From: Octopus vulgaris | Lineage: Eukaryota | Direction of reading: 5' to 3' | Length of the DNA stretch: 64,000 nucleotides | Assembly (NCBI GenBank): GCA_951406725.2 | Contig: OX597815.1 | Location: 84,072,001-84,136,000, forward strand | Shown here: piece after piece, positions 1 to 64,000 of the stretch | Position numbering within the stretch: position 1 is the first letter of the stretch | How the letters are laid out: the number at the start of each line of letters is the position of its first letter | Translations under genes and position numbers: made by a program | The notes under the pieces: generated by a model | What the model saw: only the letters and a program-made list of their open reading frames with translations | What the model was told of the DNA's origin: nothing | Databases searched by the model: none

Positions 1-241
1 TGTATGTATGTATGTATGTATGTATGTATGTATGTATGAATGAATGCACGTTTGCATGTATGTACGTACGTGCATGTATGTGAAAGTAAGTTTGCATATA
101 GATACATATATAAACTTGTGAATGTGTAATATTTTATCCGTGTGCATATATACCCAGACTATAACATTATCCATGACTTATATGCCCGTATTTTTATAGT
201 TACATGTATATATTCATGTGTATTAATGTGTGTGTGTGTGT

Positions 242-378
242 GAAATTCCGCTGGTATCGACTTTGCCTTACATCCTTTTAGGGTCGGTAAAAAAAGTACC
301 AATTGAGCGCTGGGTTCGATGTAATTGACTTACCCATCCCCTTAAACTACTGGCCCTGTGCCAAAAGTTGAAATCATT
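242..378 (+). mobile_element. SINE fragment (family S1, 3' half)
   Basis: Contains cgactttgccttacatccttttagggtcggtaaaaaaagtacc...gatgtaattgacttaccc...gccaaaagttgaaa. The same block recurs at about 8735-9030, 15715-15925 and, inverted, at 27713-27914. Confidence 0.75.
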
Positions 379-1407
379 ATCATAGCTATATTTGCATGTA
401 GCACAAATATGTATACAAGCATGTATATGAGAGGTAGTGAGTATTTGGACGCGTAGTAGGCTGACTATGTGCGCGTTTGTCTATGTATCTCTGTTAGCAG
501 TCTCAACAGCAGCTGCAGCAGGAGCAGCACCAGCATCAGTAGTAGCAGGAGCAGAATTATCATCATTAACATTTTATCTCTTTTTGTAGATATGTACATA
601 TGAGAAGCAGACGAAATTCCTAGATCACAAATACATTTCCGAATGTATTCTTCTGATGATTTCACAGTCCAGTACATTATTCTTGTACACTGTCCTTCAC
701 AAAGTAAACTAAGTTGATCAATACTTTTTCATTTCAGTTCACTGTCACTTTTACATCTTCTGCTGTCTAAATCAAATTATATAGTAATAGGTTTACAATC
801 ATGTGATTTCGCTTATTACCAAAGTGCGAAATCAATAATCGAAGGCTTTTACAGTTCACCAGTTAGTTAACTCGTTCCTGAATTGAATTCTGGGTAGTGT
901 TTCAAGATTGCAATTATGCCTGATCGTTATCGTCCTGAGCTTCGCTTGAGAAAGATAAATGAAATATAATCTATGTATTCAGATCTGGGTAGAAGTTTCA
1001 CCTCCAGTAGAGAGCATAAAACATCCGAGAGACCTCTAATTAAATGTCGTCTTAATGATATTCATCATTTATATCTAAGGATAACCCTCCACCCGTTGAT
1101 CTGCTCATCTCAAATTCCCTATGTCTATATTGCATCATAAATACAGCAATGCAGCTAATTGGGTTGTTTCTTTATATGTGAGACGTGTTCCATGGAAATA
1201 ATATCGATGAATGAGATCTATATATTCAACGAGGCAGTGATTCGGTACAGATTCGATATATGCGATATATGCACGCGCCATGTATCCTTGCTGATAGGTT
1301 TAATATATGTATATGTATGAGTGTGTATGTGTGTGTGTGGAGAGAGAATTAAATAGTTAGAAGGGGAGAAAAAAGATAGATTGATTGATTGACTGAGACA
1401 GTTTATA

Positions 1408-1440
<33 letters not shown>

Positions 1441-2289
1441 CGTATGTGTGTGTTTGTGTGTTTGTGCATGTGTGTATCTGTGTGTGCTTGTATTCATATA
1501 TCCATGTATACACATAAATGTATATGTAAATATGTATATATATATATACATGTATACAATATATATGCATATACATCCATACGTATTTATACACATATGT
1601 GTGTGTGCACAAGTGTGTGTGTGTTCCATAGTATGCGTGCATGCGTGCGAATGTTTGTGAACTTATGGAAATTCCTAAATAGTTATGAAGTTTATATGTG
1701 TATGCATCTTCGATGTTCGACTCTATCGCTACATGGAGTATGACAAGTCGTACTATATAATGAAAAGAAACGGTGAATAAAATTGTATGTGTCATGCATC
1801 CTATTGGTTAGTAGTACTTCTAGTAATGCAGACAAAAGCCAGTGGAGCTCACGACCAAGCAATGATTAACTAATGTGAGCTAGGATCCAGTAAAGATTTA
1901 ATCCAACATCATGTATTTCAGTATTCATTTTGCAATACCTGAACGATTGCCCAAGCATTAATCTTTGTGAAGCTATAGAATGAACTATCACCATTAACCC
2001 TCCCTACACACTTGCTCTCTCATGCATGCATGCACATCCAGATGGAAATGCGTATATATGGAATACACACCTACGTATCTACATATGTGCATGTGTGTGT
2101 GTATTCATACATCTATATATTGCCAGTCCTGTTCTTGGTACCACTTTCGCCCTGAGTAAAAAAATCCCAAATTTTATTTAATTTGCTTTGCGAGAAGGAC
2201 TGTTTCAACGAAGTCGCGTATTGTCTTTACCTTCTGAACGCGGAGTAGATGAAACAGGGACAACTGGTGAAGGGGAATGTTCTTTATGT

Positions 2290-2321
<32 letters not shown>

Positions 2322-2482
2322 TCAGCGTTCGTAATACTTTTTTTCGTTCGGCGTTAACAGAGAACCAGTGAATTTGTATCAAACTCTTTTGATCCATGCA
2401 TGTAACTCCTAAAAATGTGTCGCGTGCCTTTCTTTCGCTTGTCCACCCACTTGCATATACACCGCCACACACACGCACACAC

Positions 2483-2526
<44 letters not shown>

Positions 2527-2530
<4 letters not shown>

Positions 2531-3080
2531 AGAAATGTACAAAAAATCATGGATATACAAAACTTAGACGGTCGTATAAAAACATTACCATAATACCGAG
2601 TTCCTTCGTTAGGAGAAAAAATGGCAAGTAGCAGTTCACATCTTAATGTGTGACATTTAAATGTCCAATAGGAGAAGAGGAACTGAGATGTAAAAGGAAG
2701 AGAGAAGTAGGATGCAGTTTATTTAATGATGAGGAGCGGTGAAGTAGAGGAAATGCAAAAAGAAATAAGAAATACAAGTCGATGAGAGGGGAGGGGAGGG
2801 GAGTGAACGGAGGAGTGAACACAAATGAAAGTAATGAGTCAGAGGGAGGGTGGGAAGGGTAAGTTATGACACTATTAAGAAAAAGTCTCTGTTGGTGGTC
2901 GTGTATATCGTTAAGAAGATCTTCAATCAATCATGTATGGCTCAAGCTATAGATAACTACAGGAGGATGCAAGGAATGAAGTAGAGAAGAGGGGATGGGT
3001 GACGGAAGAGGAGAGTGCTAAGACAGGAAGGGGGTACATGGAGGATAGTTCTAGCGATTGAGAGAGAGAGATGGAATATG
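2527..3080 (-). mobile_element. Degenerate Penelope-like element fragment
   Basis: Minus strand is pyrimidine-rich (ORF 2643..2930, ...HDHQQRLF...), ends near a decayed hammerhead-like motif (ctaacgaaggaactcgg) and abuts (TA)n like the other PLE pieces. Family assignment is inference. Confidence 0.4.
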
Positions 3081-3618
3081 ATGCTTGTATACCATAAGTG
3101 GTAAGGTAGAGCTGAATCATAATTAGGAGAAATTATAGAGACTTTAATTAATGGGTAAACGGAAAGTTAGAATAGTACGGGTGAGTTTCACAGACAATGG
3201 ACTAGGATAAAGTATAGGGAATATTTCGGGAATTGAAGCCGTGTAAGTATGTTTCCAGAAAGGTAGAGTGTTTATAAGTTCAATTTGAGAATGAGTTCAT
3301 GTGATCCCGGTTGAAATCAACAGTACAGCCAATTTAGATCCTAGTATGTTAAGAACGTGCTGTTATTAGCCGGTATGTATGTATTACACCAATGGTGAGA
3401 CGTACGCAGAAGCTGAATGTTTACGCTGTTGTTTTGCTTAATTGTCCTTAAACATATCCTCTGTATATCATAACTAGTAATATCGTTAAGTACAGTGTTC
3501 GATTAACTACTACACCTGAAGCTGACTTTATAATGACAATCTATGTGGAGCTCTAACTCATACAGCAGTAGAGGTAAATTTAACTTTAGACATAAGATAT
3601 ATACATACATACATACAT

Positions 3619-3714
<96 letters not shown>

Positions 3715-3872
3715 GAGTGTATATATATGTGTTGGGTATATATGTATACAAATATATAGGGTAATAGACAGGTACATATAATGTTATAAATATAATATAT
3801 ATACATATATATATATACATAAATGCAACTGCACACACATATACACATACTCATAGACGTGTCGATTGCTAG

Positions 3873-3918
<46 letters not shown>

Positions 3919-4472
3919 GGTAGGGGGCAGACAGACAGACAGACAGGTAGGCAGGCAGGTAGACATACAGACAGAGAGAGAGAGATATAAAGACAGATTG
4001 AAATTTCAATATAAGCGATATAAAATTGCCGAAAAGGTCATTTTCAAAACAAGAAATAAATGGAAGTAAATAATTAAAAGATGTAAAATACAACCAAAAC
4101 TGTATTCCATAGTAAATAAGTTGAATCGTTATTGCATTACCACAAAACAAAAATAGAATTTTTTTTTCCTCTGGCTTATTGTTTATTTTCTATATTTATT
4201 CTTTTGTTTTTCAAAATTCGAAAATATTTGAGAAAACATCTTCATAAAAGCCAGTTCCACACCCATACCCATGCTTCTACCTATACATATTCCTGCTTAA
4301 TTAAAGACTATTGCTTTACAATTTCATTCACGATGGATTTACCGATATTTTGTTCACATATGTTTAAGCATTTTTTTTTAAAGACTTGTGTTTTCGTTCT
4401 TTGTTTACGAATGCCGTGAAGAATACATTCTAATGTTTGTTTCATTTGTATACATACATACATGCGTACATA

Positions 4473-4504
<32 letters not shown>

Positions 4505-4698
4505 CACGCGCGCACACACATACACATCACACATATCTCACACATCACACACAGATATAGATAGTCATGTGTTCATATATCAAATTACATGAATGCATAT
4601 ATCTACGCATATGTATTGTATAATGTATATTTACATGTACATAGATAAAAATATATGTATATATATATATATACATATATATATATACATTATATGCA

Positions 4699-4749
<51 letters not shown>

Positions 4750-5687
4750 ATACGTACATACATACATACATACATACATACATACATACATACATACATA
4801 CATACATACATACATACATACATAATTACACGTAGGTATGTACATATAGATATATAGGTATACATACACACAATAACATATAACGAGAGAGAGAGAGAGA
4901 GAGAGAAGGAAAACGAGAATTTTTTTAATATATATTTCTCATTACTATAATCTGTAAGTAGATTTGTCAATTTTATTGTTTGCCGCTTTTGTTATTTTTG
5001 GACATTTGCAGCCACTTGAGAAACTTCCTTGTCGTATTTAGAACACTTTTTATATTTTTTTTTATCAATTATTGAGTTTGTTGCAGTCACTGTTCTTGCT
5101 TACTCATTTTGCTATGCATTGGTTGTGGGTACTGTTATGATGGTGACGTTTGCTTTATTTTTTCTGGTTGTAGCGATATCACTGTCTCTGTTGTCGCCAC
5201 TGCGCTTCTTAATCGTGAAGATGATAGACGTTGAAAATGTTGATTTTTATCGTTGCCTATGAATGGCGCATCTTACTAATTCTACTTTTGTTGATTAGAT
5301 ATGTTGGTGTACAACGGTGGTGTTGTTAGAAATAGTTTTAGTGAAGATTTTGGAGCTCGTGGTTGTTGCAAGGGATAGTAGTGATGAAGAAAAAAACCCC
5401 AGCTGCACATGGTTTGTGGTGATCATGTTGGCGTTGATGATGATGAGGAGGGGAGGAAAAGGAGGAGGAGGAAGGGGAGGAGGACGAGGTGGATAATGAT
5501 GGGAGAGACAAGAATTGACTAGATTGGTTAATAGCTTCTTATTTTGTATTTTTCTCCGCAGCGGACTTTATGTAAACTCCAACATAAATCGTAACTCATC
5601 TTTGTAACGTTCCTCTCCCCGACGCCCCTGTAGCAAATAAAACAAATTATTATTATTGTTATTATTGTTGTTGTTGTTGTTGTTATA

Positions 5688-6478
5688 TGAAAACTCACAG
5701 CTTATTTTGCTGAGTATGATGGAATGTGTCAGCTGTCCACAGCCAGCAGACTAAGGTGACACTTGTTTACTAGTCATGCTTCAAGAACCTTGCAAAGAAT
5801 TCTTGCAGTTCCAAGTAATGCTGATTTTTGTAGGTGTTCTACCTTCACACTTGCACCAATCATTTTCAGCCACGTTGTTGAGGGTTGATACTTCCAAGTG
5901 CACCAATTACTATTGGCTAGGGTTACTCTCTTCATTGCTCACAACTTCGTGTTTTCTATTTCAAATCGTTCATGTCGTTTATTTTACTTCTTTCACATTG
6001 ATACTCTTATCACTGGAGCGTACTATACAGATTATCATACGTGTTGTTCCTTTTCTTCACAACAATGTCCGGTTTCCGATGTCTGGTCGGGTGATCGCAC
6101 TGGATCATTGCATCCTACAGGATTTTGCTATTCTCATCTTCGGTGACTCCTTCTGGAGATGGCTCATATCACGTCGTTACTCTTTGTAGACCATGATTTC
6201 CACAGAGCTCCCAATGGATCTTCTTGTCACATTGCATAGTGTCTTTTGTATTCGCGTTGTGCCTGTTTTGGGCATTTGCTAACAATGTGCCATACCGTTC
6301 CACCCCTCTGACCACACATTCTGCATTTGTCGCTATTACTAGTGTTGTATATTCTGAACTTCATATAATTGGCCCATAACGCTTATTCCTGAGCTGCGCA
6401 TATGAGTGCTTCTGTCTCTTTAGGTCATTCCTCTTGATTCATAGCCACCGGTCCTCTGTATCCGCACTTCTTGAGTCG
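5688..6478 (-). mobile_element. R4/Dong-type LINE, 5'-truncated 3' fragment (family A), decayed
   Basis: Minus strand ends ...VEHLQKSALLGTARILCKVLEA*, with upstream CRMC..ETVWHIVSKC zinc knuckle and RPD motif. Flanked by (TTA/TTG)n and (TTA)n. Confidence 0.85.
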
Positions 6479-6480
6479 AA

Positions 6481-7092
<612 letters not shown>

Positions 7093-7099
7093 CTTCATA

Positions 7100-8730
7100 A
7101 TCAGTAGTTTTAGTTTTATTACGTGCTGTCGCTGCACTACCGAACGCAGCTCTGTGTACTTCGGATATCTGCCATGGCTTGTTTGTTCCTATATTGGAAG
7201 TGCTTTACGTAAGATGTATACAGTACCTGGCAATGCTATTTTCTTTATATTATATATATTCCTAAGTTTTCGTATTTGTCTGTGTTTTTTTTTTGTCTGC
7301 ATACCTAATGTCCTTATTTCTATCTTCAAGACCGACATTCGAGTGATCCCTGTTTCCAGATCTTTTTATTTCGAGAGTTTCTCCATTTCCATTAGAAATA
7401 CATTTTTATCTGTTGGGATTAAAATGTCGATAAGAAGGCATTCTTCTTCCATGGTGGTGCCTAACAACAATATCTGCCCTATTAATCCTGTGTGTATTGG
7501 CATATCTCAGAGTATAGTTGCTTTGTCCTTTTCTGACACCTTTTCAGATGTATGTCTATGCCCAGTTTTCCTGTTGTCATTCTGTAGTGCTGGTGCAACG
7601 CCCAGTGTATATATGTCCCGACTTTGTAATGTCTGTGGATATATTCCTTCTTGGCAAGGACTGAGCAAACGGAGACAATACGATTTGTTGTTTATACCGC
7701 ATCTCTACATATTCTGCAGTTACGTTTTGTATTTTTATTCCTTATGTGGTTTTGATGGAGGCATTTCTCCAATATTGTTGGGATTTTAGTTTGTCCATTT
7801 TTTTTCTGTTTACCTTATCCTGTTATTTGCCACGCAAGGGCTTTTCTTGCCATAGTTTTAGCATGGCATTTTGTAGTTCCAGTTTTAGCTTAGATCTTAG
7901 TTGCTTTACAGCTTTTGATATTTTTCTTTTCCTTCATATTCTTAGATATTATGAACTCTTCCTTGTATTTTTCGGCATCTTTGAAGACATTAAATATTTT
8001 TTTTTCCTTTGCTTATGCTTTGTGTCTACTGGTATCAGTTTTCCATCTTTCTGACTTTTTACATTTCTGCAGTCCTTTGATGTCTATTTTATAGAAGTTT
8101 TCTAATTATATAAGGTCTTTACCACCTTCAAGTCGTTAAATGTATAAGCGTCCTATATCAGATTTTGGGTGGTGTATTCTAAATTCCGTCATTACCTTTG
8201 TTGTTTTCCTCTCGAATTTGATTAGTTCATTTAGTTTACAATTAAGAATGTTGAAACTGTAACTTATAACTGAGATAACTTGAGTATCGATACTTATCAT
8301 CTTATATTTCGCATTGAGCTCCGTTTCAGTACTTAACCTAACTCGTCTATAGTATTTTCTTATCTTTTCTTTCAATTCTGTGCGTTGTACTGTATCTAGT
8401 TCATTGATTTCTAAGTACTTGTATGTCTCAATTTGGTCTAGTTTGCTTATTTCATTTCCTTGATCAAGTGTGAGATTATTATTCTTAGTTTTCCTCTTTT
8501 CAAGGTTACTTTAGCACATTTTTCTAGGTCAAATTTCATATTTATTTGTTTGGTACATCCGTATGCAATGTTTCCAGTTATTTATCATTTGCAACATACA
8601 GCTTGAGATCATCCGTATACAAAAGATGGTTGATTGTTTACCATAGCAGTTGTGTCACAGCCAATTCAGCTTAGCATGTCGGTTAAAGACATTAGTGCCC
8701 GACAGGAAAGGAGTAGAGAGAATGTGTTCA
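7100..8730 (-). mobile_element. R4/Dong-type LINE, older family-B-like copy (RT C-terminus to endonuclease), pseudogenised
   Basis: 3' UTR resembles family B (cactaccgaacgcagctctgtgtac). ORF 8136..8375 (KEKIRKYYRRVRL..ELNAKYK...HHPKSDIGRLY) parallels the 55162..57027 protein. Many stops and frameshifts. Confidence 0.85.
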
Positions 8731-8732
8731 AA

Positions 8733-9030
8733 TACCGACGAGGTTGACTTTGCTTTCATCATTTCGGAGTCGATAAAAGAAGTATCAGCAGGCTACTAGG
8801 TTGTTGTTACTGTTGTTGTTGAGGTTGTTGTTGTTGTTGTTAATGCAGCCGAACTAGCAGGATTTTTAACGTGCTGGAGGAATTTCTTTGGGTCCTTACG
8901 TTCTGAGTTCAAATGCCGCTGACGTCACGTCTACCTATCAAATTTTCGGCGTCGATAAAAATAAGTAACAATTGATCACTGTAGCTTATGTAATGGACAT
9001 CGCCCTTCCTTTGTACCAAAATTTAAAAGA
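8733..9030 (+). mobile_element. Two decayed family-S1 SINE fragments
   Basis: gactttgctttcatcatttcggagtcgataaaa, and acgttctgagttcaaatgccg...gtcgataaaaataagta, match the other S1 copies. Confidence 0.6.
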
Positions 9031-10294
9031 ATAATATTAATATAACTATTGTTTTTGTTTTTTTAATTTTTCCTTAGTTTTGTTATTGTTATTTTTAAGG
9101 TGCATGGAGAAAGATGGTATTTATACTGACACAATTTTGGTATCATGGAAAGACGTTAAATGGTACGTTCTTGGCTTATTCAACATTTTGTAATGTTTGA
9201 AACGTGCTCTAGATAAACACAATTTACAGATAAAAAAAATAAAGTGATGAGATCAAAAGGTAAAGCAAACGAGACAGGTAGAGAGACAAACCTACTGGCA
9301 GGCAGACAGACAAAGAGACATGTTGAGAGATAGGCAGACAGAATGTACACACGTAAACAAATAGATTTAAAAATAAAGGAAGGGAAGGGTTAAGCAGAGT
9401 GGAAGAAAAGCAGTGAATGTGGGAAAAACATGCCAGAAGAATTCATGGAATGCGTTAGCGTATCGACTGTTCAAATCTAGTAGCAATAATTGCTTTTAAT
9501 GTCTGTTGCGGTTGTTTGTCTTTGAAACTGTAGTATCTTAATTGAAGTTACTTACCTACGCTCGCTGGATTACTTAATACTAGACGTAAGTGAGAAAACA
9601 AATATGCTTGGTTAGATTTCGCTATTCAGACATGTAATTTGTGGAATATTTGCTTATGTGAGAGTTGTAAAATAGAATGTACATAGACGATGTAAAAGAA
9701 GGGGAAAAAAACCACGAAAAGACAAAAGGAAATGTGAATAATAGTAGCTAGCGTGATTGGGATGGCGGTGATGGAGAGGAGGTGGTGGTGTCGTTCGTGC
9801 TGGTACTGGTGCCGGTGCTGGTAATGATGATAACGGTAGTGATAGTGGCGATGGGGGGAAAGCAGGGTAAATAATGGTACTCTTAGTTGCTGTCGTAATA
9901 GTAGTGAAATAACAGCTTGTAGAAGTGAAGAAATGGGACAGACATGAGACAAACTATGCGCTGTTATTGTTTTTGATTAGCTTGAAGTCAACTTTGATCG
10001 ACCCGACCTACGGTCAAACACATTTCTGAAAGGATGAATGCTTACTTTTTGTGGGATGGGATCTATCTTCCTTTATATTATCTAATCTGTGCGGTTCAGT
10101 TTGTACGACGTTTCTCTGAAATTCGAAGGAAGTATTTGATGTTATATCCAGTTGCTGAAATTTCCTTTGAATCATAGCCAAGTATTCATATAACAATCTT
10201 TGGTGCTGGTTCATGAAACTGTCCACCTTGTAAGCGATGATAGAAGTACAATATGAGAGAGTGGTGTTAACGGTGTTAATGTTGTTTTTTATAA

Positions 10295-12140
10295 CACTGG
10301 TCAACAGCCAATTTTCATCAGGGATATTATATGGTGATTTATATGTAGTTTCGTTCGCAGATTTCAAAAATGTAATAGGTTTCCTGCTATCAGGCACAGT
10401 TTTTTCTGATGAGATAAGAGAGGTATATATCTCCCATCAGCAGTATCGCTTCACGTAAACGTCTTATATAGGTAAATTCTAACTTCTGTTTTATAACCAT
10501 TTGTATTCATTTTGCAATTTTATGTTTTCATAGTCTTTTTTTTTTTCATGAATTTTACTTTCTGTTTAAGGTGCCCAGTCATCATCATCATCAAATTCTA
10601 CTCAGGATGTCAAGGCATTGCAAGAACAGTCCTGATATATTTTGTCATGTCTGTGGTTCATTTACCACCAAAGCTCAGCAACATGCCATCACAAGTGAAA
10701 TCAAGATCTACCAGTTATACTTTGGCTGCTCTCTCGGGGATCAAGATAAGAGTTGGGCCTTGCACATCATCTGCTCAGATTGTTCAAATGGACTAAGGGG
10801 TTGGCTAAATAAGAGGAAGAGAGCAATGCCATTTGCAATAGCTATGGTATGGAGAGAGCCAAAGGATCATTTCATGGACTGTTATTTCTGCAGCGTTAAT
10901 GTATGCGGGTTTACTGTAAAGACCAAGCATAAGATTGTGTATCCCAACTTGGAATCAGCAAGAAAACCAGTACCACACAACGATGATGATCTTCCTATTC
11001 CAATACCACCAGAAAATAGCCTTCAGATATCTGACGAAGATGTATTTCCTGGAGAAAATACTACTACTGTGGAAGACACCGAAGTGGATGCAGATTTCAC
11101 GATTGAAAATGAAGACGTGCCACAGAAATTAAATGATTTAGTTAGAGACTTGTCATTGTTGAAGGATAAAGCTGAACTATTAGCGTCTCGCCTACAAGAA
11201 AAGTGTCTGCTTAAGAAAGATGTTTGTATTACTCATTTCAGGAAGAGAAATAGGGATCTGACTTCATGCTTCTCTGTTGATGGACCACTTTGTTTCAGTA
11301 ATAACAGTGATGAGTTATTTCGCTCTTAGTTCCAAGAGCATATTCCAGCTGAATGGCGCTTATTCATCTAAGAGGAACTTCAATGCAGCACTACTACACA
11401 ACGGCAATAAGAAACCATCCATTCCCATAGGACATTCAGTGCACATGAAGGAGTGTTATGAAAACATGCTAGTTACTCCTCAATATCATAAAGTATACAA
11501 ACTACAGCTGGAAAATATGTGGAGACTTGAAGGTGATTGGAATGTTGGTGGGAATGCAATTTAGATTCACGAAATATTGTTACTGTTTATGCCTATGGGA
11601 CAGTCGTGTAAATAACAAGCACTATGTGCAATCAGAGTGGCCTTTGCGAAACTCATATGAGCCTGGAGTTTCTAGCGTCCAGAGTAAGCCACCTTCAAAC
11701 TCAGAAAATGTCTTCCCCCTCTTCACATAAAGCTTGGCCTCATAAAACAATTCGTGAAGACACTTGCCAGGAAAAGCTCAAAAGGTTTTGAATATGTGAA
11801 GGCCAAAGTTTCAAAAATCACCGAGGCAAAACCGAAGGAGGGCGTATTCATGGGTCCGCAGATGAAAGAACTTCCTCAAAGCACTAGATGAGATTGAGCT
11901 TAAATCCTAGGAATCCTTCAATTAGCTCTGTGAAAATTTCCCAGGCAACAAGAGATCTCTAGTGTTTAGAGATGGAGTGAAATATCTTCTAGACTCCTAT
12001 GCTGCAAGTATCATTAACATGAAAATGTGACCTGATAGAGGAAATTGGACTTCAGATTTATAATCAGCATAAAAAATTAACCCAGAAAAGCCAATCAGCA
12101 ACTCTGAGGATTAAAAAAAGTTTCATTTTGTTGGCCAGTG
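10295..12140 (+). mobile_element. Chapaev3 (CMC superfamily) DNA transposon with both ends
   Basis: TIRs CACTGGTCAACA (10295-10306) and TGTTGGCCAGTG (12129-12140) match 11/12. 3-bp TSD TAA at 10292-10294 and 12141-12143. Subterminal inverted motif at 10387-10403 / 12022-12038. Transposase remnant inside. Confidence 0.88.
10607..12005 (+). pseudogene. Chapaev3 transposase pseudogene
   Basis: MSRHCKNSPDIFCHVCG...YFGCSLGDQDKSWALHIICSDC...MPFAIAMVWREPKDHFMDCYFC, then LLHNGNKKPSIPIGHS and DLKVIGML..Q..FTKYCYCLCLWDSR. Stop at 11327-11329 followed by frameshifts. The C-terminus appears deleted. Confidence 0.85.
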
Positions 12141-14313
12141 TAATTGGTGTTGCAGGGACCCGTCACAAATAATGTGACAAATTGATGGTGCTGTAGTTTT
12201 AGTGATGTTCATGTGGTTATTGTGGTAAGAAATGTAGTTACAGCGATGGTGGTGCTACTGTTGTATGTATTGATGCTGTGGAAGTAGAGTGGTGATATGT
12301 GGTTGTGTTTTGATGAGAAAATTTCGTGACTAATAATTTGACATATTTAGGACCCATTCGCAATTGCTGACAGATATCGCTTTCGAACTGTAAGAACGGG
12401 GGTACGACTTCAGTTAAATGGAAGAGGGCGAATGTCGTAGGAAGATGAGTGGCATGGAGTTCGATGCAGAGAATCCCTCATCGATACACTTAAATACACA
12501 CAGACACAGACAGACGCACATACACACACACACACGCACACGAATATGGGTGTGTGTGTGTGTGTGTGTGTGTACTTGGTAAGGTCATATATTTTGGAAT
12601 GTTATATCAACCTTTTTTGAGCAGTCCCCATTTCATTGACAGAGGAAAAAAATGAAAGGTATAGAAAGACTCTGATAGAAATTCAGCTCCAAATTTTTAA
12701 AGCTCGTTTTCATTTAAGGTAAATTAGCAAATAAACACGTGTTTAATGTATATAGCAGACTGGTAAAAATTGAGTTGCGATGGATTCTGATTACAGCATG
12801 TATGTAGTTTTCACTGGTGACATTATTTGTAACGTGTTAAAACTATTCTATATTCTCAGATCGGCCACGATTGGAGAGATATCTAAGCGATGTTCCTCCA
12901 GCTGTGATCTGTCTGGTTTTCGAACATATCTCATTCACTATGTTATTCCGCTTTTATGATGGTGGTCTCTAATATAAGAAAGAACTGACTGAAGAAATCA
13001 AAAATAAGTGAAGAAATCAAAAATAATTTGTCTATTGAATATTGGGTGGATATACAGTAGTTGGGCAACTGATTCAAACTAAATATCGCTTGACCAATAA
13101 TATTTCTCTGCTGGGAATTTCATCTATCGACTTTTAAAGAGACCAGGGTAATCCCAATACACTTTTCCCCTCTGATGCAGAAGTTCCACTCTGCACGACA
13201 TGCTAAGGAACTGAATTTGGCAAGTGGATTTTGGACTTAATAATTTATGCAGTGAATCACTGATTTGAAAATATAGATCGTTCTAAGAGACCATATATCC
13301 AATGATGTTATTGCTTACGCATGCGTAATTTTCTACCATGTTGTAACTTTTTATTCCTACGTGTACAGGGCCATTTTAAATTTCCAGTTACAAGATATGG
13401 AATGGCGATCTCTGTTTAAATGCTCCTTATAGGATTGGCTATGCAATCTCCTTTTATATTTACTTATATATTTATATAAATATTTATGTTATATATTGAT
13501 ATAATATGTATTATTTATATGAATAACTTTTGCATGTCTAGCATATGTTTATATACGCACAGCTTTCATAAATTCAATTTGCTTACGGAAGGTTTGCCTT
13601 TGAAATTTCAGAATAACCATGCTCAACCAAATGCATTTTATCCCATTTATTGCATTTGCAAAATCAACTAAAAAAACCTAACTAATCAGAGCGGGTAGTT
13701 TCTATCACTACTTGAACGATTTCGCCACGCTGAACATCATTCACTAGGAAAGAAATTCTACTTTGTTTCCACCAAGTAGACACTGCGTCTTCAAACTAAA
13801 ATCCTAAATCAATTCCATTTACCTTTGCTATTGGCTTGTAAATGTAACACAGGAAGGTTCGTGAAATAAATTGCAAATGTTCCTTTCAGTTCGCTTTTAA
13901 TTTATTTATATACATTTTCTTTACTTACAACGAAAAAAATGCGAAATATATCAAAATACGCTACTGTTAGTTGTGGGGGGGAGGGTGCGCTTTTTGCAAA
14001 TAAGAATGCTCACCGCTGTAAAAGATGAAGCATTTGAAAATTTTGAGACAATTGTTCAATCCTAAAAGATGAATTATTTTCCAATTTCTAAGTGCCATTG
14101 TCACCAGCCATTATGTGAAAAGAAGGCAAAAAAGAATTCACAATTCTCAAGTTATTTCAAAAAGTGATTCTCAATGTTATCAAAGAAAGCGGTTATAAAT
14201 ATATATATATATATATACAGTGCATATGCACATGTGTGTGTATGTGTGTGCGTGTGTGTACTATTTACTTTCCGTAGTAAATAAGGATCTCGTGAAAGTA
14301 TCATGCAATCATG

Positions 14314-14372
<59 letters not shown>

Positions 14373-14886
14373 CATATATACATACATACACACATGTATA
14401 GATATATATGTATGTATGTATGTCTATATATACATATATACATATATATATGTGTATGTATATATATGTATGTATGTATGTATATGTATATGTATATATG
14501 TGTGTGTATTTATGTGTCAGTGTGCGTGTGTGTATATGTATATAAGTATGTATCTATGTAGGTAGGTAGGTAGATAGGTAGGGAGGGAGGTAGGGGGAGC
14601 TGAAGTAGTAGATAGCTATGTAGTTGTGTAGCTAGATAATATGAAACATTGTTGAGGAATAAAATGTCATACAGAAAATATTCAGGGAATAAAGAATACA
14701 AATATATGCAATAGAGTTACATATGTATACTGTAGATGATATTGACATCTAATTTTCATGAAATCTAGGTTGACAAACTGTTTGAAAAATTTACAAGACG
14801 TATAAGCACAAGAAGTCTATCTGAAAGTATAGCAAATAGTCCTAATTCTTGGAATAGGGAAAATCGCTTACGATAAAGTCAAATTA

Positions 14887-15046
14887 CAGGAGCTTGCTTC
14901 CCAACCACGTAATTCCTCGCATAGTCCCACTGTGTGGCACCCTGGGTAAGTCTCTTTTACTGTAGTTTCCTGCCGACCAAAGTGGATTTGGTGGACGGAA
15001 ACTGAAAGAAGCCCATCGTATATATACATGTATATATCTACGTCTG

Positions 15047-15114
<68 letters not shown>

Positions 15115-15343
15115 TGTGCCTGTGTGTCTGTGCGTGTGTGTCTGTGTGTGTGTGTTTGTCTGTTTTTCACTTGACAACTAGCTACGTCCCCGTAAATGAG
15201 CAGTTCGGAGAAAGAAACCAAAAGTATAAGTACCAGGTTTTAAAAGAAATATGTCCTAGGATCGATTTCTTCGACTAAAATCTTTCATGTCGGTGCCAGT
15301 CTTGGCCGCAATAAAATAACTGAAACAAGTAAAAGATAAAAGA
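14887..15343 (+). mobile_element. tRNA-type SINE (family S2) with internal (TG)n
   Basis: Collinear with the 50110-50515 copy: gcttcccaaccac...cccactgtgtggcacc...ggaaactgaaagaagcccatcgtata (TG)n ...cttcgactaaa...aactgaaacaagtaaaagataaaaga. Confidence 0.85.
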
Positions 15344-15714
15344 TCACAATAGAAATTACTGAAGTTCTGTTTTGTTTAATATATGTTGAAATGAATGAGC
15401 AATTATGAGACAAGTCATAAGTTGAATATAGCACTCTGTGTAATACTGTGAATAAATTCTGGGAAAGTGTAATATAAGTTTGATTGTAGGAGTTATACTA
15501 GAGGTTGATGACATTATGAATATAACATTTAGTATTTAACAAACAAAAACGTTTAACTTCACAGGTAAAAGAAATTGCTGAGAATACTCAAAACACAGGT
15601 ATTGCAAAATTAATGAGTTTTTAAATCATTATTACAGTATTTTTTTTTTATTTCAAAAAGAATTTTTAAAAAATAAAAACGCGAGATGTTATTCAGAATA
15701 TTAAGTTGAAAAGA

Positions 15715-15925
15715 GTTGACATGCTGGCAGAAACTTTAGGCACCATGCAAAATACCTAGGGGCATATTGTCTCGCTTTGTGTTCTGTGTGTGAATGCTGC
15801 TGGTGTCCGACTTTGCCTTTCATCCTTTCCCGGTCGATGAAATAAGAGCCAGTTGAACACTGAGATCGATGTAATCCATTTACGCCCACCCTCGAAACTG
15901 CTGGCCTTGGATTAAAATTAAGTTG
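15715..15925 (+). mobile_element. SINE family S1, decayed near-full copy
   Basis: gctggcagaaactttagg head and cgactttgcctttcatcctttcccggtcgatgaaataag core. Confidence 0.7.
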
Positions 15926-16395
15926 GAAAATCAGTTTCTAATACATTATTTATATTACTAATAACGTATTATGATGACTGGTAAATTTAAATCAAATTAT
16001 ACTTGATGGATACGTTATGTAGAATGTTCTAAAATGATTTAAAATGACACATTTCATCTGAGCTGAAAGGAGAAATCAAAAGATTCTTTAATGAAAAGAG
16101 GTCAATAATTTTTGAAATTTATGCATAAAATTTAATTGTGTACTCATGTAGCTAAGTATATCGCTTTATAATCATAAGGTACTGAGTTTTGATGCCAGAC
16201 TAAGGGATCATACTCAGGTCATTTATACTGTTGAGTCGAGTTTGCCAAAATGTTGTGAAGAAATTTCAGTTGAGAGAACGTTTGTAGAAGCCCACCTTTT
16301 GAATTGCATCTGAAATTCAAAAACTCAATCCAACTAATATGTCACGCTGAAAACGTCCTTATGGAATAGTGAGCTACATGCGTGTTAATTTCATA

Positions 16396-16652
16396 TGTGT
16401 GTGTGTGTGTGTATACGTTTATGAGCGTGTGTCTCTGTCTGTGTTTGTCCAGTCACCATCACTTGACACCCGATGTTGGTGTGTTTATGTCCCCGTAAGT
16501 TAGCGGTTCGGCAAATGAGACCGATGAAATAAGTATTAGACATGCAAAGAACAAAGCCTGGGGTCAATTACTTCGACTAAAGAACACTTTAAGGCAGTAC
16601 TCCAGTACGGCCGCATTCAAATGACTAAATAAGTAAAAGATTAAAAGAACAA
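16396..16652 (+). mobile_element. SINE family S2, 3' half
   Basis: ttggtgtgtttatgtccccgtaagttagcggttcggcaaa...cttcgactaaa...gtaaaagattaaaaga matches 50340-50515. Confidence 0.8.
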
Positions 16653-17264
16653 AAAAATAAGTGTATGTATATACGTGTGTGCGTGTGCGTGTATGTATAT
16701 GTAAATATATGTATGTATATATATTATATATAAATATTTGTGTGTGTGTGCATGTATGTATACTAAGGCAGTCAGAATGTGAGATGATTGTATATATTTT
16801 TATTTACTTTTTATTTATTTTTTTAGTGGTTTCTTCCGTTATCGGATTTATCAAAAGTGGTTTAAAGTTAGATTTCTTGGCCTTTTTATATATAAGAAAT
16901 TGTGGGGTTTACCAAGCAAAGGAAAAGAAAGAAGAAAAAGGTTAAAGAAGCAGGGGGGTAAAGGGGCGTGGCTTTTGTATTGATATGGTCAGAATTGTTT
17001 GTTTAATACTTAATGACCTTTTCGGGTAGGGAAGGTAAAAGAATCTTTGTATTTGAATTGGTCAAGGCTTTTAATTGAAAAACCAGATGTTTTTCACTTT
17101 CTTCAGTAAAAATTATAATTGCATTTCCATGTTTTGATTCTTTATTCCTTTGTATTCATTAATGGAGGGGAGGGGGTAAAGTGTGTTATTTGTATTAGTG
17201 CGATCAAATTTTTGTAGTAGTCAAGATTTTTAATTGAAAAATCAGATGTTGTTTTTGAGTAAGG

Positions 17265-17480
17265 ACTCCAAAGAAAAAAGCATGGAACACACTATTTCAT
17301 GTATTAACACACACAACCCTGGAATAACCAATATTTTCCACGTTATGCAACCAAAGCTACCAATGCTCTAACAGAACCCAAAATGAGAAAACTGATTGAC
17401 AAAAGCTACTTACGAAATAGTAAACACCCGGAAAAACCTTAGAAACAACTTACAATAGCAAAATTCACATAAAAAAAAAA
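17265..17480 (+). mobile_element. Penelope-like ORF fragment (RT-to-GIY-YIG linker region), decayed
   Basis: Reads ...THNPGITNIFHVMQPKLPML*QNPKMRKLI...SKHPEK..KQLTIAKF, resembling the THNP...SKRQPKNL..LTxAKF segment of Penelope-like ORFs. Confidence 0.55.
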
Positions 17481-17918
17481 CGAAACAGAAATCAGTCAGT
17501 CTAATCAGAAAGACAAATTTTATAGATTCTTTATACCATTTTTCACAAATTAATGTGGCACACATAATTAAGCTTTCATAAAATAAGTTGGCACAGGATT
17601 CATTCCAAATTGTTGCAGCCTACTGAACTGAACGATATGTATCAGCCTAGTGCTAGTCCAGGTCTCATTTCTTCCAGCACCGAATATTCTGCTTAGTCAA
17701 GGCTAGTAACTACACAATCACCTAAAATAATGATCCAAAGCATGGTGCAGGGAAACAAATTTTACTTGATTGCAAATGGCGCCCGTTGTTTTATACATTA
17801 ATCAATACTTATTCACATAGACGAACAGATAGATAAATAGATAGATTTCCATTAACTTAATTCATAACATGCTTTTCAAATATAATATCCTTAAATCCTC
17901 TTCTCTATGTTTTCCATA

Positions 17919-18306
17919 TCTCTATATATATAAACGGCAGTTTGTCTGTGCGTGTTTCTGTGTGTCTGTTTTCTCGTACCCTCACCCTGACCACGGCTTT
18001 CAACCGATTCTGATGAAACTTGACACACACATAGCCCAATGTCATAATTCAAAACTAACGCAGCGAAAATTTTGAAAAGTTAACCCCAGTTCTGAAAAAA
18101 ATCGATAAATTCGACATGGGGTCGAGAATAAAAAAAAACAAACCACAGACTGTCTAGGGGACGCAACTCAACCTTTTTTTACTCTCAAAAAAATATTTAC
18201 CATAATTTTTTTTCCATTTTTTTGCTATTTTTTGGCTATAACTCTCTAAAAATGCTTTATAGTTATTTCCCTTACAAACCTGAGCAACGCCGGGCGATAC
18301 TGCTAG
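17919..18306 (+). mobile_element. Non-autonomous Helitron
   Basis: A|TC 5' end (tctctatatatataaacggcagtttgtctgtg), 3' imperfect hairpin cctgagcaacgccggg followed by CTAG|T. No TSD. Confidence 0.85.
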
Positions 18307-20814
18307 TCTATTAATAAAGATGTTTTCGTTTTCTACATGTATATTTTTTTAACTACCCAACAGTTTTCTCTAAATTTCACTGGATGCAGCTTGTCTGAAT
18401 CTTACGTCAATATTAATATTCTCATCCAAAACATTCTTCTTTTCCATTTAATAATAGTGTTGTTTTTATGTTATAAAATTGCTTTTAGTAACACATCGTA
18501 TTTTACACGCATACATACATTTTATTGATTTTAAATTAGCTTGCTTGAGATAAGAGTTTTGTTTTATGAGAGAGATTGATTTATTTTCTTTTACTTGATC
18601 ATTCGAAAAACCTTTTATAATCCGTTGCATGGAAATTAAGAGGTACCCTTCTGTTAATATATTGAATTCTGGAGTATTTTTTTTTTAGTATTATGGCTTA
18701 TATTTATACAATTATGCATAATTTTTTCCACTAAAATCCTTTTCTATTATTTTATTTGAGTCGTTATTTCGTTTTGCTATTCATAACACCAAATACTTAT
18801 AGATCCAATTATTCCTTAGATAACTTTTCTTTATTTACACAAGCTTCTGTCTATACAAATGTTACGAAACATAAAAGGATTTCGAACAAAACAGGGTTTT
18901 CTTATTGATTCAGCAATATAGTTAATTGGATTTTTTAAATATCTTCTAATTTATCCAAATTTTACTGGCACTTTCCATCGAAATAATAATAGCAAACACG
19001 ATTGAGATTTAATCAAAATTTAATTGAGATTTAATCAAAACTTTTCGTGAAGATATTAAGGGTCTTCGGGGTATAAATACTAAAAACTGCATAATAGGAA
19101 AAGTCTCCGAACTTAATTTAATCCTGGAAGGGAAGTAACTCCTACCTTTCGGTTAGCCAGTGAGTTGACAACGAAAAATTACGATTTATTTTACACTGTA
19201 AATGTTTCCATTTTGTCAAATATTTCGCTTTTGCTAAACACAATATTTCTGTCATTCAGAAATATTTTGAAGTGAATGTGATTTCAAAAAGTGTAAGTTG
19301 TTTGTACAATAAATACTTATATTTTAGCTTTCTTTAAATAGACAATATTTTAATGTTTTATGAAATTATTTTGAAGTGAATACGATTACAAAAGTTTGGG
19401 GTGGAGGCATAAATATTTCGTGAAAGACACGTTCGTAATCTCAGTGTGCAATAATTTTTTCCATAGGTTTTGTTCGAGTGCATTCAACATATCTCACGTC
19501 CAAAGATTTGGCTGCTATTTTTAGCACGCCCTGCTATCACGTAACTGCCATTTGCGATAAAGGACCCGAAATACCTCTGTTACGTGGTAGCAGAAATAGC
19601 AAGCCAAATCTTCCTTTTTCTGGTTAAAGGAGCCGCTTACGCATGATTTCGATGTCACACTCGTTGAAAGCATGCAAGATAGTCTGGAAAAGAAAAAAAA
19701 ACACGAAGCAAAACTCAGAAACTGAGACTTTCTGGGAAACTCAGACTTTCCTGGTGACGCAACGGGTCACGTTAGTCCAGTGTGTGTGTGTGTGTGTGTG
19801 TATTCTGAAACGTGGATGTTCTATCAGAACAAACTATACTGCGGTATTGGCTTCTTTGTGCAAAATGAGATAACTTTGCAATACGTCTAGAAACCCCAAC
19901 ACGAAATCTGATCTCTGATTTTAACTCATGTGATGATTACTGCAGTTTATCTAAGCTACACGGAATTAACAAATTATGTTTGTGAATCTTTGGTATAAAC
20001 CACACTGAAAATCATGTCCTTGTCAACAAAACGTTGCTGCTAATAATAATCTATCACATTTGATAAGTTTCTTATATTTAATTTCCTCGGTGTAACCAAA
20101 ATTACCATGACAGTAAGTTTTCGTTCGCGTTAAATATTTGGTAAGGTTACATATTTTGCTAATTACTCTACATGAGGATATTTTCAGTGAAGATATCTCC
20201 TCCTATGTGGAATTATATCGTGCAACACTTGTTTCCGGTTCCACACCAGAATGCGTGATATGGAACGCATATAATGTAAAGAAGTGATTGAATGTAAGTT
20301 TGCATTTTGTTGCAAGTGACATACAAAGATGAGTGGATTGCGATACATAACTGTGAGTTCACATAATGCTCTCTCTTAACAGGGGTCATGATTTCGCCCA
20401 CAGCACGGCACGCTATCACGAGTTTCCATACAAGTCTCATGTGTCTTTTCGCTACAATATAGTTAATTAGACATTAGCTACCAATTTTCGTTTCCGAAAA
20501 ATAATTCATAAATTTAAAAATAAAATAACAACTTTTTCCTCGCGAGGGATCTTCACTAAATTTTAAATAATTCCTTTCATTGATGATCGCTAACTTACGA
20601 CTCTTTGCTTCTGATTGAATTGATTCGTGTCATAAAATAACTCCAACCGTTTCCTCGATATCCAATGGTTATCTTTGCATGCCAGCACATCCAGATGGTA
20701 GAAACTATGGCAAGCCAATAATCTATTTGCAACTTCAAATAGATTAATTTAACTGCTGATCTTTGACACTTTTACACTTTGTATTCTCCCCAGTATTAAA
20801 CAACAACAATTTCG

Positions 20815-21079
<265 letters not shown>

Positions 21080-24000
21080 TAGAAAATTAAAAAAGGGTGC
21101 AACAAGACAGATTCACATCAAACATTGAATTCATTGATAGAAATCAAACATGTATAAACATGCAAGCCTCTCTAGTTATTAATCGCTGCTTCATCATCAT
21201 ATGCTTGCATTATATTGAATTTATTTGAGAGATTAAATACAAAAATGAGGAAACTAGTAACTATGATATAAAGCTACCATTGCAAAACTGATAAAGATAT
21301 ACCGCATACAAAACGGTGGATCTCTGTAGAAATAGAAAACCACTACAAAATAACAAGAGTTGGACAAAAGCGAGCAAAGGAAAACTCCTACTGCAATAAA
21401 GACACTTGGGATAAAAAGGCGTTTTGCTTTTATATATAAGAAAGCAATATAAGTTATTTAATTACACCGAAGAAAAAGAATTGGATATGGACAAAGCAAT
21501 GGGAAACGTTAAACTAAATCATAAAAATAAAATAAAACATAAGCAATTATTTTAAATACTGAAGACGGAGAGAAATTTAATACAGAGCTAACATGTAAAA
21601 GTTTATGATGCAGTGCATTTAGCTGTTGACGCGATGGTGTCTGTGAATATTCTAGAACTTAACAAAGACAGTGACGATTTAGAAAACCAATTCGTTACAC
21701 TTCTTATAAAGTACACGCTACATTTGTGCATTTTTTCTTCACTAAATCGCAACGTTAGTTGTTTGCGGCTACACATTATTCATGTATACTCAGTATCACA
21801 ATAGTATATGAGTAACTCTCTCAACCACCAGTCTAATTCTGTTACTGTCTGATTCATCAATGATATATTATTCGGGGATAACATATATTTTTCAGTCATT
21901 AAGCACGTCACCTACCGATGGAATAATTTCTGCACACTTCTGTATACTTTGCAACACAAGGTATTGTGTTTGACGCCATTTTCAGCTAACCTTCAAATAT
22001 ATACACTTTATTGAGTTGTCTTTGTTTGCTTTCCAAACCTAACCTTTCAAATTACTTTTAAGCATTACTAGATGTAGTTCAACTATGAAGCGTCCCACAA
22101 CGTGTGTTAAATACTACCTTAGCTCTAGATAAACTATTGGTGTTTTTGGCACCTAGCGCCTTCTCAATCAGCACAGCACCATTGTAACATTTAATTTTTT
22201 GTGGTGGTGGGTGTGGGTTTCAACATTTTGATTAACCACTCATTGTTACCGGGGCAACTATGAAACACATTCATCACTTCAGGCAGCTAAGTGAGAAATT
22301 TCAGTATGTTTTTGTCTTTAATCTAAATCCGTTCCTTGTTTTTGCTTCATGTGTATTTTGTTATTATGCTCCTGTCTTCCGTTTCTCCCCAATCTGCAAC
22401 TTCTTTAGTGCCACGGAACATTATGGCAGAACTACAGTAAGGACCTTTCATCCAGTTCTCTGCTAGAGAAGAGTATCCTTTGATTTCAAACTGTCCTACT
22501 TCATTGGTTCTTATTGCATATTTCACTGAGAATGAGGCGATTCTGTTTGCTTTTACTTCTGCTGTGGCTCTACAAGCATCTATTATAACAGCATCAGAAT
22601 CGGTAATGGCCTCACACCAGAGATGTGATATTGCTGTCTCTTTAGCTACCTGCTGCTCTTGTTCGTATCTAAAATATTCTGTTCTAGTTTCATCGATTGC
22701 TTTACATGCATGTTATGCCTTCTTTTTTGACCCATCAGTATCATTAACGTCCACACTGAGGAATAACTCAGAGATAAACTTTTAATCTTCCGTGTCATGA
22801 TGACACGGTTTTGTTGCGACCACTGCACTACTTACGTGCAAAGGAAACAAGCAGCGAATGATCAATGTCATCACCAAAATCTCTAGCCATATTTTTTGTA
22901 TTCCATCTTACTTTTGTAGAGCAACAGCAGCAAGTGAGCTTGCATGTGATGCCAGGTCTGCAACTCCATTAAAGTAGCGAGCCGTGGAAATACATACATG
23001 ATTGAGAGAGACCTAGTATTTGTCACTTCAAGAATCTACAATTTTAACGTATACATATGCATCATCAGCATCGGCATTCTAAACCCACCACGCAGAATTT
23101 ACTAGCAACAGATAGTCTTTGTAACTAATCTAACCATCTGAAGAGAAAAACAAATGCATCGTTTGTTTCAGACGAAAGCTAGACCTAGACTCACTAGTTG
23201 GTAGTAACAAAAATTATGCTAAATTATATGTTCTCAACCACTACTTTACCTTTCAATGAAAGCTTTCTTTCATCACATTTATGTGTGGTATTCCCTTTTT
23301 GTAAGTTCTTTCAGTTCCAATGTACCAGGAGACATAGCCCGAACCAAACACTAAACATGTAAATAGAGTCTTTGGTAAAATAACTCACGTCTGTCGTAGG
23401 TGTAGAATTGTTTCATAAGGAGAAATCCCACCAACTCGAATTCCTTTAGTGGCATGTTGACTTAGCTGATTTCCGTTATAATTATCATATGTGCTGTACT
23501 AAAGTGATGGATACAGTTTAATACCATTCTTTTCTTTGTGAAACTTTGTATGTTATCAACAGCATTGACATAAATCCGTTTTATTCGGTTCGTCTTTCAT
23601 CCATAGTTTAATGGGAATTTTTATTATCTTGGCAGAATATTAATTATCGTATTGAACTGTACTTTTCGTTATAACTTAGTCATAACAGTTATGTATATAC
23701 TTCGCCTGCCTTGAATAACTTTATTGCTGGTTTAGTTGAAGGAAAATTCCATCACCGTCTTTTCATACTCAGAAAAGTTTCAAGCGATCCATTAATATTA
23801 GCTAGATTATTCATTTGTTAGGTTTGATTTGAGTTTATCTCGGTCTTCTCTTTCATTGAAACAATCAAATGGGTATAATGATTGACCTTAAAAATTACCA
23901 ATTTTAATCTCAATTTAACTGAGTGATCTTTGACTGCAGGCGAATGTCGATTTGAAATGAGTCATGATTACAGCAATAACATTCTCAATATCTTCATTGA

Positions 24001-24487
24001 TGTCAAATGATTTCAGGTACTTAAGTATTCTGAAATAAGAAATTTTGTTATATTTTATGAGTTATTTGACAGAGCCATCACATCAGCTCCTGTTTTTTTT
24101 ACATATTGTGATTCTAACTCTCACTTTCATGAATTATACTTCTTTCTTATGCATTCTTAAACGTTCTGCGCTTCTTGTAAATGAGAATTGCGTAGATTTT
24201 AACTCATTTTGTGTTGTTTTATGTGCCTATGCTCTTCCACTAAATTTTTAATAGATCTCAAATAGTCTTTGTCTCCCATTCACCGGATCTAGTGAGCATT
24301 TCCGACAATTTTACGTATTTAAATGTTCCGAAACTATTCTTATATTCCTGGTTATTCTTTTATTTAGTTGCTTGCGCATCATTCCTATATATCTATTATT
24401 TTGACTTATTGGATTTTTATACTGGTGTTGGTAAATATTTCTCTGTGCTAATCTGGGATTTCATTCTCGTATATTGACCTATTTGTT

Positions 24488-24640
24488 TCAGCCATCAGAC
24501 TGCGATCATGCTGCGGAACGGATCGACCCCAATACTTGTATTTTTTAACGTCTGGTACTTATTCCATCGGCTTTTTCAAAACCGCTAAGTTACTGCGAAG
24601 TAAATACAACAAAAGCCCTTTCTCAAACAGTGACGGTGGC
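24488..24640 (-). mobile_element. SINE family S2 3' fragment
   Basis: tgtttcagccatcagactgcgatcatgctg...tggtacttattccatcgg...ccgctaagttac is the reverse complement of the S2 3' half. Confidence 0.6.
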
Positions 24641-24942
24641 TCAATCCGGAGAGAGTGGTACTTTCCAAATCGCCAATAAAATCTTAGCCTCATGCTAAAA
24701 TTTCGTATCTAGAATTCAGCAGTGAGATAGAGTTCTAAGATCTGAAAAGGATCTGAGTTCTTTCAGCTACGCATAGCTTACATTATTTTTATCCGTTCAC
24801 ACACTTTGTGGATTTTTGGATTATATTTTGGATTATATTGCACTTTTCATATGTAACAAATACATACATGCATACGTACATACATACATACAGACAGACA
24901 GACAGACAGACAGACAGATAGATAGATAGATAAATAGATTGG

Positions 24943-24984
<42 letters not shown>

Positions 24985-25250
24985 TATAGTTATATTGACA
25001 GACAGATAGACAGGCAGACAGACAGACAGACAGATAGATAAATAGATTGGTAGATAGATAGATAGATAGATAGATGAATTTAAGGTCCATATTTAAGATC
25101 CATATATATATGTATGTATGTATGTGTGTATGCATGCGTGCATGTATGTATGTATGTATGTATGTATGTATGTATGTATGTATGTATGTATGTATGCATG
25201 TATGTATGTATGTATGTGTGTGTGTATGTATATATGTGTGTATGTATGTA

Positions 25251-25402
25251 AGAGTTTTCTTTTAGTATCCATCTACTAAATCCGCTCACAAGGTTTTCTA
25301 CTATAGTAGAAGATATTTGCCAAAAGAACCGCGCAGTGGGACTGAAGTCGGAACCTTGTACTTAGGAATCAAACTTCTTACCACACAGCCACGCCTGGGC
25401 CT
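25251..25402 (-). mobile_element. SINE family S2 5' half
   Basis: ccgcgcagtgggactgaa...aacttcttaccacacagccacgcctg is the reverse complement of the S2 head. Confidence 0.75.
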
Positions 25403-26997
25403 CCACACAACCGGTGACTGATATTTTTATTTATTTATTTTATTTTATTCATATTATTTACTTGCATTGCGTTTGGTTGCATCACGTTTATATGTGACCT
25501 TAATGCTTCCTTTATATACTTATTGTTGCATAGTAAATGTGATTTAAGTAATATCTATTTCTCTTTTCTAGGTGTAAATATTTTATAGTATAGATTTGTA
25601 TTTCTTGCCATTTGATATTATTTCAGATTTTTGTTGTTAATTTGTATATTGACTATTGTGATGGATTCCTACTGCGAACACTTGTATCTTTTTTGCAGCT
25701 GTGTGTTCAACCTATTATTTTATCCCTTCTCGGTACTTGATTTCGATTATTTTTTCTTGTTATTATTTTTAAGGGATCATAGTTCTGCGTTTGAATGTCA
25801 ATCTTTTACTCGGATATAGTTCCCCTTACGTATCAAACAGAGTTTTTTGAAATTTTTGTTGTAGCATTTGAGTAATTGTTTTTTCATTCCTGTTCTATAT
25901 GTGACATTTCCATTTAAATTCACATAAAATTGTAAAATCGCAATATACACTTTCGGTGCATCCTTTTCATTAATTATAAGTTGCTCAAATATTCTGTTGT
26001 GTACACTGAAATACCTATCTGCTCTTACATCTAGATTCAAAAGCTTATGTATACAGATGATATTACTCTGTTATCATCCCTAAAATTTCCTGCGCAGACG
26101 CTAACCAAATACATTCTCGACGTCTCACGCCAGATATACGCAGCTTCTGTAACAGACCTGGAAATCATCTACAAGATTTGTAACACTTTTGTCTCCTTCA
26201 GCATAAGTAGGACACGACTGTTACAGATATCACTGATGTAGGATTGCATCATTTCCCTTCATACGAATAAAAATGAGGATATTCTGCTGCTCAAAACATA
26301 AATATTGCCGGATGAATAAAAGCGGGCAATTTATATGAATGCATTTACATACCATCACTGAAACAGATGTACACCCCAGAACACGCATGCTCCGTAGAAT
26401 TCTGCTATTTCAATGAAACTCTTTAGAGTTCACCTTCTGACAACATTTTTCTGCAGGGTTAATGTACAGAATTAAAAATAGAGTTTCAGCAGTATAAACA
26501 TAAAATTCTTTGCCGGAATAGGAAATTCTGTAGACACTGCATTTCAATCTTATACAACTTTTAAAAACGACAGCATGTATAAAGTTACTATGTAGACTTT
26601 TACATATTATAAACTATCCAACGACAAACTACATCACATCTCACTGGATAGGTAGTCACATGTTCCTTACTCTTCACAACCAGCTGTTATTAAATTTATA
26701 TATGTTTTTATGCATCCTTTCAATGCAAACACGCACTGTGCCGTCGTTACGAACCACTCTGGATTTTATCTCCAGTTAGTATCCGATATATTCTTTGTCA
26801 CTAAACTTCAAGCCCTCCTAGGAGGGATGCAGATTCACAGCAAAAATTAAGGGACACTTTCAGAGCAAAGACAAATGCAACCAATACCATCAATGTCCAA
26901 ATGCTGACTACATTAAATTTCACACTATTATTAAAACATACAACAGATTAAGCAAAAATAAATCTCTGAACGAGATGTAAACAGTAACTGCACGAAA

Positions 26998-27301
26998 ATG
27001 TGAGGTATACTAGCCATCTCAATATGGCTAACCACTAAGGGTGGGTGTTACTGTAGCTTGTAGCCCCAGGAGCTCATCGTCTCCAGCTGGCTTTAAGCAC
27101 ACTTTATGTGCCCTTATGGTATTTGCAAAGGGAGGTCATCCCTCCCTCGTCAACCTAAGTGATTCGCACGTACTGCAATCCGTAAGAGCACAGAAAGTGT
27201 GCCTAAAGCCAGCTGGAGACGATGTTCTCCTGGGGCTACAAGCTACAGTAACACCCACCCTTAGTGGTAAGCCATATTGAGATGGCTAGTATACCTCACA
27301 T
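26998..27301. mobile_element. Fold-back/MITE-like element with ~130-bp inverted arms
   Basis: atgtgaggtatactagccatctcaatatggc...ccagctggc is mirrored by gccagctgg...gccatattgagatggctagtatacctcacat. Few mismatches and a ~45-bp spacer. Confidence 0.85.
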
Positions 27302-27712
27302 ACAACAGATTGTCATTTTGAAATAATCACAGCTCCTTTACTATGCCATTTTATTATTCAAATGTGGGAGGGCATTTAGAAATTTGTTATATTTTGGCCG
27401 AGTAAGCATTTAAACATTTGAAATAGATTACATGCAACTGCATCTACTACATGCGCTTTGGTAATCAATTAATGACAAGTTTCTAACACTTTAATACCAG
27501 ACTTTCAAATCCTAACCGTGCTCATGGAGATGTATCATCTCTTTACAATGAAGTATTAAGATTATACAAACTGAAGATCAATTTAATTATAAAACGAAAT
27601 TAAGTATTGTTGAAAATTTCAGTAATGTTGGCTATCGAAACTCAGTACCACATTTAGCAAGACTACTTAATTATACACCTTCAGAAACAATTTTTATAAT
27701 GGTCTTCAAAAA

Positions 27713-27914
27713 TTGGTACAAGGCCAGCTGTTTCAGAGGAGGGAGTGAGTTGATTCCATCGACCCCAATATTCGAATTCTACTTATTTTATCGACCTCGA
27801 AATGATGAAAGGCAAAGTCGACATCGGGCGAATTTGAACTCAGAACGTAAGGATTGACGAACAGCCACGAAACATTTCCCCGGCGTGCTAAAGATTCTGC
27901 CAGCTCGCCTCCTT
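27713..27914 (-). mobile_element. SINE family S1, near-full copy
   Basis: ttattttatcgacctcgaaatgatgaaaggcaaagtcgac...gaatttgaactcagaacgt...gattctgccagctcgcc. Minus strand has A-box-like (tggcagaatc) and B-box-like (gttcaaattc) motifs. Confidence 0.8.
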
Positions 27915-28815
27915 AAACACCTCTCATATCACCAGTCATGCTCATAAATCATCATTAGTGAGGTTTTTGTTATATCTGTATGCACGTATTTATATAAATA
28001 GTTCATTTTACTACCCAGCTAAATCGACCAATGCCAGCTCGTGCTAAGATCTCCTTTCATTATTTATACGATCAATCATCAATAAACAGTCCTGTTGGGA
28101 TAAAATGGTTAGTCTATTATAATTTATACTCAGAAATATCAAAAAGGTAACTTACCTAACGCAATGCACAGAAAATTTCTTTTTGCCCAGGAACACTACA
28201 AACCGTAAATAATAGTATTTTCATTGAACTCCCGCTTCTTCAAAAGTTGCCTAAATACCTTGTCTACATATTCATCTTTACTGTTCACTGTTTCTGGGCG
28301 AATATATTTCACTGATAATTATAGCTCAACACAATATTACATCGCATACAACGTGGGCGATAAAATGGGACAATACCATAAATATTTGGTGAGTGACTCT
28401 TCGAACGAAGAGAGAGAGAATTTTCACATAATACACATAGCAAGATAAACAAATTACTTAAATCGTGAAACTATGGTAACTGAATAAATTATGCAATACT
28501 AGTTTAGCTGTATCTCACAAAACAGAGGAAATGATAACAAATTGGAAAGGTAACATCAATAATATATATAGAAATAGTTTTCCTCTCTTCGATCGACTGC
28601 AGATTTTTAGATTGTTTCAATTTCAGTTTTTACTGCATCTTCCAAATTGATGGTGATTCGTACTTTAGGATATGTTACGTTTCCTTCATTTTTAATGTTT
28701 AACACATTTTTACCTTATATACATACAAATAGAGGAGAGCTCATACATACCGGCACACGCGAAGTGCATATTCATTTAATGCACACATACGCGCATACAC
28801 ACACATATATGGATA

Positions 28816-29362
28816 TCTATTATATAAAATCCGTTCTGTCTGTCTGTCTGTGTGTCTTCTAGGATTTCGGGTATCCTCCATCCGATTGCGCTCAAATTTG
28901 ATATGTAAGATACCGACGGTATCAGGGCATGTATAAGTCTTGAAAAAATTACAAAAATCGATTCCAGGTGAGAATGTGATCGATAAAGTCGTGGGAACGT
29001 GCATTTGTACGCGCAACTACATCAGCTGTTGCGACCGATACTACGCGTACGCGAGAAAAATGCACGTGCAGTTTGCGCAAAAAAGCCGGCTGGCTTGAAA
29101 TAATGCCACAAAATGCAGTATGTATAAGCGACCAAAAAAGTAAGATGCAAAAGAGATATTTTTTTCAAACTTGGCATGAAGGAAGGAAAGACTATTTGGT
29201 TTCTCAAGAAGTTTTTTTTTGCCTTAACTTCGTTTAATAAAATCAAAAATTTTATTGACATAAAGGCATGCTTAATTATTTTTTAATGAAAAGAAAACAC
29301 TGATTGCTTTTTATTCAGCAGATATGATTCAGCACCGTCCATTGGACGGCGGCGTTTTGATA

Positions 29363-29363
<1 letters not shown>
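28816..29363 (+). mobile_element. Non-autonomous Helitron (second family)
   Basis: A|TC start (tctattatataaaatccgttctgtctgtctg), 3' hairpin ccgtcc-att-ggacgg (29335-29349), then ATAG|T as a CTAG variant. Confidence 0.75.
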
Positions 29364-29399
<36 letters not shown>

Positions 29400-29476
29400 T
29401 GTGTATATAAACACGTGTATATATGTATATGTATGTATACATATGGATATACTTAGATATATATATATATATATAT

Positions 29477-29478
<2 letters not shown>

Positions 29479-29566
<88 letters not shown>
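29479..29566. repeat. (GATA)n microsatellite
   Basis: Direct reading of the sequence. Confidence 0.95.
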
Positions 29567-29567
<1 letters not shown>

Positions 29568-29929
29568 TACGTATTGAGGCATATTTCTCAGTTAAAGACG
29601 TATTTCCAGCTACGTGGCACCTGTTGAGTACCCAACAAGAAGCTCCTTATGCAACTGTCTCATAATTCTGACGAATATCTTCTGGAATGTAAAAAAAAGG
29701 AATTATTCTGCAATATTTCATATATACACACATAAGTCGGTATGTGCGAACATGTCTGAATCTGTGTTTATGTTTCCAGCTCTCAAAAAAGTGTTGACTA
29801 AATGTGTTCTGAATACAGATTCAAATACCTTTCGTTGTCACTACTTCGTATATTTCACCATTTCCATAGATATCGAATTATCTGTGTCTCCCTCATTTCC
29901 AATTACTTTTACTTTTTTCTTCGTTCCCT

Positions 29930-29974
29930 GTGTCCTTCTTCCTCTTTCTCTTATGCTCTCTTTCAGGATCTCTC

Positions 29975-30019
<45 letters not shown>

Positions 30020-30435
30020 CTCTCTCTCTCTCTCTCTCTCTCTGCTTTCTTCACTACATTTTCACCTCTCTCTCTCTCCCTTCCTCTACTCTGTTCACTG
30101 CCTTTACATCTCTTCTCTCTCTGCTTTTGTTACTACCTTCACATCTCCCACTCTCTTCTTTCCGCTTTCTTCACTACCTTTACATATCTCTTTCTCATCC
30201 ACGTTTCCTTGTCTCTCCCCTCTCTGCTTTCTTTCACTACCCTTCTCCAATCTCTCTCTCTCTCTATCTATCTATCTATGTATCTATTTTTTTCTTCTCT
30301 TCTCTCTGCTTTCTTCATGACATTTACATTTCTCTCCTTGTGTCTTTCTCAGTTACCCTCTCTTATGCTCACGGTCTATCGCTCTCTCCTCTGTTTTTCT
30401 TGACGACCGCCCTCTTATTCTGTTCCTTCTCTTTC
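29930..30435. repeat. Polypyrimidine tract with degenerate minisatellite (ctgctttcttcactacmtttacat, about 6 copies)
   Basis: The motif recurs near 30043, 30091, 30121, 30163, 30224 and 30306, separated by (CT)n. Confidence 0.7.
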
Positions 30436-30524
30436 AGTCTTTGTACCTGTAACTTAGCAGTTCGATAAAGAGACCGATAGAGTCAGTTGCAGACTGAAAA
30501 AAGGTATTGGAGTCTGGCCATATA

Positions 30525-30773
<249 letters not shown>

Positions 30774-30890
30774 TTATCCTAATGATTGAAGGTTGATGGC
30801 CTTATATGTTTCTACACATCGAGTTCTTGTAGAGCTCCCACTTTGTACAGGTTTGTTCCAGCATAAACTGTGTGTATACGTGTATATAGA

Positions 30891-30945
<55 letters not shown>

Positions 30946-31992
30946 AACACACATATATTTCTAAATACAAAGAATGAGAAGTAAAGAAGCTAGAATTGTA
31001 TATTGGAGAGAAGCGAGAAGCAGATATGTAATTACATGCTCACACTTACACAGATCCGCCCAATACCAATATATTCACAAAAAAAGCTGACATTTATATA
31101 TAAGTGGGAGTGTATGTATGAGTGTTTGAGTGACTGTATGTGCCCATGTGTTGTATGAATTTGCCTCACCATGGTTACGACTAAATGGTTGAAACTAGTA
31201 ACTTAATATTACAGTATATATTATTCATCTTTCTTTTCTATACAAAGATATTGATAACCAAAAATGATTGTGTCTGTTCTTGACTTTGGCATGAAGCCAT
31301 AAAAATTTAGTGGGAGGAATAATCGATTGTTTCAACTCTGGTACATCACTTGAACCTAATTTATCGAATCCGTATTGATGCAATAATAAATAGATAATAA
31401 ATAAATAAATAAATTAGTAAACTAGTAAATGAATCGGTTTAAGCAGAAATTCAGTTCAAAAAGAGAAAGTCACTAAATAGAGCAAGCAGCATTTAGTCGA
31501 GCATTCACAGGATTCTGACATTGCAGCATCTTGCCTTTCGTATTCTAACTGAGCGTACAAGTGAAGTTTGTTCAATAATCTACCTATGATTGCCTTGTCA
31601 ATTTGATGAAGACATCGGTAGCACAGTTTCTAGCATTAATATTAGCTATATATTAGACATATGTAATTACAAAATGATTTGGACAGCAATATTACAGTAC
31701 ATAATATGCCATACACACACGTACAATGCATACAGATGCATATATGACATACAGACACACAGACGCGCGCACACACAAGCATATTCTGACGCGACCACCA
31801 ATGTTTGACCTTACCCTGTTTTCCTTCCGTATTCTGCAAGAATTCAATAGCGGGTGATTAGTCCTACTATCTTCCCCAGAACCCTCCTTAGCCTACTGGG
31901 AATATGACCCCACGTTTCCACCAGCTGTATCCTATTATCTATACTTCTTTTTTGAATTTTGAATAATAAATATTGATTGACTTATGTATATA

Positions 31993-32207
31993 GAGGGTGG
32001 TCCAAAAGTAGGTTTACAGTATCACGTAGGCACTTTAAATTACTTTTAAAACATTATATTACATTTAAATTTTTAACTTACAATTAACTAAATTAGCATA
32101 AAATAATGGTTTCATTTTTTTTTTTCATAATTAAGATCTAAACCTGCTAATATATGAATGCGAAAGAGATAATTGAATAACTGTAAACCTACTTTCGGGC
32201 TACCCTG
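31993..32207. mobile_element. Tc1/mariner-type MITE
   Basis: About 28-bp TIRs (gagggtggtccaaaagtaggtttacagt / actgtaaacctactttcgggctaccctg), TA on both flanks, 215 bp, non-coding. Confidence 0.85.
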
Positions 32208-32419
32208 TATATATATCAACAGTTTACAGTAAGAGCATGTGAAGTATAAGGGGCAGAAAGTTGCACCGGTAATCCAGGTAGAGTGGTGGTAAAGTTGTAC
32301 AGGAGAGGGGGAAAGGTCCGTGACGTATGTAGGGAGGAGACGAGGTGCAGTCGGGTAAAATCGAACTGGCTGACCATGTGAGCGTATATTGTATAAGGTT
32401 CTATTTTACTCCACACAGC

Positions 32420-33465
32420 CTCCGATTTCATTGTCCATACCCCAACGCAACCATTTTCTTCCATCCTATAATCCACAAACCCAACAACCCTGGCTGCCCC
32501 ATCGTTTTTGTCTGCAGTTACCCCCCACTGGACTCACTTCAAAATACTTTGAGCTCATCCTCGCACCGCTAGTGATTTCCCTCCCCGCATATATTCATGA
32601 TACCACCCATGCTCATCGCCATTTGAATTCTTCTTCGTTTCTTCCCGGCCCCTCCAGACTCCTGTTCACATTTGACATCAAAACATATATACGTTTTCCC
32701 CCGCAACGAAAGTCTCCTCGCATTAACATACTTACTCGACCTTTGTGCTGATCACCAATCTGACACCTCTACTCTCTTTCTTTTGCCTGAACTTGCTTCT
32801 CATTCGCAGGCAAATTTTACCACTAAATTTCAGGAATAGCTATCGAAACGAGAACTATGCGAACCTGTTCGTCGGATGTGTGGAGACCGAAATATTCTCT
32901 CACTCCATCGATCTTACTCCTAAGCTATGTTATACGGTTGTTACTGTTCCAGTGCGACCTCACTTTTCCTCGAACATCTGGACTTCCTCTGTTTCTCACA
33001 GCCCTTTGATCCTACCCTTGAACTCTCTAGATCTGTCTCCAACACCTGCGCTAACTTTCTCGACGTTTCGTTTACCATTCCTACTTCTCTCTTACCACCT
33101 GCAGTCACTATAGATTCACAGATTCATCGCCCTTCTCCTCCTCCCATCTTCCGACACCAATCTGTCCATTCCTTCCACTTAGTCTCCCCGCCTCCGCCGG
33201 CTCTGTAGTGACGACCGCTCCTCGTCTCTACCACACCTCCACCTTATCCCTCGTAACGCACCATTCTACGCGCTTTCCGCCGACTATAGTCTGACCCCTC
33301 CCTCCACCTTCCCCATCTTCCGTATTCCATCCCTCCACCTTTCACACGCGCCCATAGCATTCGAGACCTTCTGGTCCATAGATTTTTTCCCCACTCCCAA
33401 CACTCAACCTGGCTCCTTTCTAGCTCTCACCCAAGGTGTCTCACCTGACACGTCCTCTCCAGCTT
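32420..33465 (+). mobile_element. Penelope-like element RT fragment, pseudogenised
   Basis: IHKPNNPGCPIV...SKYFELILAPLVISLPAYIHDTTHA...RLLFTFDIK, then NYANLFVGCVE and NFLDVS. These are motifs typical of Penelope-type RTs. C-rich, many frameshifts. Confidence 0.85.
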
Positions 33466-33714
33466 GGGGAGAACGGATATTCTCAGAGAGGGAACAGGAT
33501 GGGGTTATACAAGATGAAGGCCTAGTTGATTTAAATTGCATGGCTACCTCAAGGAAATGCTAATGAGCAAATATCGGTGGTTTGCAGTGAATGGACATTG
33601 TAAATACTGTAGTAGAAAAAGAAGTGAAAGTATCATAACTTGTAATGTCCCTTGAAGCAACGACCGTTGGTATTTGTTATTTAGCTATGAGAAGGGGTTT
33701 TCCTCCCCTAGGGG

Positions 33715-33928
33715 CAGCATTACACATTATGTGGAAAATGTGAAGAGTTTATGAGTATCTCTGGAACATAAGTGATGTATGTTCCCTGCGTGAACGAAAT
33801 CGGATGAAAAATATTGATTTTAAGGGAAATCAAGACAAAGGTCTGCACACACGCACGCTCACAAACGCGCACACACGCGTACACGCACACACACACACAC
33901 ACATCTTCCGTTTTATTATGTATAATAT
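33715..33928 (-). mobile_element. Helitron-like 5' fragment
   Basis: Minus strand tatacataataaaacggaagatg(tg)n...catccgatttcgttcac has the same layout as the 5' ends of the two other Helitrons. No 3' end seen. Confidence 0.5.
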
Positions 33929-34124
33929 ATATATAAAGAATAGGGACTTGAAATTTGCACAGGTACCAGACCTGGCTAAGGACATCGATCACTTAGAATT
34001 GTTTAAGATAAACAATTAAACAGTAGTTCATTCGAAAGGTAAATTTTGAGTATATAATCACGATATAATGAAGGACGGGTGTTTAATTCTTCATTTTTCA
34101 TTATGATGTATAATGTGTAAATAT

Positions 34125-34181
<57 letters not shown>

Positions 34182-35080
34182 GAGACACACACAAACCGTA
34201 TATATATATAGCGTATTTGTAAAATATCCGCTTATATTATGGATGCGAACGCATTTGTATGTATTTATGTGGTGGATGCATACAAAACTAAAAGTACAAT
34301 TGTGTATCCAGTTTACTGCAACATCGTTAGCGATAGATCAGATTTTCAAAGATACGTTTGTGCCTAAAGTTTTGAGTGTCCTATACTACTTTTGAATGTT
34401 TTTGGTTTTAAAGAAATTATAGCAGAGAAAAGCATTTAACAGACGATTACCTACAGCCATAAAATCTTTTTTCCACTCTTTGAAGCTATTTATTTTATGT
34501 AATTTTACATAAACAAAAAAACTTCAATAGATGTTTGCTCAAAGCTAAATGTCTTTGTGTATCTTTGTTTTGTTTTTCTGCTTTTTTCTATGAGGCCTAT
34601 ATTACTGTGCATTTATATGTTTCTGAGTAGGCAGGTTGTCGGTTATACTTTAGATTTTTTTTTTAAATGGTTTGTAACGGCATGGTATAACATAATGAAC
34701 AGAATAATGGTTTAAGAAAATCCTTTGGTTGAAAATCTTAGATTCAGCTTCATCATACGTGTTGCACACACATATATATCTCACATATCTAAAATAACAT
34801 GTTTTTTTAAAAACAAAAATCCGAGTCTGAATTTCGAAACATGAACCGAACGAGAAAAACTCTCTTTCATGAACGCTATATCAAGTCCCTATTTCTACAG
34901 TTATTTCCTCGATGGATGGATACATAGTATATGTCTGTGTTCATGTGTGTGTGTGTTTGCGTGTGCATGTTTGTGCGTTTCTATGCAAACACACATATAT
35001 ACGTAAATATACATATATATATGTATGTATATATATATAGAGCTATAGAGACAGGCAGACAGACAAAGACATACACACGC

Positions 35081-35114
<34 letters not shown>

Positions 35115-35553
35115 CTCGTTTTGGCTGCAAAGTTTATAGCAATTAAGTTTTAAATAAAAGTGTAAGCAAATAGCGTAAAATCTATCTGCTGATGTGCAAC
35201 GGCGCTGCACCAGAATTTAATATTGTTTTACCAGTGCGGCTTCGCTACACATCGGCAGATAGACTTTACGCTATTTGCATATACCTCAGACCAGCGATTT
35301 GAATTCGTGTCGAGGGAGACTCGAGTTTTCTCGAAATATCGATATCTACCGTTCTCGTTTACGTTACGGGGCGATTCGCTTTACTTGATTGTTTTAATAC
35401 TGTAAATCTTAAATAGAGTGTTAGAACAATTCGGTTTCATTTCAAATATAACAGTTGCTCAGCACTGATGGAGCCACTTTCAACTTTAAAATTAAAGGAA
35501 AGATATTTATATGTACCCTCAGTTACACGCACATTCATACACACAAACGCACA

Positions 35554-35589
<36 letters not shown>

Positions 35590-35594
<5 letters not shown>

Positions 35595-36077
35595 TATCAG
35601 GGTTAGAAAAAATTTTAGAAATTTTTTACTACCAGTGGCCTAGCTTGTAGAAGAATTAGTCAATGGAGTATATATTATTCATATAAATACATTTAAACAC
35701 AAAAGAGGTAACCATTATAGGATATCTTGCACGCTAGACGAAAAAGCCAAAATGCAAACCACTATTAGGGATAAATGTCGAAGTGAATGAAAAATAAAAA
35801 CATTTATCATCTATCACCTGGACCATGGTTTCTGACTATATTAGCAAATAAAATTATTTGCTAGGCGGAGTCTTCATCATCAGGTACGCCAAGATTAAAC
35901 GTATAAATACGAGGCAACCCAGCATATATCTCGGGCTTATATATCATAGTTTTTCAAATCCACCTCGCAAGCCCAGTTTTTTGTTGGCAGCAAATAAAAT
36001 AATGCCGGTGTTACTTCGAAAATTTACCAAAAATGATCAATAATTAATAATATCAGGGTAAGAAAACATTTTAGAAA
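35590..36077 (-). mobile_element. Hammerhead-containing non-coding element with 32-bp terminal direct repeat (retrozyme or PLE pLTR-like)
   Basis: 35590-35621 and 36046-36077 match 30/32, giving a period of 456 bp. Hammerhead motif at 35816-35885. Left end lies in (TA)n. Confidence 0.6.
35816..35885 (-). ncRNA. Type I hammerhead ribozyme-like motif
   Basis: Minus strand: ACCTG | ATGATGA A | GACT..TAGCAAATAA-TT-TTATTTGCTA..AGTC A | GAAA CC AT GG TC | CAGGT. Stems I, II and palindromic III are present with a GUC cleavage triplet. C3 is replaced by A in this register. Confidence 0.6.
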
Positions 36078-36597
36078 CTCGAAACAATCCAACGAAGCTA
36101 CACAAAGAGAATCGTTTCAATGAAACTTATCAGTTACTGGCAAAGACTGAAAGAGTTAAATCTCTTCTCCCTAGAATGAAGGCGGAAAAGATATGCAGTG
36201 AGACACATTTGGAAAATCCTGAAAGGCCTTGTACCAAACTTTGACATTGAAAGTTACACAAACAACAAAACGGAGTGCTCCTGCAAGGTGCCCAAGAGCC
36301 CAGCATCAGCATCACTATACAGGACCAGCATTTTGGGTTTCAAGAGCCCACAGCTCTTCAGTTTCCTTCGAAAATGTCAGAGAGACCTGCATAAAGTGGA
36401 TGTAGGTATCTTCAATAATAAAACTGGATCTCCTCCTTTCAAAGGTTCCAGATGAGAGAGGTCACACAGATGAGGGCAGCAGCATCAAACCCCCTCATTC
36501 ACCATTCACCAAATGACACTTATCAGAGGAGGTTTCAAATAATGGTTTAGCACAGCCAACAGTGCATGACTGCAGGTTTAAAGCGGAAACAATTTAA

Positions 36598-36600
<3 letters not shown>
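36078..36600 (+). mobile_element. CR1-type LINE 3' fragment
   Basis: LETIQRSYTKRI...YWQRLKELN...RHIWKILKGLVPNFDIESY...LGFKSPQLF; related to 46570-47125. Confidence 0.8.
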
Positions 36601-36657
<57 letters not shown>

Positions 36658-37179
36658 ATACATACATATGTCGCAAGCCAGGCACCGGTGATATTTCATT
36701 TCTTAATATTCTGTTTCCAACTATTTTCAGAATACTCTGGAGTCATAAAATACAAGACATATAGAATACCAAATTCTGATCATTCTCTTATATTCTACTA
36801 AATGGTGTTTATTAATATCTTACTGCCTTTTTCAGTATCCCGGATTATAAGAGCCTTACTCTGAAAAAAAATCACGATCTATATTTATATTACAAATATT
36901 TTGGGGTACAAATTATTGCATTTAAAAAAAAACCAAATTCTTCTAATTTATAATACATATAATTGAGTATGTGGTTGCGAGAAGCTTCAACCTCTTGAAT
37001 TTGAGATCGGTGTTTTTTTTTAATTATTCAACGGCAAAGATATCTCAAATTTATTAGTTCAGTACACCAATTTATACCTGTAACTTTATATTTATGACGG
37101 TAGATTAAAATCCTAGTCGTTATAACATTTGAAAGGCATAGGAACTTCCAGAATGATTTTGTGTATATATATACATCAG

Positions 37180-37517
37180 CATCAAAATGAAAATCAAATG
37201 GAACTTGTTGTTGTGAAAAGTGTCATCCGAACGTGATCGATGTCAGAGCCGCCTTGACCGGTTTCCGTGCCGGTGGCACGTAAAAGGCACCAACCGATCG
37301 TAGCCGTTGCCAGGACCCCTCTGGTCCCTGTGCCAGTGGCACGTAAATGTATCCACTACACTCGAGGAGTGGTTGGCGTTAGGAAGAGCCTCCAGCTGTA
37401 GAAACACTGCCAGATCAGACTGGAGTCTGTTGCAGCCTCCTGGCTTCCCAGACCCCAGTCGAAGCGTCCAACCCATGATAGCATGTAAAACGGACATTAA
37501 ACGATGATGATGATGAT
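37180..37517 (+). mobile_element. SINE 3' half (family S3) with (GAT)n tail
   Basis: Internal duplicated gtgccrgtggcacgtaaa, ggttggcgttaggaagagcctccagctgtagaaac block, ends ggacattaaacgatgatgatgatga. Confidence 0.7.
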
Positions 37518-37849
37518 ACATACTCTACGTGGAATCAAATCACCATTTAAATCCAGGAAATTCTTCCCTCATTCTCAGATGTCATACTTGTTTATTATAT
37601 AGTAATTGAATATACACAAAGCTTTTGAAATGTTTGCTGTTTCTATTTAATTTCATTTATTTGTGTACGTAGCTCCTTATTTAAATTAGAAGCATTACTC
37701 TGTTACCTAGAAGCCTAAATTAATATTTCTATATCTGAAATACATTTGAGGTTATAAACACACATACACACATACGTATGTGTATATATGTATATATATA
37801 TACATATATATACATACGTATATATATATATATATATACACATACATAC

Positions 37850-37896
<47 letters not shown>

Positions 37897-37901
<5 letters not shown>

Positions 37902-38070
37902 GATTTACAAAAAAGACAAAAGACGAAGGCAGGTGTGTAAACAACAAACATATGTATTAGTTTAACGCTCGGGAAGTGAAAAAGTCTTTTACGTTTCGAG
38001 CCTACGCTCTTCGACAGAAAGAAACACAGAAATAAAGAGGGAGAGAATATAGAAAATAGCAAATTACAGG
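37897..38070 (-). mobile_element. Penelope-like pLTR fragment with minimal hammerhead (37986-38021)
   Basis: Minus strand CTTT CTGTCGA A GAGC-gtag-GCTC GAAA CG TA AAAG. Embedded in (TA)n/(CA)n. Confidence 0.65.
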
Positions 38071-39028
38071 CGCACACACACACACATATATATACATATG
38101 TAATTTTAGCAATTTAATAGAAAATCCTGCTGGTATGAAGTCTCAACAGGGTATTAAAATAATTCCTATTTCACTGTAGGTCTAATATATTTCCGAACGC
38201 GACACTTCTCAGAAGTTGGATAACTAAAATATATTTCACGCTTAATAATGGAATTATCCTTAAAATTTAGTTATTATTCAACAAAATACTAGTGGTGCAC
38301 AAAACAATAATCAAGAACAAAATGAAAACTATGTATCAACTCTTTTGTAGCTATTATATATTGTTCTAGCGATAATTTATATTTATTTTAAAATATAAGG
38401 TAGACGTTTTATTGGGTAGATGTTCTACTGTATGGGTACTGGGAGATGATGTTGTTGGTATGATTTTCCTTTCCATTGTTTAATGAAATATTTTGGTATT
38501 TCATGACTTTTCGTGGCTAAATTGAAAGAAATAGGAAGAATAACTTCTTTAGAATTACATACTTTGATAAATCATGTCAAAATTGCATGAACGGCAGATA
38601 TGATAACAATATCATCAATAATAACAACAACAACAACAACAGCTACTACTACTACTAATACTACTACTACTACAGTAAGAGCACAAATGTTAATCACACT
38701 AATAAGAAAAGCATAGAAAATTAACAATAAAAGTGAAAGGAAGACGAAAAAAATTGAGGAAGTAAAATGAAGAAAGGATACCTGGCAAAATCAATTATCT
38801 TTTTCTATTCTTATACTCACTCCTTCCGTGATTAATTTATATAATCATTATTGTTACTCTCCAAAATGCCGCCTTCTCAATTGTACCAGAGATTAAAAAT
38901 GAAGATGATCACTATTAGATGAAACAGATGAAAAAAAATCTGTTATCACCATCAATATTATTATTTCCAGTATCAGTATCATGCGCACCACCACCACCAC
39001 CATCATCATCATCGTCACCGTCGTTGTT

Positions 39029-39916
<888 letters not shown>

Positions 39917-39924
39917 TATTATTA

Positions 39925-39955
<31 letters not shown>

Positions 39956-40008
39956 GATTATTATTATTATTATCATTATTATTATTATTATTGTCATTAT
40001 TATTATTA

Positions 40009-40055
<47 letters not shown>

Positions 40056-40682
40056 ATTATTATGCAATAGTCTTATTTGTTGCATTATAACTCAAATATT
40101 CTATTTATTATTAGCCTCGAATTTTTCATTAGTTTTGGCAGTATATTTTGTGGTTTTAGGCGCAAGATCACTCACTGCATTCCGAGACCCCTCATGGTAG
40201 ATATTGACAGTGGATATCACAAGTCAACAAAAGAGCCGACTCTCCAATCTGCTTAGATATTTCTTGTGACACTGTAGCCATATATACGTTAGCTAATTCG
40301 GCTAACAAACCATTTCTTAACAAGACCATTATTTTGCTTCCTACCTCTGTCTAGATCTTACTCGTACACAACTTTGGGTTGAACCAGACTCAAAGCACAT
40401 TCATCATTCTCTCGACCCAGTAACAAAAGCCATTAATTCAGAGGGATTCATTCTAAGGAGGCTCAAGTGGACACCTAGTTTCTTTTCCCAATTATAGGCG
40501 TCTTAGTATTGATCAAAATGGTTGAAAATAAATGCATAAACTAAAACCCGGACATAGAAATATGAAAAATTTACAATAAATGGCATTATTTACAGCATCA
40601 TAACTATTACAGACTATGTTCTTAATATTATAGAAACGACAATATCAAAATAGATAACTGTACATACATATCATTATTATTA

Positions 40683-40753
<71 letters not shown>

Positions 40754-41297
40754 GAGTGAGAGAGCAGTGCATGCCATCAAAGTGACACTGGGGTAAAATA
40801 TACGAAGCCTAGTATAACCATCATGACTACCCGTCTGATAAGGGTACACTAGGCACATGCATCACAACCATGTGTGCGCGACATGGTGATCTCATATCAA
40901 GATAAACAGCACATGACCTTGCAGGTGGAGCCCAGATAGAATTTTCTTCAGGTCGAGTAACCCATCCCACTCGAAAGGTCCCTGAATAAGGGTTGTTTAA
41001 GGATGTTGAACGAAACACCCATGTTTCCAGAGGTGAATTATCCAAACCCCAAAGAACCCCGCTCAACACACGTCTATGATGCTCCCCCACTACTTCTGCT
41101 CGTGATCAGAGATGCACATATCGTCAGCCATGAAGGGACATGCTCAACTGGTTAAGGTCAAACAACTGACAAGCAACTCTGTGGTATTGAGCAGAATATT
41201 TGCTGTAGCCCATCTTTTATACCAAGACAAAACAATGTACATGATAACACTTCCAATCAGTTAAGATCAGAAGCCATGAGAGCCACTGCCTGGTACT
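40754..41297 (-). mobile_element. 544-bp non-coding element X inserted in (TTA)n
   Basis: Sharp boundaries with TTA arrays on both sides, several hairpins, no credible ORF. Strand is inferred from the array orientation. Confidence 0.65.
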
Positions 41298-41400
41298 TAT
41301 TATTATTATCACTATTATTATCATTATTATTATCATCATTATTATTATTATCATTATTAATAATAATAATAATAATTATTATTATTATTATTATTCTTAA

Positions 41401-41476
<76 letters not shown>

Positions 41477-41479
<3 letters not shown>

Positions 41480-42205
41480 TAGTATATTTTTTATATCGTG
41501 CTTTCACTTCACTACCGAGCTCAGCTCTGTGTGCCTTGGGTATGTACTGTGATCTGTTGTAATGCTCTGATGGTTATTGTATGGAAAGTGTTCTGCGTAG
41601 GATGTGTGCAGCGCCTAGTAGTGCAATTTTCTGTATGTTATATGTGTTTGTAAGTCCTGGTGTTTTTGTTATGTATTTGTCTAAATATTTTTTTATCATG
41701 CCTAATGCACCTATTATGATAGGAATTGTTTCTCTTTTTAGATTCCACATTCTGGTTACCTCTATTTCCAGGTCTTTGTATTTTGAAAGTTCTCCATTTC
41801 TTTTAGAGACACGTTGTCATCCGCTGGTATTGATACATCAATTAGAAAACATTTTTCTTCTTCATGATCTCTGACAACTATATCTGGTCTGTTGGCCTTA
41901 ATTTCTCTATCTGTGTGTATTGGCATATCCCAGAGTATGGTTGCTTTCTCGTTTTCTGTGACCTGTTCTGGTGTGGGCCTATACCATCTTTTTTCTGTTG
42001 TTATTCCATAATGTTGGCATAGTTTCCAGTGTATATAGGTCCCAACTCTGTCGTGTCTGTGAATATATTCCTTCTTAGCCAGGACTAGGCAGCTAGAGAT
42101 AATATGATCTATTGTTTCTTGCCCATCTCCAAATATTCTGCAGTTACTTGTTATATTTCTTTTCATTACATGTTTTTGGTAATTTCTGGTGGGGAGGCTT
42201 TGGTC
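41477..42205 (-). mobile_element. R4/Dong-type LINE family B (duplicate copy)
   Basis: Identical by eye to 39188-39916. Confidence 0.93.
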
Positions 42206-42213
42206 TATTATTA

Positions 42214-42244
<31 letters not shown>

Positions 42245-42297
42245 GATTATTATTATTATTATCATTATTATTATTATTATTGTCATTATTATTATTA

Positions 42298-42344
<47 letters not shown>

Positions 42345-42971
42345 ATTATTATGCAATAGTCTTATTTGTTGCATTATAACTCAAATATTCTATTTATTAT
42401 TAGCCTCGAATTTTTCATTAGTTTTGGCAGTATATTTTGTGGTTTTAGGCGCAAGATCACTCACTGCATTCCGAGACCCCTCATGGTAGATATTGACAGT
42501 GGATATCACAAGTCAACAAAAGAGCCGACTCTCCAATCTGCTTAGATATTTCTTGTGACACTGTAGCCATATATACGTTAGCTAATTCGGCTAACAAACC
42601 ATTTCTTAACAAGACCATTATTTTGCTTCCTACCTCTGTCTAGATCTTACTCGTACACAACTTTGGGTTGAACCAGACTCAAAGCACATTCATCATTCTC
42701 TCGACCCAGTAACAAAAGCCATTAATTCAGAGGGATTCATTCTAAGGAGGCTCAAGTGGACACCTAGTTTCTTTTCCCAATTATAGGCGTCTTAGTATTG
42801 ATCAAAATGGTTGAAAATAAATGCATAAACTAAAACCCGGACATAGAAATATGAAAAATTTACAATAAATGGCATTATTTACAGCATCATAACTATTACA
42901 GACTATGTTCTTAATATTATAGAAACGACAATATCAAAATAGATAACTGTACATACATATCATTATTATTA

Positions 42972-43039
<68 letters not shown>

Positions 43040-43583
43040 GAGTGAGAGAGCAGTGCATGCCATCAAAGTGACACTGGGGTAAAATATACGAAGCCTAGTA
43101 TAACCATCATGACTACCCGTCTGATAAGGGTACACTAGGCACATGCATCACAACCATGTGTGCGCGACATGGTGATCTCATATCAAGATAAACAGCACAT
43201 GACCTTGCAGGTGGAGCCCAGATAGAATTTTCTTCAGGTCGAGTAACCCATCCCACTCGAAAGGTCCCTGAATAAGGGTTGTTTAAGGATGTTGAACGAA
43301 ACACCCATGTTTCCAGAGGTGAATTATCCAAACCCCAAAGAACCCCGCTCAACACACGTCTATGATGCTCCCCCACTACTTCTGCTCGTGATCAGAGATG
43401 CACATATCGTCAGCCATGAAGGGACATGCTCAACTGGTTAAGGTCAAACAACTGACAAGCAACTCTGTGGTATTGAGCAGAATATTTGCTGTAGCCCATC
43501 TTTTATACCAAGACAAAACAATGTACATGATAACACTTCCAATCAGTTAAGATCAGAAGCCATGAGAGCCACTGCCTGGTACT
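43040..43583 (-). mobile_element. Element X (duplicate copy)
   Basis: Identical by eye to 40754-41297. Confidence 0.65.
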
Positions 43584-43686
43584 TATTATTATTATCACTA
43601 TTATTATCATTATTATTATCATCATTATTATTATTATCATTATTAATAATAATAATAATAATTATTATTATTATTATTATTCTTAA

Positions 43687-43780
<94 letters not shown>

Positions 43781-43781
<1 letters not shown>

Positions 43782-44414
43782 TATATTTGACTTTTGCTTT
43801 ACATTTGCACAAGCTGGCCCCAAGTCTCACCCAGAGACCTCAAGAGACAATTTGGAAGTTCATGTTGGTGTTATGCCTAGGGTGCCATATATTTGGTTTT
43901 GTACTTAGTGTTGTATTAGTGAATGCCTAAAGAACCATACGAAAATTATGTTTGTTTTAAAACTTGAGATTACATAGAAAGCATTTTGCGTAGGATATGA
44001 ACAGTTCTCATGAGCACTATCTTTTGAATTTTTGCTATTTTGGGGTTTGCTGGTATCTGAGTTAGGTAGCAATCAACCCCTTTTGCTATCATTCCCAGGG
44101 CACCTATGACAACAGGTATTGTTTTAGTCTTCAGGTTCCACATTTTGCTGATTTATATTTCCAGATCTTATATTTGCTCAGTTTCTGGTAGGTCTTGACA
44201 GATACGTTTATATCGATTGGGCCACTCATATCAATGAGGAGGCATGGTTTTTGTCTGAAGTCTTTTACTATGATGTCTGGCCTATTCGCGTCTATCTTTC
44301 TGTCAGTTTGAATAGTGAAGTTCCAGAGGAGTGAGAAGCGGTCATTTTCAAGCACTGGAGGTGGTTTGTGTTCCCATCAGTTTTTATCATGGGGTAAGTC
44401 CAGGTTTTTGTAAA

Positions 44415-44415
<1 letters not shown>
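43781..44415 (-). mobile_element. R4/Dong-type LINE family C, 3' fragment
   Basis: LENDRFSLLWNFTIQTDRKIDANRPDIIVKD...LIDMSGPID...KLSKYK, with a distinct 3' UTR. TTA flanks. Confidence 0.9.
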
Positions 44416-44492
<77 letters not shown>

Positions 44493-44524
44493 CATTATTA
44501 TTATAAGTATTATAAGTATTGTTT

Positions 44525-44810
44525 TCATATACACACATCAGATTAGACTGTTAGAAAAGAAGACATCGTAATATCATACAAGTAATCATAGACACCAAGA
44601 ACTCACCTAAGTTTCTTAACTGTTCCTAATAACACTGTTTCTGGAGTAGTACTGAACTGGGTTTTATGCCTATTTCCTCTATCCATCTGTTCAGATATTT
44701 AGGGATAGTTCCCAATGCACCTACACCTACTGGGATACATTTTACCCGCACTTTCCATAGTATCTGTAATCTAATGGCTCGGTCCTGGTACGTTGCTATT
44801 TTTTCTGTAA
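44525..44810 (-). mobile_element. R4/Dong-type LINE family D, 3' tip
   Basis: EKIATYQD...LWKVRVKCIPVGVGALGTIPK...LQK is the C-terminal endonuclease segment. Confidence 0.8.
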
Positions 44811-46251
44811 TGACTGAATCAATTAAACGATAAAAGACTTGTTGCAAATTAATTATTTTACTCTGCATTTCTTTTTCTGTCTACTACGATCAAATGGGTT
44901 TAAATAATATAAACTGTCTATATGGACAATTTCCGTAAAATGTGTAACGCTCACACAACTTCTACACCTCTGACTCATGTCCACACCACTTTTCTGATAC
45001 TTTAAATCCATCCAAATGCTTTCTTTTACCGACAATACCTGTACACACTGTGTAATCTTAAGTTCATGGTTCCTAGAACGAATGACAAGAGGCTAACCGA
45101 ACTGCTGAAAAAATTAAAAAGGAAACAAAGATTGTGTTGCATGAGGAAACAAATGCAACTAGTGGCCCGTCTCCTAAGAAGGTAGTTGGTGAAACCGACA
45201 CCGACAGTTTCTCGACTCATAAAAGACTTACCAAGGGACATAAAAGACTGTTATGATTTGAACCGACGATGCGAGATTAGAATTCAAAGAATTCTTGTCG
45301 TACTCGAAATATGATAAAGAATTCATGGAGCAGAATTTAATTTGCCACCAATTTGCTTCCGGTTGCTTCCCTTTCGTAAGTCGAAGCATTTTTTTTTTCA
45401 TTTTTCTATGATTTATTACGTTTCATCTTCAATGCTCTTTATCGCCCTTGTGTTGTTATTGTCTGTTATTTATTTATATTTTTGTGATATTATTTATGTA
45501 GAAAACGAAACAAGAAACTACTTGATCAATCAAGAGCAAAGAAATTTGGTTAAATAATTAAATACATAAATGATATAAAATTTCGAAGAATAATGATTCA
45601 ACTGTTTCGCCATCACTATCAGTAGATTGAAGGTTGCACTGATGGTAACTAATTTATAACGTGACATCAGTTATATTTAAAAAGGAAAAAGAAAATGGAT
45701 GTGAAACTTTACAAAAAATTAAAAGGAAAGAAAAATCTTTTACAGTAACAAATTCTGATCATACAGGCAGTGAAGATTACCTTTTGCTTATTAGATGCTT
45801 ACAAGACTTAGTTACACCTGCAATCATGATGGTACAATTTACAAAGTGCTGCATTGTAATAAGAAGCTGTATAAACTGGTTATTTATTACGCTGCGCGTA
45901 ACATATAATTATAGAGTGAATGGGAGAGCGATATTTGCAACATAGGCTTTCGAAAACCCAAGATTTGCAATTACTGATTAAATTTCGGTTGACTTATTTG
46001 CATGTACGTGATTTCTGTGATCTGTAGAAACACTTCCTTATTAAACAGAGAAATGAAGAGAAATGGAATTCGTGAAATATTTGTCACAGTGTCGTAAGGA
46101 GCTGGTTCGAATAACTATTAAACCACTAATCTTACAGTCTGCAATTTGTCATCCATCTATGTATCTCTGAGTTTATCTCTAAGTATCAATTTATCTAAAT
46201 TTATCTATATGTTTATACATACATACATACATACATACATACATACATACA

Positions 46252-46285
<34 letters not shown>

Positions 46286-46357
46286 CATACATACATACAT
46301 GCATGCATACATAAATACACAAACATACATACATAAATTCATACATACATACATATA

Positions 46358-46525
46358 GTTCAAGTTTACAGAAAACAAAAGATGAAGACAGGTGAAGGAA
46401 ACCTAAGCAGGTGTATTAGTTTAACGCTCCGGAAGAATGGAAATGTCTTTGACGTTTGGAACTTACGAACTTGTACAGAAAGGATTGAGAGTTTAAGAAA
46501 TGGAGATAGAGCGAAAAAATGCATG

Positions 46526-46528
<3 letters not shown>
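46358..46528 (-). mobile_element. Decayed copy of the 37897-38070 pLTR family
   Basis: Shares tgtattagtttaacgctc...gtctttgacgttt...cagaaag. Hammerhead core is decayed but stem I and GUC are retained. Confidence 0.6.
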
Positions 46529-46566
<38 letters not shown>

Positions 46567-46569
46567 AAC

Positions 46570-47125
46570 TGTAACTGAAGTACAAGGGACCAACGGGCAA
46601 TGTAATCCCAGAGTTAGAGTCGGTGCGCGACTTGGGGATCCACATGAGTAACGAAGCAAATTTCCATGTGCACATTGGTCAAACGGCAACACTATGCAGG
46701 CAGGTAGCAGGTTTGATCCTGAGATCCTTCAGGACCAGGAACAGAGAAACCAGGCTACTGCTTTGGAGAACCTTTGTCCTCAGTGGTCTGTGGTTACCAC
46801 AGAACGTAAGACTAATTTCGGAACTAGAGGTGACCCAGCGCCAATACACAAAGAAGATAGACTCAGTAAAACTCATGGACTACTGGGAGAGGTTAAAGGA
46901 ACTGGGACTCTACTCCCTGGAGAGGAGACGTGAGAGATATGCAGTGCTATATATATGGAAAATAATGGAGGATCTAGCTCAAAACTTCGGAATCGAAAGC
47001 TACAACAGTCCCCGAACTGGACTGCACTCCAGCTGGTTGTTTGATGCAATCTGCAGCCGATACATATTGCAAGCAGGGGAGTGAACCCCTACTATCTTCT
47101 AGCCTTGAGGCCGTTCGGTTTCGTA
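46570..47125 (+). mobile_element. CR1-type LINE 3' fragment
   Basis: ORF 46623..47084: RDLGIHMS...ILRSFRTRN...LEVTQRQYTKKI...YWERLKELGLYSLERRRERY. Confidence 0.88.
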
Positions 47126-47132
47126 TGTGTAT

Positions 47133-47202
<70 letters not shown>

Positions 47203-47499
47203 GCACACACAAACACATATATATATACATATAATACATATATGTCTGTGTGTGTGTGTGTATGATGGACTCTCCCGTCGGTTTCGACGTATGAGGCTGC
47301 AAGAACGTGCTCTTTCTTTGTCATTCCTAATGCTTATGTTGAATGACATCTAAGTCCAGCCAATGATTTGCTTTCCGAGTTTTCGATTTATGAATGTTCT
47401 CTGGGAAGAAATTAACTCGAATATCAAGGCATTACTGTATATGTATATATACAAACACATGCAGATATACCTATATATACATTATATATATATATGTGT

Positions 47500-47875
47500 G
47501 GAGGCGCAATGGCCCAGTGGTTAGGGCAGCGGACTCGCGGTCATAGGATCGCGGTTTCGATTCCCAGACCGGGCGTTGTGAGTGTTTATTGAGCGAAAAC
47601 ACCTAAAAGTTCCACGAGGCTCCGGCAGGGGAGGGTGGTGATCCCTGCTGTACTCTTTCACCACAACTTTCTCTCACTCTTACTTTCTGTTGTACCTGTA
47701 TTTCAAAGGGCCGGCCTTGTCACTCTCTGTGTCACGCTGAATATCCCCGAGAACTACGTTAAGGGTACACGTGTCTGTGGAGTACTCAGCCACTTACACG
47801 TTAATTTCACGAGCAAGCTGTTCCGTTGATTCGGATCAGCCGGAACCCTCGTCGTCGTAACCGACGGAGTGCTTC

Positions 47876-47876
<1 letters not shown>
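47500..47876 (+). mobile_element. tRNA-derived SINE (family S4), full length
   Basis: Head has A box TGGCCCAGTGG and B box GGTTTCGATTCCC, followed by a ~300-bp body. Inserted in dinucleotide repeats. Confidence 0.85.
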
Positions 47877-47935
<59 letters not shown>

Positions 47936-47940
<5 letters not shown>

Positions 47941-48150
47941 TAATCCAAACATGAAAACACAAAGAGGAAAAACAACAACGCGAGGACGTGGAACAAGTAT
48001 AGTGTTATTGGACGCTAAGGAAAGGAAAGAAAGAAGGAGGATTCAACGTTTCGAGCGGAGATCTTCGTCAGAAACATAGGAAAAGGAAAGTTCCAATGAA
48101 GGGAAGACGGACGGAGAAAAATCGCCAACGATACACACGCGGTCACATTT
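47936..48150 (-). mobile_element. Penelope-like pLTR fragment with minimal hammerhead (48040-48075)
   Basis: Minus strand GTTT CTGACGA A GATC-tcc-GCTC GAAA CG TT GAAT. (TA)n on both flanks. Confidence 0.65.
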
Positions 48151-48761
48151 ATATATATAATCCTTATATATATATATATACACGGTTTGAGAGACACGTA
48201 ACACGGCTTCATCGTCATGCATGCAATTACAGGCACATAAGTAAATTCATCTGGATTTAAAAGTAATGAAAACATCTGTCAGCATGTTATCTAATTCTTC
48301 ATTCATAATTTATGTGAAATTCATAGAAAAATATTCTTGACCGGTTTGAATGTTAATTCGTATTGTGTTAAATTGTATTAATGAAGTAATTCAATATTTC
48401 GTTCAAATATGAATCGTGTGAATTTGCTGCAGTTTTTTCTCTTAAAAAGCTGCATTATTTCATGTTTTATTCTTCATGAAGTAAACAATATTTTAGGCTA
48501 GATGTTTATTGAAACGATAGCAAAACATCATTTACCACAACGACGACAGCGTTATCAAATTCATAGGATTGTTAGAAATGTTAATAATTTGAATATAATT
48601 TTTTTTTTTTAAATAGAGAATAGTGTGCAAAATATTTCTGAAACTTTCCTCATTTTACGTTTGACAGTAATATTTCTTGGTACTGAGTCATCGTGGTTAA
48701 ATTTGTATAACAAGCGTACTTCAACTAGAAATAACCATATTAATCAGTGATTTGACAGTTA

Positions 48762-48777
48762 TATAATAATAATAATG

Positions 48778-48820
<43 letters not shown>

Positions 48821-48828
48821 TAATAATA

Positions 48829-48919
<91 letters not shown>

Positions 48920-49067
48920 TAATAAGATACTGCTGTGACTACACATAAAACAATATCATTGATGATGATGATGGTGGTGATGGTGACGGTGATGATGATA
49001 ATGATGATGGTAATGGTGGTGATAATGATGATAGTGATGGTAATGGTGATGATAATAACAATAATAA
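48762..49067. repeat. (TAA)n/(TGA)n microsatellite, opposite orientation to most arrays in the window
   Basis: Direct reading of the sequence. Confidence 0.9.
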
Positions 49068-49618
49068 GCCGACTACGGCTGCTATAATGGTACGATTATA
49101 ATTGTAACGGCAATGATGGCCGTCTCCCCACGAGCCAATCAAAGCTAAAAAATGATAACATTATCGTAGCACCAAAATGTTTTTGGAAACTAAAAGGAAA
49201 ACTAAATCAGTATACCAAATCGCTTGTCCTATGGTTAATCTGGAAGCGCGTCCCCCAGGGAAGAGCCAGCCTGGGATCGAAAAGTCATCAGCTGGCACAA
49301 ACTCTTCTCCGAATACGGACATGGATGGTCACTTGAACGGGAAATCCCCCAACTCGAGCCCTCCAAGTTAACCACCACAACCACCACAGAAAGAAAAATG
49401 TAAGCGGAACAAATGGACCCGAGAAGAGTATAAAGAAGTAATATACGCTTATTACTATGCATTAGGTAGGCCATCTCAAGAGAGACACACCGCAAACTCT
49501 TACAGTACTGAGTTTGGTTTAATGGCCTACCAATATATACTATGAGCTTCTTTGCCCTAGGAGTCGGGAAGACACTCGGCAAGAAATGGAAGCAAATTTG
49601 AAAGAAGAAAAAAAAAAA
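49068..49618 (+). mobile_element. Internally deleted R4/Dong family-E element (5' ORF start fused to 3' UTR)
   Basis: 49330-49503 matches the reverse complement of 53790-53943 (RNKWTREEYKEVIYAYYYAL, Myb-like N-terminus). 49506-49610 matches the 3' UTR of the 54373 and 57678 copies. (TAA)n tail follows. The 5' boundary is uncertain (49068-49120). Confidence 0.85.
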
Positions 49619-49706
49619 GTAATAATAATAATAATAATACATATTATCGATGGTTTGCACAGTGCATCGAGATTTTTCCTTTTCACTAACATTTTTAGAA
49701 AATTAC

Positions 49707-49763
<57 letters not shown>

Positions 49764-49843
49764 CATTATTATTATTATTATTGTTGTTGTTGTTGTTGTT
49801 GTTATAGTTATTATTATTATTATTATCATTATTATTATTATTA

Positions 49844-49917
<74 letters not shown>

Positions 49918-49932
49918 ATTATTTTCATTATC

Positions 49933-52900
49933 ATCTTTCAGTTTTGTTTCCATTTCTTGCTGAGTGTCTTCCTGACACCTAAGGCAAAGAAACGCATTGC
50001 ATACACTGGTAGGCCATTAAAATAGACACACCAGATTAATCATTTAGAAAGTCATGTGAATGAGAAAAAGGGGAACAAAGACTGAGATATAAAGGAAAAA
50101 AATAAATAAGGCGCAGGAGTGGCTGTGTGGTAAGTAGCTTGCTTACCAACCACATGGTTCCGGGTTCAGTCCCACTGCGTGGCACCTTGTGAAAGTGTCT
50201 TCTGCTATAGCTCCAGGCCGACCAAAGCCTTGTGAGTGGATTTGGTAGACGGAAACTGAAAGAAGCCCGTCGTATATCTGTATATATATATATATGCGTG
50301 TGTGTGTTTGTGTGTCTGTGTTTGTCCCCCTAGCATTGCTTGACAACCGATGCTGGTGTGTTTATGTCCCCGTTACTTAGCGGTTCGGCAAAAGAGACCG
50401 ATAGAATAAGTACTGGGCTTACAAAAGAATAAGTCCCGAGTTGCTCGACTAAAGGCGGTGCTCCAGGATGGCCGCAGTCAAATGACTGAAACAAATAAAA
50501 GAGTAAAAGAGTAAGTAAACAGAAAATAAAGGGATAAAATGAAAGAAGATTCATAGCGACAATGCCCTTTTCAGTACGTGTGAAGTACCAGTTAAGACAA
50601 TCTTTTGCACTTCCAGCATGGATGGTAAGCCAGGGATCATTCTTAAATAATTTTCAGTTCCTTTCTGTATCATTCCTAGGGCTCCTACAATCATTGGCAT
50701 TGTAACCATCATGAGATGCCTTATCTTTTCGATTTCGATTACCAAATCTTTGTTTTCTGAGCTTATCAAATTCTTTTGCCGAGATATTATGGTCACAAGA
50801 TATGCTTACGTCAATCAATAAACAGATTATCTTGTTTTGGTCTTTTACAACACTATCTGGTTTACTTGCTTTGATGGCCCGCTCTGTACATAGTCCCAAA
50901 AATCATTACATTTTCTCCCTCAGGATGGTGCTTGTACCATTTGTCAGCAGTTTTGATTTTATAATGCCGACACATTACAAAATGTAGATATTGGTCAACT
51001 CTGTCATGTCTTGATTTGTATTCTACAGGTGCTAAAAACTTAGACCCAGAGTTTAGGTGGTCCACTGTTTCAATCTCATCGTTGCAGTATCTGCACTTTG
51101 GGTCCACACCATTTTTCATTCCACTGGCTTGATAGTTCCGGATCAATAAGCTCTGATCTTCAGCAACCAAGATAAAGCCTTCTCTCTCTGCCTTTAGCCC
51201 TGACCTCCGTAATCTCTGATGGGTGTCCTCTACTTGTTTGCTATCGGCCGCATATTTGCCATGCAGAGATTTTTGTTTCTGCCTATCGGCCAATTGTTGG
51301 TGTTCGTTTCGCTTTGCTATATATTTCACCGTCTTTGCACCTATAGTTGCTGCCCTTCCCTCATGCTGTTCAACCTGGGTATTATGCATGAACTCACTTG
51401 AAAGTTTTTTGCTCTCTTCATAACAGAATGAAGCTTTTTCTATCTTTCATGGTTTTCAACGAGTTTTAGCATCCAGTCGTTGGATACTTTGCCAGTCCAA
51501 TTGTGGTGGTTTTGTCAAAGATTTCAAATTGGATCAAGCGTCGACCACCTTGAGTTCTTTGTAGGTAAAGACGATCTGCGTCTGCGTTTGGGTGGTGCAT
51601 CGTGTTGCAAGTCAGTAGCTTATGGATTTTCCTGTAAATTTTCCTAATTTCGCTCATATTCCAGTTCAACACATTGAACTGTAATTAACAACCGGAACTC
51701 TTAAGGAAATTGTAGCTAGCATCTTGTTAAGTGCACTTAACTCGGATTTTAGGACAGCTCAAACTCTCCCGTAACATTAGCTTCCAGATCTTCTCTTTCA
51801 TGTTTGCATGTTGAATGCTAGAGCCCTCTTTTATTCCGAGGTATTTCTAAGTTTATTCCTGCACGAGTTCTTTTATGACCGTGTCAACATCCACCACCAC
51901 TGAGGTTTTCAATTACCCTTTCTGGTAAGTGGCCTTGGCACATTTATCAAGACCAAATTCCATCCCGATGTCATCAATTAATGCTTTCACAGTACGTAGT
52001 AGTTCTTCAAGCTCTTTATCGTCTTTGCCATAGAGTTTTAAGCCATCTGTATAAAATAGATGACATATTTTCTTGTGGGCAATTTTATATTCATACACTG
52101 TTCTCTTAAATGCACTTGTAAGGTGTATTAGGGCTATGCAAAAATTTAAAGGTGAAAGTGAATCACCTTGGAAAATGCCGCAGTTGATATGAATATTTTT
52201 GTGGTCAGTACTCCATTAGAATGATATAATTGGAGATTTGTAATCGACACTGAAATGTTGTGCTTCAGGAAGTTTGAAATCACAGGAGAAATGTTGAAGC
52301 TATCTAGTGATTTCAAGATCTATGAATGCAGTATGCTGTCAAAGGCCATTTTGTAATGGATCCATGCGGAACTGTGTTACCTGCGTTTGTTATGACAGTT
52401 CTCAAGGAACATGCGATTAATTAAGTGTTGGTCTTTTCATCGTCCCTTTTTGTTCAGTGAGGAATATATCGTTCTGTTCCATAAATTTGTTTGGTTTTTG
52501 CACGAGGTTGGATGTTAAAATTTTATACGTGATAGATAGACGTTGTGGGCAGATAGTTCGGGGGAAATTTGGTTTCATTACTCCTCGGGAGTGAGTAAGC
52601 AATACTTCTTGCTATCCAGTCAGGTGTTTTCATAAGATCTCTCGTGATTTCATTGAATAACTGAACTAACTTCTCGTGTGCGCACGAGAGCGGTACGATC
52701 CAGAAATTTGGCACCCTATCATAACCAGGGGATTTTCGCTTATGGACCTTCGTGAGTGTCATTCTTAGGTCTGGTACTGTGAGGTCTGCCCATGCTTGTT
52801 CTGGCAAATTTTGGTAGGTTCCTTCTCTGCGTCTAATTCAGTTTGCATTTTCATTGTTTTCTTTATTCCAAACATCTTTCCAAATGTTTTCAACTTCTTT

Positions 52901-54266
52901 CATAGGAGCAGGGTCATCAACGGTTATTTTCTCCTCTTTATTTTTCTGTAGAATGTTTTCGCATTGGATGTGAACAGCTTATTTTACTTGCAAAACTCGT
53001 TTCACTTCTCAAATTTTCGTATTATTTGAGATTTTTCTTGGACTTTTAGTTGTAGTGTTTCTTTTGCTGAAAGCAGTTCTTCTCTTAGTGAGAATCTGTT
53101 TTCTCTTCATTTTTCTTCCTCTTCTGGGTTTTTACATCGTTTCCACAGATTAGTTCTTTCAATATTGATATTTAATCTCTAATTATCTAAATCTCTTTCT
53201 CGCTTTTACTTTTCCAGTTTAGAATTCTTCTCAGATTTGTATTTCTTTCTGGTTCCGATTGTCTTTGCAGCTGCGTAAATAATTTCATATAATTCAGTGA
53301 GATCTGGTTTTAGTTCTGGTATAATTTCATTTGTTACATAGTTTCTAATTTTAATCAATTTTCTATTTTGGATTGTATTTGAGAGTTTATGAAATGCTTC
53401 TCTATCCTGCATATTGGCGTGTCTTTTAACTGAAAGCTTTTTGGGGTTTTTTTACTTCATTTCTATCATAGTCGCTCTATGTTTTTCAGTAATATTGCTT
53501 CTTTACCACTTCCCTTCCTATCTTTATTAGGTTCATTACCATTTATATCTTCCGACATTTGCGTGTTCTGGTCAGATAAAAGTCTTCCAACCGAGACTCG
53601 TAGACAGTTGTTCTCTCCGTCTGGTTCTTTATTTCCTTTCTGTCTTGTATTTAGGTTATTTCCTGCTGCGTGCTTGATCGCAGTTGTTTCATCTGTTAGT
53701 CTTTTATTTCTGAAGACATCCCTCCTAACATTTGCTCACTTGTTTTCGTCTAAATATGGTCTGCTATTTTGATTTTGTTTTCTCCATATTTGATAAGAGA
53801 GAGCGGTGTGTTTCTCTTCAGATGGCCTGCCCAATACACAGTAATGGTAGTATATTATTTCTATATACTCTTCTCAGATATATTTGATCCTCTTACATTT
53901 TTACATTGGAGGGCTCGAGTCGGGGCAGTTCCCGTTCAAGTGGAAAATTGTGGATATTAGGGTTCTTAAAATTTCTAAATATGATCGTTTGTATGTCAAG
54001 CTAAAGAAAACTATAGTGTTTTTGCAAATGAAAAGGATGTTTACATATTCGAATACTCGCCTTCGTCCAGAAAAAACTGCATATATGTAAGTTTTTGAAG
54101 TTATTTTGAAGGAAATTTAAAACACACACAGAGTATTGAAGATATTCCAGTTTTTGAGAGTTATTTTTTCAATTGTTCTGCATTAGCGTTTTTCTGTCTT
54201 CGGTTGCTGGCTGGCTGCTCAGAACAGCAAAGAACACGTCCAGCCGTTCTCCAAGGTTAGCGCCCT
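49933..54266 (-). mobile_element. Near-full-length older R4/Dong family-E-related element, pseudogenised, 3' UTR interrupted by a SINE
   Basis: Collinear ORF pieces at 53206, 52523 (KSPGYDRVPNFW), 52417, 51913 (HLFYTDGLKLY), 51466, 50862 (CRYC..ETVDHL), 50654 (KPD..LID) and 50551. 3' UTR at 49933-50100 resembles family E. Whether 53945-54266 is its 5' UTR is less certain. Confidence 0.9.
50110..50515 (+). mobile_element. tRNA-type SINE family S2, full length
   Basis: ggcgcaggagtggctgtgtggtaag (A box), gggttcagtccc (B box), internal (TA)/(TG) tract, tail aaagagtaaaagag. Confidence 0.9.
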
Positions 54267-54287
54267 TTTCTTCTTCTTCTTCTTCTT

Positions 54288-54372
<85 letters not shown>

Positions 54373-54373
<1 letters not shown>

Positions 54374-56654
54374 TTTTTTTTTTCTTCTTTCAAATTTTCT
54401 TCCATTTCTTGCCGAGGGTCTTCCCGACTCCTAGGGCAAAGAAACTCATAGTGTATATTGGTAGGCCATTAAAGCAAACTCAGTAGTTCGTTCATTTTTT
54501 TTTTTTTTTTTTAAAGTTAAATTAAAATACATGAGCAGCAACAGTTCTCACATCGACAATGCTCTTCTCAATACGTGTGATGTACCAGTTAAGACAATCT
54601 TTTGCACTTCTTGCAGGGATGGTAAGCCAGGGATCATTCTCATATCATTTTCGGTTCCCTTCTTGATCATTCCTAGTGCTCCTACGATCACTGGTATTGT
54701 AACCGCCTTGAGATGCCACATTTTCTCAATTTCAATGAGTAGGTCTTTATATTTTCTGAGCTTGTCAAACTCTTTCGCTGAGATATTATGATCACAGGGG
54801 ATGCTCATGTCGATCAATAAGCAAACTTTATTGTTTTGGTCTTTCACAACAATATCTGGTTTATTGGCCTTGATGGTTCGGTCTGTATGTACTGGAAAGT
54901 CCCACAGAATCGTTACATTTTCTCCTTCAGTTACAGCCTCAGGGTGGTGATTATACCACTTGTCGGCAGTTTTGATATTGTAATGCCGACTTATTAGCCA
55001 GTGGAGATATTGGCCAACTCTGTCATGTCTTAATTTATACTCCACTGGTGCTAAGACTTTACATCCAGAGATTAGGTGGTCCACTGTTTCAATCATGTCG
55101 TTGCAGAATCGGCATTTTGGGTCTGCTCCATTTTTCATCACATTGGCCTGGTAGTTCCGGGTTAATAGGCTTTGGTCTTGAGCAGCCAGGATGAAACCTT
55201 CGCTCTCTGCTTTAGCCCTGAGCTCCGCAGCCACTGATGGGTTTGCTTCTGGTCAACATCAGCTTGTTTGCTGCGGGTCACATATTTGCCGTGCAGAGGT
55301 TTCTCCTCCCACCTATCAGCCAATTGCTCGTGCGCTTTTTTCATTGCCATCATTTTCACCTTCTTTGCAACAATAGTTGCCGTACTTCCCTCGGGTTGTT
55401 CAGTTTGGGTATCCTGCACGAGATCAATAGCAAATTTTTTGCTTTCCTTGATGATAGAATGAAGCTTCTTTCGTCTCTCGTGATTTTCCACGAGCTTTAG
55501 CATCCAGTCATTCGATATTTCGAGATATTTGGCCAGTCCAATTGTGGTTGTTTTGTAAGCTAGTTCAAATTGGATCAGGCCTCGACCTCCTTCGGCTCTG
55601 GGAAGGTAAAGGCGATCTACGTCTGCCTTTGGGTGGTGCATCCTATTACAACTCAGCAGCTTGCGTATTTTCCTATCTATATTCTTTACTTCACTCATAT
55701 TCCAGTTCAACACATTGTAGCTATAAGTAACAACTGGAACTGCTAAGGAATTTATAGCTAACACCTTGTTACGTGCATTTAGTTCAGATTTCAGGACTGC
55801 ACGAACTCTCCTATAACATTCCTTCCTGATTTTCTCTTTCATGCTTGCATGCTGAATACCAGAACCTTCATTTATCCCTAAATATTTGTATGTCTGTTCT
55901 TGCTCAAGCTCTCTTATGACTGTGTCAACATCTAACACGACTGAATTTGTGGTCTTCACTTTCCCTTTCTGGAAAGTGGCCTTGGCACACTTCTCAAGTC
56001 CAAACTCCATCCCGATGTCATCGCTGAATGCTTTCACGGTGCGCAATAGGCCTTCAAGTTCATTATTGTCTTTACCATAAAGTTTTAAGTCATCCATATA
56101 AAATAGATGGCTTATTTTTTTATTGGCAATTTTATACCCATACCCTGTTCTGTTTAATTCACTTGTAAGGGGTATTAGGGCTATGCAGAATATTAAAGGT
56201 GAAAGTGAGTCACCTTGAAAAATTCCACAGTTGATGTTTATATTTTCTGAGGCAAGTACTCCATTAGAGTGGTATAATTGGAGATTCGTATTCCACAACG
56301 ACATATTGTGCTTCAGGAAGTTTGAAATCACAGGGGAAATTTTAAAGATGTCCAGCGATCTCAAGATCCATGGATGCGGTATACTGTCGAAGGCCTTTTT
56401 ATAGTCAATCCATGCGGTGCTGAGATTTCTGCGCTTGTTGTGACAGTTCTCAAGGATCATACGATTGATTAGCAGTTGATCTTTGCATCCGTAAGAGCCT
56501 CGGCGGCACCCTTTTTGTTCAATGGGGAAAATATCGTTCTTCTCCATGAATGCATATGTTTTCTCCGCCAGGATAGATGTTAGGATTTTATACGTGGTGG
56601 ATAGACAGGTTATAGGCCGATAGTTTTTTGGAAGGTTGTTTTCGTTATTCTTCG
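54373..56654 (-). mobile_element. Young R4/Dong family-E LINE, 5'-truncated; complete RT plus CCHC plus RLE endonuclease, one frameshift
   Basis: NYRPITCL, EQKG, WIDYKKAFDS, GIFQGDSLSP, YMDD, CRFC..ETVDHLISGC, RHD, KPD(x12)D, KLRKY. 1-bp deletion near 55211 relative to the 58499 copy. Confidence 0.96.
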
Positions 56655-56672
56655 TTATTATTATTATTATTA

Positions 56673-56721
<49 letters not shown>

Positions 56722-56741
56722 CATTATTATTATTATTTTTA

Positions 56742-56788
<47 letters not shown>

Positions 56789-56822
56789 TTTATTTTTATT
56801 ATTATTATTATTATTATCATCA

Positions 56823-56883
<61 letters not shown>

Positions 56884-56891
56884 CATTGTCA

Positions 56892-56940
<49 letters not shown>

Positions 56941-56942
56941 CA

Positions 56943-56996
<54 letters not shown>

Positions 56997-57025
56997 TTAT
57001 TATTATTATCATTATTATCATTACC
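56655..57025. repeat. (TTA)n microsatellite, about 370 bp
   Basis: Direct reading. It produces the artefactual poly-Ile N-terminus of ORF 55162..57027. Confidence 0.95.
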
Positions 57026-57031
57026 ATTATT

Positions 57032-57640
57032 TAAGATGTCGCAAAGTATCCAATATCGTGATGCTATTTATTGAATATATTTGTCTACCGGGGGTTTGTA
57101 CTGTCTGACAAATCACAACAAGGAACACAGACAGACAGTACTTTACGCAATATGCGTGCTGTTCCAAGCAATGCCGACCTTTGCATTACACCTAAATTGT
57201 AAGGTATTTCTAAAGTTTCAAGATGTTTCTTCGATTTTGTAGTATTAAACCGAATACTTCGATGACAATAGTGTCAACCTTTATATTTAACTCTCGTAGC
57301 TGCCACATCTTGGCGATCTCAATTCTCAGGTCTCCATATTTATCGATCTTTTCTCTTTCTTTCATAATAATATGTTAATCTCTTGGCACTGCCACATCGA
57401 TTATTAGACACTCTTGTTGTCCCTCCTAAAGGTTTCTATGTCTAGCTATCGGTGCTCAAACACCTTGTCTGTATGGAAGTCAAAGTCCTAGAGAATTTTT
57501 ACCTTCCTCTTTTCGTCTATTCTCTTTTCTGGTGTATGTTGGTACGAAGCACCAGTAGAGGTTCTGCGCTACATGTCGTTTCTGCGCTTGCACTCATTCT
57601 GCGCAAGACTGTCACAAGCACTAACAATATGAGTCACGCT
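57032..57640 (-). mobile_element. R4/Dong-type LINE family F, 3' fragment
   Basis: Minus strand ...CLIIDVAVPRD...EKIDKYGDLRIEIAKMW...MQRSALLGTARILRKVLSV. TTA flanks. Confidence 0.85.
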
Positions 57641-57677
57641 TTATTATTATTATTATTATTATAATTATTATTATTAT

Positions 57678-59353
57678 TTTCTTCTTTCAAATTTGCTTCC
57701 ATTTCTTGCCGAGTGTCTTCCCGACTCCTAGGGCAAAGAAACTCATAGTATACATTGGTAGGCCATTAAACTAAACTCAATAGTTCGTTCATTTTTTTTT
57801 AAAGTTAAATTAAAATACATGGGTAGTAATAGTTCTCACATCGACAATGCTCTTCTCAATGCGTGTGATGTACCAGTTAAGACAATCTTTTGCAATTCTT
57901 GCAGGGATGGTAAGCCAGGGATCATTCTCATATAATTTTCGGTTCCCTTCTTGATCATTCCTAGTGCTCCTACGATCACTGGTATTGTAACCGCCTTGAG
58001 ATGCCACATTTTCTCAATTTCAAGGAGCAGGTCTTTATATTTTCTGAGCTTGTCAAACTCTTTCGCCGAGATATTATGATCACAGGGAATGCTCATGTCG
58101 ATCAATAAGCAAAATTTATTGTTTTGGTCTTTCACAACAATATCTGGTTTATTGGCTTTGATGGTTCGGTCTGTATGTAGTGGAAAGTCCCACAGAATCG
58201 TTACATTCTCTCCTTCAGTTACAGCTTCAGGGTGGTGATTATACCACTTGTCGGCAGTTTTGATATTGTAATGCCGACTTATTAGCCAGTGTAGATATTG
58301 GCTAACTCTGTCATGTCTTAATTTATACTCCACTGGTGCTAAGACTTTACATCCAGAGATTAGGTGGTCCACTGTTTCAATCATGTCGTTGCAGAATCGG
58401 CATTTTGGGTCTGCTCCATTTTTCATCACATTGTCCTGGTAGTTCCGGGTTAATAGGCTTTGATCTTGAGCAGCCAGGATGAAACCTTCACTCTCTGCTT
58501 TTAGCCCTGAGCTCCGTAGCCACTGATGGGTTTGCTTCTGGTCTACATCAGCTTGTTTGCTACGGGCCACATATTTGCTATACAGAGGTTTCTCCTCCCA
58601 CCTATCAGCCAATTGCTCGTACCCTTTTTTCGTTGCCATTATTTTCACCTTCTTTGCAACAATAGTTGCCGTACTTCCCTCGGGTTGTTCAGTTTGGGTA
58701 TCCCGCACGAGATCAATAGCAAATCTTTTGCTTTCCTTTATGATAGAATGAAGCTTCTTTCGTCTCTCGTGATTTTCCACGAGCATCCAGTCATTCGTTA
58801 TTTCAAGATATTTCGCCAGTCCAATTGTGGTTGTTTTGTAAGCTAGTTCAAATTGGATCAGGCCTCGACCTCCTTCGGCTCTGGGAAGGTAAAGGCGATC
58901 TACGTCTGCCTTTGGGTGGTGCATCCTATTACAACTCAGCAGCTTGCGTATTTTCCTATCTATATTCTTTACTTCACTCATATTCCAGTTCAACACATTG
59001 TAGCTATTAGTAACAACTGGAACTGCTAAGAAATTTATAGTTAACACCTTGTTACGTGCATTTAGTTCAGATTTCAGGACTGCACGAACTCTCCTATAAC
59101 ATTCCTTCCTGATGCTCTCTTTCATGCTTGCATGCTGAATACCAGAGCCTTCATTTATCCCTAAATAGTTGTATGTTTGTTCTTACTCAAGCTCTCTTAT
59201 GACTGTGTCAACATCTAACACGACTGAATTTGTGGTCTTCACTTTCCCCTTCTGGAAAGTGGCCTTGGCACACTTCTCAAGCCCAAACTCCATCCCGATG
59301 TCATCGCTGAATGCTTTCACAGTGCGCAATATGCCTTCAAGTTCATTATCGTC

Positions 59354-59355
<2 letters not shown>
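57678..59355 (-). mobile_element. Young R4/Dong family-E LINE, second 5'-truncated copy
   Basis: ORF 57836..59125 (429 aa) is nearly identical to the 54373 copy. CAA>TAA nonsense change near 59185. Truncated just downstream of YMDD. Confidence 0.96.
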
Positions 59356-59428
<73 letters not shown>

Positions 59429-59512
59429 TAGTATTATTATTATTATTATTATTAGTAGTAGTGGTGGTGGTGGTGGTGGTGGTAGTAGTAGTAGTGGTGG
59501 TGGTGGTGGTGT

Positions 59513-59551
<39 letters not shown>

Positions 59552-59600
59552 ACACTCTTGTTGTCCCTCCTAAAGTAGTAGTAGTATCATAAATATTATT

Positions 59601-59702
<102 letters not shown>

Positions 59703-59708
59703 ATTATT

Positions 59709-59787
59709 GAGCTGGCAGAATCGTTAGCACGCCGGGCGAAATGCTTAGCGGTATTTCCTCTGTCGCTGCATTCTGAGTTCAAATTCC
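59709..59787 (+). mobile_element. SINE family S1 head only
   Basis: gagctggcagaatcgttagcacgccgggcgaaatgcttagcggtattt...ctgagttcaaattcc. Confidence 0.75.
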
Positions 59788-60815
59788 TAGGGTATGTGAA
59801 GACTAAGAGATGTTACAGTATGACTGAAGGCTTTGGGAGGGGAAGTGGTAGAGGCAGTAGAGAAATATCTTGATGTTATACAACACAGGTAATTAAATAG
59901 ATAAGGTTTTTCTAAAGATGTGGGCAGTACTTGTCAGTGCAATCTTTTGGATTTCTCTGAGAAATGGTTCTCCTAGGATCTTATCTAGATGTTTCTGACA
60001 GTCCTTTTTCTATCATACCTAGGGCGCCTACAATATCAGTAACAGTCCTCGCTTTAAGATGCCACATATTTTGTATTTCAATTTCCAGGTCCTTGTATTT
60101 ACTTAATTTGTCAAATTCCTTTATACATATATTTTTATCAGTGGGAACACTTCCATCTATTAGTCTACAAGTATTTACTTCTCCGTTTTTAATGACTATC
60201 TCTGCTCGGTTATCACGGATCGTTCTGTCAGTGTTCATTGGAAAATCTAAGAGGATAGTGATATTTTTACCATCAACAACTAGCTTAGGATGATGTTAAT
60301 ACCGGTAAGCAGGAGCTTTGATCTTGTGCCACCGATATGAAATCTTCAGTCTTTGCTTCCAGTCCAGACATTCTCAGCCACTGATGGGTTGTTGCTCGGT
60401 CTACGTCAGCATTTCGACTTCCAAGTACATAATGTCTATGCAGCGGTTTCTGACTCCACCGCTCCTCAGTTTGTTTCTGCGCGTTCATTCTTGCAGTCTC
60501 TTTGATCCGTTTTGTTTTTCTTTGTAGCAGTGGTTTCATATTCTTCATCTAATTCAAGGTTAATGCCAAATTCCCTTGTGAATTTGCAAGCTTCCTTGAC
60601 AAGAGAATGTGAACTTTTGCTGCTTTTGCGTTCGCACACAAACCGCAGAATCCAGTCCTCTGTATTAGATAAGTTGTTTTCAATGTCATTGTTGAGTTCT
60701 ACATGCATCATTCATCTTCCCCCATTACTTCTAGGTAGGTACAGACAATCAACGTCTCCTATTGGGTGGTGCATGTTCTTAGATGTCAATGTGATCGACT
60801 TGTTCCATCCCTCAT
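59788..60815 (-). mobile_element. R4/Dong-type LINE family G fragment, decayed
   Basis: MHHPIGDVDCLYLPRSNGGR, THQWLR..GLEAKTE.FI.VAQDQS, TDRTIRDNR, ...EIQKIALTSTAHIFRKTLSI*. Confidence 0.88.
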
Positions 60816-60833
60816 AATTGTTGTTGTTGTTGC

Positions 60834-60865
<32 letters not shown>

Positions 60866-62164
60866 TTGTTGTTGTTGTTGTTGCTGTTGTTGTTGTTGCT
60901 GTTGTTGTTGTTGCTGTTGTTGTTATTATCGAAGACAGATAATTCATCGCTTCTACAATCAAGGATTAAATCATAACTATTGGCGAAGTACCCTTCTTTC
61001 AAGTAATCCTATTTTCGGTTGATGCTCTGTTCGAATATCAATCCTGATGTTTCTCTTACTTGATTCCATCTTCCTCCTGACTATACTGAGAATTAGCGAC
61101 CTCCGGCATAATTTTAACTCCTTGTTTTTTTTTTAGTTTTTTTATCTCTTACTTTTTCCCCCTCTTACAACATCAGTTTCAAGTCTTGATGTTTCTCAAG
61201 CTTTTCTTGTTTCTTCCAACGCTATTATCAGCAGGAGAATTTGGTGTGAACGATGTTTGGTCTTCTTTTCTCATATTCACTGATGAAATCCCACAACTTA
61301 ACTTTTTTCGTTTTTTTTCTCCATTGCATTGTTACCGATGTTTGTACCACTTATCGCCTCTATCCAAATTATATTTTCACAGTTTCCAAATCACAATTCA
61401 CATAATGTTTTCATGGCTCCTTATGCATTCTCTTTGTAGACGTTTATCGTATTTGCTCACTATGTATCTAATGTTTTCATTTTGTTAAAACTAATCCTAC
61501 ATATGTGTGATTCAACATTCTTATCGATGTGATATTTCGCGTATTTTATTCTAAGTCCTTTTTTTTGAGCAGCACAGATTAAGGCTTCACTTCCTACCAT
61601 TAAATCTGATTTTCCTTACTTATCCATATCGTTACTCAAATTTCTGACAAACTATCTATACATTGCTTTTCCATTCCACCATGTATTGTTTTCCTTTCCC
61701 TTATTCATTTCAAATTGCTATAATTGCAACATGTCTCTATCACACCAAAGAATTTCACACCAAACAACAACTGTCTGGACTATCATATACTGTCGAAGTT
61801 TCTTCTCTGCGCTATATACCTTCTTTGCGGCACATGAAACCTTTACTTTTCTTTTCTTGAGCAGTTAAAGTATAGCAATATAAATCTTCTGACGTATGCT
61901 TCCCTGCGCGGACTGTCTCTGCCATATATGTAAATTTACCGTAGAATCCCAGCAAAAGAAATTATTACAATGAAAATGTACTGACAACAGAAGAGATAAT
62001 GTGTACATTATTGCTATTGTTACATTTATTGGTTATACTAATATTACGATTACGGAATTTAAATATCAAGGAAATGATTATAATTATTAACTTAGTCGAA
62101 AGGGATAAAAGCAGTACCATAAAACAGCATCACCACCACCACAAACAACAACAACAATATCCCA

Positions 62165-63350
62165 TCTCATGGTAGCTAAGTGAATCAAAGCGTCTCTCTA
62201 CCTCAGGAAGCTCAGAAATAAGAGGGGCGGATACATGTTCGCAACAGACAGTGCATTGATGGTGATACAGTATTTATATAAAAGACGAGGTGGGACGTGA
62301 AATACTTGTTTTCAAAGCTAAAACAATAAACTAGAAGTGCTTCCTAGGCAGTAGGAGGAGGAATTACAGGAGATCGGACCGATGTCTGACAAGATATGAA
62401 AGCATTTACTCTAGCAGGGCATATGAAAGCAAATCCTGATGACGGAAATATAGGTAGAACAAGTATCGTTCGTTCTTCTCCACAACCTTTTGTTACAGTA
62501 CATAGGGTTCAGGAATATAGAATCTTCATTTGCTCCCCGATCGAGTTTTATCTATCATGGCTGTTATAAAATTCGTCTTTACGGCTTGTTCCTGAAAAGT
62601 TATAATTAACAGTTCGGTTTCCTGTTACAGCTTTTCATCTGGCAGCAATAACCGACGGTCTTTACTTTCACCATCCTTGGATTGTTGCATGAATTGGCCA
62701 TATAATACTTTCTCTTTCGAGTTACTTGTTCTGTTGTTCTTTCTCTTCTTGAATTTCACCACTGTTTCAATGGATTTTGGAGCATTTCTGGTCGTCGAGA
62801 GTAATCATTTCTAATTACGTACAATACCGTTCTTCTAGCCTCATGTTGCAATACTAACGGTGTCTTCTGCATTTAGTAATCATCTGCCTCCTTATTTTTT
62901 CTTCATAGGTAATATCTATCGGTATTACCTTTAGGGCGGTGCGTGTTGTACATAGTGAGGAGCTTCCTAGTTTAATAGTTCTGTCTTTATCCATTTAAAA
63001 ACATGAGCAGTGGATCTTAATATTGGTCTTGGCTCATACATTCATGGCCTAGGTAATATTCCCACCATTTAATTTCGAGTCCTACCATAAATATTCTCTT
63101 GGACATTTTGGAGACTTTCTCTCTTATCTCCCAATCCATTTTCCAATCGTCTTGCAGCACTACTGGTTACTTTTAGCCCCTCGTTATTCTGCAGCGATCT
63201 CATAATATTAACGTGTGGTAATTTTATACCAACAAACTATATTTCGGTCTCTATTCATAGCTTACTCTGCACATTTATTTATTCCAAACCATAACTCAAT
63301 ATCCCTGCTAAGCACTTTTTTCTCTTTGGATTAGGGAATATAAGCCTTCA
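62165..63350. mobile_element. Highly decayed R4/Dong-like pieces (a plus-strand piece to about 62460, then a minus-strand piece)
   Basis: Plus strand KRLSTSGS/LYLRK..RGG resembles RLYLPRxxGGRG. Minus strand contains LFRNKP-like pre-RT sequence. Weak evidence. Confidence 0.4.
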
Positions 63351-63361
63351 TTATTATTATT

Positions 63362-64000
63362 CCTTCTTTTTCTGAGTTTTCTATGTCATGCCTCAACGCC
63401 ATCCCGCAGCCTAGAAACTCAACACTTTCCTCAACATATATACTGTTCCAAGTATCGCTACAAGCTGTGTACTTCATATGAAGTTTGGTATTTGCAGATT
63501 TTCATGCCAGAACATTGTTTTCTTTGAGATGGTCACAAGTGCACCGATCGCGATAGGTATCATACAAACTTTTCAGCCTCTATGGATGTTTCATTTTCAA
63601 TGGTAGATCTTAGTACTTCTCGATTTTCTAGTTCTCTGCCCTCATAATATCCTGGTCTGCAGGTATATCTATGTTGATGAAGATCCATATTTTGGATTCT
63701 TTCCATAGGAGGGTGATAACTGATCAGTTATGTTGCAGCTCCTTCTTAGATCAGCATATCCCGTGTGCTTTCCTCTGATCATTCTCTGCTCCTAGCAAAG
63801 GTTGGTGCTCATATCACTAGTGGAGACACTCTAGCCCCTACTTCTTTCACAACTACCAGTGTATTCGCACTTTCATTTTGTCATAGCGTTTTTTGTACTT
63901 CCTTTGAGCCAGATTTTAGCATGCACTAATAATGTCTAACCGTCTCTGGTAATATTTTTACATAGTCTACACAAAATTGATACTGCTATCTTATCACTTC
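63362..64000 (-). mobile_element. R4/Dong-type LINE family H 3' part (runs off the window)
   Basis: Minus strand ETVR-HIISAC.NLAQRKYKKRYDK, IPIAIGALVTI, QLVAILGTVYMLRKVLSF*. 3' end abuts ttattattat. Confidence 0.85.

Follow-up and report, generated by a model that had tools for sequence, protein, structure and literature searches.

In R2, a LINE of the RLE type, both ends of the RNA come into play during integration. Its 5' and 3' RNA motifs that bind the element protein act in a single integration complex, and in the excerpts of these reports used here each RNA is described as binding protein, with no description of pairing between the two (PMC6895275; bioRxiv 10.1101/2023.04.07.536001). LINE reverse transcriptases are described as needing no homology in order to jump and as capable of displacing duplexes (PMC6895275).

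Elements made of the two ends of a LINE are also known. In the R2 SIDE and in the R2/R1 SIDEs of Drosophila, the ends of an RLE-type LINE are joined by an internal deletion, for which a template jump is one of the mechanisms offered (PMC3414825). The Persaeus SIDE, derived from the CR1 element Zenon, likewise arose by internal deletion repeatedly and independently, and its authors suspected that a structural motif favored the event. It differs from the elements described below in belonging to another clade, in its high copy number, and in that short direct repeats were proposed, with no RNA duplex in the text excerpted here (PMC6740152). Pairing over a long range is documented in Ty1, where the CYC5-CYC3 interaction between the 5' region and a segment near the 3' end cyclizes the RNA and is reported to be critical for reverse transcription and transposition; Ty1 is, however, an LTR element that uses tRNA priming and strand transfer (PMC3681743).

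In Octopus vulgaris, five recently active Dong-R4 families with 1,129 insertions have been described (PMC13282606). These LINEs resemble the family studied here, family E, in having a single-ORF reverse transcriptase (RT), a CCHC motif, a PD..D endonuclease motif, a (TAA)n end and flanks, and many young copies (PMC13282606; PMC9115989). RNA structure, internal deletions, and 5'-3' pairing go unmentioned in the excerpted parts of both accounts. SIDEs from R2 and CR1, Ty1 cyclization, and active octopus Dong-R4 families are already known. To our knowledge, a TPRT element has no known need for cyclization. A search of titles and abstract openings, in which subscription journals are thinly covered, returned no paper reporting that the 5' and 3' regions of a non-LTR element pair with each other.

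Drosophila SIDEs are amplified families, each derived from a rare event for which recombination was preferred (PMC3414825), whereas in family E we find many single, independent events at one structural site. Our reading, to which we assign a probability of roughly 0.6, is that a predicted, conserved RNA duplex between the 5' coding region and the 3' end guides template jumps that drop a 3.4-kb loop. The copy from which this work started would then be one of a recurrent set.

An internally deleted LINE copy and its parent family

The window (the whole stretch of 64,000 nucleotides of O. vulgaris DNA that was analyzed) contains an internally deleted copy of a family E element, referred to here as a mini-copy, together with two truncated copies of the same family. 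Positions marked L035 refer to a single full-length copy used as the coordinate reference, not to a consensus.

48920..49620, + strand: internally deleted family E mini-copy; young Dong/R4-type LINE, 5' end to codon ~116 joined to last ~110 nt
49414..49446, + strand: codons of the conserved N-terminal W-T-R-E-E-Y motif (landmark "W")
49447..49507, + strand: family E 5' arm, within the ORF (L035 818-878); outer helix 49447-49474, inner helix 49493-49507
49506..49507, + strand: deletion junction with a TA microhomology of 2 nt; 3,424 nt missing
49506..49546, + strand: family E 3' arm, within the 3' UTR (L035 4301-4341)
49549..49586, + strand: conserved 3' hairpin with outer stem, 3-nt bulge, and inner stem-loop
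54343..56670, - strand: 5'-truncated young family E copy with native 3' arm
57641..59356, - strand: second 5'-truncated family E copy with native 3' arm

The mini-copy terminates in an A-tract followed by (TAA)n and differs from L035 by 2 mismatches in 437 nt of its 5' part and 3 in 110 nt of its 3' part. Its 5' part has 724 candidate matches in the 2.8-Gb genome (G000), of which the 40 that were scored are 99-100% identical. All 20 copies fetched at length are full-length, and three of them have an open frame of 1,234-1,235 codons. A fixed GAT/GGT/AAT tract at the 5' end of family E (L035:270-460; window 48920-49090) is common to most full-length copies and resembles the target repeat.

L035 has a single long ORF of 1,235 codons with a Pfam RVT_1 match (E 9.6e-30); a protein fragment of 98% identity is labeled Octopus vulgaris in its source. 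Direct reading of the family E protein (P0001) revealed a CCHC motif (CRFC...H...C) and the PD..D endonuclease motif (PDIVV...IDMS...K); its zf-RVT match lies under the Pfam cut-off, and R2 proteins are its nearest solved relatives (E 2.5e-45). The printed 3' ends of the 20 full-length copies run into TAA repeats, as in Dong elements, which both insert into and end in (TAA)n. Since family E combines TAA-repeat ends with RT, CCHC, and PD..D motifs in a single ORF, its anatomy, together with the published octopus families (PMC13282606), fits the Dong/R4 clade.

Two landmarks of the element are used throughout. The 3' hairpin is likely the RT recognition site; it gave no above-threshold match in Rfam. 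Its form recurs in distant relatives with different letters in the inner stem (L193:3930-3975, L196:2832-2880, L198:2204-2250, L205:2832-2875), and in L213 it overlaps the stop codon. Landmark W, which we take to be Myb-like, gave no Myb-like match in Pfam.

The first-pass annotation of this DNA had proposed that the deletion junction is the tip of a fold-back, formed by motifs that were indeed present where it placed them: GGTAGGCCAT at 49465-49474, CAAACTC at 49493-49499, GAGTTTG at 49510-49516, and ATGGCCTACC at 49522-49531. The 91-nt stretch folds back with -27.2 kcal/mol (z -3.5), a value equaled or bettered in 2 of 200 shuffles. Both arms are native, as had been stated, each core 10-mer being present in 20/20 full-length copies and the 3' arm also in the truncated copies of the window. 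The junction lies at the inner tip as described; its position is corrected from about 49505 to 49506-49507, and the loss amounts to 3,424 nt relative to L035 and not to ~3.7 kb. The predicted duplex ends at L035 878, and the junction joins L035 878 to 4303. A panhandle had also been proposed for the full-length RNA. The native arms and the predicted duplex agree with this, but the regions involved are not the extreme ends: the N-terminal coding region, ~550 nt inside the element, is predicted to pair with the segment just upstream of the 3' hairpin.

Taken alone, the complementarity in family E is weak to modest. The claim that it exceeds chance is upheld by a strict score in four copies with a G variant in the 3' arm (p 0.015-0.025), but not in two copies with an A variant (p 0.20-0.23) nor by a loose score (p 0.35-0.62, five copies). 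In a comparison of 391 windows of 60 nt with the terminal 121 nt of the 3' UTR, the 5' arm ranked below the best 15. Among the 20 copies, 11 carry G at the variant position, 8 carry A, and 1 has a deletion at the site; the related families F and K carry G. An unconstrained fold of the whole RNA (3.95 kb) contains the helix in 5 of 9 family E copies (G 3/3, A 2/6), and in L046 it predicts a 17-bp helix that is present in 197 of 200 sampled structures, bearing in mind that folding predictions for RNAs this long are unreliable.

Where deletions end in family E

A search pattern requiring both arms close together returned four further family E mini-copies with different junctions. Because this pattern is biased, an anchor survey was made in which a single 3' anchor was combined with seven 5' anchors spread over the element, at most 500 nt being allowed between anchors, so that 2,954 nt were scanned. 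The survey covers unchanged anchors and breaks between L035 619 and ~3,690, apart from small gaps between windows. L035 served for checking or choosing five of the six control anchors, and the four that were counted are present in 15-19 of the 20 copies; more copies are available to the downstream control anchors.

The anchor at 605 yielded 11 loci, 10 of them independent, and all break at 857-918 although ~430 nt were open to them. The other six anchors gave 2, 0, 0, 1, 1, and 4 independent events. Altogether, the survey gave 18 independent long deletions that extend to the 3' end, and in 10 of them the break lies in the same 62 nt (L035 857-918), at the inner tip of the predicted duplex. With the discovery copy excluded, this stretch of 62 nt, out of 2,954 scanned, accounts for 9 of 17 events (p ~8e-10 after correction for the number of windows), which agrees with the earlier expectation that junctions would not be random with respect to the duplex. 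It is the clustering of junctions, not the energy of the duplex, that exceeds chance. Over 13 events, the positions of the 5' and 3' breakpoints show an anti-correlation (rho -0.74, p 0.004), which is weak inside the main cluster (p 0.07, n=11).

The mini-copy in the window had been called SIDE-like. As in a SIDE, the 5' and 3' ends of the parent LINE are joined by an internal deletion; a re-retrotransposed family with one common junction was not found. The exact junction occurs once in the genome, a second match to the junction pattern being unrelated DNA, so this copy has not spread and an amplified SIDE was rejected. The other family E junctions are all distinct, local duplicates aside. Splicing was also rejected, since junctions vary between copies and the window junction is without GT-AG ends. 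Among the 15 of 111 joints listed, there was no contig bridging the window junction, which is uninformative about its frequency; both native sides are covered by public contigs.

The sequence at the junctions is informative about their origin. In the 12 simple family E junctions the overlap is 0-2 nt. One complex junction, at L068 (G000:C6:69113743-69114197), contains ~58 nt of inverted pieces of the 3' UTR and the 5' region, which points to a reverse transcription step. Deletion of DNA after insertion, in which the inverted arms would fold back and give rise to repair or slippage, appears very improbable in this light. Bypass of a DNA hairpin usually removes both arms, and the mini-copies keep them. 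The overlaps in family E are short, the inverted inserts of L068 fit copying of nascent cDNA, and interrupted helices 3.4 kb apart would be poor DNA substrates. What speaks for a DNA event is the precedent of the R2 SIDEs, whose likelier origin was judged to be non-homologous recombination (PMC3414825), and a set of four family H loci that share one junction with a short shared sequence (see below).

These data also bear on the earlier proposal that the RT jumped across the base of the panhandle during TPRT. The short overlaps are compatible with a jump, and so are the inverted inserts of L068. The geometry, with both arms kept and the loop removed, does not correspond to a jump over the stem's outer base. 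We consider the RNA duplex to be the most likely cause of the breakpoint hotspot, acting as follows. The enzyme would start at the 3' hairpin, displace the 5' arm while copying the 3' arm, and stall either at the tip or on the A-tract immediately within. Alternatively, it might reach the end of a broken RNA, the two halves of which had stayed together. In either case it would resume on the nearest RNA, the displaced 5' strand, so that the loop is lost and both arms are kept. From its conservation we infer that the duplex may have a normal role, for example in holding both RNA ends in one particle.

Other copies show unusual arrangements near the ends of the element. In L054, L059, L060, L061, and L062, inverted 3' ends stand head-to-head and meet at or near the 3' arm, which suggests fold-back or facing insertions at that arm. 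Upstream of position 1459 in L063 and at the 5' end of L329, the 5'-most 20-35 nt are tandemly re-copied at the 5' junction (families E and H).

The inverted pieces at L068 and the head-to-head 3' ends could be taken to mean that the enzyme now and then places an inverted copy of the 5' region in the 3' UTR, the complementarity being a by-product without selected function. We regard this as hardly credible, given that the same proximity of the two regions would be needed to begin with, and that in families with short UTRs (L213 and H) the partner lies in coding sequence at the end of the ORF.

Complementarity and hotspots in related families

The sister family F has ~80% DNA identity to family E and is represented in the window by an old copy with both arms.

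49896..53945, - strand: old, decayed, near-full-length family F copy, its 3' UTR interrupted by a short repeat
53790..53845, - strand: family F 5' arm
50000..50035, - strand: family F 3' arm; its predicted pairing site in the 5' arm is not the one used in family E

The short repeat in the 3' UTR of this copy (window 50100-50500) is probably a SINE.

The 3' arms of families F and K are worded differently from that of family E, yet they complement their own 5' arms. The family F 3' arm pairs with the part of the 5' arm that is looped out in family E, and the family K UTR provides a third wording, a mosaic complement of the 5' arm of K itself. Mean predicted duplex energies are -32.0 for E5xE3, -31.9 for F5xF3, -19.1 for F5xE3, and -42.8 for E5xF3, and the two K 5' arms give -31.9 with K3, -23.9 with E3, and -34.0 with F3. 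By these predictions the family E 3' arm needs the family E 5' arm, while the reverse fails: E5xF3 is stronger than E5xE3, so the cognate pair is not always the best. One family F mini-copy (L286) breaks at the homologous place, and a search for a second one returned none.

Two more distant families have their 3' ends in the window.

39200..39916, - strand: family H 3' end, used as query for H copies and for the H deletion hotspot
43790..44376, - strand: family J 3' end; no hotspot

A 2.3-kb tandem duplication that is 98.9% identical (window 39027-41494 and 41315-43779) contains a family H 3' end.

Family H has ~50% amino-acid identity to family E. An anchor in the same N-terminal motif gave 51 mini-copy matches, compared with 4 for a control anchor in the RT region and 5 for an upstream anchor, of which only 2 break before the motif. 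In the 30 of these 51 loci that were mapped, the breakpoints are widely spread, from W+40 to W+248 on the 5' side and over 18-237 nt upstream of the stop on the 3' side, and the 5' and 3' positions are not anti-correlated (rho -0.03). The duplex predicted for family H is weak, and variants present in most H mini-copies break its 7-bp core. The 5' and 3' variants of H mini-copies travel together (9/12 versus 1/11, p 0.003), a linkage that fits one RNA molecule. Four H mini-copies at separate loci (L328, L340, L351, and L358) have one common junction with a short shared sequence in different sub-lineage backgrounds; this junction is either recurrent or marks a small mobile lineage.

For family J, an anchor at the N-terminal motif, taken from a single copy, returned no matches. 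Its predicted 17-bp helix between ORF and UTR (L318:1929-1945 with its own 3' UTR) lies in a different place, and a test set beforehand gave one event there (L367, 26 nt past the predicted helix) versus none for the control. Taken together, the hotspot is real and common to families E and H, with one matching case in family F.

The behavior of family H is the best evidence for a different account, in which the element protein bridges the regions by binding 5' and 3' RNA domains, as in R2. Jumps would land at the 3' border of the bound 5' domain, and the complementarity would be auxiliary. In family H a strong hotspot follows the shared motif, while only a weak duplex is predicted and the breakpoints lack anti-correlation, and the R2 motifs cited above set a precedent for the arrangement. 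With bridging, however, one would not expect unrelated sequences to show cognate complementarity in homologous places, nor 3' arms that differ between E, F, and K yet match their own 5' arms. As the sole cause it seems to us unlikely; it is compatible with a guiding duplex, and both may act.

A locus related to two of these families, L396 (G000:C16:12053399-12058149), carries a family H 5' part (codons 69-396) followed directly by a family K 3' part (codons 701-1235) and is either a chimera or a nested insertion. As a chimera, it would be the kind of product expected if short 5' RNAs ending just past the motif, through early termination or decay, were picked up in trans by an enzyme that had come to the end of a broken 3' fragment; a nested insertion could also account for the locus. 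R2 is reported to jump to other RNAs in vivo (PMC3414825). We nevertheless hold capture in trans to be improbable as the source of the mini-copies. It leaves the conserved complementarity unexplained, and the 5' and 3' variants of H mini-copies are linked, although sub-lineages active at different times would produce the same linkage.

The prediction of a guiding duplex was extended to other relatives, taken from public contigs. A test restricted to the UTR in eight distant families gave no clear signal, 0.08-0.97 of other windows being as good, and by design it misses partners at the end of the ORF. In folds of the whole RNA, the region just after W pairs with the last 100-300 nt in L193, L197, L200, L213, family F, and 2 of 3 H copies; the homologous pairing is absent from the folds of J, K (L406), L201, and L274. 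Windows set after these folds had been seen gave a combined p of 0.0017 for seven families. With the windows frozen, the held-out families gave p 0.33 (own decayed copy) and 0.025 (cross-copy) for K, 0.47-0.83 for T1, and 0.12-0.16 for T2, where the T1 and T2 tests and one K test combine ends of different copies. Anchoring narrower windows on the conserved 3' hairpin brought 8 of 12 families to p<0.03, and no signal was obtained in this way in the other four, J, L201, L274, and T1.

To limit the effect of tuning, 969 window pairs were scanned in nine families without E, F, and K. The peak is the pair of W+20 and 85 nt upstream of the hairpin bulge, which coincides in part with the family E duplex. 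It has a scan-corrected p of 0.0025 against circular shifts and p <=0.036 with any one family left out. In the same nine families, cognate pairs beat cross-family pairs (permutation p 0.012); the off-diagonal cross-family scores are also mildly negative, that is, slightly favorable, which indicates that composition contributes. All these p values are optimistic because window sizes and grid phase were chosen afterwards. The duplex and its homologous position in these families are predictions, and the evidence for its conservation across the clade is no more than suggestive.

A broader proposal may be put forward tentatively. Selection might have maintained, in R4/Dong elements across animals, a duplex that closes the RNA into a loop by joining the N-terminal coding region to the stretch immediately 5' of the 3' recognition hairpin. 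This would be a working part of TPRT, and the mini-copies might then constitute a natural record of proximity ligation. If the duplex is real, the RNA of a target-DNA-primed LINE would be looped in a manner resembling Ty1, and the coordination of two RNA ends by RLE-type elements would include a further step. The duplex would also supply a physical cause for the repeated birth of SIDEs, a cause suspected in earlier work without being identified. The positions of deletion junctions in genomic copies would then offer a cheap read-out of long-range RNA contacts in retroelements. Because family E is young and has several intact open frames, the idea is directly testable.

Among the relatives collected, the Dong-like LINE copies L273-L275, L279, and L280 lie on contigs of a record titled as a bacterial MAG and are probably animal contamination.
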